From a virus (lineage: Duplodnaviria; Heunggongvirae; Uroviricota; Caudoviricetes), in IMG/VR virus record IMGVR_UViG_3300031993_004551, positions 64,001 to 116,201 of that record: DNA of 52,201 nucleotides; one strand, 5' to 3'. The position numbers and the translations under genes are program-made. The notes beneath the pieces were generated by a model. That model saw nothing but the letters and a program-made list of their open reading frames with translations, did not search any database and was not told where the DNA came from. Positions 1 through 52,201 of this stretch are shown one piece after another (within the stretch, counting starts at the first letter, position 1; each line of letters begins with the position of its first letter).

Positions 1-1
1 A

Positions 2-9
2 AGTTTATA
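2..9 (-). promoter_or_regulatory. TATAAACT motif pointing out of the window
   Basis: AGTTTATA on the + strand. Confidence 0.5.
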
Positions 10-143
10 ACAATGTACAAAATTTTATGCCGATTTCCAAACTATTTTTCAAAGAAAATGCTAGTAGAATTTGGTAGATTTTGCTAAATTTAGATAGATT
101 TTATGCTAACTGTTGGCTACCCGCCGAATGGCGGGCTTTTTCA

Positions 144-2084
144 CTAACAATGTAATACACTAAAGCTTCCCGGGGATACGAACATATGTGTAACCCCGTC
201 AAACACCGACGGTTCTACCGTCATTAGCATACAGAACTGATATCCATTATGTATATATCCAGTTTCACGATGTATTTGAGGCGTCGCCGGGATTCCCGCT
301 CCCGAAGAATAATAATCGTAAATATAGAAACCATGGTCCGTCACTGACGGGTCGCCAACAATAAACGAAATATCACCGACTTTTTGCCCTGGTATTAATG
401 GATTCGCTTGAGTTAATTCACTTTCCTTATAAAATCTTACGGCAATCTTTCCAACTTCAAGATTACCTAATGGAACCGAATTATCCGAAGGCAATATATC
501 ACCACCAGCATCCCCAGCGGCATTTCGATTAGCATATACCTTTAGCCAAGATATTGCTATATCAGACGTTGACGCCGCTTCCTGCACATTCCATGCCGGC
601 AATCCCGGAGAACCCATAGCCAACCCAACATTGCCACCTGCTGTAGTAGAGCTAAATTCAAGTACGGCCGAATAAGTTTTCTCGGATGGGTCGTGCTGCC
701 CTGACGGAGTTCTTGCTAGCAAGGCTTGCGCTACAGCATCTATATTTACCAACCCATTCGGGTTATCAAATGCAACGGCATCCGAATCAAACTTATATGC
801 ACTCATTGAAATTATTAAATTTGTAATATGAGCCGTTTCGGAATAATCTAATACTCGGTTACCGCTCATTTTAACTTGTTTAGTCCATCGACTCCACATA
901 CCGGCCGCATTAATATCATGTGTCGTAGCATCAATCGTTTTGTAAATACGGGCCGAATATGTCGCTGAACCGTTAGCATATACATCCGACACTTCAAATC
1001 CAGAATCGCTCCATATCAAACCATCCGAATAAACGACTTCGACATTTTTCCGATTTGAATCGCTACTGCCACCGCCAGTAATTCTGAGTGGGGTATATCC
1101 ATCTAATTTATATCGCCAATCATTTGAATTATACACACCCAACAGCAATGGTGAATAAGAGGGGTCTGACCAACTTAATCCGTGCCCGATTAAAATCATG
1201 TCATGCCCATATACACCCGAAGCATCTTTTCCGATATTATTATATTCACCAATCATTATATTGCGTAGAGGAAAATCAGACGATTCGGCCGGTATTGTCG
1301 GTACTGATATTGTATTATATATGCCAATCACATAGTTATTATCGCCGCGCTGCACCAAATTACTCTCGCCAAATAGTATATTCCCCTGGCCAAAGTTTTC
1401 ATAAGTCGTAGAAGATGTTACGCCAAGTGTATTATTATGACCAAACACCAATGAATAATTCATACCGGTAATATCATTCGAATACCCACCTAGAACACAA
1501 TTATCGGAATCTTTGATTAAATTACCTTGACCTAATACGAATGAGCAAGTACAATAATCATTCATTGTGGATGTCGTGTCAACCGAAAATACGCCATTGG
1601 TTAATTTTAAATCAGTCCCAGCCGAATATTCCCGACCTACGGTAACCCAATCGCTCCAATCAGCCCCATCGTTTTCCGAATGACGATAGTACAGCTTGTC
1701 GCCCATTGCAAGCTGGACGGTATAGTTATTATTGTTTCCGCGGTCATAGAAACCAGTAAGGGCGAACATATTTCCACCCTCCGGAGAAGTATTGTTGGAT
1801 GTTGGCGTTGGGCTAGACTTGATGATTCTGAACTTAGTATCGGTCAGTCCATCCCAATAGTCACCAGAAAGCGAGGTACCGGTTTCCGTATACACCGGAA
1901 TGGCTTGAGCGTATTTAGCCTCAAGATTCCCACTAGAATCTTCCTCAATATGTGTCAAGAACTTGGTGTCCTGTAATGAACCCTTTATCGCATCGATACC
2001 CGCATTGCTACGGGCCTGCTCCTTGTCGGTTTTTCCAAGGTCCTGCACAATATTCCATAATAGTGACGGTGATTTGATAGCCAT
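144..2084 (-). CDS. Tail fibre/adhesin-like protein, 646 aa
   Basis: N-terminal KEQARSNAGI fibre-type motif, WSDWVTV knob-like motif, stacked xxGxxN beta-roll repeats (SFVLGQGN, SLVFGHNN, NILFGESN); TATAAACT 30 nt upstream. Confidence 0.6.
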   Translation of the reverse strand: MAIKSPSLLWNIVQDLGKTDKEQARSNAGIDAIKGSLQDTKFLTHIEEDSSGNLEAKYAQAIPVYTETGTSLSGDYWDGLTDTKFRIIKSSPTPTSNNTSPEGGNMFALTGFYDRGNNNNYTVQLAMGDKLYYRHSENDGADWSDWVTVGREYSAGTDLKLTNGVFSVDTTSTMNDYCTCSFVLGQGNLIKDSDNCVLGGYSNDITGMNYSLVFGHNNTLGVTSSTTYENFGQGNILFGESNLVQRGDNNYVIGIYNTISVPTIPAESSDFPLRNIMIGEYNNIGKDASGVYGHDMILIGHGLSWSDPSYSPLLLGVYNSNDWRYKLDGYTPLRITGGGSSDSNRKNVEVVYSDGLIWSDSGFEVSDVYANGSATYSARIYKTIDATTHDINAAGMWSRWTKQVKMSGNRVLDYSETAHITNLIISMSAYKFDSDAVAFDNPNGLVNIDAVAQALLARTPSGQHDPSEKTYSAVLEFSSTTAGGNVGLAMGSPGLPAWNVQEAASTSDIAISWLKVYANRNAAGDAGGDILPSDNSVPLGNLEVGKIAVRFYKESELTQANPLIPGQKVGDISFIVGDPSVTDHGFYIYDYYSSGAGIPATPQIHRETGYIHNGYQFCMLMTVEPSVFDGVTHMFVSPGSFSVLHC

Positions 2085-2113
2085 ATAACAACTTCCTGCG
2101 TCTAATCATTGGG

Positions 2114-2151
2114 AGTTTATACTTCCGTTGAGCTAAGCCAGGCTATAAACT
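2114..2151. promoter_or_regulatory. Divergent TATAAACT late-promoter pair
   Basis: AGTTTATA-N22-TATAAACT between the two fibre genes. Confidence 0.75.
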
Positions 2152-2183
2152 GTGATAAAACGACTTTAACTACGGGTTCAGAG

Positions 2184-5100
2184 ATGGCTAATAAGGATTA
2201 TGATTTGCTAGAAAAGCTCGACGGCAAGGGTATTTGCGCCGCGGTAGCGAAATATGACGAGAATGGCAAGAAACTGGTCGGAACAAAGGTAACCGACGCG
2301 GAAATCCGCAACGGCAAGCTGATTATCACCAAGTCCGAAGAAGCTTCAATCGAGTTCTCCGGCGAAACCAATGTCATCGAGGCGATTACCCTCAACGGGC
2401 AACCGCAGGAACCCACCGACAAGACCGTTAACCTCCAAGTCAACGAAGTTCCTGTACCGGACGCTCCGAACAAGGTCCTCATGTCTGGCGAACAAGGCGA
2501 GTACCACTGGGAGAACGCGGCGGAAGCCCCGGGGGACGGCGAACTTTCCATCAAGGTCGGGAGCAGCAGCCCGGTCAAGTTCACGGCGAACCAGTCCACA
2601 AATCAAGAAGTGAACATCCCGGAAGCCGCTTCGGCAACCGCGCAGGAAGACGCCCACGGTGGCCTCATGACTAAATCCGACAAGAAAAAACTTGACGAAA
2701 TCAACCTCGAAATCACCCCGGGAACCGGTGATGATTCGGATAAGGTCAACATCCAGCTCAAGAACAATTTAAGCGCCAATGTGCTTACCACCCATCAGGA
2801 TGTTTCCGGCAAGGCTGATAAGAGCGAAATGGCAATCAGCTCGGTATCCGGCGACGAAACCAAGAAGAAAATCACGCTGAAGCAAGGATTTGAACAGGAA
2901 GTCGTCATTGCCCATCAGGATGTTTCAGGAAAGGCAGAGAAGAGCGAAATGAGCGTCACCGATGTCACCGGCGACAATACCAAGAAGAGCATCCAGCTGA
3001 AGGATGGGCTTTCTCAGGTAGTCGTGGTCGCTCATCAAGACATCTCTGGCAAGGAAGACAATAGCAATAAGGTTTCAGCATGGTCTGAAACCACGACGGA
3101 TGAACACTATCCGTCTGAAAAGCTCACAAAGGACTCGCTTGACACGAAGGCTAACAAGAGCGAGATGGCTGTTACTACTAATGGCGACCAAACTACGATT
3201 ACCCTCAAGGAAGGTACGTCCGTGACAGTCATCAATGCCCATCAGGATATTTCCGGAAAGGCTGAAAAATCTGAAATGGATATCACCGCTGTATCCGGCG
3301 ACAATACCAAGAAGAAAATCACGCTCAAGGCCGGGCTTTCTCAAGACGTGGTTGTCGAACACCAAAACATCTCTGGAAAGGCGGACAAGGTAAATCCGGC
3401 AACTAGTGGCAACTTCGCCGGATTGGATGCCAACGGCAACTTGACCGACTCTGGAAAGAAGAAGGAGGATTTTGCTAGTGCTGCACAGGGCGGGAAGGCG
3501 GACTCCGCCATTCAGGGTGTCAAGCTGAACGGCTCTACAGTTACGCCGGACAGTGCTAAGGTTGTTGACCTTGGTAATCTCAAGACGAAACAGACGGCAG
3601 TTTCTGACCCGCAACCGGTTGGTGAAGGTCTTACGTTCATAGACCAGACTGCACAGGATGAGAATGGCGTTCTAACGACACTCACCAAGAAAACCGTCCA
3701 GAGTGCATCGACTTCCCAGAAGGGTGTCGTCCAGTTGCAGGATAGCATCGCGTATGACGAATCAAGTACTACGACGGCTCCTACACCGAGAGCGGTTCGT
3801 GACGCCATTTCTAACGCCGTTGCAAGTGCTTATCACCACGCCGGTACAAAGGTTGTAGCAGACCTTACAAGCTCGCTACTGGTTGCTGAAAATGAAGGTT
3901 GCGTTTATAACATGACGGACGCCGGTACGACAACGGCGGACTTTATCGAAGGTGCCGGTAAGCCTATCCGTATTGGTGACAATGTTGGCGTTTGCAAAGC
4001 CAGCTCAAGCCCAGATGCTTACAAGTTTGACTTGTTGTCTGGATTTGTTGACTTGAGCAACTATAAGACCAAGCAGACTCCGGTATCGAATCCTAGCCCT
4101 GATGGTTCCGGTATTTCATTTATCGATTCAGTGTCCCAGAACGAAAATGGTGAACTCGATGCACATAGTAAGAATATTCAAGACGGAAATACTTCACAGA
4201 AGGGTATCGTTCAATTAACCGATGCCGTTAACAGTACGTCCGTCACAACCGCCGCTACTCCTAACAGTGTCAAGCAAGCCTATGACCTTGCCGACTCCGC
4301 CGTGAAGGGAGTGCAGAAGAATGGTACCGACATTGTTCTCGACCAGAACAAGAAGGCGAATGTCATTGTCAACAATAGTGAACTTAAGATTAAGCTTGGC
4401 TCTGCCAATGCTGTTGGAACTGGATTTACGGCTGACGCCGATGAAGACGTAACCTTTGAAATTCCTCGTGCATCGTTTGATGATACGCAGACACCGACTA
4501 CTTATACTGACGGTTTGATGAGCGGCGAAGAGAAGGAAAAGCTTGACGGAATTGCCAACGGTGCCGAAGTGAACAGTATCGAGAGCATCACCATCGAAGG
4601 TGACCAAAATCCGCTCCCGATTTCCAGCGAGAATATCACCATTCCGAAGGCTGCCTATACTACCGGAGCCAACCCGAGCTACACCACGGGTGCAATCACC
4701 GGTCAGGACAAGAAGAAACTTGACGATATCGAGGCCGGTGCACAAGTAAACGATATCGAGCACATCAGGATTGGGGGCGAATCGTCCGACTTGACTATTG
4801 ATGCGAGCAAGCGTATCGAATTGCCACTTGCCGCTTCCGCAACGACATCCCCTGTAGCCCCAGCAACATCCGGTATTATGTCCGCTTCCGACAAGGACAA
4901 GCTTGACCATATCGCACCAAACGCCAATGTCAATGTCATCGAGGGTGTCAAGCTCGCCGGCGAGTCCAACGCGCTTACACCCGACGCAAACAAGGTCGTG
5001 ACCATCCCGGAAGCCGCCGTCGACAGCAGCGGCAGTACCCCGGCATACTCTCACGGCCTGATGAGTGCCTCCGACAAGGAAAAGCTCGACAGCATCGCAC

Positions 5101-6917
5101 AGGGCGCTCAGGTGAATGTCAAGCCAGACTGGGAAGCCGCATCGGGCGCCCCGGACGAAATCCTGAACAAGCCGACAATCCCGACGGTAAACAACAGCAC
5201 CATCTCGATGAAAATCGAGGATGACTCCGCAGCGTTCGACTCGTTCTCCACCAACGCGGCTTCCGGGAAGACCATCGAGATTCCGCTTGCTACAGCCCCG
5301 GCGGGCGCATCCCAGGGCAACTCTGGTGCAATCACGGCAGCCGACAAGGCAAAGCTTAACAAGCTGACAACATCGCAGCTGCACATGCTTAAATTCGTGC
5401 AGGCCAGTCCCGAAGACCCGGCACCGTACGGGGCATGGGTCCTCGACTTGGATAAGCCTAACGCGCAATCACCGAATGGCTATGATTTTGCTATGTATGC
5501 TGATATAAAGGCAGGACTCGAAGCGGGCACCGTATATGGACTATCTACCCAATCATCCGCACCCGGTGGGGATGAAGATGTCATGATAATGTCTACCTCA
5601 CAGCTTCAAGGTAATGTAGCTCATCCTGGCGTACGACTTGACTTCTACAGTATGTATGCAAGCTATCCGTATACACTGCATACCACATCGATTTATACAC
5701 CTTCCATATATAATAACAACGCGAACACCCAGTATCCTGAAGGGAGGATGGGCCTGCTATCTCATAATGGCGGCGCTGTCCTTCAAGAGTTCAACCTGAC
5801 TACCCGCGGAGTACCGTCTGCGGACTCGGGCGATGCCGGAAAGTTCCTCGGTGTAGACAGCGGGGGCGACTATACTTGGCAACTCGTCGAGCATGTTCCG
5901 GGAGTGACCAGTTCCGACAACGGCAAGGTCCTCAAGGCTACATACAACAGCACCACGGGCGTAGGGTCGTATGAATGGGACAGCGATTCGGGTGAAACCA
6001 ATGTCATCGAGGGCGTGAAGCTCGCCGGTGCGGCATCCGTGCTCACCCCGGACGTATCCAAGAATGTCACCATTCCGAACGCAGTGGCCACTGGGGAGAC
6101 CGGGGCTACCAACGGCCTGATGACCGCTGCCGACAAGAAGAAACTTGGCAACATCGAGGCTGGTGCCGATGTGAACGCTATCGAAAGCATTTCTGTTAGC
6201 AGTGTTTCGCTGACTCCGGACGCCAGCAAAAACGTTAATATTCCGCTTGGCACTGACTTAATATATGATTCTACGAATGGCATACAAGTCAATACCACTG
6301 GTACTGCAACTGGTACTAATGCGTTTGCTGAGGGTATTGGTACAACAGCATCCGGTAACTATGCGCATGCCGAAGGATATCAAACGTCCGCGTTGGGAAC
6401 GGCTTCTCATGCGGAAGGATATAATACCACAGCTAATGGCAATGGTGCTCATGCCGAAGGTGCGGATACCGATGCGATTGAGCAAGGTTCTCATGCTGGC
6501 GGTTATGGCGCACATACTACGGGTTTGGGTAACTTTATTCATGGAACGTTCTTGACTTATGATTCGGGGACGACAAAAGCTCAGGTAAGCAATTTACCTA
6601 CCGTTGTTCTGGGTACATTGAACGCTACAGTAGCGCAAAATTTGAGCGACCACGGTGGTTATTTAATAATTGTCGGAAACGGTGATTATACTAGCGGTGG
6701 TTCCGGAACTCGCCGCGACGGATTTATACTCTATAAGGACGGTACGGTCAAGGCAAGGGCATTCCAGAACGCAAATGGAACGGACAATGACGTATCGTAT
6801 GGCGGAACCAGTGGAGTAGCATTTAGTGGTATCACTAACATCGAGGTGTTTGATGCCAACACGGTCGATACATCTAGTTTTCCAAATGATAGCGTACTAA
6901 GAATTATATTGGAATAG
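2184..6917 (+). CDS. Long tail fibre protein (~1577 aa) with YadA-like head repeats
   Basis: Tail-fibre repeat TSQKGIVQLTDAVNSTSVTTAATPNSVKQAYD; about 7 G(L/A/I)(M/I)(S/T)xxDKxKL repeats; C-terminal AHAEG/SHAEG repeats. Start moved to ATG 2184 because the track start at 2109 overlaps the promoter motif. Confidence 0.8.
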   Translation: MANKDYDLLEKLDGKGICAAVAKYDENGKKLVGTKVTDAEIRNGKLIITKSEEASIEFSGETNVIEAITLNGQPQEPTDKTVNLQVNEVPVPDAPNKVLMSGEQGEYHWENAAEAPGDGELSIKVGSSSPVKFTANQSTNQEVNIPEAASATAQEDAHGGLMTKSDKKKLDEINLEITPGTGDDSDKVNIQLKNNLSANVLTTHQDVSGKADKSEMAISSVSGDETKKKITLKQGFEQEVVIAHQDVSGKAEKSEMSVTDVTGDNTKKSIQLKDGLSQVVVVAHQDISGKEDNSNKVSAWSETTTDEHYPSEKLTKDSLDTKANKSEMAVTTNGDQTTITLKEGTSVTVINAHQDISGKAEKSEMDITAVSGDNTKKKITLKAGLSQDVVVEHQNISGKADKVNPATSGNFAGLDANGNLTDSGKKKEDFASAAQGGKADSAIQGVKLNGSTVTPDSAKVVDLGNLKTKQTAVSDPQPVGEGLTFIDQTAQDENGVLTTLTKKTVQSASTSQKGVVQLQDSIAYDESSTTTAPTPRAVRDAISNAVASAYHHAGTKVVADLTSSLLVAENEGCVYNMTDAGTTTADFIEGAGKPIRIGDNVGVCKASSSPDAYKFDLLSGFVDLSNYKTKQTPVSNPSPDGSGISFIDSVSQNENGELDAHSKNIQDGNTSQKGIVQLTDAVNSTSVTTAATPNSVKQAYDLADSAVKGVQKNGTDIVLDQNKKANVIVNNSELKIKLGSANAVGTGFTADADEDVTFEIPRASFDDTQTPTTYTDGLMSGEEKEKLDGIANGAEVNSIESITIEGDQNPLPISSENITIPKAAYTTGANPSYTTGAITGQDKKKLDDIEAGAQVNDIEHIRIGGESSDLTIDASKRIELPLAASATTSPVAPATSGIMSASDKDKLDHIAPNANVNVIEGVKLAGESNALTPDANKVVTIPEAAVDSSGSTPAYSHGLMSASDKEKLDSIAQGAQVNVKPDWEAASGAPDEILNKPTIPTVNNSTISMKIEDDSAAFDSFSTNAASGKTIEIPLATAPAGASQGNSGAITAADKAKLNKLTTSQLHMLKFVQASPEDPAPYGAWVLDLDKPNAQSPNGYDFAMYADIKAGLEAGTVYGLSTQSSAPGGDEDVMIMSTSQLQGNVAHPGVRLDFYSMYASYPYTLHTTSIYTPSIYNNNANTQYPEGRMGLLSHNGGAVLQEFNLTTRGVPSADSGDAGKFLGVDSGGDYTWQLVEHVPGVTSSDNGKVLKATYNSTTGVGSYEWDSDSGETNVIEGVKLAGAASVLTPDVSKNVTIPNAVATGETGATNGLMTAADKKKLGNIEAGADVNAIESISVSSVSLTPDASKNVNIPLGTDLIYDSTNGIQVNTTGTATGTNAFAEGIGTTASGNYAHAEGYQTSALGTASHAEGYNTTANGNGAHAEGADTDAIEQGSHAGGYGAHTTGLGNFIHGTFLTYDSGTTKAQVSNLPTVVLGTLNATVAQNLSDHGGYLIIVGNGDYTSGGSGTRRDGFILYKDGTVKARAFQNANGTDNDVSYGGTSGVAFSGITNIEVFDANTVDTSSFPNDSVLRIILE
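2791..3390 (+). repeat. Coding tandem repeat, ~120-nt/40-aa unit (HQD(V/I)SGKAxKSEM...KKITLK), about 5 copies
   Basis: catcagga/catcaaga units recur near 2793, 2913, 3033 and 3240, with a variant near 3360. Confidence 0.85.
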
Positions 6918-6923
6918 TAAATT

Positions 6924-7421
6924 ATGAACTTGTATATTGGTAATAAAAAACCAGCGTCTATTTATTTCGGCAACAATGCGGTTGCCGCCATTTACAGTGG
7001 TAATGCGCTGATATGGCAAAAAGGACCGAGATTTGTGAAATATCATCTAGATTTTAGGTGGTGGTCTAGTGGAAATGCTAATTTGTTTCTGGCCGAGACT
7101 TATATCAATGGAACGACTGCCGGAAATCGGCTATTAGATGGTGGACGATACGAATCTGGTGGAGGAGCCTATAATATTGATTCGACCACTATTAATAAAT
7201 TGCGAAATGCGGAATCAGTGTCTATTTATGGCGATGAAGTGGAACTGAATTATTCAGCTACGGATATATCGTCAATCGGATTTAGGACTGACCCGAACGA
7301 CATTGATATAACGACATTTACTGTGTACATCATTGGTGATGATATTAATAATAATCACATTGTGTTACTGTCTGATACCGTGACCATTAGCAAGGGTCAA
7401 ACTTATACGTTTAATCTATAA
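6924..7421 (+). CDS. Fibre-associated protein, 165 aa
   Basis: N-terminal IYFGNNAVAAIYSGNALIW motif, typical of small proteins downstream of phage fibres; 6 nt after the fibre stop. Confidence 0.5.
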   Translation: MNLYIGNKKPASIYFGNNAVAAIYSGNALIWQKGPRFVKYHLDFRWWSSGNANLFLAETYINGTTAGNRLLDGGRYESGGGAYNIDSTTINKLRNAESVSIYGDEVELNYSATDISSIGFRTDPNDIDITTFTVYIIGDDINNNHIVLLSDTVTISKGQTYTFNL

Positions 7422-7448
7422 GAATACCGGAAAACAACGGCAACGAGG

Positions 7449-7456
7449 TATAAACT
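7449..7456 (+). promoter_or_regulatory. TATAAACT putative late promoter
   Basis: Exact motif 18 nt before ATG 7475. Confidence 0.7.
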
Positions 7457-7474
7457 GACTAATTGGAGGCTATT

Positions 7475-8371
7475 ATGGCACAGATAAGCGATTATACAGA
7501 TTACAAGACCGGTACTACAGCGTCAGAACAGACTAAACTTGTCGAGACTGGTAAGGTAGTTTTCTCCGGAAAGACTACGGACGAAGGCGACTACCAGACC
7601 AAGAGTGTCGCCCTAAGCGAATTGAAATCTGCTGGAATTCCCGATATCGGAACTGATACGAATCGTGGTAAATTCTTGGGAGTCAAATCAAATGCGGATG
7701 AATTGCGATGGGTGTCTCCACTTCAAATACAACACAAAGACCCGCCGTATGGAGGATATACACCACTTATTGACGATAAATCGAGTATTAAGTTGTACAA
7801 CGGATTGTTTTATGACAATTCATCTGGTGGTATTGGACTTAAATGTAATTCGAATGGCGGTCTTGTAGCACATAATGTTGATGGTATAGGTATTAAGACA
7901 ACAGATGCGCATACGGGTGACGTATTGACTATGACTGCCGATGGCATTGTATGGGCTGCTCCAACAGCAACTATCGACACGACAGGCGCACAAAATGGGT
8001 ATGTGTTGACATACAATAATAATACCGTAGGTTGGGCTGCTCCAAGTGGTGGAGGCGGTGGTCAAATTGTGATAGATTATGACATAAGTACCGACACGGC
8101 TACTCGTAACGGACAATCGTTAACCGCGAACGCTGCTATTGCACTATGCAATGAAAACCCGAATATGTCGGTGAATATTTTTTGGACTAATGATGGTCAC
8201 AAAGTAGCACAAGGAGTGGCTCAATTAACTAGAATTTACGAAGAGCGAGGGCTTATATTCGCAATGCAACAGTTCGAAAGCACTGGAACTGTTGAACAAT
8301 ATTTAGTGATAAAAGCTGTGCCAGGTTCTCCAGATGGGGTGTGGTCACATACAACTGAAACTCCGTCGTAA
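7475..8371 (+). CDS. Fibre/spike-like virion protein
   Basis: GGAGG RBS before ATG 7475; repeats GKFLGV, GDVLTMTADGIVWAAP, GYVLTYNNNTVGWAAP; TATAAACT at 7449. Confidence 0.55.
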   Translation: MAQISDYTDYKTGTTASEQTKLVETGKVVFSGKTTDEGDYQTKSVALSELKSAGIPDIGTDTNRGKFLGVKSNADELRWVSPLQIQHKDPPYGGYTPLIDDKSSIKLYNGLFYDNSSGGIGLKCNSNGGLVAHNVDGIGIKTTDAHTGDVLTMTADGIVWAAPTATIDTTGAQNGYVLTYNNNTVGWAAPSGGGGGQIVIDYDISTDTATRNGQSLTANAAIALCNENPNMSVNIFWTNDGHKVAQGVAQLTRIYEERGLIFAMQQFESTGTVEQYLVIKAVPGSPDGVWSHTTETPS

Positions 8372-8437
8372 CCCTATATAAGTTATTACGATATGGAACG
8401 AATTGTAATTCGTTCCATATTTTATTATATTGATTGT

Positions 8438-10024
8438 ATGAAAAAATACACAATTCTTTCCTTCAATTTCGGTAATTACGACCTAATCAGAGAACCCTAT
8501 AAAATTGACCCGGATGCCGATTATATCATGGTAACTGACAAGCCGATACAGTCTAAGTTTTGGCGAGTATGTGTCGATACGACGTTGGTCAATAAGAACC
8601 CAATCTATGCCTCATATTATGTTCGTTGGCATCCGTATAGGTATGCATCGACCGATATTGTATTCGTCGTGGATGCGTCTATACAAATCAATTCAAGTCT
8701 GGCCGACATTTACAAGGCTTTCCATGACAGCCCGGCAGTGTATGCACCTATATGCACAAACTACCCAACCGACGAAGAAAAGTTGAAGCAGTGGGAGAAT
8801 GACCGAAAGGACATTACGAAGCAAGATGCTGACAAGCTGAGAGGATTAATCAAGAAGTTCAACCGAGAAGACCAGAAAGGTTCTATCGGGCAAGCCTTTA
8901 TTGGCTGCAAGAAATGTGATATCGTATCCCGGTTCCAGCGGCATGTATGGAAATACTTGATTGCGCTAGGCCAGTACGGTGTACCGAACCGGCAAGACGA
9001 AATAGTGGCGCACAAGCTGTTGGAACGCTATTTGGGACAAATGCCTATATTTCCGACATCAATTCAGATTATACAGTCGTCATACATGACTTATTGCAGC
9101 CATAAATCATCCATACCGAACAAGATACATGCGAATTACGACCAGTACTACTACATATGCAGTAAGCCGGTATCCCCATATCGATTCGACCTTAATAACA
9201 ATTTTCCGATGTCCTATAGCTATAAGACCGAAGCTATATTGTTGACGAAGTATTTGAACCATGACGACTTCATCGAATGGCTTGACCATCACTTGAACGT
9301 GGTCAAGTTTGACCACATTCATGTATTCGACAATAAATCCGACTACGATGTCAAGTCCATATGTGACCTTTATGGCTCAAGGGTATCCTACCAGAAGATA
9401 TACGGTCACCCTAGACAGTACAAGCTATACGATGCTTATATAAATACCATGTCGGCTGCCGAGTGGGTAATGCCCATCGATGACGACGAGTACCTTGACA
9501 TAGGCGATTTCGGCTCGGTATATGAAGCGATAGAATACTACCGCAATAAGCTGCCTCATCTCATGATTCTCGGTGTCCGCTGGAAACACATGTTCCCCAA
9601 GAAGTTCCATACGGAAAGAACCGGAAAGGTACTGGAATACTGCACGGAAACGAATCCTGAGCTTGCAAAAAGCTTTATTTTGCTGGGTGATACTACAATC
9701 AAGTGTCTAGTAAGACGGTATGGAAACGTACACTACGAGGAAACATGGGAGAACCCGTCCGGTGGCCATGTACCTAAGCACACTTGCTTCTTTGGCGCGG
9801 CAATGTGTGACGGTCGAGGAGTTACCGGTTGCGGAATACCGGACTGTCCAGATGTTCTGGATGACGAACGGATAAGGTTGTTGCACTGCCGCTATAAGGG
9901 GTATTCGGACTGGATGAACAAGTATGGCAATCTCGACAATAAAAAGAACTGCCGCACAGTTTGCGACAGTTCGGTAAGGGATAAAAAGTTCGTATTCAAT
10001 AAAATATTACAACATCTAGATTAA
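8438..10024 (+). CDS. Two-domain glycosyltransferase (DUF616-like N-terminus plus GT-A Glyco_tranf_2_4/GT92-like C-terminus)
   Basis: N: FGNYDLIREP...YIMVTD, FVVDAS. C: FIEWLDHH, FDHIHVFDNKS, EWVMPIDDDEYL. Confidence 0.75.
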   Translation: MKKYTILSFNFGNYDLIREPYKIDPDADYIMVTDKPIQSKFWRVCVDTTLVNKNPIYASYYVRWHPYRYASTDIVFVVDASIQINSSLADIYKAFHDSPAVYAPICTNYPTDEEKLKQWENDRKDITKQDADKLRGLIKKFNREDQKGSIGQAFIGCKKCDIVSRFQRHVWKYLIALGQYGVPNRQDEIVAHKLLERYLGQMPIFPTSIQIIQSSYMTYCSHKSSIPNKIHANYDQYYYICSKPVSPYRFDLNNNFPMSYSYKTEAILLTKYLNHDDFIEWLDHHLNVVKFDHIHVFDNKSDYDVKSICDLYGSRVSYQKIYGHPRQYKLYDAYINTMSAAEWVMPIDDDEYLDIGDFGSVYEAIEYYRNKLPHLMILGVRWKHMFPKKFHTERTGKVLEYCTETNPELAKSFILLGDTTIKCLVRRYGNVHYEETWENPSGGHVPKHTCFFGAAMCDGRGVTGCGIPDCPDVLDDERIRLLHCRYKGYSDWMNKYGNLDNKKNCRTVCDSSVRDKKFVFNKILQHLD

Positions 10025-10026
10025 CC

Positions 10027-10836
10027 TTACGGTGCGTCACGCACTAGTCGGATGGAGCAAGCCGTGTTTTCTGTGGATGGACGGGATGCGGTTGGCTCTA
10101 TACGTAAATTAGCCTCGATTGCCATTCCATCATATTCAGATGGCTTGCCATTGTACTCTTTAGTTATAACATAACTTAGGTATTGGGTAAATTTGCCAAC
10201 ACCGTCTGCATTAGTAGGATATGGCGAATCTTGATAATATGTTGAAAAGAGATGTATACCGGCAGGCTTTGCGTTAAATCCATATAAATCTATTGGGTCA
10301 TTAGTTATACCCGGTGGACCTGAAATTTTGTTATAATTCCAACCAGTAGTCGATGCTAGTGCTTTACCGAGATATTGCGTAGAAAAACCAGACGAATCTA
10401 GCTCAAATACATCTTCCCGAACCTTGTTTATTAAGGTTTGAAAGTCTTCACTACTTGGTACTCGCCATCCCGGACATAGCTCGTTTTCGTGTTCATGTAA
10501 ATACTTCGCCGCACCCCAACTGTATAGTAAACCATAATTCAACCCATCTTTCCCGTAAGTTGATTCATCGTTATTGAAATAGGTTGCGTTCTGCACATTC
10601 CATAAATCACTCCCATCTATAGTCACTTCGTTTCGGAGACCATCCCATCGTAAGTCAAGGTTTTCAGCGAGCCATATCTGGTTGCCGATTTGGACAGTCT
10701 TGTACTTCCGTCCACCGATTACATCTGGGTCAACTGGTTGTGGTGATGGCGATGGTGGTATTGGTTGTCTAGCCAACATATCGTCTAGTTGCACTAGATT
10801 GCCGGATTTGTCAAATGAAAACGCGTTGAACAGCAT
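10027..10836 (-). CDS. Fib_succ_major (FISUMP) domain protein
   Basis: YKTVQIGNQIWLAENL, YGLLYSWGAA, CPGWRVPSSEDF, GFNAKPAG, SIRLVRD. Confidence 0.85.
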   Translation of the reverse strand: MLFNAFSFDKSGNLVQLDDMLARQPIPPSPSPQPVDPDVIGGRKYKTVQIGNQIWLAENLDLRWDGLRNEVTIDGSDLWNVQNATYFNNDESTYGKDGLNYGLLYSWGAAKYLHEHENELCPGWRVPSSEDFQTLINKVREDVFELDSSGFSTQYLGKALASTTGWNYNKISGPPGITNDPIDLYGFNAKPAGIHLFSTYYQDSPYPTNADGVGKFTQYLSYVITKEYNGKPSEYDGMAIEANLRIEPTASRPSTENTACSIRLVRDAP

Positions 10837-10862
10837 ACTGGATAACTCCTATAATACATAGT

Positions 10863-10870
10863 AGTTTATA
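10863..10870 (-). promoter_or_regulatory. TATAAACT putative late promoter
   Basis: Exact motif upstream of ATG 10836. Confidence 0.7.
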
Positions 10871-10920
10871 TAGTTATTTATTCATCAACGCGGTAATTCC
10901 TACTCATGCAAGCCTAATAT

Positions 10921-11553
10921 CTATTTTAGGTCTCGCACGAGTCTAATACTAAGTTGTGCATCACCCGAATAAAAGTATGAATGGTTTTCTGATGATATGC
11001 TGCTGTAAGTAGAACGGATAGAAGCGTACGCATGTTGGTTGTTTACAACAACAGCCATGTATGATATTGAATATTTATTTTCCGAGGGTTCATAGCTTCC
11101 TGTTCGGTAAGCTCCGCCGACCGCAGTAAAACCGGTTGAGTTTGTCCTTGCTGGGTTTCCAGTCCAAGAAAACGTTGTGCTTAACAAGTCTTTAAGGTCA
11201 TTGGAAAATAAAGCGCCAAAATCATTTCTATTCGGAACGCGCCACTTCGGATATAGCTGCGGTAGTATATTGTCACGGACGTAGTTGATAGCCGGACGGT
11301 TATATAGCAGACCCGCCTTATAACCGCCCCATCCCCACGTGCGATTATCGTTGCCGGGATATGCTGCGACCGGATTCGTAGATGAACTGGTGTACGCATC
11401 TACGGTAAGGCCACTCCATGCGTAGTCAAGGTTATATTGCAACCATGCTCGATTTCCGATGACGACAACGGGATAAGTCTTGCCACCGATAACCAAGTAC
11501 GGCTCGACTTTATCGATTTTTAAACTATTTATGCCGTGGTGATTCAAAATCAT
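10921..11553 (-). CDS. Fib_succ_major (FISUMP) domain protein
   Basis: YPVVVIGNRAWLQYNL, GLLYN, WRVPNRNDF, TGFTAVGGAYR, SIRLVRD. Confidence 0.75.
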   Translation of the reverse strand: MILNHHGINSLKIDKVEPYLVIGGKTYPVVVIGNRAWLQYNLDYAWSGLTVDAYTSSSTNPVAAYPGNDNRTWGWGGYKAGLLYNRPAINYVRDNILPQLYPKWRVPNRNDFGALFSNDLKDLLSTTFSWTGNPARTNSTGFTAVGGAYRTGSYEPSENKYSISYMAVVVNNQHAYASIRSTYSSISSENHSYFYSGDAQLSIRLVRDLK

Positions 11554-12449
11554 CTGTCATCTCCGCGGTCTTCCGGCAATATACCGTCATCATCTCCTCC
11601 TTCGGGTGAGGAGTCTTCCGGCACTCCGCGAGTTTCCGATTCAGTTGCGGATAAATTACGCTGTGCATTCGGGTCAGCAAACTCTGCCATCGTCCAGCAC
11701 GAGCCTACGCAAGTTATCTGATAAAACTTGCCGTTAGACATGGAGTTGCCCCCGGCGGCGGACGGTCGTAACGTTTGGGATATGCCACCAATGGTGCTGG
11801 TGACTGCAAGGGTGACATCGGTCCCTGCGCTTACCTCGACCGCGAAGTTTGCTATCTCGCCGTTACCTAGCACGACGTTGAGCGTGAGGCTGGATTGGTT
11901 AGTGGTAAGCCTGGACAGTGCGTTGTTGGTCACGTTGACGACGGATGCGTCGGTGAGCGTACCCCCGTCGGCGATTGACCCTATCTTCGCCTCGACTACA
12001 GCAAGTTCCGCCTTCGTGGCATAGGTAGCAACGATATTATTACCATCCTCGTCGGCAACAGACCTTTCGGCACCGATTCCGACATTGTTCACCTTCGCTA
12101 CGAGGGTAACGAAGTTTTCGCCGCTGATAGGTTCATTGTTATCATCAAGTATCTGGTCGCCGGTTCCATCGGTGATAACGTCACCGAACTGTTCAGTGGA
12201 TATCGACAACCAGCTCTTTGTTCCGTCTGCTGAACCGCCGAGAATTACATTATCCTCGGTAGGGTCGGGTATTTGCGATACGCCAGATATGGGTTTGCCG
12301 CCAATCGCGGTGACTGTACTGTTCACAATAGTAAGGGTTAGGTCGTTGCCAGTTACATCGTTAGATGCACGTTCTGCATATTCGGAATGCTTCGCACTGA
12401 ATCCGACTCCATTAAATTCCGTCCATAGATTTGTATTTTTTGCTGCCAT
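11550..12449 (-). CDS. Virion appendage protein with shared anchor motif
   Basis: AERASNDVTGN and AERSVADEDGNNIVATYATK motifs shared with neighbouring genes; GAGG RBS; acidic tail. Confidence 0.5.
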   Translation of the reverse strand: MAAKNTNLWTEFNGVGFSAKHSEYAERASNDVTGNDLTLTIVNSTVTAIGGKPISGVSQIPDPTEDNVILGGSADGTKSWLSISTEQFGDVITDGTGDQILDDNNEPISGENFVTLVAKVNNVGIGAERSVADEDGNNIVATYATKAELAVVEAKIGSIADGGTLTDASVVNVTNNALSRLTTNQSSLTLNVVLGNGEIANFAVEVSAGTDVTLAVTSTIGGISQTLRPSAAGGNSMSNGKFYQITCVGSCWTMAEFADPNAQRNLSATESETRGVPEDSSPEGGDDDGILPEDRGDDR

Positions 12450-12462
12450 AAAATAACCTCAA

Positions 12463-13380
12463 CTATTGCGCTTTGAGCATGTATTCATCATTATAGATGT
12501 GCGGTATCGTTGGCACGGTGAAATTATCCTTGTATACAACATAGTCATATACTGCAGCTTGGGTAATTGGTGAGTTTGAATGAATCAAAAAGTTAGATGC
12601 CGAATTGTGTGTTCCTGATATTTCATATTGTCCTAGTGATTGGCCATCAATAAAAATCGTACACCTGGTTGTTAATGAATCGTAGGTGACTGCAACATGA
12701 TGCCATTTATTACGAGAAATATTAGTGCTTATCGTGTGTATTATATTATAGTAAGAAAACGTACTATCTTTGTGTATTTTGATATTATTGAACCCTATAC
12801 CTACCATAAATTTAATGTAGAATGTTGGATAATATGTGCCACCGCCGGAGTAGCCTGGACTACCCCAAGTAATGCCGCAAAAATCGCGTAAGTCATATCC
12901 GAATATTAAGTATTCTACGGTAAAACTTTTATTTTGATTCCATAAGTTTAATATTTCTGGTGTCGTGCATTTCGAGGGAGAATCTGGATAGCTTTGGGTA
13001 AACACGTGCCAACTTTGTAAGTTGTCGTAATCTGTGAAGGCTAACCTAGAATCTGTAGTTACGTTGGTTGGGTAAATGGATAAGCCTTCACTATATCCAC
13101 GATAAGCAATACCCAGATATTTTTTAACCGGCGGAGGTATAGGGATTGAAGCTTGGGTCCACCCAGCCCATGCAAATGTATCATTTCCCGTACACGTTAA
13201 TGATGACGTGGGTGTTGCGCCGGACGGTGCAACATGATTCAGTTCTTCCTTGGTGGCATAAGTTTCCACAATTGGATTGCCGTTTTCGTCATTTTTAGCA
13301 TTATTCGCGTACTTGGAATATTGTGCGGCAAAACCATGTCCGTCATATTCGTCGATTAATGTTCTTGAAATTATTGCCAT
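12463..13380 (-). CDS. Anchor motif plus LamG/ConA-like lectin domain protein
   Basis: DENGNPIVETYATK; C-terminal KWHHVAVTYD...IFIDGQ LamG signature; GGAGG RBS. Confidence 0.7.
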   Translation of the reverse strand: MAIISRTLIDEYDGHGFAAQYSKYANNAKNDENGNPIVETYATKEELNHVAPSGATPTSSLTCTGNDTFAWAGWTQASIPIPPPVKKYLGIAYRGYSEGLSIYPTNVTTDSRLAFTDYDNLQSWHVFTQSYPDSPSKCTTPEILNLWNQNKSFTVEYLIFGYDLRDFCGITWGSPGYSGGGTYYPTFYIKFMVGIGFNNIKIHKDSTFSYYNIIHTISTNISRNKWHHVAVTYDSLTTRCTIFIDGQSLGQYEISGTHNSASNFLIHSNSPITQAAVYDYVVYKDNFTVPTIPHIYNDEYMLKAQ

Positions 13381-13389
13381 GATTGCCTC

Positions 13390-14136
13390 CTATGCATTTC
13401 TTACGATACGGATAGAACATTGGGTACGAGCTTCGGCGTAGTACGATGCGCTAATGCCATCTAGTGTAATGTACGCATACTTACCTGCATCTCCTATTGT
13501 TCTGTAAAACGTCCCGGTCGAAATGTTTAAATACTTCATATAACCATTGCTGTATATACGAAGCCCGCATGGCATAGCGCTGAAACCAGATGCGTTCGTA
13601 CCGGGTGATGTCCATTCAGTTGTTGTTCGTAGTTTAGCTGAGTCGTTATTAACTACGGTGGAATTAAATAGAGCAGTAAAATCAGTTGCTGTTGCTACTC
13701 GCCACCCATCAGTTAAAATAGAGTTGATATATTCAGCGGCTGGATAGTTGTACAACAAGCCATATTTTTTACCATTAACTCCATAGGTAGATTCATCACT
13801 ATTATAGTAGCTTCCATACGGTTCCGTTGAAGAACCATCGTTATTGGCGGTTGCTATGTGCAATCCGTCCCACTTGTAGTCTATATTTTCTGTAGTCCAA
13901 ATGAGATTGCCAATTTGTACTGTAGGATAAGCTCTGGTGTCGTTGCCAACCGATACATAGTCGCTATCATTCCATGAGTATGACGCGGTATGCAATAACG
14001 CGACTTTCATGAATGTATTATCACTTTCTACCTTGGTGGCATAAGTTTCCACAATGGAATTGCCATTTATGTCCTTATTGGCTCTTTCGGCCAATATTTT
14101 TTGGCTACCGAACCCAGTAAATAATTCCTCTGCCAT
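13390..14136 (-). CDS. Anchor motif plus FISUMP domain protein
   Basis: AERANKDINGNSIVETYATK, then YPTVQIGNLIWTTENI, YGLLYNY, GWRVAT, SGFSAMPCG, SIRIVRN. Confidence 0.8.
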   Translation of the reverse strand: MAEELFTGFGSQKILAERANKDINGNSIVETYATKVESDNTFMKVALLHTASYSWNDSDYVSVGNDTRAYPTVQIGNLIWTTENIDYKWDGLHIATANNDGSSTEPYGSYYNSDESTYGVNGKKYGLLYNYPAAEYINSILTDGWRVATATDFTALFNSTVVNNDSAKLRTTTEWTSPGTNASGFSAMPCGLRIYSNGYMKYLNISTGTFYRTIGDAGKYAYITLDGISASYYAEARTQCSIRIVRNA

Positions 14137-14137
14137 A

Positions 14138-15085
14138 CTAGTACCCAAGCTCCATTATATTAAAGAAGTTTATAGCCATAGTGACTAATCCGGCGATTAG
14201 TCCACCTGTGAAAAATGCAGTCGCCAGCATGGCGGCTTTCAGTATGAAGTCCTTCGACTTCGCGTATCTGTCCAGCATACGGTAGCGTTCCATTATCTTG
14301 TGACGACCTTGGATATGGTCGAACAAGCCGTCGCTGCGCTCATGCGAACGGTGTCCTACCGTCACGCGGTTGGTTATCCATATGTCCAGACCGGCGTACA
14401 GAGCGTCGATACCCATAGCCACATCCTCGTAACCCCAGCCGTCGCCGAACGCATCCGAATCGAATATTCCTTCCTTCAATCCGTATGTCTTCGTCTGGAA
14501 CTTCCTGAGTTTTATCAAGCCTTCCTTGGTGAATCCAAAGTTACAGCTCCAACCAATCATTCCAGTGAGCATCAGGTCGAGCCGTTCGGAAAATGTCTTG
14601 GCCTCTTGCCAAGCGATTACGGCTCCGGCGACTACGCGCAAGTCGGTGTAGTCAATCGGCTCGCCTTTCCACATGTTGTCCATGTTGGCGGTCAGCAAGT
14701 CCGACGGCGGTGCCGATAGCGTTGATACGTCCTCGTGCTTCCTTGTTCCGAATATGAGGTCGTGCTCAGCCAGCAACTTCTTATACTCTCCGAGGAAACC
14801 ACCCGAATCTGGATAGCAGTCGCCGTCCATGAATACTATCGCATCGCAGTCGGATGCAATGAAGTGGCTGATTACCGAATTGCGGTTTCCGCAACGACCG
14901 ATGAACTTGCCGTGGTTGTTAAGCGGAACCACGAAACCGGGGTCACCGGGAAGGTTCCAGTAAGGCTTTGCGTCGGACATGATGTAGACGATATCCGGAA
15001 CCACGCTATTGGAATACAGCGACGAAATAGTCTTGCGAACTAGTTCGTGCTGGTTATGACATGTTATCGCTACCGCTATCTTCAT
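14138..15085 (-). CDS. GT2-like glycosyltransferase with C-terminal hydrophobic helix
   Basis: IAVAITCHN, IVFMDGDC (DxD), GWGYED; C-terminal AAMLATAFFTGGLIAGLVTMAINFF. Confidence 0.75.
   Translation of the reverse strand: MKIAVAITCHNQHELVRKTISSLYSNSVVPDIVYIMSDAKPYWNLPGDPGFVVPLNNHGKFIGRCGNRNSVISHFIASDCDAIVFMDGDCYPDSGGFLGEYKKLLAEHDLIFGTRKHEDVSTLSAPPSDLLTANMDNMWKGEPIDYTDLRVVAGAVIAWQEAKTFSERLDLMLTGMIGWSCNFGFTKEGLIKLRKFQTKTYGLKEGIFDSDAFGDGWGYEDVAMGIDALYAGLDIWITNRVTVGHRSHERSDGLFDHIQGRHKIMERYRMLDRYAKSKDFILKAAMLATAFFTGGLIAGLVTMAINFFNIMELGY
14167..14174 (-). promoter_or_regulatory. TATAAACT putative late promoter inside the 3' end of the GT2 gene
   Basis: Exact motif upstream of ATG 14136. Confidence 0.65.
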
Positions 15086-15086
15086 G

Positions 15087-18000
15087 TTATACCACCGTCG
15101 CCGTATTCATTGCAACCCATGTGTAGGTCTTCGTTCCGTTGCTGACAGAACACTTGAGCATGTAGTCGCCGTCCGTCGTCGGGGCGGACGGAATGTTCGA
15201 TGCTGTAATATCGCCGCCAATCTTCAAGTCGCCGTTGGCATAGAGTTCCATAGCGTTCTTACGGACAATAGTGTCGTTTGCCTTGGTATAACCTGTACCA
15301 ACAATGAATGTTGCTGGCACATCATTAACCCAATCCAACGCAGACCATGTGCCGGTAACATTATCGTGGATGCATCTGTAATAATCGTCGTTATATATAA
15401 CATACATACCACTGGAATACGTGCTAGATGTACGATATTCGTTTGCGCCATCCTTGTCGCTTGCTATAACTTTGTTATAGAATCCAAGAACGCTTTGCCA
15501 CGGGTTTGCTTCTAGGTAGGAACCAATAGCCAATGCATGGCCGCCATTTGCAATAGACTTACATCCGATTGCGGTATCGTAATTACGACCTACTCGGTTT
15601 TCTCGTCCTATAGCAACCATAAATCCGTCATCATCGTCGTATAACTGCTCTTGTGGGACCGAGAGCGGCCTATAAGAACGGTTACCGTAACCAAGCAAGA
15701 TTGAGTTATGGTGACGGGATTGGTTTCTTGCGCCTAGCAAAATGGAACTGGTTTCCGGCATATCGCCGATGAATACCGAGTCGTAAGTAGATACGTTATA
15801 CCCATCAATGGTAACGTCAATAAGCGAAATTGCGTTTGTCCACGCGCCAGACGGTAGATTTCCCAGCGTAAGTGCGGTATTAGACACTTTAACTAGTGCT
15901 GGATATGTATTGGTTTTAATTATGTTGAACGTTAGGGTAGACGCTGGTGTTGAGGTTCCGGTTTTGTCATATAGGGCAAACACCAAATTTTTACCATTTG
16001 ACAAATTGAACGGCGTTGTAAATTCAATTGACGTACGGTCGCCCTGCGCATTGAATGTAACCTCTCCGTCATATACTTTGGTAAGCGACGAAACTGGTAT
16101 CCAATCCGATTGGGTATCAAATACGGTTTTGCTCGTCTCTCCTACATATACTTCGAAAGTACGAACTGTACGACTTAGCACAGTGTAGTTGAATGTAATT
16201 CTAGTTACAGAGCCTCCCTGATTTTCTAATGCCGTAATCGGAATAATCTGTTCAGAAAATGTATATTGTATAGCCGTTCGTGTCGGTAAGTATTCCGAGG
16301 TAGCCATCGATGCCGGAACTTCCCAGTTTAGATGTTCCTTGTTGGAAGACGACTCGTTATACATGCCTAAGAGAAGTGCGTGGCTTCCATTTACTCGCTC
16401 AGTTCGGTTTCCGACGCCGTATGCGAATGCCCAACCAGATACATCATTTAGCTTTCCAAGCGCATAAGCTTCGAGGGACGTACGATTCTCGATACCAACG
16501 GCAATGTTGTAACCGCCGGAAAGTATGTTATTGGACGTACCTATTGCTGCACCTGTAGTTCCACTTAACGTTATCTTGTTACTTACGCCAATAGCGGTAC
16601 TGCCGTTATACGCTTCGTTGTTTTGACCGAAGGCTGACGAGTTGTTCTGTGCTTTGTTGGATACACCGACGGCTACGCCGGTATCACTTACGTTACTATT
16701 ATATATACCCATAGCGACCGAGTTGGCACCAATATTGGTGTTAAAAGCACCAAACACTTGGGATGCCGAATCCACTACGGCGTTATTGTGGCCAAAAATG
16801 CTAACTTTGCCAAAAGGTGACCCAGAAACGCTAGTTTTATTTGTACGATTGTTAAAGCCGGCGACAACAACTTCACCACTCGGAATTGTGTTGCTGTCAC
16901 CAAAGGAATATATATTGCTATTCGACACGTCGTCACTGCCGAGCGTATTGCGAAGACCAACGGCGAACGAATAAGCTTTTATAGTATTATTGGCACCAAC
17001 GGCATATCCGCCCTTACTATTTGCCAGATTATTATTCGCACCAAAGGCAAAACTGCCGTAGCTACTGGTGTTATTAGAGCCAAAGAGATAAGACATTAAA
17101 TTAGCCGTATTACCAGCACCGATTGCAATACTTGAATTGTTTGCGGTAGTAGTATTAGCGGCAGAAGGATTTTGAGCAATTGCGATAGAAGCCGTTGTTG
17201 CAACGGCATTGATGCCAATAGCCACACTACCGCCTGATGCCGTCGTTCCGGTTAAATGAGATACGTCCGTAAGGGAGCGTCCTATTGAAACAGAACCGCC
17301 CGATGCACTAATGCCCTGGCCTAGTGTCAATCCAAATGTGTCGGCGGTGTTGTCTTTACCGAGGTTAAACCCTTCTCCGGTAATCGTATTATTGCGACCG
17401 ATATTTACTGATAGGCTATGCGGATATAATGCAGCCGATGCAAGATTATTGCCGGTAATCGTATTATCGCGACCTAACTGGTATGCGTTTGCTGCGTTAG
17501 TGGCAGTATTGGTCTGACCTATCGAGGTTACATAGGTGTTGGAATAGTCTGTGTCGTCGTCAAATGAAGCTGAATTGGTGTGTCCAATCAAGATAGTATT
17601 GTCACGTGTAAGCGAATTGTACCAACCAATATTGACATTGTAATCACCGGTAATGTTGCTGAAACTAGACATTACTCGGTTGTACGAACCCTTAACGGTC
17701 TGGTATTGAGCCAATACGAAGTTGTAATTTGAATCTTCGGAAATCTCACCGCCTTCGCCCAATATCGCCAAGTTGTAATTGGATTTAACAGCACCAACTT
17801 TAGAGACGTTGCCAACCGAGCCGAATGAAGTAATGACAGCATTATAATCACCGTTAACATTACCGTATACGGAAAGAACCGCATTTCTCTCTCCCTTAAC
17901 GGATGCGATAGAACCGACAACTGCATTTTTAGTTCCTTTAACGATTGCGCTAGAACCGACCACTATCGTCTCGGTAGTTGTTGATGAACTGCCAATATAT

Positions 18001-18950
18001 TGGATTGGTTCAAGCGTATTTGAGTACCCAAAAACAGCACTCTGTTGGACATGAGTTAGCGAGTTGTTATAACCGACAGATGCCGATAACCTAACGTCTG
18101 TAGTCTTGTTGAGCACACCGATAATCGCCGATTCATACGCAGTGCCTTTATTTGGTGAACCGTTTGCGTCGATTCCTACACCGGTATTACTGTTTCCTAT
18201 GACGGTAATCAGTTGGTCACCAGAAAATTTGTTTTCTGAACCAAAAACGGAACCGGATGCGACTCCGGAGATGTCATTAAGCCTACCAGCTACAATCAAG
18301 TTCTGTGCTGCGCCGGATATAGTGTTATTATATCCGAAAATTGATATTTCGGACGTGCCAGTGTTAACGTTGTTGTGTCCGACTGTAATCGATATGGCCG
18401 AATTAGTATTTGGTATGCTGTTGCTGTTACCAAGCATCAATGCCGTATTCGATTTAGCTGTGTTTCCATGGCCAGCGATTAATGAACTGGTTCCGTAATA
18501 TCCAATCGTGTTGTTCGAACCGATATATATGCCAGTGCCATCAACTGCCGTGCTGGATGAATTGTTGTCTTCCGACCATATCTTCCAAGAATCAAGCACC
18601 ATTCCGGTATCGCCTATGCACTCCCAACCGTATGTTTGGTCTGGTAGCATAGTCCATATCCATTCCTTGTACTTGTCTTCGGTAGTTACGCTGTCTATAC
18701 GCACTAAATAGATATACTTTGTTGATGGTGTACTTACATCTGGGTGATTATCTACTCCAGTCCCAGGTTTTTTCAAGTAGCCGCCGAAGTTGCTTAGTGC
18801 TTCGGTAACCGCGTGGTTGGAAATCGGGTGCAGTGATTCTACATTCAATGCATCATCGACTATAACTTCGGGAGGAATCAAGCTCTTGATTTTACGGTAT
18901 AATTCTTTGACTCCGGCTTCGCCGACATAAACCTTTTCTTCGTTAGCCAT
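15087..18950 (-). CDS. Large adhesin/tail fibre with YadA-head-like beta-roll repeats (~1287 aa)
   Basis: Dozens of (S/A)xx(F/I/V)GxxN repeats; C-terminal FIVGTG...RKNAMELYANGD. Real start MANEEK at 18950, with GAGG RBS, overlapping the upstream stop. Confidence 0.75.
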   Translation of the reverse strand: MANEEKVYVGEAGVKELYRKIKSLIPPEVIVDDALNVESLHPISNHAVTEALSNFGGYLKKPGTGVDNHPDVSTPSTKYIYLVRIDSVTTEDKYKEWIWTMLPDQTYGWECIGDTGMVLDSWKIWSEDNNSSSTAVDGTGIYIGSNNTIGYYGTSSLIAGHGNTAKSNTALMLGNSNSIPNTNSAISITVGHNNVNTGTSEISIFGYNNTISGAAQNLIVAGRLNDISGVASGSVFGSENKFSGDQLITVIGNSNTGVGIDANGSPNKGTAYESAIIGVLNKTTDVRLSASVGYNNSLTHVQQSAVFGYSNTLEPIQYIGSSSTTTETIVVGSSAIVKGTKNAVVGSIASVKGERNAVLSVYGNVNGDYNAVITSFGSVGNVSKVGAVKSNYNLAILGEGGEISEDSNYNFVLAQYQTVKGSYNRVMSSFSNITGDYNVNIGWYNSLTRDNTILIGHTNSASFDDDTDYSNTYVTSIGQTNTATNAANAYQLGRDNTITGNNLASAALYPHSLSVNIGRNNTITGEGFNLGKDNTADTFGLTLGQGISASGGSVSIGRSLTDVSHLTGTTASGGSVAIGINAVATTASIAIAQNPSAANTTTANNSSIAIGAGNTANLMSYLFGSNNTSSYGSFAFGANNNLANSKGGYAVGANNTIKAYSFAVGLRNTLGSDDVSNSNIYSFGDSNTIPSGEVVVAGFNNRTNKTSVSGSPFGKVSIFGHNNAVVDSASQVFGAFNTNIGANSVAMGIYNSNVSDTGVAVGVSNKAQNNSSAFGQNNEAYNGSTAIGVSNKITLSGTTGAAIGTSNNILSGGYNIAVGIENRTSLEAYALGKLNDVSGWAFAYGVGNRTERVNGSHALLLGMYNESSSNKEHLNWEVPASMATSEYLPTRTAIQYTFSEQIIPITALENQGGSVTRITFNYTVLSRTVRTFEVYVGETSKTVFDTQSDWIPVSSLTKVYDGEVTFNAQGDRTSIEFTTPFNLSNGKNLVFALYDKTGTSTPASTLTFNIIKTNTYPALVKVSNTALTLGNLPSGAWTNAISLIDVTIDGYNVSTYDSVFIGDMPETSSILLGARNQSRHHNSILLGYGNRSYRPLSVPQEQLYDDDDGFMVAIGRENRVGRNYDTAIGCKSIANGGHALAIGSYLEANPWQSVLGFYNKVIASDKDGANEYRTSSTYSSGMYVIYNDDYYRCIHDNVTGTWSALDWVNDVPATFIVGTGYTKANDTIVRKNAMELYANGDLKIGGDITASNIPSAPTTDGDYMLKCSVSNGTKTYTWVAMNTATVV

Positions 18951-19923
18951 TATTAACCTCGTTATCAACGTCTTCAAGCCATGTGTCGATTTCATCTGAA
19001 CGGCATGCTCGTGTGTGTTCAACATCTTTCCAAGTTCCATCGCCGCTCAAGTATTTGTTTTGGTCGCCAGCAACCGGTGCCGGTACAATGCCAGCCTCGC
19101 CGTTAGTACTGGCGGTGGCTCCAGACATGCGTGGGACTTCTGGAATGACGATTTCACCCCAAGTTCCGTCGCCCTTCAAATACTTATCTCTATCGGCAAT
19201 AAGAGGAGCCGGAACAAAGCCGGTCGTCCCGTTTTCATTCTCGGTAGCCCCCTGGAAATTCCCAGGCTTATTCTTCAGGAAGTCCGGCTGGGTATCGTCA
19301 GCCTGGTTCCAATCCGTCTGTACCTGTGCCGCCGGAATTTCCGGCTTGTCCTCAAGGTCATTGTATGAACCCGAAGTAGCCACCTCGGCCAGCTCCGGCT
19401 TATTGAGAATGAAGGACAGCTCTTCCTCGTTTTCCTCTGCCCAGTCCGCCTGTACCTGTTCAGGAATCTCGATTTCGGCCCAGACGCCGCCACCGGTAAG
19501 AACACGGTTCTCGTCACCGGCCTTTGGTGCCGGGACTGTACCGGATGTACCGTCGTTCCTTGCATCCGCACCATTGAATTCAGGCGCGTGTACGGTAAAC
19601 TCAGTTCCGTCGCTAGTATCCTTGGTATCCACCTTGATATTGTCGCCAGCGACCACCTCTACCGCCCGGGACCGGTAAATCTTCGGCGGGCAGTTGCATT
19701 CCGGGCTCGGCTCGGGAGGAACCGGCTCAGGACGCGGAGGATGGATGTTCGGGTCAGGGACCTGGACAAACGGGCTGCAACCGCAAGGCCCACGCCCATG
19801 ATGCATAGAAATGTAACCCGGAGCGCCAACAAGCGGGTCGGGATAAGTCTTCGACGGGATATACTCCGAAGGTCCCTTCTTGGGACGCGGAGGTGGCGGT
19901 AAGCAGTTGCACGGTTTCTTCAT
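18943..19923 (-). CDS. Pro/Cys-rich fibre-associated repeat protein
   Basis: Three GxxGxVPAPxxxDxxxxLxGxGxW repeats; two QVQxDW...NKP repeats; N-terminal CNC/CGC motifs. Confidence 0.6.
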   Translation of the reverse strand: MKKPCNCLPPPPRPKKGPSEYIPSKTYPDPLVGAPGYISMHHGRGPCGCSPFVQVPDPNIHPPRPEPVPPEPSPECNCPPKIYRSRAVEVVAGDNIKVDTKDTSDGTEFTVHAPEFNGADARNDGTSGTVPAPKAGDENRVLTGGGVWAEIEIPEQVQADWAEENEEELSFILNKPELAEVATSGSYNDLEDKPEIPAAQVQTDWNQADDTQPDFLKNKPGNFQGATENENGTTGFVPAPLIADRDKYLKGDGTWGEIVIPEVPRMSGATASTNGEAGIVPAPVAGDQNKYLSGDGTWKDVEHTRACRSDEIDTWLEDVDNEVNNG

Positions 19924-19930
19924 ACCGGTC

Positions 19931-19968
19931 AGTTTATACGATTGTCCTGCCCCGGGTAGATATAAACT
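19931..19968. promoter_or_regulatory. Divergent TATAAACT late-promoter pair
   Basis: AGTTTATA-N22-TATAAACT; each motif is 7 nt from an ATG. Confidence 0.75.
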
Positions 19969-19975
19969 CCCTCAT

Positions 19976-22906
19976 ATGAAGAAACCCAGCATTAACTCAC
20001 TGAAGCACTTTATCCGGGCTGCCTGCCAAGGAACCCCGATGATGGAAGCCGGACAGCTCGCCTGCACGGTACTTTTCGAAGGTCTTTCCCCAGTAAACAA
20101 GGCCAGACGGGCAATCAGGAACATACTCCCGGTGCCACCCGGCGGATGGGACGCGCCCGCGCAAACTCCCGACGGAAAGCCAGTGATTTCCCAGAACGGC
20201 AACGAGCTTAGCTGGAATCTCAAGATGGAAGCCGCGATACGCGACGAATTCTTCCATTCAGGCGACATCGCCGAGAAGTTCGAGCCGGGTGTCGCCCGAA
20301 TGGCATACCATGACCTCCACCTGTGGCCGGAGAATGTGGCGGACTTCCGCCAGCAGCAGCCGGCCCCGAGAACCGACAGAATACCTTCCCTGAAGGCCAT
20401 CCTCCGCATGCTCACCGGGGCCCACCAGGACGACTTCGACGGGGACCTCAACGGTCTATCCTTCGATGCGCTCGAGCAGAACTACGGTACCCACAAGAAC
20501 CGCAACTCCGACGACTACAACGAAGGTAGCGGCATCGAGGATACCGGGGAGAGCAAGTACCGCATCGTCCATGTAAAGAACTTCGAAGAGTCCGAACAGT
20601 ATGCACATATGTTCCCCGACAACAGCACCCGCTGGTGCATCTGCCGGTCCCGGCAATACTGGAACCAGTATACCAGAAGGGGGCAGAACACGGCATATTA
20701 CCTTATCGCGCCTGACGCCGAGGACATTCCGGCCGTTCCGGGCGAGAATTGCCCGCTCGACCGCTACGGGCTCTCCATGATTGGCATAATGATTGACCCG
20801 GAAGGTGGTATCGACCACTGCTGCTGCCGCTGGAACTACGCCCACGGGGCTACCGACGGCATCCTCAACAGGAGGCAAATCGAGGAGCTAATCGGGAGAC
20901 CGCTGGACAAGGCCTGTCCGCACCTAGAACCGGACGACAGCGAACGCGAATTGACTGTCGACGCGGTAATCGGAAAGATAAAGAACGGAATGGACCCGAT
21001 GGAAGCCTGGACGACCAGCGGGTTTACCCGTACCGACCATACTTTATGGGACGGTACAGCAGTTATTTTCACACATCCGCATGTCGACAATGACGGTTAC
21101 GAAACGACATTCGAAACCATAGTAGATGCAACAACGCTTAACCCGATGTTCAATTTCGAACTCACCGAATGGCATACCATCGACGACAATGTGATTTGGG
21201 GAACATACAAGAGTTACGAAACCACCGAGCATGGTGAAGATTTATATAACGATGTGCTGCTTCGTCGGGATGGCCACTGCGTCGACCTGGCAACATCAGA
21301 CTCTGAAAACAGCGACTATGTGATATTCTACCAAGGCCGTATCGACGATATTCGGAAAATAGACGGCCTGCCGGGCCTATACCTGCTGCAGATGGATAAT
21401 GCCCCAGATTCCAATTTCCCTTACGCAATAATCGATTCAGAAGGAAAATCCCAAATCGGCATGCATAAGAATATTGAAATATACCCGGCCTCGCAGCTGA
21501 TATGCTGCGACCTCGACTCCGAGTATGTATTTGACCATGATGACAATGGGGAAGACGGAGGTACCGCAGTTTACCACTATGATGAATCGGGTAACCTGAA
21601 TGAATACATCAGGCGCAACAGTACTTCCGACACCCTTGACTATATCGACAGTTCGACATTCCGTATTGCGCCGGACCCAAACCACCCCGAAAAGAAGAGT
21701 GGAAGTGACATCCAAATTATCTATGTCGACGACGGTGCCATATATACAATTCTCGGCGGTGTAGAAAAGCTCCTGTTCAAAGAGAATGTCACCTCGACAG
21801 AAAAAGTTACGCTCAAGAACACTTCGGATAGCATCTACAGAATCACCCGTGATGCCGAGACCGAGGACGGATACGAGGACGAAGATGTCCTTTACGACCT
21901 GTCACAGGACAGGATTCTCGCGACCGGCCTGAAGGAGATGGACAGCGAAGGCATGTACACCGATTCCGAAGGATTCCGCAACAAATACGGCATCAACGGA
22001 CCGATGCTCCGAAAGGGTTACCGTCATATCGAAGAACAGGTTATACAAAAGTCCTGCGCGGCCGGCGACAGCTTCTATGTATGCGCCGAATCGCCCGACG
22101 CAGATGAAGCTATCTTCATCAACCAGGAAACCAATGAACCGGTATACGACCACCCAATTCCGAAAGATTCCGTCCCTGTAACGAAAGACCTGTACATAGC
22201 GCCACTGCCAGACGAAGCCGACGGTAGTCACAAATATGCATACTTCTCCGCAAAAGACGGTCAGCAGACATCGGAACCATTTATCAAAGTAAGGATTGAT
22301 AGCGGCACCGCCTGTACGGCGGTAACCAGCAAGATGGAAACCTCCAGAAACGCCAATGACGGCACGACTAAGATAATCGACCTTGCAACCGGGAAAGACT
22401 ATCCGTTTACCCTTAGCGACTTGTCATATGTATACCTATTCAATTGGCCAGGTATCAAGGCAAAGGCAGTACAGAAGTTCGAGGAAGTCACCGGAGAACC
22501 TGGCGATGACGCCAAGAATAGTACCTATATCTTTATCTTATCCAACGCAAACGACGATACCCGCACTATAGCAGCCTGCTGCCGTGGCGTATGGGTGTTC
22601 TCCGACATCGGATGGAAACCTAAACTCGCAGCCAATAAAAACTCGAGCTTGCTAACCTGGATTGACGATACGACTAAGCGATACATCGTATATGACATTT
22701 CCACAAACAAAAGTATCGATTTCAATTCTAACAACAACGCAGTGTTCTTCATCAGAAAGTTCACCGAATCCCAGGGATATGGCGTAACGTCAGAAAATTT
22801 TATACTAGCGACTAAGAAATACGAAATTGAGCACCCGGACAAGACCTGGATGGACTGGGTTAAAGAATATGAACAAAACGAAGGTAAAGAATATGGCCCG
22901 AGATAA
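19976..22906 (+). CDS. Large hypothetical protein (~976 aa), paralog of 23285-25777; probable internal virion protein
   Basis: N-terminal ~330 aa collinear with the paralog (LFEG, KFEPG.AR.AY, WC, PLD.YGLS.IG, CCxRWN); ATG 7 nt after TATAAACT. Confidence 0.6.
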   Translation: MKKPSINSLKHFIRAACQGTPMMEAGQLACTVLFEGLSPVNKARRAIRNILPVPPGGWDAPAQTPDGKPVISQNGNELSWNLKMEAAIRDEFFHSGDIAEKFEPGVARMAYHDLHLWPENVADFRQQQPAPRTDRIPSLKAILRMLTGAHQDDFDGDLNGLSFDALEQNYGTHKNRNSDDYNEGSGIEDTGESKYRIVHVKNFEESEQYAHMFPDNSTRWCICRSRQYWNQYTRRGQNTAYYLIAPDAEDIPAVPGENCPLDRYGLSMIGIMIDPEGGIDHCCCRWNYAHGATDGILNRRQIEELIGRPLDKACPHLEPDDSERELTVDAVIGKIKNGMDPMEAWTTSGFTRTDHTLWDGTAVIFTHPHVDNDGYETTFETIVDATTLNPMFNFELTEWHTIDDNVIWGTYKSYETTEHGEDLYNDVLLRRDGHCVDLATSDSENSDYVIFYQGRIDDIRKIDGLPGLYLLQMDNAPDSNFPYAIIDSEGKSQIGMHKNIEIYPASQLICCDLDSEYVFDHDDNGEDGGTAVYHYDESGNLNEYIRRNSTSDTLDYIDSSTFRIAPDPNHPEKKSGSDIQIIYVDDGAIYTILGGVEKLLFKENVTSTEKVTLKNTSDSIYRITRDAETEDGYEDEDVLYDLSQDRILATGLKEMDSEGMYTDSEGFRNKYGINGPMLRKGYRHIEEQVIQKSCAAGDSFYVCAESPDADEAIFINQETNEPVYDHPIPKDSVPVTKDLYIAPLPDEADGSHKYAYFSAKDGQQTSEPFIKVRIDSGTACTAVTSKMETSRNANDGTTKIIDLATGKDYPFTLSDLSYVYLFNWPGIKAKAVQKFEEVTGEPGDDAKNSTYIFILSNANDDTRTIAACCRGVWVFSDIGWKPKLAANKNSSLLTWIDDTTKRYIVYDISTNKSIDFNSNNNAVFFIRKFTESQGYGVTSENFILATKKYEIEHPDKTWMDWVKEYEQNEGKEYGPR

Positions 22907-23246
22907 GCACACATTTGGTCCCCCGGGGTTCCGCGGATTCCACCGGCCTGTTCCCGGACCGGTCCCACCGCCGATGCCCCACCTACCGGAAATGCCACCG
23001 ATGCGCGGTCCCGTAAAGATTCGCGACTGGAAATACTCGCCGGACGGAAAATTCGACCTGGTACACTTCCAGAACGGGATGCCAGGGGCAATTCCCCACG
23101 GGTATGTCTTTGACGGCTTCGGGATGCACGGGAACGGCCCCCGACGGCTGGACACACAGGATATACGCGGGGACATCTCTAATTCAGAGGGGATGGACGC
23201 GCCAAACCTCTGGTTCAACAACAGCGACATGGGCCAGAACTTCTAG
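22893..23246 (+). CDS. Small Pro-rich hypothetical protein
   Basis: ORF overlaps the upstream stop and is followed by a terminator. Confidence 0.45.
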   Translation: MARDKHTFGPPGFRGFHRPVPGPVPPPMPHLPEMPPMRGPVKIRDWKYSPDGKFDLVHFQNGMPGAIPHGYVFDGFGMHGNGPRRLDTQDIRGDISNSEGMDAPNLWFNNSDMGQNF

Positions 23247-23259
23247 CCTATACGAAAAT

Positions 23260-23285
23260 GCCCCGGGGAAACTCGGGGTTTTCTT
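23260..23285 (+). terminator. Intrinsic terminator
   Basis: GCCCCGGG-GAAA-CTCGGGGT followed by TTTTCTTT, between convergent genes. Confidence 0.75.
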
Positions 23286-25777
23286 TAATTAAAAGTGAAC
23301 CTTTTATCCATCCAATTCATTATATGATGGCATGCATCGTCATCATCGCCGTTATCCTTGATAATAGCACTCCACACATGATTAGATATCGGGCCATATA
23401 CAAATATACTACCCGGCCCAACAAATTTATCGTTTTGCTTTTCACGAGTAATGAATATATAATTGTAACCATCAGCCGACATTGAATCATTCTTCTCAGC
23501 AACATAACTATCGATAGCCTGTTTAATTTCCTGACGCTTAATCAATCCGGCCGAATACAGGTTATCCGATACATATCGCTCTACATCAGGCGGAAATACT
23601 AATTCGCCATTATTTGCATTGATTACATTACAATATTTATGTTCAGCTGTCTGAAGAACACCATATTTTTTAGTATCAAACCCAAAGAAATAATGTCGTT
23701 CGTGCACCTTTCCATCTGGAGTAATTAACGAGTATCCAGTGTCGGTATTCATATTAGTAGACATTACAGTAACCGCATCACCGCACACGAATAATCTGAC
23801 CACGCACGAGCCGCCTAATTCGTTAGGCAAATGCGGGTAGCAGATGTTGAACTTCCTAGACACTTCATCATATATCGGAACCCCGCCATCCGCCAATATA
23901 TGGGACTCATACGGCGCCAAAATCTCACGGAGGCGCAACGGCTGAACATCTACTCTAGCAGGATAAACATCACAGGATGGAACAACAACTTCTCCGGTAT
24001 CCTTGTTCACTAAAGCATATCGGCTAAATTTTCTACCTTCCACACTCCTTAATTCAAGCCACCTGGCGTTGGCTACCCCCATCGAATGGTCCCCAATGAT
24101 ATCATCAACGCCAGCCAATATAGAACCTGATATCGGGTCAAGCCGGCGGAATACCTTCCTGCCATTATCATCATATCCGATATAGCTAACCGTATTACCT
24201 GTACTCCAAGCATCGTCACTTCCAACATCATCGCTGATTTGAACATAGCCATCCGGTCTCATCAAGCACAGACAAAGGTCCATTATGAATAGATTGCCCG
24301 GCAAATAATGTATATCGACATCATCAGATTCAATTTCCATCGTGGTAACATTGAATAGTGCGGTATCCTCGTAATCAACATGAAATGTATAGTAACGACC
24401 GGCAAATATCCCCTTTTCACCCGTATCGGCGTATCGCAGGACATCCTCGACGGAAACATCTACGGTATCGGGGAATAACTTATATTTTCCGTCAAACCGG
24501 AATATAGCAAACGGTTCGTAACCGCCATCATTCTCATCATCGCCGGCATTGTCGTCAGCATTCGCGATTGTCTGTTCATTAACACTATATGGGTCATACC
24601 ATAAAACTACCGAATATGCCGACGGGGATACCGTTCCAGGTTTCCATTGGGTTATCGGATAAGGGAACGCGATTGTCCAGTCCTTCTTCACCAGCACCAC
24701 ATTGAAAGATTCATTAATCCTTACCCCAAGCATCCGATAGTCACCGTGTTCCCAATAAGTATTAACTACTTTACTGTTATCGGCGTTTTCCTTTGCGAAA
24801 GAAATGATTTTCTCCAGATTAACCGTGACTTCAGACTGGTCTTCTTCGGTATATGGCGGGCAAATATCAGAAAGTTCCCTTACATTGAGCAGTTTGCACA
24901 GCTGTTCCTCACTCATAGACATATCAGTGCCGCCTTGCAGGTGATTCCATCGTGTACAGCAGTTGTCAAGCGTACCGTCAGGCGCAATCCCGATGCCAAT
25001 CAGGGATAACCCGTATTCATCCAAAGGCGCGTTCGGACCCGGCACCGGCTCTACCTCGTCAACATTCGGGGCTATCAGGAAGTACATCTTTACCGTATTT
25101 CCCTTGGTATAGTTATTCCAGTAACGGCGCATCTCGGTAAGGCACCACTGCTGGGTATTCTTGGTATAGTGTCCGTATTTCTTGGCGGTTTCAAAATTCG
25201 GAATCCAGACTACCTTGTAGTTAGTTCCGGAGCCATCGGATTCCTCGTTGATATACTTCTTCCCGGTAGACCCATGGGCGAACCTAGCGATAAGTTCATC
25301 ACCGGACATCCCGTTAAGGTCGAAATCATAGTCGTCCGAGTGTACCCCGCTGATTTCCCTGAGCACATTGACGATTGGACGGATTCCGTTGGTACGGTGT
25401 TCAGGATGATTCGGACGCCAATCAGGTAGGTCTTCCGGCCACACCCCGATTTCTGTATAGGCTATACGGGCGATACCCGGTTCGAACTTGGGGTTACTGC
25501 GTCCGTCATGGAAGAAAATTGACCTGATATGATACTCAAGGCAGTTGATGATGGACATCTGGTTGTGGTTATCGGCGGTAAGCAGGGGATTTCCCTGTCC
25601 ATCCACGGCGATAGCATCCCATCCGTTAGGCGGGGGCGGAAGAAGCTGCCTGATAGTCCGGCGGGCCTTCTGCTGCGGCGTAAGCCCCTCGAAAAGTGCC
25701 GTAGCAGCTTCCATCACCGTCCGGCGCACCTTTGCACTGTCGAAGCCCTCATAAATAATCTTGCCTAGAGATTCCAT
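23285..25777 (-). CDS. Large hypothetical protein (830 aa), paralog of 19976-22906
   Basis: Shared N-terminal domain, divergent beta-rich C-terminus; TATAAACT upstream. Confidence 0.6.
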   Translation of the reverse strand: MESLGKIIYEGFDSAKVRRTVMEAATALFEGLTPQQKARRTIRQLLPPPPNGWDAIAVDGQGNPLLTADNHNQMSIINCLEYHIRSIFFHDGRSNPKFEPGIARIAYTEIGVWPEDLPDWRPNHPEHRTNGIRPIVNVLREISGVHSDDYDFDLNGMSGDELIARFAHGSTGKKYINEESDGSGTNYKVVWIPNFETAKKYGHYTKNTQQWCLTEMRRYWNNYTKGNTVKMYFLIAPNVDEVEPVPGPNAPLDEYGLSLIGIGIAPDGTLDNCCTRWNHLQGGTDMSMSEEQLCKLLNVRELSDICPPYTEEDQSEVTVNLEKIISFAKENADNSKVVNTYWEHGDYRMLGVRINESFNVVLVKKDWTIAFPYPITQWKPGTVSPSAYSVVLWYDPYSVNEQTIANADDNAGDDENDGGYEPFAIFRFDGKYKLFPDTVDVSVEDVLRYADTGEKGIFAGRYYTFHVDYEDTALFNVTTMEIESDDVDIHYLPGNLFIMDLCLCLMRPDGYVQISDDVGSDDAWSTGNTVSYIGYDDNGRKVFRRLDPISGSILAGVDDIIGDHSMGVANARWLELRSVEGRKFSRYALVNKDTGEVVVPSCDVYPARVDVQPLRLREILAPYESHILADGGVPIYDEVSRKFNICYPHLPNELGGSCVVRLFVCGDAVTVMSTNMNTDTGYSLITPDGKVHERHYFFGFDTKKYGVLQTAEHKYCNVINANNGELVFPPDVERYVSDNLYSAGLIKRQEIKQAIDSYVAEKNDSMSADGYNYIFITREKQNDKFVGPGSIFVYGPISNHVWSAIIKDNGDDDDACHHIMNWMDKRFTFN

Positions 25778-25801
25778 CCCGATACCTCATTTGATATCGA
25801 G

Positions 25802-25809
25802 AGTTTATA
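25802..25809 (-). promoter_or_regulatory. TATAAACT putative late promoter
   Basis: Exact motif upstream of ATG 25777. Confidence 0.7.
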
Positions 25810-25812
25810 TAC

Positions 25813-26328
25813 CTAAAAGTCAAGGTGCCGGTCGTTCCATGGAACGAAATCGCCTTCAAGCGGCTTGGAATACAGGATGATGTCACCGACGATGTAATCA
25901 GGGATATTGCCGTGGAACTCCTCGGCCGTATACCCGTTCTTCTCGTAGAACGCCCGGGCGGACGTATTGTCGCTATTCGTGTACAGGCGGGCATGCCTGA
26001 ACCCTTTCTCGCGGGCGGATTCCTCAAAGCGCCTAATCATTTCCGTAGCGTAGCCCATACGGCGATACTTCGGCAGCACACCGAACCACCCGAGCCAAGC
26101 GGATTCCTTGTCAGCATTCTCGACATACAGCCCTGACAACCCGACCGGCTTATCCTCTTCGTTATAGTGAATCCAGTAGTGGAAATCATCCTTGCCTATC
26201 GATGCCGTAAACCAATTATCATAGCCATCGAATCCAAGGATTTCCTCGTCGGGGAATATATCGATGAACAACTTAAGTGCCAAATCGACAAGATTTTCAT
26301 CAACTAATGAAGTTTTTGATATATTCAT
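25813..26328 (-). CDS. GNAT-family acetyltransferase
   Basis: Motif A WFGVLPKYRRMGYA, motif B NTSARAFYEKNGY; start reassigned to MNISK. Confidence 0.85.
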   Translation of the reverse strand: MNISKTSLVDENLVDLALKLFIDIFPDEEILGFDGYDNWFTASIGKDDFHYWIHYNEEDKPVGLSGLYVENADKESAWLGWFGVLPKYRRMGYATEMIRRFEESAREKGFRHARLYTNSDNTSARAFYEKNGYTAEEFHGNIPDYIVGDIILYSKPLEGDFVPWNDRHLDF

Positions 26329-26333
26329 GCCAC

Positions 26334-26358
26334 AAATATAGCATTTTTTGCTATATTT
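26334..26358. promoter_or_regulatory. Divergent TGCTATATTT promoter pair forming a perfect inverted repeat
   Basis: AAATATAGCA-TTTTT-TGCTATATTT between divergent genes. Confidence 0.65.
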
Positions 26359-26394
26359 TAAGTAATAACGAATTAACAACTTCAAAGGAACATT

Positions 26395-26976
26395 ATGTCC
26401 ACAAAAGAAATTCTTAAACTCGATAATGATGGGATTGCCAAAATCAAAAAGTACCTTCTCGGCCAAGTAAAGAAGACTCCGGTCGGTGTCAAGGTCAAGC
26501 ACAGCGAAGAAAACACCAATTCCTATTCCAAGAGCTCCGACGAATACACCACGGCAGACGGCACGATTTCCATCTACCTCAAGCAGAACGAAAAGGCTTA
26601 CGAATTCAATGCCAAGGTTGCAGTCAAGAACAAGGTCGCCGGCCTCAAGGACGGTACCTATGCAATCGAACAGAATGACGAATCCGACATCGACGACCTC
26701 TTCAGCGATGTCCTCGAAGCCGTCAACTCCTTGATGCACAAGAAGATTGAAGCCGCCCACAAGGCTGCCGAAAAGGCCAAGAAGAAGGCCGACGCCGAAA
26801 AGAAGAAGGCCGAATCTGCCAAGAAGAAGGCTGAAGCTGCCAAGAAGAAAGCCGAAAAGGCCAAGAAGATTGAAGGCGCCCGTATTCCTACTGGTATCGA
26901 ACAGGCATTGGCTACAGCCGCAGTTTTAAACCCTGGCATCGGCAGTAAGAAGTCCAAGCCGGCCAAGAAGCACTAA
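26395..26976 (+). CDS. Hypothetical protein with Lys/Ala-rich H1-like C-terminus
   Basis: AAEKAKKKADAEKKKAESAKKKAEAAKKKAEK. Confidence 0.6.
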   Translation: MSTKEILKLDNDGIAKIKKYLLGQVKKTPVGVKVKHSEENTNSYSKSSDEYTTADGTISIYLKQNEKAYEFNAKVAVKNKVAGLKDGTYAIEQNDESDIDDLFSDVLEAVNSLMHKKIEAAHKAAEKAKKKADAEKKKAESAKKKAEAAKKKAEKAKKIEGARIPTGIEQALATAAVLNPGIGSKKSKPAKKH

Positions 26977-26999
26977 TCGGCAATTCAACCGAAAACAAG

Positions 27000-27026
27000 A
27001 AGCGGAGCATCAGGCTCCGCTTTTTC
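27000..27026. terminator. Bidirectional intrinsic terminator
   Basis: AAGCGGAGC-ATCAG-GCTCCGCTT followed by a T-tract, between convergent genes. Confidence 0.8.
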
Positions 27027-27430
27027 TATTTTCCCGCAAAGATTTTTCCGAACTGGGCAAGGAACGCCGCCGCATTCTGCGCGGCTACCTCCGGGTACAT
27101 AGTCTCGCCCACTTCCGGGGCAGGACCGTCATAATCCTTCTTGAACTCGCCATACGGGTCACCGTCGACATCATACGCGTGCTCGCCGACATCATCGATG
27201 AACAGCGTCTGAACATACTTGTCAAGCTCATCGTCTTCATCGCGCATCCGGAAATAATTCGAGTTGTCGAACCGGCTCATCGTATCGAGAATCTTATTGT
27301 GGCCATACATCGGATTGTCCATAGCCATCCGATTGAACCTGTCGAGAGCAGACTCCTTGATTACCGGAGCGTCCCACCCGGGGCCGTCCACCATAAAGAG
27401 TCCGCCGATTTCACCGCTCTCATTAGCCAT
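27026..27430 (-). CDS. Acidic hypothetical protein
   Basis: GAGGAG RBS before MANESG. Confidence 0.55.
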   Translation of the reverse strand: MANESGEIGGLFMVDGPGWDAPVIKESALDRFNRMAMDNPMYGHNKILDTMSRFDNSNYFRMRDEDDELDKYVQTLFIDDVGEHAYDVDGDPYGEFKKDYDGPAPEVGETMYPEVAAQNAAAFLAQFGKIFAGK

Positions 27431-28130
27431 TGATAAGTCTCCTCGGGTCGATAACATTCAACTGGCGGCGCCCGTTCGGCAATCGCGTAGTCACATTAAC
27501 CTTGAGATTCTGACCAATCTCGGCAATCCCCTGACCACCGCTCTGTTCAAGTACTTTGCCGATTTCCTGCAGGGTGCGCTGAATCATCGCGAGGAGCATC
27601 GCCCGGTTCCTCATATGCAAAGACCCGTCGGCGGAACTGAAAGTGCCGTCGTGGTTGTCCACAATGTTATTGAGTAATCTAGGGGCAATGTCCCTTGCCG
27701 GCACAGGAACATTCATGTCCTGCATAATCCGCCCCATCTCGCGTTCGCCCTCGACGGTAAGCGCATCGGTTTCCGGGAGCCTTTCAACATCAAGTTCGTC
27801 CTGGAACCTATCAATATCAGGTTCGTCCTGGAACGGTTCCTCCTCGCTCTCAATATTGTCCACCCCGATAGCCCTTCCTGCGCGCGGGTACTGCACATCG
27901 ACAGGTTCCTGCGGAGGCAATGCGTTCGCGTTGCGGCGTCGGTTCACTTCGCCAATCATTCCGAGCAGGGTACCGATTGCACCGATAAATTCATCCTCTC
28001 TAGGCCTATCTCCGGCCTGACAACGGTTAAGTACGTTCAATACACCGGCAAGAGGGTTATTATTTTTACCCCTCGGCTGCTCAAAATGGCCGTCAAAAAT
28101 ATCCTGTCGTCTAGTCAAATCGCGTGGCAT
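27423..28130 (-). CDS. Hypothetical protein, 235 aa
   Basis: ORF with GAGG RBS and TATAAACT upstream. Confidence 0.55.
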   Translation of the reverse strand: MPRDLTRRQDIFDGHFEQPRGKNNNPLAGVLNVLNRCQAGDRPREDEFIGAIGTLLGMIGEVNRRRNANALPPQEPVDVQYPRAGRAIGVDNIESEEEPFQDEPDIDRFQDELDVERLPETDALTVEGEREMGRIMQDMNVPVPARDIAPRLLNNIVDNHDGTFSSADGSLHMRNRAMLLAMIQRTLQEIGKVLEQSGGQGIAEIGQNLKVNVTTRLPNGRRQLNVIDPRRLING

Positions 28131-28157
28131 ACAAACCTCGGCAAAGTCTTTAACCGG

Positions 28158-28165
28158 AGTTTATA
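28158..28165 (-). promoter_or_regulatory. TATAAACT putative late promoter
   Basis: Exact motif upstream of ATG 28130. Confidence 0.7.
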
Positions 28166-28173
28166 TTACCTGA

Positions 28174-28530
28174 TTAATCGAGCCAGTCCTTATTGATACG
28201 GCTTTCGCCCCACTTCGTAAACGCCTCGCGCTCCTCATCGTTCGAAATCTGCTTGGCGTTGGAAATGAACTCCTCGACGAACTTGGCGTGATTCGGTACC
28301 GCAATCGGGTAGACGATGAATGTTACCAACAGGAACAACCCGGAAGCAATTATAGTAGCCAATAGGTTATTTACGAGAATCGTAGCCGGAACAAGAATGA
28401 ACAGCAACGTGAACAGCTTGTCGAGCATCTTTGCCCTCCTGGCGATATCCCCGTACTTGATGTACATATGCTGTGTGATATCCAAGGGGGAACCCGGGAT
28501 TACATCATCCCCGCCTTCTCCAGTTTCCAT
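28174..28530 (-). CDS. Small membrane protein (two hydrophobic segments)
   Basis: LFTLLFILVPATILV and ATIIASGLFLLVTFIVYPIAV; GGAGG RBS. Confidence 0.6.
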   Translation of the reverse strand: METGEGGDDVIPGSPLDITQHMYIKYGDIARRAKMLDKLFTLLFILVPATILVNNLLATIIASGLFLLVTFIVYPIAVPNHAKFVEEFISNAKQISNDEEREAFTKWGESRINKDWLD

Positions 28531-28559
28531 ATGAAATCCTCCAATTATAGATTTACACC

Positions 28560-28569
28560 AAATATAGCA
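28560..28569 (-). promoter_or_regulatory. TGCTATATTT putative early/host-type promoter
   Basis: Exact motif upstream of ATG 28530. Confidence 0.6.
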
Positions 28570-28603
28570 AAATCAATAAACATCTCCGCAAGGAGAATAT
28601 CAA

Positions 28604-29233
28604 ATGATTTATACTATCGGCTCTTCACGCAACAGCTTCCTTCCGCTTGACAACTTCAGGAAGCAATTCATAGTAGACCGGGAACACCCCGGGGACAACA
28701 TCGACCACCTCAACAGGCACTACTGCGAGCTTACCGGGCTCTATTACATGTGGAAGCACGAGACTGACGACCTTTGCGGCCTAAAACACTACCGCCGGTA
28801 CTTCTACGACGATAACCACCTGCTTTCCCGGGCCGGCGCAGCCTACTTCCTCGAACATTCGGACATCATACTCATCCCGCACCACCATCCAATGAACCGG
28901 ACTACATACCAGTGGTTCATCGGGGCGATGAAGGCGGAAGACATCGAAAAATGGGTAGTCGCCCTCGATACAATCCACCCGGAATTTACCCGGACATTCA
29001 CGGACTACCTCAACAGCAACCTGGTGTACATCTGCAACATGTTCGTCACCCGCAAGGAAGTACTGGACGCCTGGTGCTCCTGGCTGTTCCCGGCACTGCA
29101 CATCTATGACGAAGCGGCGGGTCTCGGGGAGCACAACCGGAGAATCGACGGGTACCTGGCGGAACATACTCTAGGTGCCTGGTGCATATACAACAAGATG
29201 AAGGTCGCCAACGGCACCCTTCACATGACCTAA
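28604..29233 (+). CDS. DUF4422-family protein (glycosyltransferase-like, polysaccharide-synthesis associated)
   Basis: GDNIDHLNRHYCELTGLYYMWK, GLKHYRRYF, CNMFV, GYLAE; AAGGAG RBS. Confidence 0.8.
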   Translation: MIYTIGSSRNSFLPLDNFRKQFIVDREHPGDNIDHLNRHYCELTGLYYMWKHETDDLCGLKHYRRYFYDDNHLLSRAGAAYFLEHSDIILIPHHHPMNRTTYQWFIGAMKAEDIEKWVVALDTIHPEFTRTFTDYLNSNLVYICNMFVTRKEVLDAWCSWLFPALHIYDEAAGLGEHNRRIDGYLAEHTLGAWCIYNKMKVANGTLHMT

Positions 29234-29236
29234 CAG

Positions 29237-29260
29237 AAAAGGCAGCCCTTCCGGACTGCC
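29237..29260 (-). terminator. Intrinsic terminator
   Basis: Minus strand GGCAGTCC-GGAA-GGGCTGCC-TTTT. Confidence 0.75.
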
Positions 29261-29487
29261 CTTCCTGTTCGTTTTTCTCAACATACCGTTAACTGAAACC
29301 TACCTAAATCTACCAATAGGTAGACCTATGTGATTTCCTACCTTACCCATTGCTGGGTAGGCCGTAACGGTACTTAATCAACCGTATCTACGCGATATTC
29401 CTAATATGAATCAAGCAATACGGCTGACTTGCCTAGTCCTACTTCATTGCTGAAGAGCCTTAACACGGTCGGCATGTCAAACTAAGC
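29237..29487 (-). ncRNA. Candidate structured non-coding RNA of unassigned family
   Basis: ORF-free; upstream TGTATATTT motif; several 5-11 bp helices including two GCAA tetraloops; downstream terminator. Confidence 0.55.
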
Positions 29488-29588
29488 ATTGTTAAATATA
29501 CATTATTTCCATTAGCAGATTTAAGTATATTTAGTTAAATTTTGTTAACATTTTCGCTAACTGCTAACAACCCCCAATAGGAGGAAAA

Positions 29589-31259
29589 TTAAGCCTTCTC
29601 GAGCGCCTTCTTCTGGTCTTCGATTCGTTCCTGACGCTTGTAGTAGTTCTTGGAGGAAGCGTCACGGCTCTTTGCAAAGCTCTGGATGACCGCATCGAGG
29701 TTTTCCTTTACGAACCCATCCTTCTTGCCGTTCTTGATGTAAATCTGGCGGCAGAAGTTTTCGACATCGGCGGCGGACATTTCAGCCTTGACGAGTGCGG
29801 TGACCGTGTAAGCGGACAATTCTTCGTCAATGGTGTAGCCCTGCTTGTCGCAATAGTTCTTGAAGATGCTCGTCATGAGTGTTTCATCCGGATAACCGAC
29901 TTCGATAGTTTCGTCGATACGGCCGGAACGAGTCATAATCGATTCATCGACATTGAGCGGGTTATTAACCGTGGAGAACACGATGGTAGTCGTGTTCTTG
30001 GATTCCTTGACACGCTGGAAGAAGTCGATGATAGTGTTTGCTTCATCGTTCTTCGTCTTGATGTTGAGGGAATCAAGTTCGTCCAAGAGGATTACTGCCT
30101 TCGGTGTCATGTTGATGCAGAACTTGATTCTGTCAAGGACTGTATCAAGCGTACGGTCTTCGAGCTTGCAGGTGATAATCATGAATCCCTTAGCGGTAAG
30201 GTCGTTCATAATATGCAAGCAAGTGGAGGTCTTACCGGTACCGAGCGGACCGACAAGCGCGTAGGACAAGGAAGTATTCTGTTCGGCGGCGTTGGTGCAC
30301 CAGGACGAAATCTGCTTCATAATGTCGGACTGAACCCAGCATTCGGAATCGACCGGCGGGTCATTCGGCTTCACATAGATGCGGCTCGCGTCTACGCGGT
30401 ACTGGTACTTCATCGGGTCGAGGCCACGGTAAATGTTAGCCAAGCAAGCCTGTACGCAGCGTTCATTGTCGCAGCTCGGGTGTTCGATGACGAACGCGGC
30501 GTGTTCAGTGAGAATCTGACCGCCGATGAACTTGGACGGGGAATCCGAAGTCGAAGTCAGTGCGCCGATACCGCCTTCTTCGTCGGCAGCTTCGGTGGTG
30601 AACTTTTCCATCTTGAGGACATAAAGCGTCTCGACCAAGGCATCGCCGCCCGACTGCTTAAGCTTCCTGCAACGGATGAGAGCGCAAAGCGGGCTGGTAA
30701 TGATGATGTTACCGCTGGAATTGATTGTCGGTGGGTTACCTTCGGCACCTTCCACGGTGTAGTCGTAGGTATCGCCATCCGGAGTGGTAAATTCGTACTT
30801 TTCCTTAATCTTGAGCTTAAACACGAGGTACATCAAGATGTCGCCGATAGGAATCTGGCCGGCGCAAGCACCCGAGTAATGCTCACAAATAGGGATTTCG
30901 ACCTTGAAACGGGAAGCGATATCCTTCCAGAACACGATTTCCGCACGGTTTTCCATGCAGTTCGAAGGCTGAACATTGTTGTAGATGTTGTTGAACACAT
31001 AGTACAACGCAATGCTGTTACGAGCCCAGCTAATCGTATCCTTGAGCTTCTGGTTGTTAGAGTTCACGAACAGGCGGCTCAACAAGTCGGTGGCTGTGGA
31101 ACACATCGGGAGAATATTGTTGAAACTTGCGTTCTTGATGGTACGCCCAAGCTTCTTCCAGTCAATGCCCTCAGGCGTGATGAAGTCGGTGGAGATTCGC
31201 GGAATCTGGTTGCCCAACTCCTTCAGTAAGTTTAAAAGATTATTGTTTTCTTCAGCCAT
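29589..31259 (-). CDS. AAA+ ATPase with long N-terminal domain
   Basis: Walker A GPLGTGKT, Walker B ILLDELD, second region of homology STVN...RSGRID. Confidence 0.85.
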   Translation of the reverse strand: MAEENNNLLNLLKELGNQIPRISTDFITPEGIDWKKLGRTIKNASFNNILPMCSTATDLLSRLFVNSNNQKLKDTISWARNSIALYYVFNNIYNNVQPSNCMENRAEIVFWKDIASRFKVEIPICEHYSGACAGQIPIGDILMYLVFKLKIKEKYEFTTPDGDTYDYTVEGAEGNPPTINSSGNIIITSPLCALIRCRKLKQSGGDALVETLYVLKMEKFTTEAADEEGGIGALTSTSDSPSKFIGGQILTEHAAFVIEHPSCDNERCVQACLANIYRGLDPMKYQYRVDASRIYVKPNDPPVDSECWVQSDIMKQISSWCTNAAEQNTSLSYALVGPLGTGKTSTCLHIMNDLTAKGFMIITCKLEDRTLDTVLDRIKFCINMTPKAVILLDELDSLNIKTKNDEANTIIDFFQRVKESKNTTTIVFSTVNNPLNVDESIMTRSGRIDETIEVGYPDETLMTSIFKNYCDKQGYTIDEELSAYTVTALVKAEMSAADVENFCRQIYIKNGKKDGFVKENLDAVIQSFAKSRDASSKNYYKRQERIEDQKKALEKA

Positions 31260-31301
31260 TTATCTTCCCATAAGGTTATTATGACGAGTTTGGTATGATT
31301 C

Positions 31302-31336
31302 AAATATAGCAAAATGTTTACGGGTCAATATAAACT
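31302..31336. promoter_or_regulatory. Back-to-back TGCTATATTT (minus) and TATAAACT (plus) promoters
   Basis: 31302-31311 faces the AAA gene; 31329-31336 faces 31364. Confidence 0.7.
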
Positions 31337-31363
31337 TTATGAAAAATTTGAGCAGGTGCTGAG

Positions 31364-32896
31364 ATGTACGGGAATAACTACTTAATGTTCGAGAGCGAAG
31401 TGGAACGCCTGAAGCCTTTGTTCCTTATGGAAGCCGAGGATGACGACCTCGAAGAATCTACCCCGAAGGACGACAAACCGGCCGACGACGATAAGAAATC
31501 GGACGATAATAAGAAATCCGAAGATGAATCTAGTGAGAATAAGGGTGATTCCAAACCGGAAGACCCGGACAAAGAGTCCAAAGAGAACTCCGGCGACTCT
31601 TCCGGCGACGGGTTCGAAGAACTGGATGACGCTAACGGGGAAACCGGCGGCGAAACCGAAGACTTCGACCTCGACCGCGATATGCCCGACATTACCGGCG
31701 GTCTCGGCGAGCCGCAGAACGGTGGCGATGTGAATGCCAATAACGGCACCCCGGGCGCAATCACTCCGGAGCGCCTTATCGCCGAAATCACTTCGGGGCA
31801 AGACAACATCTATACCCGCGTGATTAATGAAGTGAAGCCAAAGTTCCCCAATGGCGAATGCCAGGTCAAGGACTTGCTTGAACCGATTGCCCACGCAATT
31901 TCCGCATACCTGAAAAACAAAAAGTATGCCGGCATCGATACCCGTACCTTGGAAAAGAAGAATCCGAATAAAGCGATGAACCAGGAAAATGCAATCCACC
32001 TGATAAGCCTTGTCATCGCGAAAAACATCAAGGATGGCAAATTTATCAATTATGCCGAGCGGCAACAACAGCAGGCTCAATCAGCCCCCAAAACCGAATC
32101 GGTTCGTATGGGTTACCGTTCCGTCCGTCCAATCGAGGAGCAGACCCTTATGGAAGGCTGGAAAGATATCTTGCTTGCCGGCGGCATCGCAGCAAACGGC
32201 GTAATGGGTGCAACGGCACAGTCCGCCCCCGTATCTACATTGCAAGGGACCCCAAGGTACCAGGCAATGCAGCAACAGGCGAACACCCCGCAACAGAAGC
32301 AGCAGGCTCCCCAGAAGAAATCCGGGGTAACCAGCGGCGCTACGGCGGCACCGTCCACAAGTAGCACCGGCGTACAGTTCAGCCCGGACAGCACCTATCA
32401 GCTGTCCCCGCAGCAGTTCCAGCAATTCCAGGCATCGGGCAACCTCCCGAAGCACTACATCGTCGCCAGCGATGCGCAGGCCGGCCAGAATGTAACCAAG
32501 GTTCCGCAATCCGGCTCACAGAAGCCGTCCAACAAGGGCTACGGGAAAAATACCGGTAATGGCAATGTGAAAGCCACGCAAGGTAGCTCGGTTACCCAGG
32601 CAGCCGTGAAGGAACAGGCCAAGAGCGGGCAGACGACCAAGCAGATTGCTACCGGGAAGGACGAACGCTGTGTAAACCCGGATGAACAAAGCGGGAATTT
32701 CGGCAAGACGGTTCACGAGCTCGGACATAAAGGCGTAGACCTTGCCTACAAGGGCGGTAGCGCTCTCTGGGGCGGCCTGAAGGGTGCCGCAAAGGGTCTA
32801 TGGGACGGTGCCAAGAAGAACTGGGGAGAAGCCGAAAAGGACCTCGAGAAAGACCACGATGAAATGATTAAGGAGCGCAAAGCTTCCAAGAAATAA
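31364..32896 (+). CDS. Low-complexity acidic/Gln-rich protein; probable internal head protein
   Basis: D/E/K/S-rich N-terminus, LMEGWKDILLAGG, Q-rich middle; TATAAACT upstream. Confidence 0.5.
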   Translation: MYGNNYLMFESEVERLKPLFLMEAEDDDLEESTPKDDKPADDDKKSDDNKKSEDESSENKGDSKPEDPDKESKENSGDSSGDGFEELDDANGETGGETEDFDLDRDMPDITGGLGEPQNGGDVNANNGTPGAITPERLIAEITSGQDNIYTRVINEVKPKFPNGECQVKDLLEPIAHAISAYLKNKKYAGIDTRTLEKKNPNKAMNQENAIHLISLVIAKNIKDGKFINYAERQQQQAQSAPKTESVRMGYRSVRPIEEQTLMEGWKDILLAGGIAANGVMGATAQSAPVSTLQGTPRYQAMQQQANTPQQKQQAPQKKSGVTSGATAAPSTSSTGVQFSPDSTYQLSPQQFQQFQASGNLPKHYIVASDAQAGQNVTKVPQSGSQKPSNKGYGKNTGNGNVKATQGSSVTQAAVKEQAKSGQTTKQIATGKDERCVNPDEQSGNFGKTVHELGHKGVDLAYKGGSALWGGLKGAAKGLWDGAKKNWGEAEKDLEKDHDEMIKERKASKK

Positions 32897-32898
32897 AT

Positions 32899-32922
32899 AA
32901 AGGCCGCGAAAGCGGCCTTTTT
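32899..32922. terminator. Bidirectional intrinsic terminator
   Basis: AAAGGCCGC-GAAA-GCGGCCTTTTT. Confidence 0.85.
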
Positions 32923-32940
32923 CAATAGGTAAGTCGGCTA

Positions 32941-33297
32941 CTAGATAGTGTCGAGCGGGACCCAGCGAATCCAGAACGGGATATACGGACTTGCTCCGCC
33001 AACAACCATCCCGCCATTGGCAGACGCCTGAATCTGATACCCAAGGCCTTCCAGACAATGCTTCGCTTCGTCATAGGTAAATTCGCGGCGACGATTCGCG
33101 TTGACCAATACGGCTTCGCCTTCGTGGATGCTTGCAAGGTAATTCATCAAATTCTCTGTAAGCTGCGGATGCAACTTACGATACTCTTCACCGCGGGCGG
33201 CAGTTTCGGTTGCAATCCGGGCCCTCATTTGGAGAGCCGTCGGAAAGACCTTTTCTTCCGCCGGGGCTTCTTTAGGAGTTTCATTATTAACGCTCAT
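32941..33297 (-). CDS. Hypothetical protein
   Basis: Start reassigned to MSVNN, coupled to the HD gene stop. Confidence 0.5.
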   Translation of the reverse strand: MSVNNETPKEAPAEEKVFPTALQMRARIATETAARGEEYRKLHPQLTENLMNYLASIHEGEAVLVNANRRREFTYDEAKHCLEGLGYQIQASANGGMVVGGASPYIPFWIRWVPLDTI

Positions 33298-33937
33298 CTT
33301 TAACCTCTGTATTAGGAGTTTCCTTCTTTCCCGGAATAGTCTTTTCCGGCTTCCACCCGTAATACTTCTTATACTGGGTGTCCATGACATTTTCATAGTA
33401 TGCGTCTGACGAACGGCTGTTCGCCTCGCCGACAAGCTTCTCCATCGAGTTTACCGCGTCGGAAATCTTGGCGCGCTCGAGGATATACCTGTCCTGACGC
33501 TCATAGTCCACCGCCTTCGGTGTCGGGATACGGGTAAGGTCGATGTTATTGTCGAGGTCGACAATCTTCACCTTGGCGGCAAGGAGGTTGCCGGATACCC
33601 GGTCAATGTAAACCGAGCGCGATTCACTCTTCTTCTTGGTAAGGAGGTCTACGACCTTCCAGATTACCGGCGGGAACCATACCATAAGGTCGGATATGGT
33701 GAAACCGCCGTCTTCGACTACATCATGGATATAGGCGATAGCAGTAAGGTTATCGTCACCATAGCGCTTCTCGGCTTCCCGCCCAACGGCGCCGACATGT
33801 TCAAAGTAACGGTGCCCGCCCTTATCAACCTGCCCATCGTGTGCAAATTCAGCGAACTTGATTGCCCGGGCAACAATATTGAGCTTACCGAGCGAACTGT
33901 CGCGGACAAACTTGTTAATTTCTTCTCTTGAACGCAT
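33287..33937 (-). CDS. RelA/SpoT-type HD-domain hydrolase (Mesh1/small alarmone hydrolase-like)
   Basis: AHDGQVDKGG.RYFEH, IHDVVED, KVKIVDLDNN. Confidence 0.8.
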   Translation of the reverse strand: MRSREEINKFVRDSSLGKLNIVARAIKFAEFAHDGQVDKGGHRYFEHVGAVGREAEKRYGDDNLTAIAYIHDVVEDGGFTISDLMVWFPPVIWKVVDLLTKKKSESRSVYIDRVSGNLLAAKVKIVDLDNNIDLTRIPTPKAVDYERQDRYILERAKISDAVNSMEKLVGEANSRSSDAYYENVMDTQYKKYYGWKPEKTIPGKKETPNTEVKDER

Positions 33938-34031
33938 CAATTCCTACCTGATTGTTTTGAGAATCACAAACACCCTGTTTCAGCGCGGTCCCCTATGCCG
34001 CTACATTTCAAACTATATCTTTTTCTTAAAT

Positions 34032-34649
34032 ATGCAAATTGAAATAGATTCAATAGTAGCAAGGAGCGGATATATTATGAAAATCCCAGTAAGAGAATTG
34101 CGGTACAACCCCGAACTCAATAAGGATACCCTTTTCGACACCGACATCGTGGCCAACCTGAGACAGGAAACCATCGCGGTACTCGCAATCGTCACTCAGA
34201 GCGAGACCAATGTGGTCGTGGACAAGCCGGTAAAGACTATGGAAATCGCCGGCTTCGAGCACTACACTATGGCCGGCCAGTTCTCATCCGGGGACGCCAC
34301 CGGGGAAGTCCGGTACTTCTGGAACGTCCGGAAAGAAAATCCAGAATTCTTCGATGTCCACAAGGTACAGATTCGATTCACCAACCAGGGATGGTGTGAC
34401 GTAGACTACAGTGTAGACCGCATGCTGATGGACCGGATAACACAGGAATACCAGCTATTCGTAAAGGCAAACCGCAATGTCCCGAAGAAGTTCGAGGATA
34501 TTGAGAACAAGTTAATGAAGCTACGCTCCATACCGGTATCGCAGAAGGCCCGTGCCGAGATTATAAAGATTACCGACGAGATAAGCGCCATTCTCGGAAA
34601 CATTTCACCAAAGGCAAGCATCGAAAAGATTCCAACCCAGGAGTTTTAA
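34032..34649 (+). CDS. Hypothetical protein
   Basis: ORF with genome-typical codon usage; first gene of a three-gene run. Confidence 0.55.
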   Translation: MQIEIDSIVARSGYIMKIPVRELRYNPELNKDTLFDTDIVANLRQETIAVLAIVTQSETNVVVDKPVKTMEIAGFEHYTMAGQFSSGDATGEVRYFWNVRKENPEFFDVHKVQIRFTNQGWCDVDYSVDRMLMDRITQEYQLFVKANRNVPKKFEDIENKLMKLRSIPVSQKARAEIIKITDEISAILGNISPKASIEKIPTQEF

Positions 34650-34651
34650 CT

Positions 34652-35272
34652 ATGAAACAAGAACCGTTTGAATACTTCCGCTACACCGAAGACTCCATTG
34701 AACAGTATCCGGCACCAAAGTATATCGAGGAATGCGAAAAGAACATAATCACCCCCGGGAGCATCGTAATCCCTCTGACGAAGCGAAGCTTCCAGGTATT
34801 CTATGCTGACAAGGGCCTCAACAACTTCTGCCACTATAACATCGAACGGCGCGAATACCGCAAGCACTTCCGGGTATCTCTCACGACAGTCCTCGCGGAC
34901 AGCACCATCGCGAACTCTTTCAAGTTCAAGGATATCACGGTAGAATCGCTTTCCGAAATCATCACTACACTCTTCGTCGAAAACCAGCAGACCCGCATCA
35001 AGGCCATCGAGGAGCAGCCAGAGTTCACCCGGATTGTGACCGAGGAGCTTACCAAGGCGGGATACACATCCCTCGGCAACTCGCCGCGCGCGATGGTATT
35101 CCGCGGACACAACCAGAACATCACTGTCGCGATATCCGACCTCGGGCGCTTCAGGGCAACCATACGCTGCACCCGCAAGAAGAACGGGGTAAACCAGGCG
35201 TTCTGTACGGGCGGTCCCGTACTAATCAAGAACGCATCCGCACTCGTATCGACAATCAACTCGCTCAAGTAG
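34652..35272 (+). CDS. Hypothetical protein
   Basis: GGAG RBS; 2-nt gap to the upstream gene. Confidence 0.6.
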   Translation: MKQEPFEYFRYTEDSIEQYPAPKYIEECEKNIITPGSIVIPLTKRSFQVFYADKGLNNFCHYNIERREYRKHFRVSLTTVLADSTIANSFKFKDITVESLSEIITTLFVENQQTRIKAIEEQPEFTRIVTEELTKAGYTSLGNSPRAMVFRGHNQNITVAISDLGRFRATIRCTRKKNGVNQAFCTGGPVLIKNASALVSTINSLK

Positions 35273-35282
35273 GAGGAGCACC

Positions 35283-35633
35283 ATGAAAAATCTTTTCAAC
35301 CTGACATATATCGCAATCGCGCTCGGCTTCATCCGCAAGATTATCACCAAATGCACCTACCGGGCGCAGGACGGCATACCGGAAGAGCAGCATGACAGCG
35401 AAGGATGCTGGTGCCTCGTGTACAACTACAGTGTATGCCTTGAATATACACACAACAAAGCCAAGCTCATCGAGCTCGGCAATGAAATAATGAATGCTGT
35501 TCCAAAGCTGAAGGGACACTTCACCCTAATCGAAGACGATGACATGGGCACCGACAGTGTTGAAGAAATCGCCGTACTGACTCAAGGTGAAACCGAAGTC
35601 GTAAAACACCTTATCCGGAAATTCAACCTCTAG
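35283..35633 (+). CDS. Hypothetical protein
   Basis: AGGAGGAG RBS. Confidence 0.6.
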   Translation: MKNLFNLTYIAIALGFIRKIITKCTYRAQDGIPEEQHDSEGCWCLVYNYSVCLEYTHNKAKLIELGNEIMNAVPKLKGHFTLIEDDDMGTDSVEEIAVLTQGETEVVKHLIRKFNL

Positions 35634-36136
35634 ACCAGAATCTTCCTGATGTCTTCCCGGCGCAGTAGCCTCTGGTTGCTGCTCCCGCGGAACTTCAGGG
35701 CAAGGTCCCTCTTTTCCAGTATGAACGGTCCGTCGACAAGGACATCCACGCTTTCCAGAATGCGCGGCGTCACCGTATCGATATACTTCCGTCCGCCCGG
35801 AACCAAGTCCCTCTCCAGTATGTACCCGGTGAACATCCAAAGGTTCTTGCCAGGATAGGCCCGCTTGTAGCGGTCAATGAGAGGCAAAAGTTCCACCTGG
35901 TTTTCGGGTTCGAACGGCTCACCCCCAAGAATAGTCATCCCGGCAATATATTCCGGCCGGCAGGCCTCGATGACCTCGTTGGCCTCTATTTCGGTAAACG
36001 GATTGCCATAACCGAAATCCCAGGTTTCCTCGTTGAAACAACCCTTGCAGTGGTTCCTGCATCCCGAAACGAACAGAGTAACACGGATTCCCTCGCCATC
36101 CACGATACTCATCGGCTCAATCTTTCCATAGTTCAT
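35630..36136 (-). CDS. nrdG: Anaerobic ribonucleotide reductase activating enzyme (radical SAM)
   Basis: DGEGIRVTLFVSGCRNHCKGCFN (CxxxCxxC), LGGEP, DVLVDGPF, FRGSSNQR. Confidence 0.95.
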   Translation of the reverse strand: MNYGKIEPMSIVDGEGIRVTLFVSGCRNHCKGCFNEETWDFGYGNPFTEIEANEVIEACRPEYIAGMTILGGEPFEPENQVELLPLIDRYKRAYPGKNLWMFTGYILERDLVPGGRKYIDTVTPRILESVDVLVDGPFILEKRDLALKFRGSSNQRLLRREDIRKILV

Positions 36137-36156
36137 AACATTTCCTTCTACAAAGA

Positions 36157-36185
36157 AAAACCGGCGGGATACATAGCTCCCGCCG
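36157..36185 (-). terminator. Terminator-like hairpin between nrdD and nrdG
   Basis: Minus strand CGGCGGGA-N8-TCCCGCCG-GTTTTT. Confidence 0.6.
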
Positions 36186-36201
36186 ATAAATATACAATAT
36201 C

Positions 36202-38790
36202 CTAGATATTGTGTCTGTCGGCAAATTCGGCAAGCTTTCCGTCGCAGCACGACTTGGTAATCGACTTCTTCGGAGAACCACTGAGATATCCAGTCACCCT
36301 AAGCATTCGCACGATATAATTTTCATCCGCGCATCCACACTTAGGACAAGCATTCTTGATTATGCCGTGATAACCGCACTTAAGACAGTCGTCCGATTGA
36401 AAGGTTATCGTATAGTATCCCAAGTTGCCCTTATACATCGCCATGATAGCAGCCTTGACAGCCGGGAGGTTTTCACTCGGGTCACCGTCGAGCTTGTAGT
36501 AGAATATATGCCCGGCATTGGTAAGCTTGTGGAACGGAGCCTCGACCTTAATCTTGTTCTCGAGAGTAGTATCGAGGGAGAAGTCCATCATATGGCTGTT
36601 GGTGTAGTAGCCCTTCCCGAAAAGCCGGTAGAGGTCAACATCAGCAAGCTTCTTATTGCGGGCAGTAAGGGAATATACCCCATCAGCACTCCTCTTCTCG
36701 ATAGCGAACTTCTTCTTGTCAATCGTGGCGAAACGCCCAGCGACCGCTTCAGCCGGGGTAGCAAATGTACTCCAGTTGAGGTGTGTTTCCTCCTGGCACC
36801 GGTCGGTGAACTCGCGCATATGCCTTACGATAGACTGTGCGAACTCGTCAACCTCGTGGTCGACGCCAAAGGTCTTCCCGGTAAGGAGATTAACTGTCTC
36901 GGCAATGCCGATGTAGCCGATTGAAAGCGTAGACTGCTTTAGGACTTCGGCAATAGTGTCGGTGACCTCATGCGGCTTGTCGTCCGATGTCAGGTAAATG
37001 CCCTGCTGCATCGTAAAGGGGAAAGCCTCATATGTCCTCTGGCAAATAAGGTTGAAACGGTCCAGCAAGCTATCCTTTGCATCGGCGAGCATCCCGTCAA
37101 GCTTAGAGAAGAACAGAGCCTTACGCTTTTCGATGTCGGGTTCCGCGATGTGTGCTTCGATAGCGAGCCTCGGGATGTTAAGGGTGTGGAACGCAAAGTT
37201 CCCACGTCCGGTAGTCTGTTCCGGACCGTTGATGTTGCCGATGACACGGGTGCGGCAACCCATAGCGCTGACGGTGGTTTCCGGGCGAAGCCTGCGGAGT
37301 TGAACCTTGCCGTCCTTGATTGCGACAATTTCCCAGTACTTATCTTCGAGCCGGTATTCGTACTGAATCTTGTCAAATTCCGTATCGACAGCTCTCAGCA
37401 CAGCAATCTGGTCGAGGCCGCGGTACTTCACCGTAAATTCGTACGGAACATTGACTTCGCATGTATCATACTTGATATACTGGTGGTTAAAATCATTGTC
37501 TTCGGAAACGAAGTTCGGGTAGAAACGCCTTGCAAGGCACTTGATGGATTCGTCGAAGAGGTCTACATTCGGGTCATCGTCGTCGACCGTGTACCCTTCC
37601 ATCATCTTAAAGATAAGAATCGGGAAGATTGCAGTAAGACCGTCACCCATACCTTCATACTGAGCCTTGATAAGGTTATGGCTGACCATACGGCCACATA
37701 TAGACACATCAAGACCGAAGTTGAGGGAGCTGAACGGGACCTGGTTACCGGAGCGGCTCTGGAGGGAGTTTAAATTCTGCACGAGAGCTTCCATTGCCTG
37801 ATGGGTATCATCATCCGTCTGGTCGATTGCTTCGTCGACACAATCCGCCGGGAACTGCCGATAGAGAAGCGCCGTAGGCATATCCATAGTCACCTTGCGT
37901 TCTTCAAGGATAGCGACGAGTTTCTTGCGGACAAACTTAAATCGACCGTCAAACTCAGCGAACTTGGGGTCATGGGTCGTCTTGTAATACCGGTTGAGTT
38001 CCTTGGCCAAGTTCTTCAGGAATGAAATATTGACAAACGGGGCCATCTCGAAGTCGAAGTTGTCGACCGCGATGCCGCCATACTGCTGATTGGACTGAAG
38101 CTGGAGAATTACAGCAGTAAGGGCCGTAGCGCTCTGAATTGAGCGGGCCGGGCGTAAGAATCCCATTCCACCGGCATCGAACCCGCTAAGGAGGAGCTTC
38201 TGCACCGGCGCGTTAAGACAGTTGAAAGTCAAGTTGTACATATTCAGGTCATGAATATGCATATAGCCTTCCTTGTGGAACTTGGCGTAACGGCGCTTAA
38301 TCTTACTCAGGAGGTTATAGGTCTTGTTCGCGGCACCGCCAATCTTTCCGTACATGCCGGCCGGAGTAGCCCCGCTTTCATTCGCATTGTCGCGGAGCGT
38401 ATTGCAGCTCTTCAGGTCAGACTCCGAAATATCCCTCAACTGCTTCAGGAGGTCAGACTCGAGAGTCCGGACGCGGTTACGCTCTTCCCTGTATGTGATG
38501 TATGCATCGGCGGCATCCGGGTTCCGCTCCATAAGAAGCCGGGAAACAATCTTGGATATTTCTTCCGCCTTCACCGTATCCTCACCAAGTCCGGATATGG
38601 AAGTCATAGCGGTAGCGACCAAATCATCAGCCGTATCCCTATCCAACTTGGTATTCCCTTGTGCATAAGCCTTCACCATGCCGTTCCTAATCTTCGCCGG
38701 ATTGAAGTCATCCGGTGTACCGTCGCGCTTCACAAACCTGAGCGGAATGCGTACGGTCTTCTGGGCATTTTCTGTGGTGGATTCTGTCAT
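36202..38790 (-). CDS. nrdD: Class III anaerobic ribonucleoside-triphosphate reductase with ATP cone
   Basis: ATP cone VKRDG...FNPAKI; HIHDL, NCL, MGCRTR, GRGN; Zn site CLKC/CPKC; glycyl-radical loop RVTGYL. Confidence 0.97.
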   Translation of the reverse strand: MTESTTENAQKTVRIPLRFVKRDGTPDDFNPAKIRNGMVKAYAQGNTKLDRDTADDLVATAMTSISGLGEDTVKAEEISKIVSRLLMERNPDAADAYITYREERNRVRTLESDLLKQLRDISESDLKSCNTLRDNANESGATPAGMYGKIGGAANKTYNLLSKIKRRYAKFHKEGYMHIHDLNMYNLTFNCLNAPVQKLLLSGFDAGGMGFLRPARSIQSATALTAVILQLQSNQQYGGIAVDNFDFEMAPFVNISFLKNLAKELNRYYKTTHDPKFAEFDGRFKFVRKKLVAILEERKVTMDMPTALLYRQFPADCVDEAIDQTDDDTHQAMEALVQNLNSLQSRSGNQVPFSSLNFGLDVSICGRMVSHNLIKAQYEGMGDGLTAIFPILIFKMMEGYTVDDDDPNVDLFDESIKCLARRFYPNFVSEDNDFNHQYIKYDTCEVNVPYEFTVKYRGLDQIAVLRAVDTEFDKIQYEYRLEDKYWEIVAIKDGKVQLRRLRPETTVSAMGCRTRVIGNINGPEQTTGRGNFAFHTLNIPRLAIEAHIAEPDIEKRKALFFSKLDGMLADAKDSLLDRFNLICQRTYEAFPFTMQQGIYLTSDDKPHEVTDTIAEVLKQSTLSIGYIGIAETVNLLTGKTFGVDHEVDEFAQSIVRHMREFTDRCQEETHLNWSTFATPAEAVAGRFATIDKKKFAIEKRSADGVYSLTARNKKLADVDLYRLFGKGYYTNSHMMDFSLDTTLENKIKVEAPFHKLTNAGHIFYYKLDGDPSENLPAVKAAIMAMYKGNLGYYTITFQSDDCLKCGYHGIIKNACPKCGCADENYIVRMLRVTGYLSGSPKKSITKSCCDGKLAEFADRHNI

Positions 38791-38840
38791 AATATTCCTC
38801 TAGTTATTCAAAAAGCAAAAGTGGTTTATATGTTCGCGCG

Positions 38841-38897
38841 GCCCAAAATCTGGCCATTTTAGACTTGAAAATCGGCGAATTACACAATATCTTGTGT
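38841..38897. promoter_or_regulatory. Putative tandem NrdR boxes upstream of nrdD
   Basis: ACACAATATCTTGTGT (38882-38897) fits the NrdR consensus acaCwAtATaTwGtgt; weaker GCCCAAAATCTGGCCA at 38841, 41-bp offset. Confidence 0.6.
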
Positions 38898-38910
38898 TTT
38901 CGCCGATTTT
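38868..38910. repeat. 43-bp inverted repeat centred on the NrdR-like box
   Basis: 12-bp perfect outer arms AAAATCGGCGAA/TTCGCCGATTTT plus inner ACACAA/TTGTGT. Confidence 0.85.
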
Positions 38911-38931
38911 GGCAAATCGTTATTTTTTTAC

Positions 38932-40569
38932 TTACATTTCACTCTCGTTTTCCTCGCTAGGTTCCGGTGAAAAGTCAGAGTTTATCTTCTTTTCTTCCGT
39001 CTTGGAAGGTACAGAAGGCGGAGGCCCGTCGATAATATGCCCATCGTCACGGGCAACCATCCGGGAGTACTTCATGGTGACTATCCGACGGTTCACGAGT
39101 TCAAGGAACCGCTCAGCAGTCGGCGCACCCTCATAGTAATTCACCATGTCGCAGATGATGCCCGAAATGTATGCATGGGTAAGTCCGGACTCGAAAATCT
39201 GGTTGCATGCCTTGGTAAATTCGGCGCTGTCTGCGGAAACCCACCCGGGCTTATCAGCCTTCAGGTGGATAAAGGTCTGCTCGATAACATCAATCACATC
39301 CTCGACAGTCTTCGGGTTCTGCACATAGATGATATCATCAATCCGCTTCGGGCGATTCTTGATGGTACTATGGAGCTTCTGCGGCTCGTTGATGATGAGA
39401 ATGGTGATGCCCCTGTAGTTCGGGGAGTTCGTCTCGTCAATGAAGTTGATGAATGCGCCGGTCCTCTCGTTCTTCGTGCTGAAGTCATTTCCGTCAAAGT
39501 CGTCAAAGACAAAGAACGAACCCGGGAACATCGTAAGAATCTTGAAAACATTAATCATCCCGCGCTTGTCCGAGATAGATTCCGGAGTAATCCAGAACAC
39601 GGGCACATCCGGGAACTCCATCAGGAGTCGGTTCACGGATACCGTCTTGCCGGTACCCTGGTCGCCCTGGATAATATACCCGCGGCGGCCATGGCCGTCG
39701 AGAACCTTGCGGATAAATTCGGCCTCACTCTTCATCGTACGGATAGCCTTGCCAGAATCATCATACAAGTCAAAGTTCTTTATGTCGAAATCGATTATCT
39801 TTCTCGGCTCGGCGAACATCGAACCGTTCTTGATGCGGATGACATTCTTGGATATGTCGATACTGTCGATATAAATCCGGTAGACGAGCTTGCTCATCCC
39901 ATCGAAAATTACCGGGTCGAGCTTGGAACGCTCCATACCGAAATTCATGAACGAATAATTTTCGTCATTGGCGATATCGACACCCTCGTAGTTACAGCTA
40001 GAAATGCAGTAGCCAAGTTCAATACCCACGATTCCAGTGTGGCCACCGATAGTAACCTCGGCAACGATGTTGTATTCCTCGCCCTTGTCCCCCGTATCGG
40101 TTTCAGGAGGAAGCTGCTTTACCTTCATAAAGCGCACCCCGTAACTGGCGAGCTTTTCGGCATCCATCCCGACAAAAGCCTTGCATATACCGGATGTTAC
40201 CGGTATGTTGGAAGTCTGCAAGTCGACACCACGGCGGACATCCATATAAGCAGCAAGGGGGTCGTAAGGACTCTTCACCTCGTGACTTGCGGCGACAAAA
40301 ACATTGTTGACGATAGTATTCAACTTAACAAGCCCAAGCATCGTATCGAGGGCATCCAAGTAAGCGCCGACTATGCGGTTCTTGGTAGCCGCCCGGATGA
40401 GGCTGCCGAATGTACCGACGAAATTGCTTGCCGTGTCGACCAGCTTCGGGCCGTTCTTGCGCAATTCGCCCCAGAGAATCCGCAGCTTCTCCTTGGCTGT
40501 CCGAGACGGCCAGTTTTCCGCGTCGATTTCAATCTTGACCAACAGTTCTTCAGTCTTTTCTTTAGACAT
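38932..40569 (-). CDS. AAA+ ATPase with long N-terminal domain
   Basis: Walker A GDQGTGKT, Walker B FVFDDFD, IINEP...RPKRID. Confidence 0.8.
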   Translation of the reverse strand: MSKEKTEELLVKIEIDAENWPSRTAKEKLRILWGELRKNGPKLVDTASNFVGTFGSLIRAATKNRIVGAYLDALDTMLGLVKLNTIVNNVFVAASHEVKSPYDPLAAYMDVRRGVDLQTSNIPVTSGICKAFVGMDAEKLASYGVRFMKVKQLPPETDTGDKGEEYNIVAEVTIGGHTGIVGIELGYCISSCNYEGVDIANDENYSFMNFGMERSKLDPVIFDGMSKLVYRIYIDSIDISKNVIRIKNGSMFAEPRKIIDFDIKNFDLYDDSGKAIRTMKSEAEFIRKVLDGHGRRGYIIQGDQGTGKTVSVNRLLMEFPDVPVFWITPESISDKRGMINVFKILTMFPGSFFVFDDFDGNDFSTKNERTGAFINFIDETNSPNYRGITILIINEPQKLHSTIKNRPKRIDDIIYVQNPKTVEDVIDVIEQTFIHLKADKPGWVSADSAEFTKACNQIFESGLTHAYISGIICDMVNYYEGAPTAERFLELVNRRIVTMKYSRMVARDDGHIIDGPPPSVPSKTEEKKINSDFSPEPSEENESEM

Positions 40570-40578
40570 CCGTACCCC

Positions 40579-40806
40579 CTATTCTCCCTCGGTTACTTCA
40601 GTAACTTCATAATAGCCCGGCGGCAATTCAGCGGACGGTTCTTCCCCCTCGGGCGGCTCACCGAAATCATACTTGACATCGGTAAACTTCTTGGAACCGC
40701 CGTAACGCCAGGTACGGTAGGCAATACGAACCACATTGAGTGCGAACACTGCAAACATGGCAATCTTGATGCGTTCAATAATACGCAAGTGCAAATTAGT
40801 ATCCAT
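40579..40806 (-). CDS. Small single-pass membrane protein
   Basis: IKIAMFAVFALNVVRIAY hydrophobic segment; acidic tail. Confidence 0.5.
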   Translation of the reverse strand: MDTNLHLRIIERIKIAMFAVFALNVVRIAYRTWRYGGSKKFTDVKYDFGEPPEGEEPSAELPPGYYEVTEVTEGE

Positions 40807-40818
40807 AGGTCCATCCAA

Positions 40819-40828
40819 AAATATAGCA
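40819..40828 (-). promoter_or_regulatory. TGCTATATTT putative early/host-type promoter
   Basis: Exact motif upstream of ATG 40806. Confidence 0.6.
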
Positions 40829-40839
40829 AGAGAGTCGTG

Positions 40840-41541
40840 CTACCGTTTTAAAATCTGTATCAAATCGGCCATAGTTGACGGCTCAAAATGCTTTCCGGGC
40901 ACCCTTTCAACCAATGTTCGCCCCTCGATTCCCGCATGGAACATCGCCATAGAGTGAAGGTAGCCCCTCTCGCAGTCCCCAAGATGAATAACTTTCGGAC
41001 AGGTACGGTAAAGGGCCGTTATTTCGGGAAGTTCGGGCTTCTCCAGGATTTCCACATGGGCTGGCCCGGCTGCAGCAAGCAGGGGCATAACCTGTGTCCC
41101 GTCCATCTGCCCGGTCACTGCAATTGCTACCCGAGCCCCAGAAAGGTTTGCCCATGTCAGCGCATCACGGACACTCTCTTCGGCACCTTCAGGTATCTTA
41201 CCCCCAATCACGGCATCAAACTCAACAGATATCGGGAGCCGGCACATATCCTCCGGCCGTAAAGGATAACTAGCAAGACCGAAACGGCACCCATTCCGTG
41301 AACCAAGCGAAATTGTCACGAGAGCCTTGGCATCGCGATACTCCTTCGAGTCGTGATATATCACGCAGAACGGCGATACCCCATCAGGCGCATCAAGGCA
41401 TCCGTCTGCAGCCTGCGCAATCAATGGCTCCCGTGAACCCGGATACCAGTATTCGCCGCCGATTTCAGCCGAAACCGCCATAGACAGAATATCAAGCTTG
41501 GAATCCCACTCATTACGAATGCTCTTTACGAAGCAACGCAT
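40840..41541 (-). CDS. Hypothetical protein
   Basis: ORF coupled to the upstream glycosyltransferase; start uncertain. Confidence 0.45.
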   Translation of the reverse strand: MRCFVKSIRNEWDSKLDILSMAVSAEIGGEYWYPGSREPLIAQAADGCLDAPDGVSPFCVIYHDSKEYRDAKALVTISLGSRNGCRFGLASYPLRPEDMCRLPISVEFDAVIGGKIPEGAEESVRDALTWANLSGARVAIAVTGQMDGTQVMPLLAAAGPAHVEILEKPELPEITALYRTCPKVIHLGDCERGYLHSMAMFHAGIEGRTLVERVPGKHFEPSTMADLIQILKR

Positions 41542-42592
41542 CCTTAGCCCTCCCGTACCATTCATCGATAGACTTGTTCATTTCCTCGGTCAGCGTACCC
41601 TGCGGAACCTTCCTGAGTACGTTATCGACGAAGAAAATGATTCCCGGGTCGCCATCCTCGGAATGCACTGCGGAAAGAATCAAGTCCATGGTCATCGGCA
41701 CCGAACGGTCAATATCGTATATCGTCGTATCGATATCCAGCGCGACCCGAGGAGAATACCACCACTTGAGTTCAACCTCGAGGCGTCCCATCGCGCGGTA
41801 CTTTTCCACCATTTCGTCCATAGTCGCCTTCCCGGCGATATAGGAAGCGAAATCCTCGTCCGACATCCTCCGGACACAGGCACACATCACGCGGTTCCGC
41901 ACATACACCTTGCCCTTCTTATAAGCTTCCGAGTTCACCTTCGGGTGGAACATATGGTACGCCACGGCACCAGTACACGGATTCCGGAGAATCTCCGCAC
42001 CGATGCGGCGGAACTTGAACATAAATGTATCATCCTCGGCACCCCAGCCGTCAAACGCCTCATCGAACTTGCCGACCGCATTGAAGGTATCCCATGTAAA
42101 TCCGCAGCAGAGCCCAGTCTGCCTATGGATAGTGACACCGTGGTCCTTACTGCCTCCAAACGGAGCGCCCGTCTCCACGAGCTGTTTCGTGTCGGTCTCA
42201 TCGAGGTACATCGTGTCGCCATAAGGAAACACAAGGCGTCCATCGGCAATGTTTGCCATCAGGTATTCCGCGAGTGGCCTAGTTAGATACACATCGGCAT
42301 CAAGCATAATGTACCCCGAATATCCCGGGTGACCGGTAACGGCGAGATTCATCAGGCGTGTCTTCCAGAACCGTTCATGGTCCATGTTGTCGATGATGCC
42401 GTGAAGCAACCCCGGAGTCTTATCGAGTCCGCTCTCGGCCATATATGTGCCGTCGCCTTGCTCCATTATGATGTGGTCAGCCTCGGGGAATACCTCTGCC
42501 GCGCGAGCAATACAGGCCCCCAAATTTCTCCGGCGGAACTTGTCCCCGGTATCCATAAATGCAGTAATAAGTAAAAAGTTCTTCATCGTCAT
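41513..42592 (-). CDS. GT2/GT7C-like glycosyltransferase
   Basis: FWKTRLMN, IMLDADV (DxD), GKFDEAFDGWGAEDD, YHMFHP. Confidence 0.8.
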   Translation of the reverse strand: MTMKNFLLITAFMDTGDKFRRRNLGACIARAAEVFPEADHIIMEQGDGTYMAESGLDKTPGLLHGIIDNMDHERFWKTRLMNLAVTGHPGYSGYIMLDADVYLTRPLAEYLMANIADGRLVFPYGDTMYLDETDTKQLVETGAPFGGSKDHGVTIHRQTGLCCGFTWDTFNAVGKFDEAFDGWGAEDDTFMFKFRRIGAEILRNPCTGAVAYHMFHPKVNSEAYKKGKVYVRNRVMCACVRRMSDEDFASYIAGKATMDEMVEKYRAMGRLEVELKWWYSPRVALDIDTTIYDIDRSVPMTMDLILSAVHSEDGDPGIIFFVDNVLRKVPQGTLTEEMNKSIDEWYGRAKDALLRKEHS

Positions 42593-42599
42593 ATAAACT
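42592..42599 (+). promoter_or_regulatory. TATAAACT putative late promoter of the terminase operon
   Basis: Exact motif upstream of ATG 42653. Confidence 0.7.
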
Positions 42600-42652
42600 A
42601 TTTAAAAAATGATGCGTCGGCAAGCCAGCCGTACGGTTCAAGGAGATTTTCT

Positions 42653-43465
42653 ATGTACAGAGGACTTATAGATGTGAGAGGGGCTAATGAGAACATTAAG
42701 CTAACCCCTTTCGAGAAGGCAGAATACAAGAAATGCAAGGAGAGTCTTGCATACTTCATCGAGCATTATGTGTACATAAATACTAAAGACCGCGGGCTGG
42801 AACTGTTCAAGCTTACCCCACGACAGAAAAAAGAAGTCGCCCGGATAGCCTTCCGGGAAACCGTATACGGCTCGCACATCGCGTTCCATAGCTGGTACCG
42901 TCAGGCAGGCTACAGTTCGATGGTGATGGCCTATGTCCTGTGGAAGATGATATTCACTCCAAATACGACCACGCTACTCCCCAAGGCAAGAAAATGGAAG
43001 GACGGGATACAGAACATGTATCTGTTCCGCCGGATGTACCTTGAACTCCCATACTGGCTGAAACCCGGGGTTACCCAGTGGAGCAAGAACGAGATATCAT
43101 TCGAGAACCTGTCGCACATCACCTTGCGCTCATTAAACAAGTCGTGCGACCAGACACGGGGTTTCGCCGTGAACATACTAGTACTCGACTATTTCGACGG
43201 AGCGCCCGCCAATGTAGCCAAGGGAATTATTAGCAATCTCATATACACGATGTCCCAGCAAGCACACGGCAAGGTTTTCATATCCGGTCTCGGACCGAAT
43301 GACACTACCGTATCCGGGCAGTACTGGAAAGCAAGCAAGGATTCAACCGAATGCTGGTTCTCCAGGTACAGCTGGGAAGACAACCCGAAATTCAACAAGA
43401 AATGGGCAGATGAGGAAATACTGAAAATCGGCGAGAAGCGCTTCCGCGAATACTACGTCCGGTAA
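42653..43465 (+). CDS. Degenerate large-terminase ATPase-domain paralog (pseudo-ATPase, no nuclease domain)
   Basis: Collinear with the downstream TerL (YVYINTKD, LPYWLxPGV, RGF..N.L.LD, IGExRFR); Walker A RQAGYS, Walker B LVLDY. Confidence 0.85.
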   Translation: MYRGLIDVRGANENIKLTPFEKAEYKKCKESLAYFIEHYVYINTKDRGLELFKLTPRQKKEVARIAFRETVYGSHIAFHSWYRQAGYSSMVMAYVLWKMIFTPNTTTLLPKARKWKDGIQNMYLFRRMYLELPYWLKPGVTQWSKNEISFENLSHITLRSLNKSCDQTRGFAVNILVLDYFDGAPANVAKGIISNLIYTMSQQAHGKVFISGLGPNDTTVSGQYWKASKDSTECWFSRYSWEDNPKFNKKWADEEILKIGEKRFREYYVR

Positions 43466-43477
43466 GGGGGATAGCTC

Positions 43478-46474
43478 ATGCCATTTAACGGAATATTCAA
43501 CCTGCGTGACGCAAACGAAAGCGTCGTGATGACTCCCTACAGAATTAGGGAGCTTCGTAAGTGTGCAAAGAGCCCGATTTACTTCATCAGGAACTATGTC
43601 TACATCAACACGAAAGACAACGGCATGCAGCTGATGAAGACATATCCCTTCCAGGATGCGGCAATCAAGCGCTTCCTGAAATACAGGTTCAACATCAACA
43701 AGTGGAGCCGTCAGGTCGGCAAGTCCACTGTCGTCCGAGCGTACATCCTCTGGTACGCCATGTTCCACAAGGACAAGCTGGTTGCCATGCTTGCGAACAA
43801 GCTTATGCTTGCCAAGGAACAGCTGCAGCTTCTCCGTGAATCCTATGTCGCGCTCCCGTACTGGCTCCAGCCGGGTGTCAAGCTGTGGAACAAGATGAGC
43901 ATCCAGTTCTCGAACGGGTGCCGAATAATGGTCGCCGCGAGTTCCCCGGACGGTATCCGCGGGTTCTCTCCGAACCTCCTGTACCTTGACGAATTTGCGT
44001 TCTTGCGCCCGGGCATGGCCGACGAGTTCATGGCTTCCGTGATGCCGACCATTTCTTCAGGTAAGACAACCCGTATCATCATTACGAGTTGTGTCGTAAA
44101 AGATACCATGGTGTTTACACCGGACGGTATCCGGACAGTCGGCGACTTCATTATAGATGATGGCAGGGTTCTCGGCTATGAAGTACCCGAATACCAAGTA
44201 TTGGGTCGTTATGGGATGAACCGCGGGCATATCATGCACAATGATGGTGACGCCAAAGAAACGCACATAGTAAGAACCAGGTACAGCGAAGTAGAAACTT
44301 CGTTGATGCACAAGTTCTGGACTTGCCGAAACGGCGAATACAAAATTCGTCGAGCCCACGAGCTTCAGGTAGGCGACTATGTTATGGTAAAATATGGGAT
44401 GAACTGCTGGGGCAATGACCGCATTGACTTTGACGATAGCAACGATAAACGGCTAAAACATCATATAGGCAAACTCGACTATATAACACCGGATTGGGCA
44501 TATTTCTTTGGACTATACATTGCCGACGGAAATGCTCGTTATAGTCCCGGTAATCTTAGCTATATCGATATAACATGTGGCGACGATTTATCAGATACAT
44601 TTAACCATCTTGGGTTAAAATATCAATGCTATGATGGGTTACATTACCGTATTAACGCAAAAACGGTAGTTAGCCTTCTTATGCATGTCGGATTCGATAT
44701 TTATCGACATGCCCCACAAAAAATAATACCACCAAGACTAATGCGATTATCACGCGAATGTACTGCCGCTATGATTCAAGGTATGTTCGATGGCGACGGT
44801 TCCGCTCCACACGGTAGACGCCGGGTTACCTATGTGAGCACATCGGAACGACTTATCGACCAGCTTAGAATGCTTCTCATTAATTTTGGAATACTAAGTA
44901 GCAAATATGAACATATTTCTAAACCGACTAAGAGAGTAACGGTTACTAGCAAATCATGGGTCGTCGAAATCGCACAAGCACCAATGGTAGATAAATTCTT
45001 GTGCAACATTGGATTCCGTTTTGCTCGAAAACAACAAAGTGCGAATAGTCAACCTAGACGCAAGGAACGGGCTAGTCGTTATGACTACATTCCGTTTGCC
45101 GCCCCTGAAATTAGACGGCTTAAAAAAGAAAAGGTACTTACTAATAATGAATTTAAGCTCACCGGCGGCATTTGTGATAAACATGACATTCATCTTAATC
45201 GGAAGCTTATTCTTGAAATAAAATCTAAGCTTCCAGAAGACATTTGGGCTAAATACGATGTATTCAAGAATGCCGAACCCGATGCAGTTTGGACACCGAT
45301 TACCAGCATCGATTCTGGTTTTAACAAAGTATATGATTTCTCGCTAAACGATGATAATTATGGCGGTAAAGAATGGTCACATTCTGTTGTCCACAATGCG
45401 TTAGTTTGTTCTCAAACTCCCAATGGGTTAAATCATTTTTATCGCATGTGGGAGGACGGCGTTGACGAAGACAAGGCTACGCCGCACGAACTGCAGGCAA
45501 AGTATGTCCGCTCGGTGGTCCTATGGAACGAAGTCCCAGGCCGTGAACCACAGTGGGGTATCGATGAAGAAGCCCGTATCGGCGAACAAAGGTTCCGCCA
45601 GGAATATATGTGCGAGTTCGTCGGCTCTGCAACCACGCTTATCGACTATAAGTGCCTCGAGCATCTCCACCCGGACAGGCCATTGCCGGTCCCGGGCGTA
45701 CCGAAGCAATATTCCCTCCGCCTCTTTGACATCCCCCTTCCCAAGCAGATGCTTGAGAAAGAGGACTGGACCTATGTCGCTGCACTCGATACCGGCTTCG
45801 GTATGCGACAGGACTACCATGTCCTCCAAATTTTGCTCGCCAAGTCTTCAATCCGCGCAGAGCAGGTGCTTGTACTTTCCTCCAACGAGGTTACCGTGGA
45901 AGACTTCTGCAGTATGGCGGCAAGCATCCTGAAGTTGTACGGGAACCCGCCGCTCACAATCGAATACAACGGCGGTTCCGGCATGACTGCACACAAGACG
46001 ATGTTCGAGAAGCTCGGATACGACAACCTCATCAACTACGACCAGTACTTCCGCGGTATCTACTCGACCAACCCAATCAAGACCACGGCAGTCATGCTCC
46101 TCAAGCTATATGTTCAGCGCGGATACCTTAAGCTGAAGGATGAAACTACCATCAACGAGCTGATGAGCTTCACGAAATTGAACCAGTTTACCTGGGGAGG
46201 CGCCGGTGGAAACCACGACGACCATGTTACCAGCCTGTACTGGGCGGTATACTTTATGGAATCCAACTGGTTCCCGGGCAAGCACGAGGATATCCAGTTC
46301 CTTGACGCGCTCGAGATTACCTTCGCCGGTGGAGCTTTGGGCGAACAGATGAGGACCGCGCTAATTACCGGCGCGGACCCGGTGGCTATCAGGGAACAGA
46401 AGGCGCTCGCCGACCTCGAAGCAAGACAGCCACACGGCGCGATGGCACCTCTGCCGTCAGCGACGCCACTATAA
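43478..46474 (+). CDS. terL: Terminase large subunit (T4 gp17-like), intein-containing
   Basis: SRQVGKS Walker A, LYLDEFAF Walker B, TS|TPNG coupling motif, RFRQEY, nuclease ALDTGFG...DY and HDDHV. Confidence 0.95.
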   Translation: MPFNGIFNLRDANESVVMTPYRIRELRKCAKSPIYFIRNYVYINTKDNGMQLMKTYPFQDAAIKRFLKYRFNINKWSRQVGKSTVVRAYILWYAMFHKDKLVAMLANKLMLAKEQLQLLRESYVALPYWLQPGVKLWNKMSIQFSNGCRIMVAASSPDGIRGFSPNLLYLDEFAFLRPGMADEFMASVMPTISSGKTTRIIITSCVVKDTMVFTPDGIRTVGDFIIDDGRVLGYEVPEYQVLGRYGMNRGHIMHNDGDAKETHIVRTRYSEVETSLMHKFWTCRNGEYKIRRAHELQVGDYVMVKYGMNCWGNDRIDFDDSNDKRLKHHIGKLDYITPDWAYFFGLYIADGNARYSPGNLSYIDITCGDDLSDTFNHLGLKYQCYDGLHYRINAKTVVSLLMHVGFDIYRHAPQKIIPPRLMRLSRECTAAMIQGMFDGDGSAPHGRRRVTYVSTSERLIDQLRMLLINFGILSSKYEHISKPTKRVTVTSKSWVVEIAQAPMVDKFLCNIGFRFARKQQSANSQPRRKERASRYDYIPFAAPEIRRLKKEKVLTNNEFKLTGGICDKHDIHLNRKLILEIKSKLPEDIWAKYDVFKNAEPDAVWTPITSIDSGFNKVYDFSLNDDNYGGKEWSHSVVHNALVCSQTPNGLNHFYRMWEDGVDEDKATPHELQAKYVRSVVLWNEVPGREPQWGIDEEARIGEQRFRQEYMCEFVGSATTLIDYKCLEHLHPDRPLPVPGVPKQYSLRLFDIPLPKQMLEKEDWTYVAALDTGFGMRQDYHVLQILLAKSSIRAEQVLVLSSNEVTVEDFCSMAASILKLYGNPPLTIEYNGGSGMTAHKTMFEKLGYDNLINYDQYFRGIYSTNPIKTTAVMLLKLYVQRGYLKLKDETTINELMSFTKLNQFTWGGAGGNHDDHVTSLYWAVYFMESNWFPGKHEDIQFLDALEITFAGGALGEQMRTALITGADPVAIREQKALADLEARQPHGAMAPLPSATPL
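44090..45415 (+). mobile_element. Intein (442 aa) with dodecapeptide LAGLIDADG homing endonuclease
   Basis: Begins CVVKDTMV, has HKF block B, LAGLIDADG motifs YFFGLYIADG and MIQGMFDGDG, VYDFSL block F, ends ALVCSQ before Thr; removing it restores IIITS-TPNG. Confidence 0.92.
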
Positions 46475-46477
46475 ACT
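46470..46477 (+). promoter_or_regulatory. TATAAACT putative late promoter
   Basis: Exact motif overlapping the terL stop, upstream of ATG 46510. Confidence 0.7.
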
Positions 46478-46509
46478 AGGAATTAACCAAGACGGGCATG
46501 GACTGAACT

Positions 46510-47661
46510 ATGGAATACAATGCACTAGACGAACTTTTGAAACTGACCACGATGGTCGAAGCTACTTCCACCAATCAGGGCACCGAGGAAACGGAAGAGG
46601 ATATCCCCGCCACTGTCCGTATATACGACGACAACGATTATTCTGGCAAGGCCAAGGTACTCAAGACAAAAACAGCCGCGACCGATGAAACCGAGCCGCC
46701 GACAGTTCTCGAAGTCCCGCAGAAGCCGACGGACGGCAAGGCATATGGCAGCTCGGGAAACCAAACATTCACGGACGAACACGGCAAACCTATCGAAAAT
46801 GGCCCGCTGTTCGAGGAAGACGGCCCGACGACCAATGTCGACGGGAGTACCAATGATTCTCAAACACAGACTCCGGATGTACCGGTAGCAAACCCTGAAC
46901 AGCTTCAGCAATCCAACGACGCCATTAGCGACGCCGCACAGGAAATCCAGAAGGCCGGCGAAACTATCCAAAATACCGAAGGCCCAGATAACGCTCCAGC
47001 AGGTACACCGGATGGCGCTCCGGCGGATACCGAATCCAGCCTCGGCAAGTCATTCGCAAGAAGCTTCTCGTTCGGACTCGGTGAATCCGTCGTACGCGGC
47101 ATGGGCCGTGACTTCGCCCGCCGCTACATGCTCGAATGCGCCGCACCTTCCGCATATACGGCAAACAACCCGTTCAAGCTCGGCGACGCCGTGCAAGTAA
47201 ACGGTGTACCACGTATCTTCGTCGTGAAGAATACCGACGGCAATATGATTACTACTGCCCGCCCGACCAACTGCGCGGAAGACTTCGCACAGGGCAAGGA
47301 CGGCGTGTGGCCGGAATTCTGCTTCCAGAGCAACGACCTCAGCAAGATTGACAGTGCCGACATCACCCAGGGTGACGACATCGCAGAGTTCAACGACAAG
47401 ATGACCACCCCGGAAACGATTGGCTTCGACGGTCTCGACATCGACCCGAAGCCGATGGACATCGCACAGAACTACGCAAAGAAGTTCAGCATGGATGAAG
47501 TAGGCGAAAACCTCGACAACATCCTTGGCGCATACAACAAGGCCGCCCACGGAGACAACAGCGAGTTCATTATGACCCGCAGCACCCCGCTTACGACCTA
47601 TGTACTCCCGAGCGGGCAGATTACCACGCAGAGCTTCGAGGGCGAATTCATTCCGAGGTAA
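46510..47661 (+). CDS. Acidic hypothetical protein; probable head internal/scaffold protein
   Basis: D/E/T/P-rich; TATAAACT at 46470. Confidence 0.5.
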   Translation: MEYNALDELLKLTTMVEATSTNQGTEETEEDIPATVRIYDDNDYSGKAKVLKTKTAATDETEPPTVLEVPQKPTDGKAYGSSGNQTFTDEHGKPIENGPLFEEDGPTTNVDGSTNDSQTQTPDVPVANPEQLQQSNDAISDAAQEIQKAGETIQNTEGPDNAPAGTPDGAPADTESSLGKSFARSFSFGLGESVVRGMGRDFARRYMLECAAPSAYTANNPFKLGDAVQVNGVPRIFVVKNTDGNMITTARPTNCAEDFAQGKDGVWPEFCFQSNDLSKIDSADITQGDDIAEFNDKMTTPETIGFDGLDIDPKPMDIAQNYAKKFSMDEVGENLDNILGAYNKAAHGDNSEFIMTRSTPLTTYVLPSGQITTQSFEGEFIPR

Positions 47662-47663
47662 CA

Positions 47664-48032
47664 ATGAAGCCGACTCTAGTTTACGATGCCACCTGCGCAC
47701 TGTGCGCAAACTACCAGCGGTTCATCGAAAACCGCCTCGGTGACCGAATAGCCTACGAAGGCAGCGGAGCGGGTGCGGAGGAAGTGCAGTACCGCGATTC
47801 AAACGGATTGACATACACGGGCACACGGGCTATCGAGAAATTCGTATCGGACTTCCCTGAAATCAGGGACTTCAATACGATGCTTCCGCAGGCTCTCCGC
47901 ATTGTAGGTGTCAGAATCCCCGGGAAGCTCCCGGTTGCCGGCGTCAAGGCAATCTACAAGGCGAGCGGGGTAGTCCGCAAGGGATACCAAGTGATACACA
48001 AGGGATGCAACTGCGGCGGAAAGCGCAAGTAG
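47664..48032 (+). CDS. DCC1-like thiol-disulfide oxidoreductase (DUF393)
   Basis: N-terminal LVYDATCALC (DxxCxxC), YTGTRAI; C-terminal GCNCGG. Confidence 0.7.
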   Translation: MKPTLVYDATCALCANYQRFIENRLGDRIAYEGSGAGAEEVQYRDSNGLTYTGTRAIEKFVSDFPEIRDFNTMLPQALRIVGVRIPGKLPVAGVKAIYKASGVVRKGYQVIHKGCNCGGKRK

Positions 48033-48054
48033 CAGACCAGAAAAGCAAAAAATA

Positions 48055-48081
48055 AAAGGCCGGATTCATCATCCGGCCTTT
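48055..48081. terminator. Bidirectional intrinsic terminator
   Basis: AAAGGCCGGAT-TCATC-ATCCGGCCTTT with flanking A/T tracts. Confidence 0.85.
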
Positions 48082-48131
48082 AATGATTGGGGCAAGGCAA
48101 AATATGCAAAAGGAGTCCCCAATCACAAAAA

Positions 48132-49361
48132 TTACTTCGCCGCATTATTGGTCGGGGTCAACTTCACCACGACACCAGCCGGCTTGTCACCTACGCCGAC
48201 AATCGGCATTATGACATGATACACACCGTTTTCATACCCGGACTTGATGTTATCCTTGTCAACCGGAAGCGGGAACTCGTATGTGTACGAGAATTTTTCA
48301 GCCTGCAGCGGTACGGTAACCATCGCATCGTATTCGACAGTATCGTTCTTACCCTTCTTGCCGCGACCCTTAGTCTTCGGGAACATCTTGTATGCCTGAA
48401 GCTTGCGGGTACCGGTAATGACAAGGTTCATATTGAAGTAGGTAGTCCCAATCTTGTCCGGCTCGACACCCGGAAGGTCAATAAAGAAATGGTAATGGCC
48501 GCCGACAATGATAGTCTCCGTATACGGCTCGCAAAAATTCGGCTGATACCGAGTGATGTACTTGTTGGCCGGTTCGTTCGGGTCAGGCACCGGGTTCCCC
48601 TGCTGGTCAACCTGGGCGCCCTGCTGAACCCCCGGCTGTACATTCTGTTGAACCAGCTGGCCGCCCATTTGCTGGCCCTGAACAGTCTGGTTACCCATTT
48701 GCTGACCCTGCCCCGCCTGGTTACCCCACTGCGATTGCTGCATGCCGTCGCCCTGATACCCGCCGTTCATCGTCGGGTACCCGCCATTCATCTGCATCTG
48801 CTGTTGCTGGAGATACATCTGCTGTTGCTGGAGCTGCAACTGCCGACGCTGAAGCTCCTGACGCTGGTATTCTATTTCCTGCTGGCGCTGCTGCTGTTCG
48901 AGTTCCCACTCCTGGCGCTGCTGCTGTTCATATTCCCACTGTTGCCGTTCCCAGACCTGCCGGTCACCGAGTTGTTTCTGGGCAGCAATCTGCTGCTGCC
49001 GCTGATAGCGATTCATTCCATCTCCTCCTATTCTTCTAGCGCCAGTCTGCGGGTTCCTGCCACGACCCCTCTGCGGTTCGACTACCTGTCCCGGTATGCG
49101 AAAAGAGTTGTTCACACGCTGGGTTTCCCGCATAGTAATGTCATTGAGGCGTTCCGGGTCGCCGCCACCCCTGATTTCGCACATCTGCGGATTCTTGCCG
49201 TAGAGCAAGGTAGGCCCGGTGCCGTCATCGTAATCAGCAAATTCGCCGTAATTCATTTTGTCCCCTTTGGTTGATTCATCCCCGGAACCGCCGATATTCC
49301 ACTCGGCATCGAGCTTCGGCTTTCCGAAAATGAATTCCTTAATTTTGGTAAAGATGCCCAC
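48132..49361 (-). CDS. Hsp20/alpha-crystallin-domain protein with long Gln-rich low-complexity N-terminal region
   Basis: C-terminal IDLPGVEPDKI, LVITGTRK, FSYTYEFPLPVDKDNIKSGYENGVYHVIMP. Confidence 0.85.
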   Translation of the reverse strand: MGIFTKIKEFIFGKPKLDAEWNIGGSGDESTKGDKMNYGEFADYDDGTGPTLLYGKNPQMCEIRGGGDPERLNDITMRETQRVNNSFRIPGQVVEPQRGRGRNPQTGARRIGGDGMNRYQRQQQIAAQKQLGDRQVWERQQWEYEQQQRQEWELEQQQRQQEIEYQRQELQRRQLQLQQQQMYLQQQQMQMNGGYPTMNGGYQGDGMQQSQWGNQAGQGQQMGNQTVQGQQMGGQLVQQNVQPGVQQGAQVDQQGNPVPDPNEPANKYITRYQPNFCEPYTETIIVGGHYHFFIDLPGVEPDKIGTTYFNMNLVITGTRKLQAYKMFPKTKGRGKKGKNDTVEYDAMVTVPLQAEKFSYTYEFPLPVDKDNIKSGYENGVYHVIMPIVGVGDKPAGVVVKLTPTNNAAK

Positions 49362-49364
49362 ATT

Positions 49365-50189
49365 TTATACCCCTTTAGCGAAATCATCGAGGCCGTGCGA
49401 GTTACGCAGTTTCGCGATAGCCTTCGCCTTGGTGCGCCGAGCCCAGTCCTTAGAAGAACAGAAATCGGCCGCCGCCTCTTCTAAACTAGACTCTTCTCCG
49501 CCGTCGAGCCCGTAGAGTCGACGCAAAAGTGCAGATTCCTCCAAGGTAAGCACATGCTTCATCTCGGACTCAATCTTGTCAGTGAGAAGTTCCTTGGCGT
49601 GGTTATAGTCCGGGGCCAGGTCTGGCGAAGATTCGGGAATGGCGTCACCCACGGTAATATCCGGGCCATCGTCAATGTCGCAAGACTCCATCGGAGCATC
49701 CATCGAAAATGTATGGGATATGGAAGCATTCGCCTCCGCCCCGTACTTGATGTCGTCAATAGGTTGCCCTTTCTTGATTGCCTCGAGCACCTTCTTTCGC
49801 AGCCTGACCGGTACGCGCACGAGGTCGTTTTCCTGAACGGAAGTACCCATCCTTGTACGCATATACCAAACGGCGTACGAAATGAACTTCACATTCTTGT
49901 TCCAGTCGAACTTATAGAAGGCTTCCATAAGCCCGAGCTTCGCATCGGTATAGAAATCCTCCACCGGAAGCTTGGTAATCTTACTGTAGTCCATTGCGAA
50001 CTTCAGGGCAAACCTAAGGTTCGCCTGGATAACCTTCAGCTTGGCGGCTTCCCGAATATGCTGCGGCTTTGTTTCATCATGGTAAATCTTGAAGCAGACA
50101 GTTTCGGCATCCCTTTCTATGATTTCATATGCCGAAGTCTCCTCAAGTAGTAGTTGTGCATTTTCCCCTAAATACGATGCCTTTCCCAT
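49365..50189 (-). CDS. Sigma70-family RNA polymerase sigma factor
   Basis: Region 2 NLRFALKFA...GLMEAFYKFDW...KFISYAVWYMR, VRVPV, region 4 LRRLYGL...SLEE. Confidence 0.9.
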   Translation of the reverse strand: MGKASYLGENAQLLLEETSAYEIIERDAETVCFKIYHDETKPQHIREAAKLKVIQANLRFALKFAMDYSKITKLPVEDFYTDAKLGLMEAFYKFDWNKNVKFISYAVWYMRTRMGTSVQENDLVRVPVRLRKKVLEAIKKGQPIDDIKYGAEANASISHTFSMDAPMESCDIDDGPDITVGDAIPESSPDLAPDYNHAKELLTDKIESEMKHVLTLEESALLRRLYGLDGGEESSLEEAAADFCSSKDWARRTKAKAIAKLRNSHGLDDFAKGV

Positions 50190-50220
50190 CTGGCATACCT
50201 ACCTACTATATGTTGACAAT

Positions 50221-50249
50221 AATATAACTATTTATCCACAAAAAGTCAA
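50221..50249 (-). promoter_or_regulatory. Sigma70-like promoter for the phage sigma gene
   Basis: Minus strand TTGACT-N17-TATATT. Confidence 0.55.
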
Positions 50250-50348
50250 CACTTTTATAAAATTTTTCACAAAAATATCAAACATTAATCAACAATCTAT
50301 CAACAGTGCGTCCAAGTTTATAGCTTTGAAATGATAAACTCTCTTTTT

Positions 50349-50681
50349 ATGAACGAAAATACAGCGAAAATCGACCGTCTACTCCCAAACCAGGACCAGG
50401 CCAAGTTCTGGTCCATCGCCGACCGTGCCGTGCGCAAATTAGCGAAACAGAAAGTTTCGTCGGTAGACATGGTAGGATACCGTGGTCCGGGCTACATCTA
50501 TCAGGACTTCGTAATCACCATCAAGGTGAAACCGGGGAAGCGGACGTACGAGATTTACCGCAACCGGACGGGCGCAATGGTGCTTTCCGTGAACGAAGGG
50601 AAGATGGTCGCGCGAAATTATGAATATATTTTTGTAGAGAACCACCTAAATGAAAAAATAGGAGAAAGCGTGGATGGCTAA
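50349..50681 (+). CDS. Hypothetical protein
   Basis: ORF coupled to infA. Confidence 0.55.
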
Positions 50682-50892
50682 AGAAGTAGGCATCGAGGTC
50701 GAAGGTACCGTCATCGAAGCTAGGGGAAGCGGATTCTTTTCCGTACAGCTGGCGAACGGGCACGAAGTACTCGCCAGGCCGAACGGTAATATGACACGGC
50801 ACTTCATCAAGATACTGCCCGATGACAAGGTAAGGGTCGAAGTGTCGCCGTATGACCTAAATCGCGGTCGAATCACTTACCGATTCAAATAA
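50674..50892 (+). CDS. infA: Translation initiation factor IF-1
   Basis: [47 protein letters not shown]; 72 aa. Confidence 0.95.
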
Positions 50893-50914
50893 GAAAGGCC
50901 GGCTTTCGCCGGCC
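50891..50914 (-). terminator. Intrinsic terminator
   Basis: Minus strand GGCCGGC-GAAA-GCCGGCC-TTTCTT. Confidence 0.8.
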
Positions 50915-50933
50915 CCGGAGTTAGCAGGTCGCA

Positions 50934-51773
50934 TTATTTCGATGCGGCCTTCTTTGTCGTCTTCTTGGTAGTTGTCTTCTTTGTCGTAGCCTTCTTTGAC
51001 GGAGAAGCTTTCTTCTTTTCCGGCTTAGCAGCAGGCTTCTTGGTTGTCTTGGTCGTCTTGCGGGTAGTTGTCTTCTTTACCGCTTTCTTGGCAGTCGATG
51101 CCTTGCGCGGCTTCGCCACCTTGACCGGCTCGGTAGCTTCAGTCAAGACTTCCACCGGAGCTTCCTGTGCCTTCCGTTCAGCAATGGACTGTTCAAGCGC
51201 GGCAAGGTTTTCACGATAGCGAGCAAGCGTCCGGTCGCCTTCCTGAGAAAGCCCGGCAACCTTGAGAATATCAATGCGCCGTGCAATCTTCCTAGTAAGT
51301 TCCTCGACCAGTTCTTCGGCTGTACGCTTCTTACCGACAATGGAAGCCACTATCGGTGCCTGCTTTGCAGCCTTGCGCTGTGCAGCCAGAGCGGCGACCT
51401 TCTTCTTTACATTGGCGGGGTCAGGAATTTCAACGACTACCTTATCTTTCCCAAAGTTTTCCTCAAACCTAATATTCTTATCTACCGTCTGGTCAGCCCC
51501 GGCCTTTTCAAACCCAAGTCCTTCCGCCGGAGCGATACTCACCGCATTCCCGAACACCTTGTCCGGATTGGGCGCATCAGATTCATCGATGACTTCCTCA
51601 TGGTCTTCCGCGGTTTCCGGGACTTCAGGAACTTCGATAGACTCGCTTTCCTCGTCATCGAAATGGTCGATGTCCAGTTTCTTGCGCACTTTCTTGAAGA
51701 CGATAGTGTACGCGACGATGAGCACCAGTATAATAGCAATGCCGGCCCATCCGTATAGTGTGGTTTCGTTCAT
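50934..51773 (-). CDS. Membrane-anchored protein with histone-H1-like K/T/A-rich C-terminal tail
   Basis: N-terminal TM WAGIAIILVLIVAYTIVF; tail KKAVKKTTTRKTTKTTKKPAAK; AGGAG RBS. Confidence 0.65.
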   Translation of the reverse strand: MNETTLYGWAGIAIILVLIVAYTIVFKKVRKKLDIDHFDDEESESIEVPEVPETAEDHEEVIDESDAPNPDKVFGNAVSIAPAEGLGFEKAGADQTVDKNIRFEENFGKDKVVVEIPDPANVKKKVAALAAQRKAAKQAPIVASIVGKKRTAEELVEELTRKIARRIDILKVAGLSQEGDRTLARYRENLAALEQSIAERKAQEAPVEVLTEATEPVKVAKPRKASTAKKAVKKTTTRKTTKTTKKPAAKPEKKKASPSKKATTKKTTTKKTTKKAASK

Positions 51774-51838
51774 AAGTTTCTCCTGGTTAAAATGTACGAT
51801 TTCCCGTTGAAGAAACTATATCATCTGCCGGCAAACTT

Positions 51839-51867
51839 GTGAACTACGCACAGTCTAAAGACTGCGC
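51839..51867 (-). mobile_element. IS200/IS605 right end / 3' end of the omegaRNA scaffold
   Basis: Minus strand GCGCAGTCT-TT-AGACTGTGC hairpin followed by GTAGTTCAC. Confidence 0.75.
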
Positions 51868-52200
51868 GCTTCGCGTAGCCCCGTGAGGGGCATCCGCGCC
51901 TTGGACCGCCGTTCCGGCGGCGAGAATTCTTTTACCTTCGGCAAGGATGTTGATGGCTGCGTTGAAGTCGCGGTCGTGGGAAATGCCGCAACGCGGGCAC
52001 GTCCACTCCCGGACATTCAAGTCCTTTGTATTTTCGTTCCTGAATCCGCAGCAGTGGCAGATTTGGGAGGAAGGGAACCATCGTCCGACACGGACGATGG
52101 TTCTTCCATACCATTCGGCCTTGTACTTCAGCATGTTCAGGAACATTCCCCATCCTGTATCGTGCTCGGACTTGGCAAGGTCGCCTTCGGCGACCTGCCT
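51844..52200 (-). CDS. tnpB: IS200/IS605-family TnpB, 3' part (open to the window edge)
   Basis: [51 protein letters not shown]. Confidence 0.93.
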
Positions 52201-52201
52201 T

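Follow-up and report, generated by a model that had tools for sequence, protein, structure and literature searches.

A selection-maintained pseudo-ATPase of the terminase family encoded directly upstream of terL in a T4-like phage

In an uncultured jumbo T4-like phage, the 270-aa open reading frame upstream of terL encodes a maintained pseudo-ATPase, which we call pseudo-TerL (P0001). It is a stand-alone relative of the terminase ATPase domain that has lost its catalytic residues and is kept under purifying selection. Terminase motors are treated as homo-oligomeric assemblies in which a single ATPase-nuclease subunit is joined by TerS. Dead, selection-maintained copies of the ATPase domain recur beside terL in large T4-related phages (the P0001 family, CBB_274 and 121Q gp3), and this recurrence suggests an unrecognised accessory layer that may serve packaging control or defence evasion. 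The DNA analysed here, called the window, is 52,201 nucleotides long.

Results

Pseudo-TerL and the adjacent TerL

By BLASTP, P0001 aligned with the adjacent TerL at 35% identity (E 9e-39) over P0001 residues 2-220. In a second aligned block, P0001 residues 241-269 matched TerL residues 683-711. In the intein-bearing TerL ORF the alignment ends at residue 711, corresponding to residue 269 after splicing. The C-terminal RNase H-like nuclease domain is missing from P0001, and the ORF stops at the boundary between the ATPase and nuclease domains. The two proteins have the string YVYINTKD in common and resemble each other at LPYWLKPGV (LPYWLQPGV in TerL), RGFAVNILVLD (RGFSPNLLYLD) and IGEKRFR (IGEQRFR). 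The features of the locus are listed in Table 1.

Table 1. Features of the pseudo-TerL/terL locus (positions in the window).
Feature	Position	Strand	Remarks
Late-type promoter motif TATAAACT	42592..42599	+	upstream of the pseudo-TerL/TerL operon
AAGGAG ribosome-binding site	42640..42645	+	7 nt before the pseudo-TerL ATG; read from sequence
Pseudo-TerL P0001, stand-alone gp17-type ATPase-domain protein	42653..43465	+	270 aa, frame intact
Remodelled Walker A, RQAGYS	42899..42916	+	residues 83-88; Lys to Tyr; preceded by family-invariant W81-Y82
Degenerate Walker B, VLDYF	43181..43195	+	residues 177-181; catalytic Glu to Tyr (Trp in two relatives)
Coupling-motif position, ISGLG replacing ITSTP	43280..43294	+	residues 210-214
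Spacer GGGGGATAGCTC	43466..43477	+	12 nt, pseudo-TerL stop to terL ATG; without promoter motif
TerL N-extein	43478..44089	+	residues 1-204; Walker A RQVGKS and Walker B LDE intact
LAGLIDADG intein	44090..45415	+	442 aa, inserted in coupling motif ITS/TPNG
TerL C-extein	45416..46474	+	remaining ATPase domain and RNase H-like nuclease domain
Following TATAAACT motif	46470..46477	+	overlaps terL stop, ahead of a conserved 383-aa gene

At the catalytic motifs, P0001 has RQAGYS, LDY and ISGLG where TerL has RQVGKS, LDE and ITS-TPNG, and the Arg-Gln of the P-loop is retained. The Walker A Lys is found in 95% of 124 TerLs, whereas P0001 has Tyr and the pseudo-TerL family has Tyr, Phe or His at this position. 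The Walker B Glu is found in 96% of the TerLs, whereas two relatives of P0001 read LDW. An earlier note on this DNA had described an intact ORF that matches the TerL ATPase domain up to the nuclease boundary, with both catalytic residues changed to Tyr and the P-loop Arg kept. Coordinates, BLASTP and AF2/Foldseek agree with that description, and all the motifs quoted in it are present.

The earlier note had also given the coupling motif as TST changed to SGL. SGL is present in P0001, but TST is not contiguous in the TerL ORF (43478-46474, 998 aa). This ORF includes an intein (residues 205-646) which interrupts the coupling motif exactly; therefore the TST of TerL exists only after splicing. 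The intein begins with Cys, ends in VCSQ and is followed by Thr at the +1 position. It matched LAGLIDADG_3 with an E value of 1.9e-15, and its match to Intein_splicing was weak (24.5 bits, under the family's 35.8-bit cut-off; Pfam). TerL orthologues without the intein are 556 aa long and carry the coupling motif IIITSTPNG. Pseudo-TerL as a by-product of the homing endonuclease or intein was considered and rejected, because the paralog is found with intein-bearing and with intein-free terL.

Predicted fold

The AF2 model of P0001 had a pLDDT of 92.3. By Foldseek it matched 2O0J, the ATPase domain of T4 gp17, best (E 5e-16, TMq 0.80); the PDB matches also included 8DGC, in which PhiV-1 TerL is bound by Avs3. 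The model confidently places P0001 as N-subdomains I and II of gp17, with a RecA-like ATPase fold. The fold is thus predicted to be common with the gp17 ATPase domain (Terminase_6N; 2O0H/2O0J, 3CPE) over both N-subdomains. P0001 retains many core residues of gp17, as well as the Walker B Asp and the Arg-Gln-x-Gly of the P-loop. It lacks the Walker A Lys, the catalytic Glu, the S/T coupling motif and the nuclease domain of gp17.

At the sequence level, P0001 matched phrog_5989 (E 9e-33), and phmmer matched it to gp17 with an E value of 3e-7. It had no Pfam family at E <= 0.1 and did not reach the Terminase_6N gathering score, which several other members of the pseudo-TerL family reached. Nothing matched the locus among GenBank phages by megablast.

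The pseudo-TerL family

P0001 carries the signature WYRQxG[Y/F/H][S/T] of a family that occurs in T4-like jumbo phages of one gut/rumen clade. Rumen and gut samples with such phages include SRR19524245, ERR5683766 and ERZ28633737. W81, Y82, R83, Q84 and G86 are invariant in the family and position 87 is Tyr, Phe or His. Most TerLs have an aromatic residue just before the conserved Gln, where the family has Arg. W81, Y82, E61 and S237 are new residues conserved family-wide. The most conserved region of the family is the former active site, with R57 and E61 among the residues there. The nucleotide pocket was rebuilt and not decayed, the catalytic residues having been swapped for other conserved residues.

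In a 138-row tree, 14 family members including P0001 were monophyletic against 124 TerLs with an SH-aLRT of 99. The pseudo-TerL clade again had 99 in an additional 40-row set, and also 99 with 12 members including the long form from the same genome. P0001 and its clade stood apart from every sampled TerL. Phylogenetically, P0001 belongs to a separate clade of old origin; it was not copied recently from the TerL next to it. The earlier note had presented it as a paralog of that TerL. The homology stands; a simple copy of the neighbour does not fit an old family of many members, with a second copy in the genome.

This second family member is 445 aa long and lies outside the window; several pseudo-TerL paralogs occur per genome. 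Family members are 25-30% identical to one another. The short members P0014 and P0030, about 30% identical, are located 3-12 nt upstream of TerL in two further lineages. The proteins of the window clade are strongly basic (pI 9.3-9.7) and the other short members are acidic or neutral; net charge was tried as a clue to DNA binding and discarded as inconsistent across the family.

The long forms do not neighbour terL; they are surrounded by uncharacterised genes and extended at the C-terminus by domains of unassigned fold. P0008, the long form from the P0001 genome, gave an AF2 model with a pLDDT of 81, and its Foldseek matches in the PDB were confined to the N-domain. The comparison of its C-terminal domain with the TerL alignment by hhalign gave a probability of 0.3% for a nuclease remnant, and Atlas feature matches to nuclease families were all <0.9, which makes them leads only. 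A degenerate nuclease domain at the P0008 C-terminus is therefore unsupported.

Operon and promoter motif

The motif TATAAACT occurs in 14 exact copies within the window. TATAAAYW was observed 16 times against 8.1 expected in the window, and 14 of the 16 are TATAAACT. In 12 of the 14 copies, the ATG of an ORF of at least 50 aa follows within 90 nt. Tail-fibre-like genes are likewise preceded by the motif, and it is also found upstream of P0008, P0014 and P0030. The extended motif CATATAAACTATTTAAAAA is kept in four of five relatives; the fifth, L004, has ACATAAACT, with one change. The AAGGAG site is nearly conserved in all five. The spacer before terL is G-rich, with an SD-like GGGGGA. Both the promoter motif upstream of the ORF and the 12-nt distance to terL had been reported in the earlier note, and both were recovered here. 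In relatives without the short paralog, TATAAACT stands directly before terL. The gene order GT(-), pseudo-TerL, TerL, 383 aa, 122 aa is common to L004, L005, L006 and L010.

Selection and distribution

A search of related genomes for the pair, with calculation of dN/dS, had been suggested in the earlier note. The pseudo-TerL/TerL pair was intact in all five relatives found, with no frameshift. The dN/dS of pseudo-TerL was 0.14-0.40, well under 1, compared with 0.03-0.17 for TerL (NG86). pN was significantly lower than pS in 10 of 10 pairs (p 7e-4 to 9e-30), and the frame stayed open in all five relatives even where dS reached 1.9. Together with the gp17-type fold and the conserved replacement residues, these results support the maintained pseudo-ATPase that had been proposed.

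The non-synonymous rate of pseudo-TerL was 2-10 times that of TerL, with a median of about 5. Pseudo-TerL also evolved faster than its other neighbours. Such faster evolution would fit a conflict-related role too.

The short TerL-adjacent form is missing in G001, G002 and G005, whose TerLs are 66-83% identical; a long form is kept elsewhere in these genomes. The motor as such can thus do without the short form. The earlier note had suggested a subunit of a hetero-oligomeric motor; pseudo-TerL cannot be an obligatory one for this group.

Comparison with known systems

Truncated terminases of large phages are already known, and the P0001 family has its own signature and clade among them. Literature searches on pseudo-ATPase or paralogous terminases returned nothing specific. 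A "truncated large terminase" was reported in Rak2-like jumbo phages, as CBB_274 and 121Q gp3 (Buttimer et al. 2017, PMC5259590). As here, these are short TerL-ATPase-like ORFs immediately 5' of terL in T4-related jumbo phages, and 121Q gp3 likewise has no Walker A Lys (RIGTT). The CBB protein matched the P0001 model structurally with an E value of 6.7e-12. The match of 121Q gp3 to P0001 was marginal (E 0.006) and covered only the stretch from P-loop to Walker B. However, both proteins belong to phrog_27915, have no WYRQxGY signature and are shorter, at 227-235 aa.

Sinorhizobium phage phiM12, a member of the T4 superfamily, also has a truncated TerL-like ORF, gp17.2, just 5' of gp17. Unlike P0001, gp17.2 has both Walker motifs (A, GKT; B, DE). 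It spans about 196 aa only, was placed outside the pseudo-TerL clade, and has a normal gp16 TerS on one side and gp17 on the other.

T4 Vs.8 (phrog_1488) is a stand-alone TerL-ATPase-like protein which was experimentally shown to trigger EcAvs2 (Evans et al. 2026, PMC13601566). Vs.8 and P0001 are both stand-alone TerL-ATPase-like proteins of T4-like phages, but Vs.8 keeps Walker A and B and does not adjoin terL. Homology between Vs.8 and pseudo-TerL was not found: hhalign against the family gave a probability of 0.5%, BLASTP returned no relevant match, and P0001 is not in phrog_1488.

Discussion

Our leading interpretation, plausible though short of probable, is that pseudo-TerL is a non-catalytic, late-expressed TerL mimic which acts in packaging by binding. 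The 270-aa ORF encodes a complete, catalytically dead gp17-type terminase ATPase domain. Its gene would be transcribed late from the TATAAACT promoter shared with terL, and the protein would be translated just before TerL. It would then work through binding, not hydrolysis, and as an accessory TerL look-alike it could modulate DNA packaging. Pseudo-TerL may occupy TerL-TerL, TerL-portal or DNA contact sites; alternatively, it may keep TerL inactive until the prohead is ready. Here we infer both the link to packaging and the binding partner.

Avs2/Avs3/Upx immunity has TerL as a major trigger, and Vs.8 is a second one; the partners of such mimics therefore bear on phage-host conflict as well as on packaging mechanics. 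The pseudo-TerL family offers a clean handle: its signature is sharp, genomes carry several paralogs, close relatives differ naturally in its presence, and it shares a late operon with terL.

An immune-related role seems unlikely. In this reading, the mimic binds or diverts host sensors of the TerL ATPase fold (Avs1-3, Upx), or, through lost ATP binding, serves as a TerL-like accessory that is invisible to sensors of the ATP-bound site. The rapid evolution relative to TerL and neighbours, the patchy distribution over lineages only about 30% identical to one another, the predicted co-expression with TerL and the Foldseek match to 8DGC would all fit. EcAvs2 reads an ATP bridged to the terminase ATP, and Vs.8 and Ksap1/2, which are stand-alone TerL-ATPase-like proteins, enter the same pocket (PMC13601566). 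However, the sole analogue tested, Vs.8, is an activator and not a blocker of Avs2 (PMC13601566), and the Avs decoy of the earlier note gained no direct support. A decoy without ATP and without a nuclease domain would also miss much of the Avs2/Avs3 interface, and anti-defence genes are usually early, whereas pseudo-TerL stands under a late-type promoter.

It is similarly improbable that pseudo-TerL is a new ligand-binding protein outside packaging, in which terL adjacency reflects origin only and an aromatic, arginine-rich pocket binds, for example, a nucleotide or signalling nucleotide. The conservation of the former active site, with its new invariant W81 and Y82, Tyr/Phe/His at 87, R57 and E61, points this way, as do the multiple paralogs and the extra domains of the long forms. 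However, the tools used predicted no ligand, and a link to packaging is favoured by the late-type promoter and by the fact that members stand next to TerL in three lineages.

A broader version of the immune reading, which we regard as doubtful at best, makes the whole family dedicated TerL look-alikes born of a terminase-sensing conflict. After the loss of ATP binding, they would engage Avs1-3/Upx, or shield nascent TerL from these sensors, without forming an ATP-bridged, oligomerisation-competent complex; they would be true decoys, and the fast-diverging paralogs would reflect an arms race.

We think it very unlikely that pseudo-TerL replaces TerS, taking over DNA recognition and stimulation of TerL. 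It does occupy the position of T4 gene 16, directly 5' of terL in the same operon, and the window clade protein is basic. PF11053 (T4 gp16) was unmatched in the examined part of the genome and in five relatives, two of them at least 93% complete, but given how far TerS proteins diverge, a negative result with one Pfam model does not exclude a TerS. P0001 itself had no Pfam match to PF11053, and its predicted fold is the monomeric RecA-like ATPase domain of gp17, not a small helical ring former of the TerS type. The reading is weakened by the normal gp16 beside gp17.2 in phiM12; moreover, TerL is all that relatives have at this locus for packaging, and other short members are acidic or neutral.

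Lost catalytic residues, the missing nuclease domain and a constraint looser than that on TerL might suggest a decaying or functionless partial terL duplicate, but this is contradicted, and made highly implausible, by the frames that stay open in five relatives, pN below pS, a monophyletic family with invariant derived residues despite its low identity, and the confidently predicted fold.

A catalytically dead terminase domain upstream of terL

The window covers the last 52 kb of an IMG/VR virus record 116 kb long. CheckV puts the completeness of this record at 31%, which implies a jumbo phage with a genome of at least about 350 kb. The earlier note had described a dead ATPase-domain ORF (pseudo-TerL) directly before terL, and BLASTP, the motifs, a PHROG match and the model fold all confirmed this. 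BLASTP aligned residues 2-220 with the adjacent TerL (35% identity, E 9e-39) and residues 241-269 with TerL 683-711. The ORF ends at the point where the nuclease domain would begin. All of the motif changes were found: RQAGYS for RQVGKS, LDY for LDE and ISGLG for ITS-TPNG. The 270-aa protein had no Pfam match and was matched by PHROG 5989 ("terminase large subunit") with an E value of 9e-33. Its AlphaFold2 model, made from an input alignment of 46 sequences, had a pLDDT of 92.3. The best PDB matches of the model were the T4 gp17 ATPase domain structures 2O0J and 2O0H (E 5e-16, TMq 0.80).

Features of the window and related records
Feature	Position	Strand	Remarks
pseudo-TerL ORF	42653-43465	+	intact, 270 aa
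TerL ORF	43478-46474	+	998 aa; start 12 nt downstream of pseudo-TerL
terL intein	44090-45415		442 aa, LAGLIDADG; accounts for the gap in the pseudo-TerL/TerL alignment
conserved P-loop protein	38932-40569	-	545 aa, GDQGTGKT
TATAAACT (examples)	2144, 7449, 19961, 31329, 42592, 46470	+
TATAAACT (examples)	2121, 10870, 14174, 19938, 25809, 28165, 50322	-
long-form pseudo-TerL, window's own genome	G000:C1:318-1655	-	445 aa; about 64 kb before window start
IS605 OrfB / Cas12f-like TnpB gene, one relative	L006 16694-16813 and beyond		ERZ28633737 scaffold_35; near terL region

The conserved 545-aa protein lies two genes upstream of the glycosyltransferase gene, is syntenic in all relatives and has no informative family match.

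Maintenance of pseudo-TerL

Among 5.8 billion proteins searched there were five pseudo-TerL homologues with 65-90% identity, all of which keep RQAGYS, LD[YW]F and SG[LVF]G. Gene order on their contigs is constant: glycosyltransferase (- strand), pseudo-TerL, TerL, a 383-aa gene and a 122-aa gene. Pairwise Nei-Gojobori dN/dS was 0.14-0.40 for pseudo-TerL (dS up to 1.9), 0.03-0.17 for the TerL exteins, 0.07-0.15 for the glycosyltransferase, 0.11-0.24 for the 383-aa gene and 0-0.10 for the 122-aa gene. In all 10 pseudo-TerL pairs pN was below pS (Fisher p 7e-4 to 9e-30), and no frameshift or stop was present in the window copy or the five homologues. Pseudo-TerL exceeded TerL in non-synonymous divergence by a factor of 2-10 (median about 5). 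Pseudo-TerL is thus under purifying selection, looser than that on TerL. These results contradict decay of a duplicate and bear out the earlier view that the gene is real and maintained. Since the ATG and the AAGGAG before it are conserved or nearly so in the relatives, the GTG starts in three records are mis-calls.

A separate family with a rebuilt pocket

When 1.84 billion cluster representatives were searched exhaustively with HMMER, a set of short proteins (262-459 aa) was among the highest-ranking hits. Each of them carries WYRQ[AS]G[YF][ST] at the RQxGK[ST] site of TerL; a second search added further members, some with His at the Y/F position. In a maximum likelihood tree of the ATPase domain, 14 family members formed one clade (SH-aLRT 99) against 124 TerLs that included the cognate TerL clade. 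The clade persisted when the long form from the window's own genome was added. Pseudo-TerL is therefore not a recent copy of the adjacent TerL but belongs to an old separate family. The AU test did not reject a tree in which the family joins the TerL lineage of this phage group (p-AU 0.57), which allows, without demonstrating, an origin by early duplication of that TerL.

Column statistics showed that the family has lost the Walker A Lys (95% of TerLs), the Walker B Glu (96%), the coupling-motif Ser (90%) and the equivalents of Lys207 and Arg247. The residue before the conserved Gln, aromatic in most TerLs, is Arg in 90% of family members, and W81, Y82, P56, E61 and S237 are new invariant or near-invariant positions. 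Conservation within the family is thus highest at the former active site, although its composition has changed; this is the pattern of a re-used site and not of decay.

A dead terminase derivative of another kind is P0021, a 612-aa protein from the representative search. It has a tandem pair of TerL-ATPase-like domains, and neither domain retains the Walker A Lys (RQTGIS in one, RETGLT in the other) or the catalytic Glu.

We found no paper on the WYRQxG[YFH] family or on the function of such proteins. Buttimer et al. (PMC5259590) called a truncated large terminase of a Rak2-like phage unusual without further explanation. The family is well defined, and such truncated terminases have been noticed before and never explained. 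The CBB protein of this kind (CBB_274) matches the pseudo-TerL model structurally (E 6.7e-12). In 121Q, gp3 (PHROG 27915) is a 227-aa ORF overlapping the terL start in which RIGTT replaces GK[ST]; its similarity to pseudo-TerL is only marginal (E 0.006). In contrast, phiM12 gp17.2 keeps GKT and DE and falls outside the family clade. T4 Vs.8 (PHROG 1488) is a stand-alone protein resembling the TerL ATPase; its Walker motifs are intact, and it has no detectable direct relation to the family.

Long forms and distribution

The long form in the window's own genome has RQSGYT at Walker A and an intact FIDEF. Its C-terminal domain of 180 aa is beta-rich and without recognisable relatives. Long forms of the family (351-475 aa) stand alone. 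We surveyed five IMG/VR relatives (171-355 kb; two at least 93% complete), each of which has one long form, so that it was found in all six records examined. Long-form orthologues and paralogous long forms both occur among the five.

Two other short members, P0014 and P0030, are each ~30% identical to pseudo-TerL and to one another. P0014 (269 aa) is separated by 3 nt from a downstream TerL 69% identical to that of the window clade. For P0030 (262 aa) the distance to the TerL behind it is 12 nt, and that TerL is 87% identical over a 53-aa N-terminal fragment, the only part present on the contig. In the three relatives for which TerL was located, it shares 66-83% identity with that of the window clade; terL there directly follows the divergent glycosyltransferase gene, with no short paralog. 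The short form at terL is therefore accessory and patchy. In one of these three relatives (G001, IMGVR_UViG_3300037455_000372; loci L034, L037) the long form is 95% identical to that of the window's genome, but identity falls to 66% for TerL and to 42% for the upstream glycosyltransferase. Judging from these identities, the terL cassette, with or without the paralog, seems to move between otherwise close jumbo-phage genomes.

Contigs L014 and L015 (119 and 110 kb), from samples also holding the window clade, encode a 351-aa family member, P0011. The short C-terminal part of this protein has weak matches to DUF551 and to PHROGs of unknown function. P0011 may come from the window's own phage, as a third paralog, or from a co-occurring relative.

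A putative late promoter

The exact octamer TATAAACT occurs 14 times in the window, and 12 copies, including that of the terL operon, have an ORF-opening ATG within 90 nt downstream; two of these ORFs are tail-fibre-like. The motif resembles the T4 late promoter TATAAATA and is probably the late promoter of this phage group. The copy upstream of pseudo-TerL is conserved in four of five relatives, with one change in the fifth (L004). There is none between pseudo-TerL and terL in the window, and another lies at the terL stop codon. The motif also occurs 26 nt before the ATG of the own-genome long form and upstream of P0014 and P0030. In relatives without the short paralog it stands directly before terL. 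The paralog is thus inserted between terL and its late-type promoter, and the two proteins are expected to be co-produced.

Possible roles

Pseudo-TerL cannot be the packaging ATPase or nuclease. We tentatively favour a non-catalytic TerL mimic that would bind TerL, the portal or DNA and in this way act in packaging, a role we regard as possible rather than probable. The complete gp17 ATPase-domain fold, the conserved but rebuilt pocket, the predicted late co-expression with terL and the adjacency to terL in three lineages all point this way. Its absence from close relatives argues against an obligatory role. The aromatic and Arg-rich pocket may alternatively have gained a new ligand-binding role.

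Two of the three functions suggested in the earlier note lose ground. A less likely reading is that of a decoy for TerL-sensing defence proteins, for which Evans et al. 2026 (PMC13601566) give some context. EcAvs2 reads the TerL ATPase domain via a bridging ATP, and sensors do see such mimics. However, the mimic tested there, T4 Vs.8, was toxic with EcAvs2, that is, it was seen as a trigger. Losing the ability to bind ATP could just as well hide the protein from sensors. Replacement of TerS is weakened: the position directly upstream of terL fits and the six records gave no PF11053 match (a search that is weak evidence), but in phiM12 the analogous gp17.2 has a normal gp16 on one side and gp17 on the other.

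The terL intein

The TerL insertion matches Pfam LAGLIDADG_3 (E 1.9e-15), with a weak Intein_splicing match under the family cut-off, and lies in the coupling motif (ITS|TPNG). Orthologous TerLs without it are 556 aa long and read IIITSTPNG. Among the loci carrying pseudo-TerL and TerL, the intein is present in the window, L004 and L010 and missing from L005 and L006/7, so the paralog is not tied to it. The window intein ends in ...VCSQ before Thr+1, so that its last residue is Gln where Asn is usual. The L010 copy ends in ...VCQN; both lack the usual penultimate His. One relative carries a TnpB gene near its terL region.
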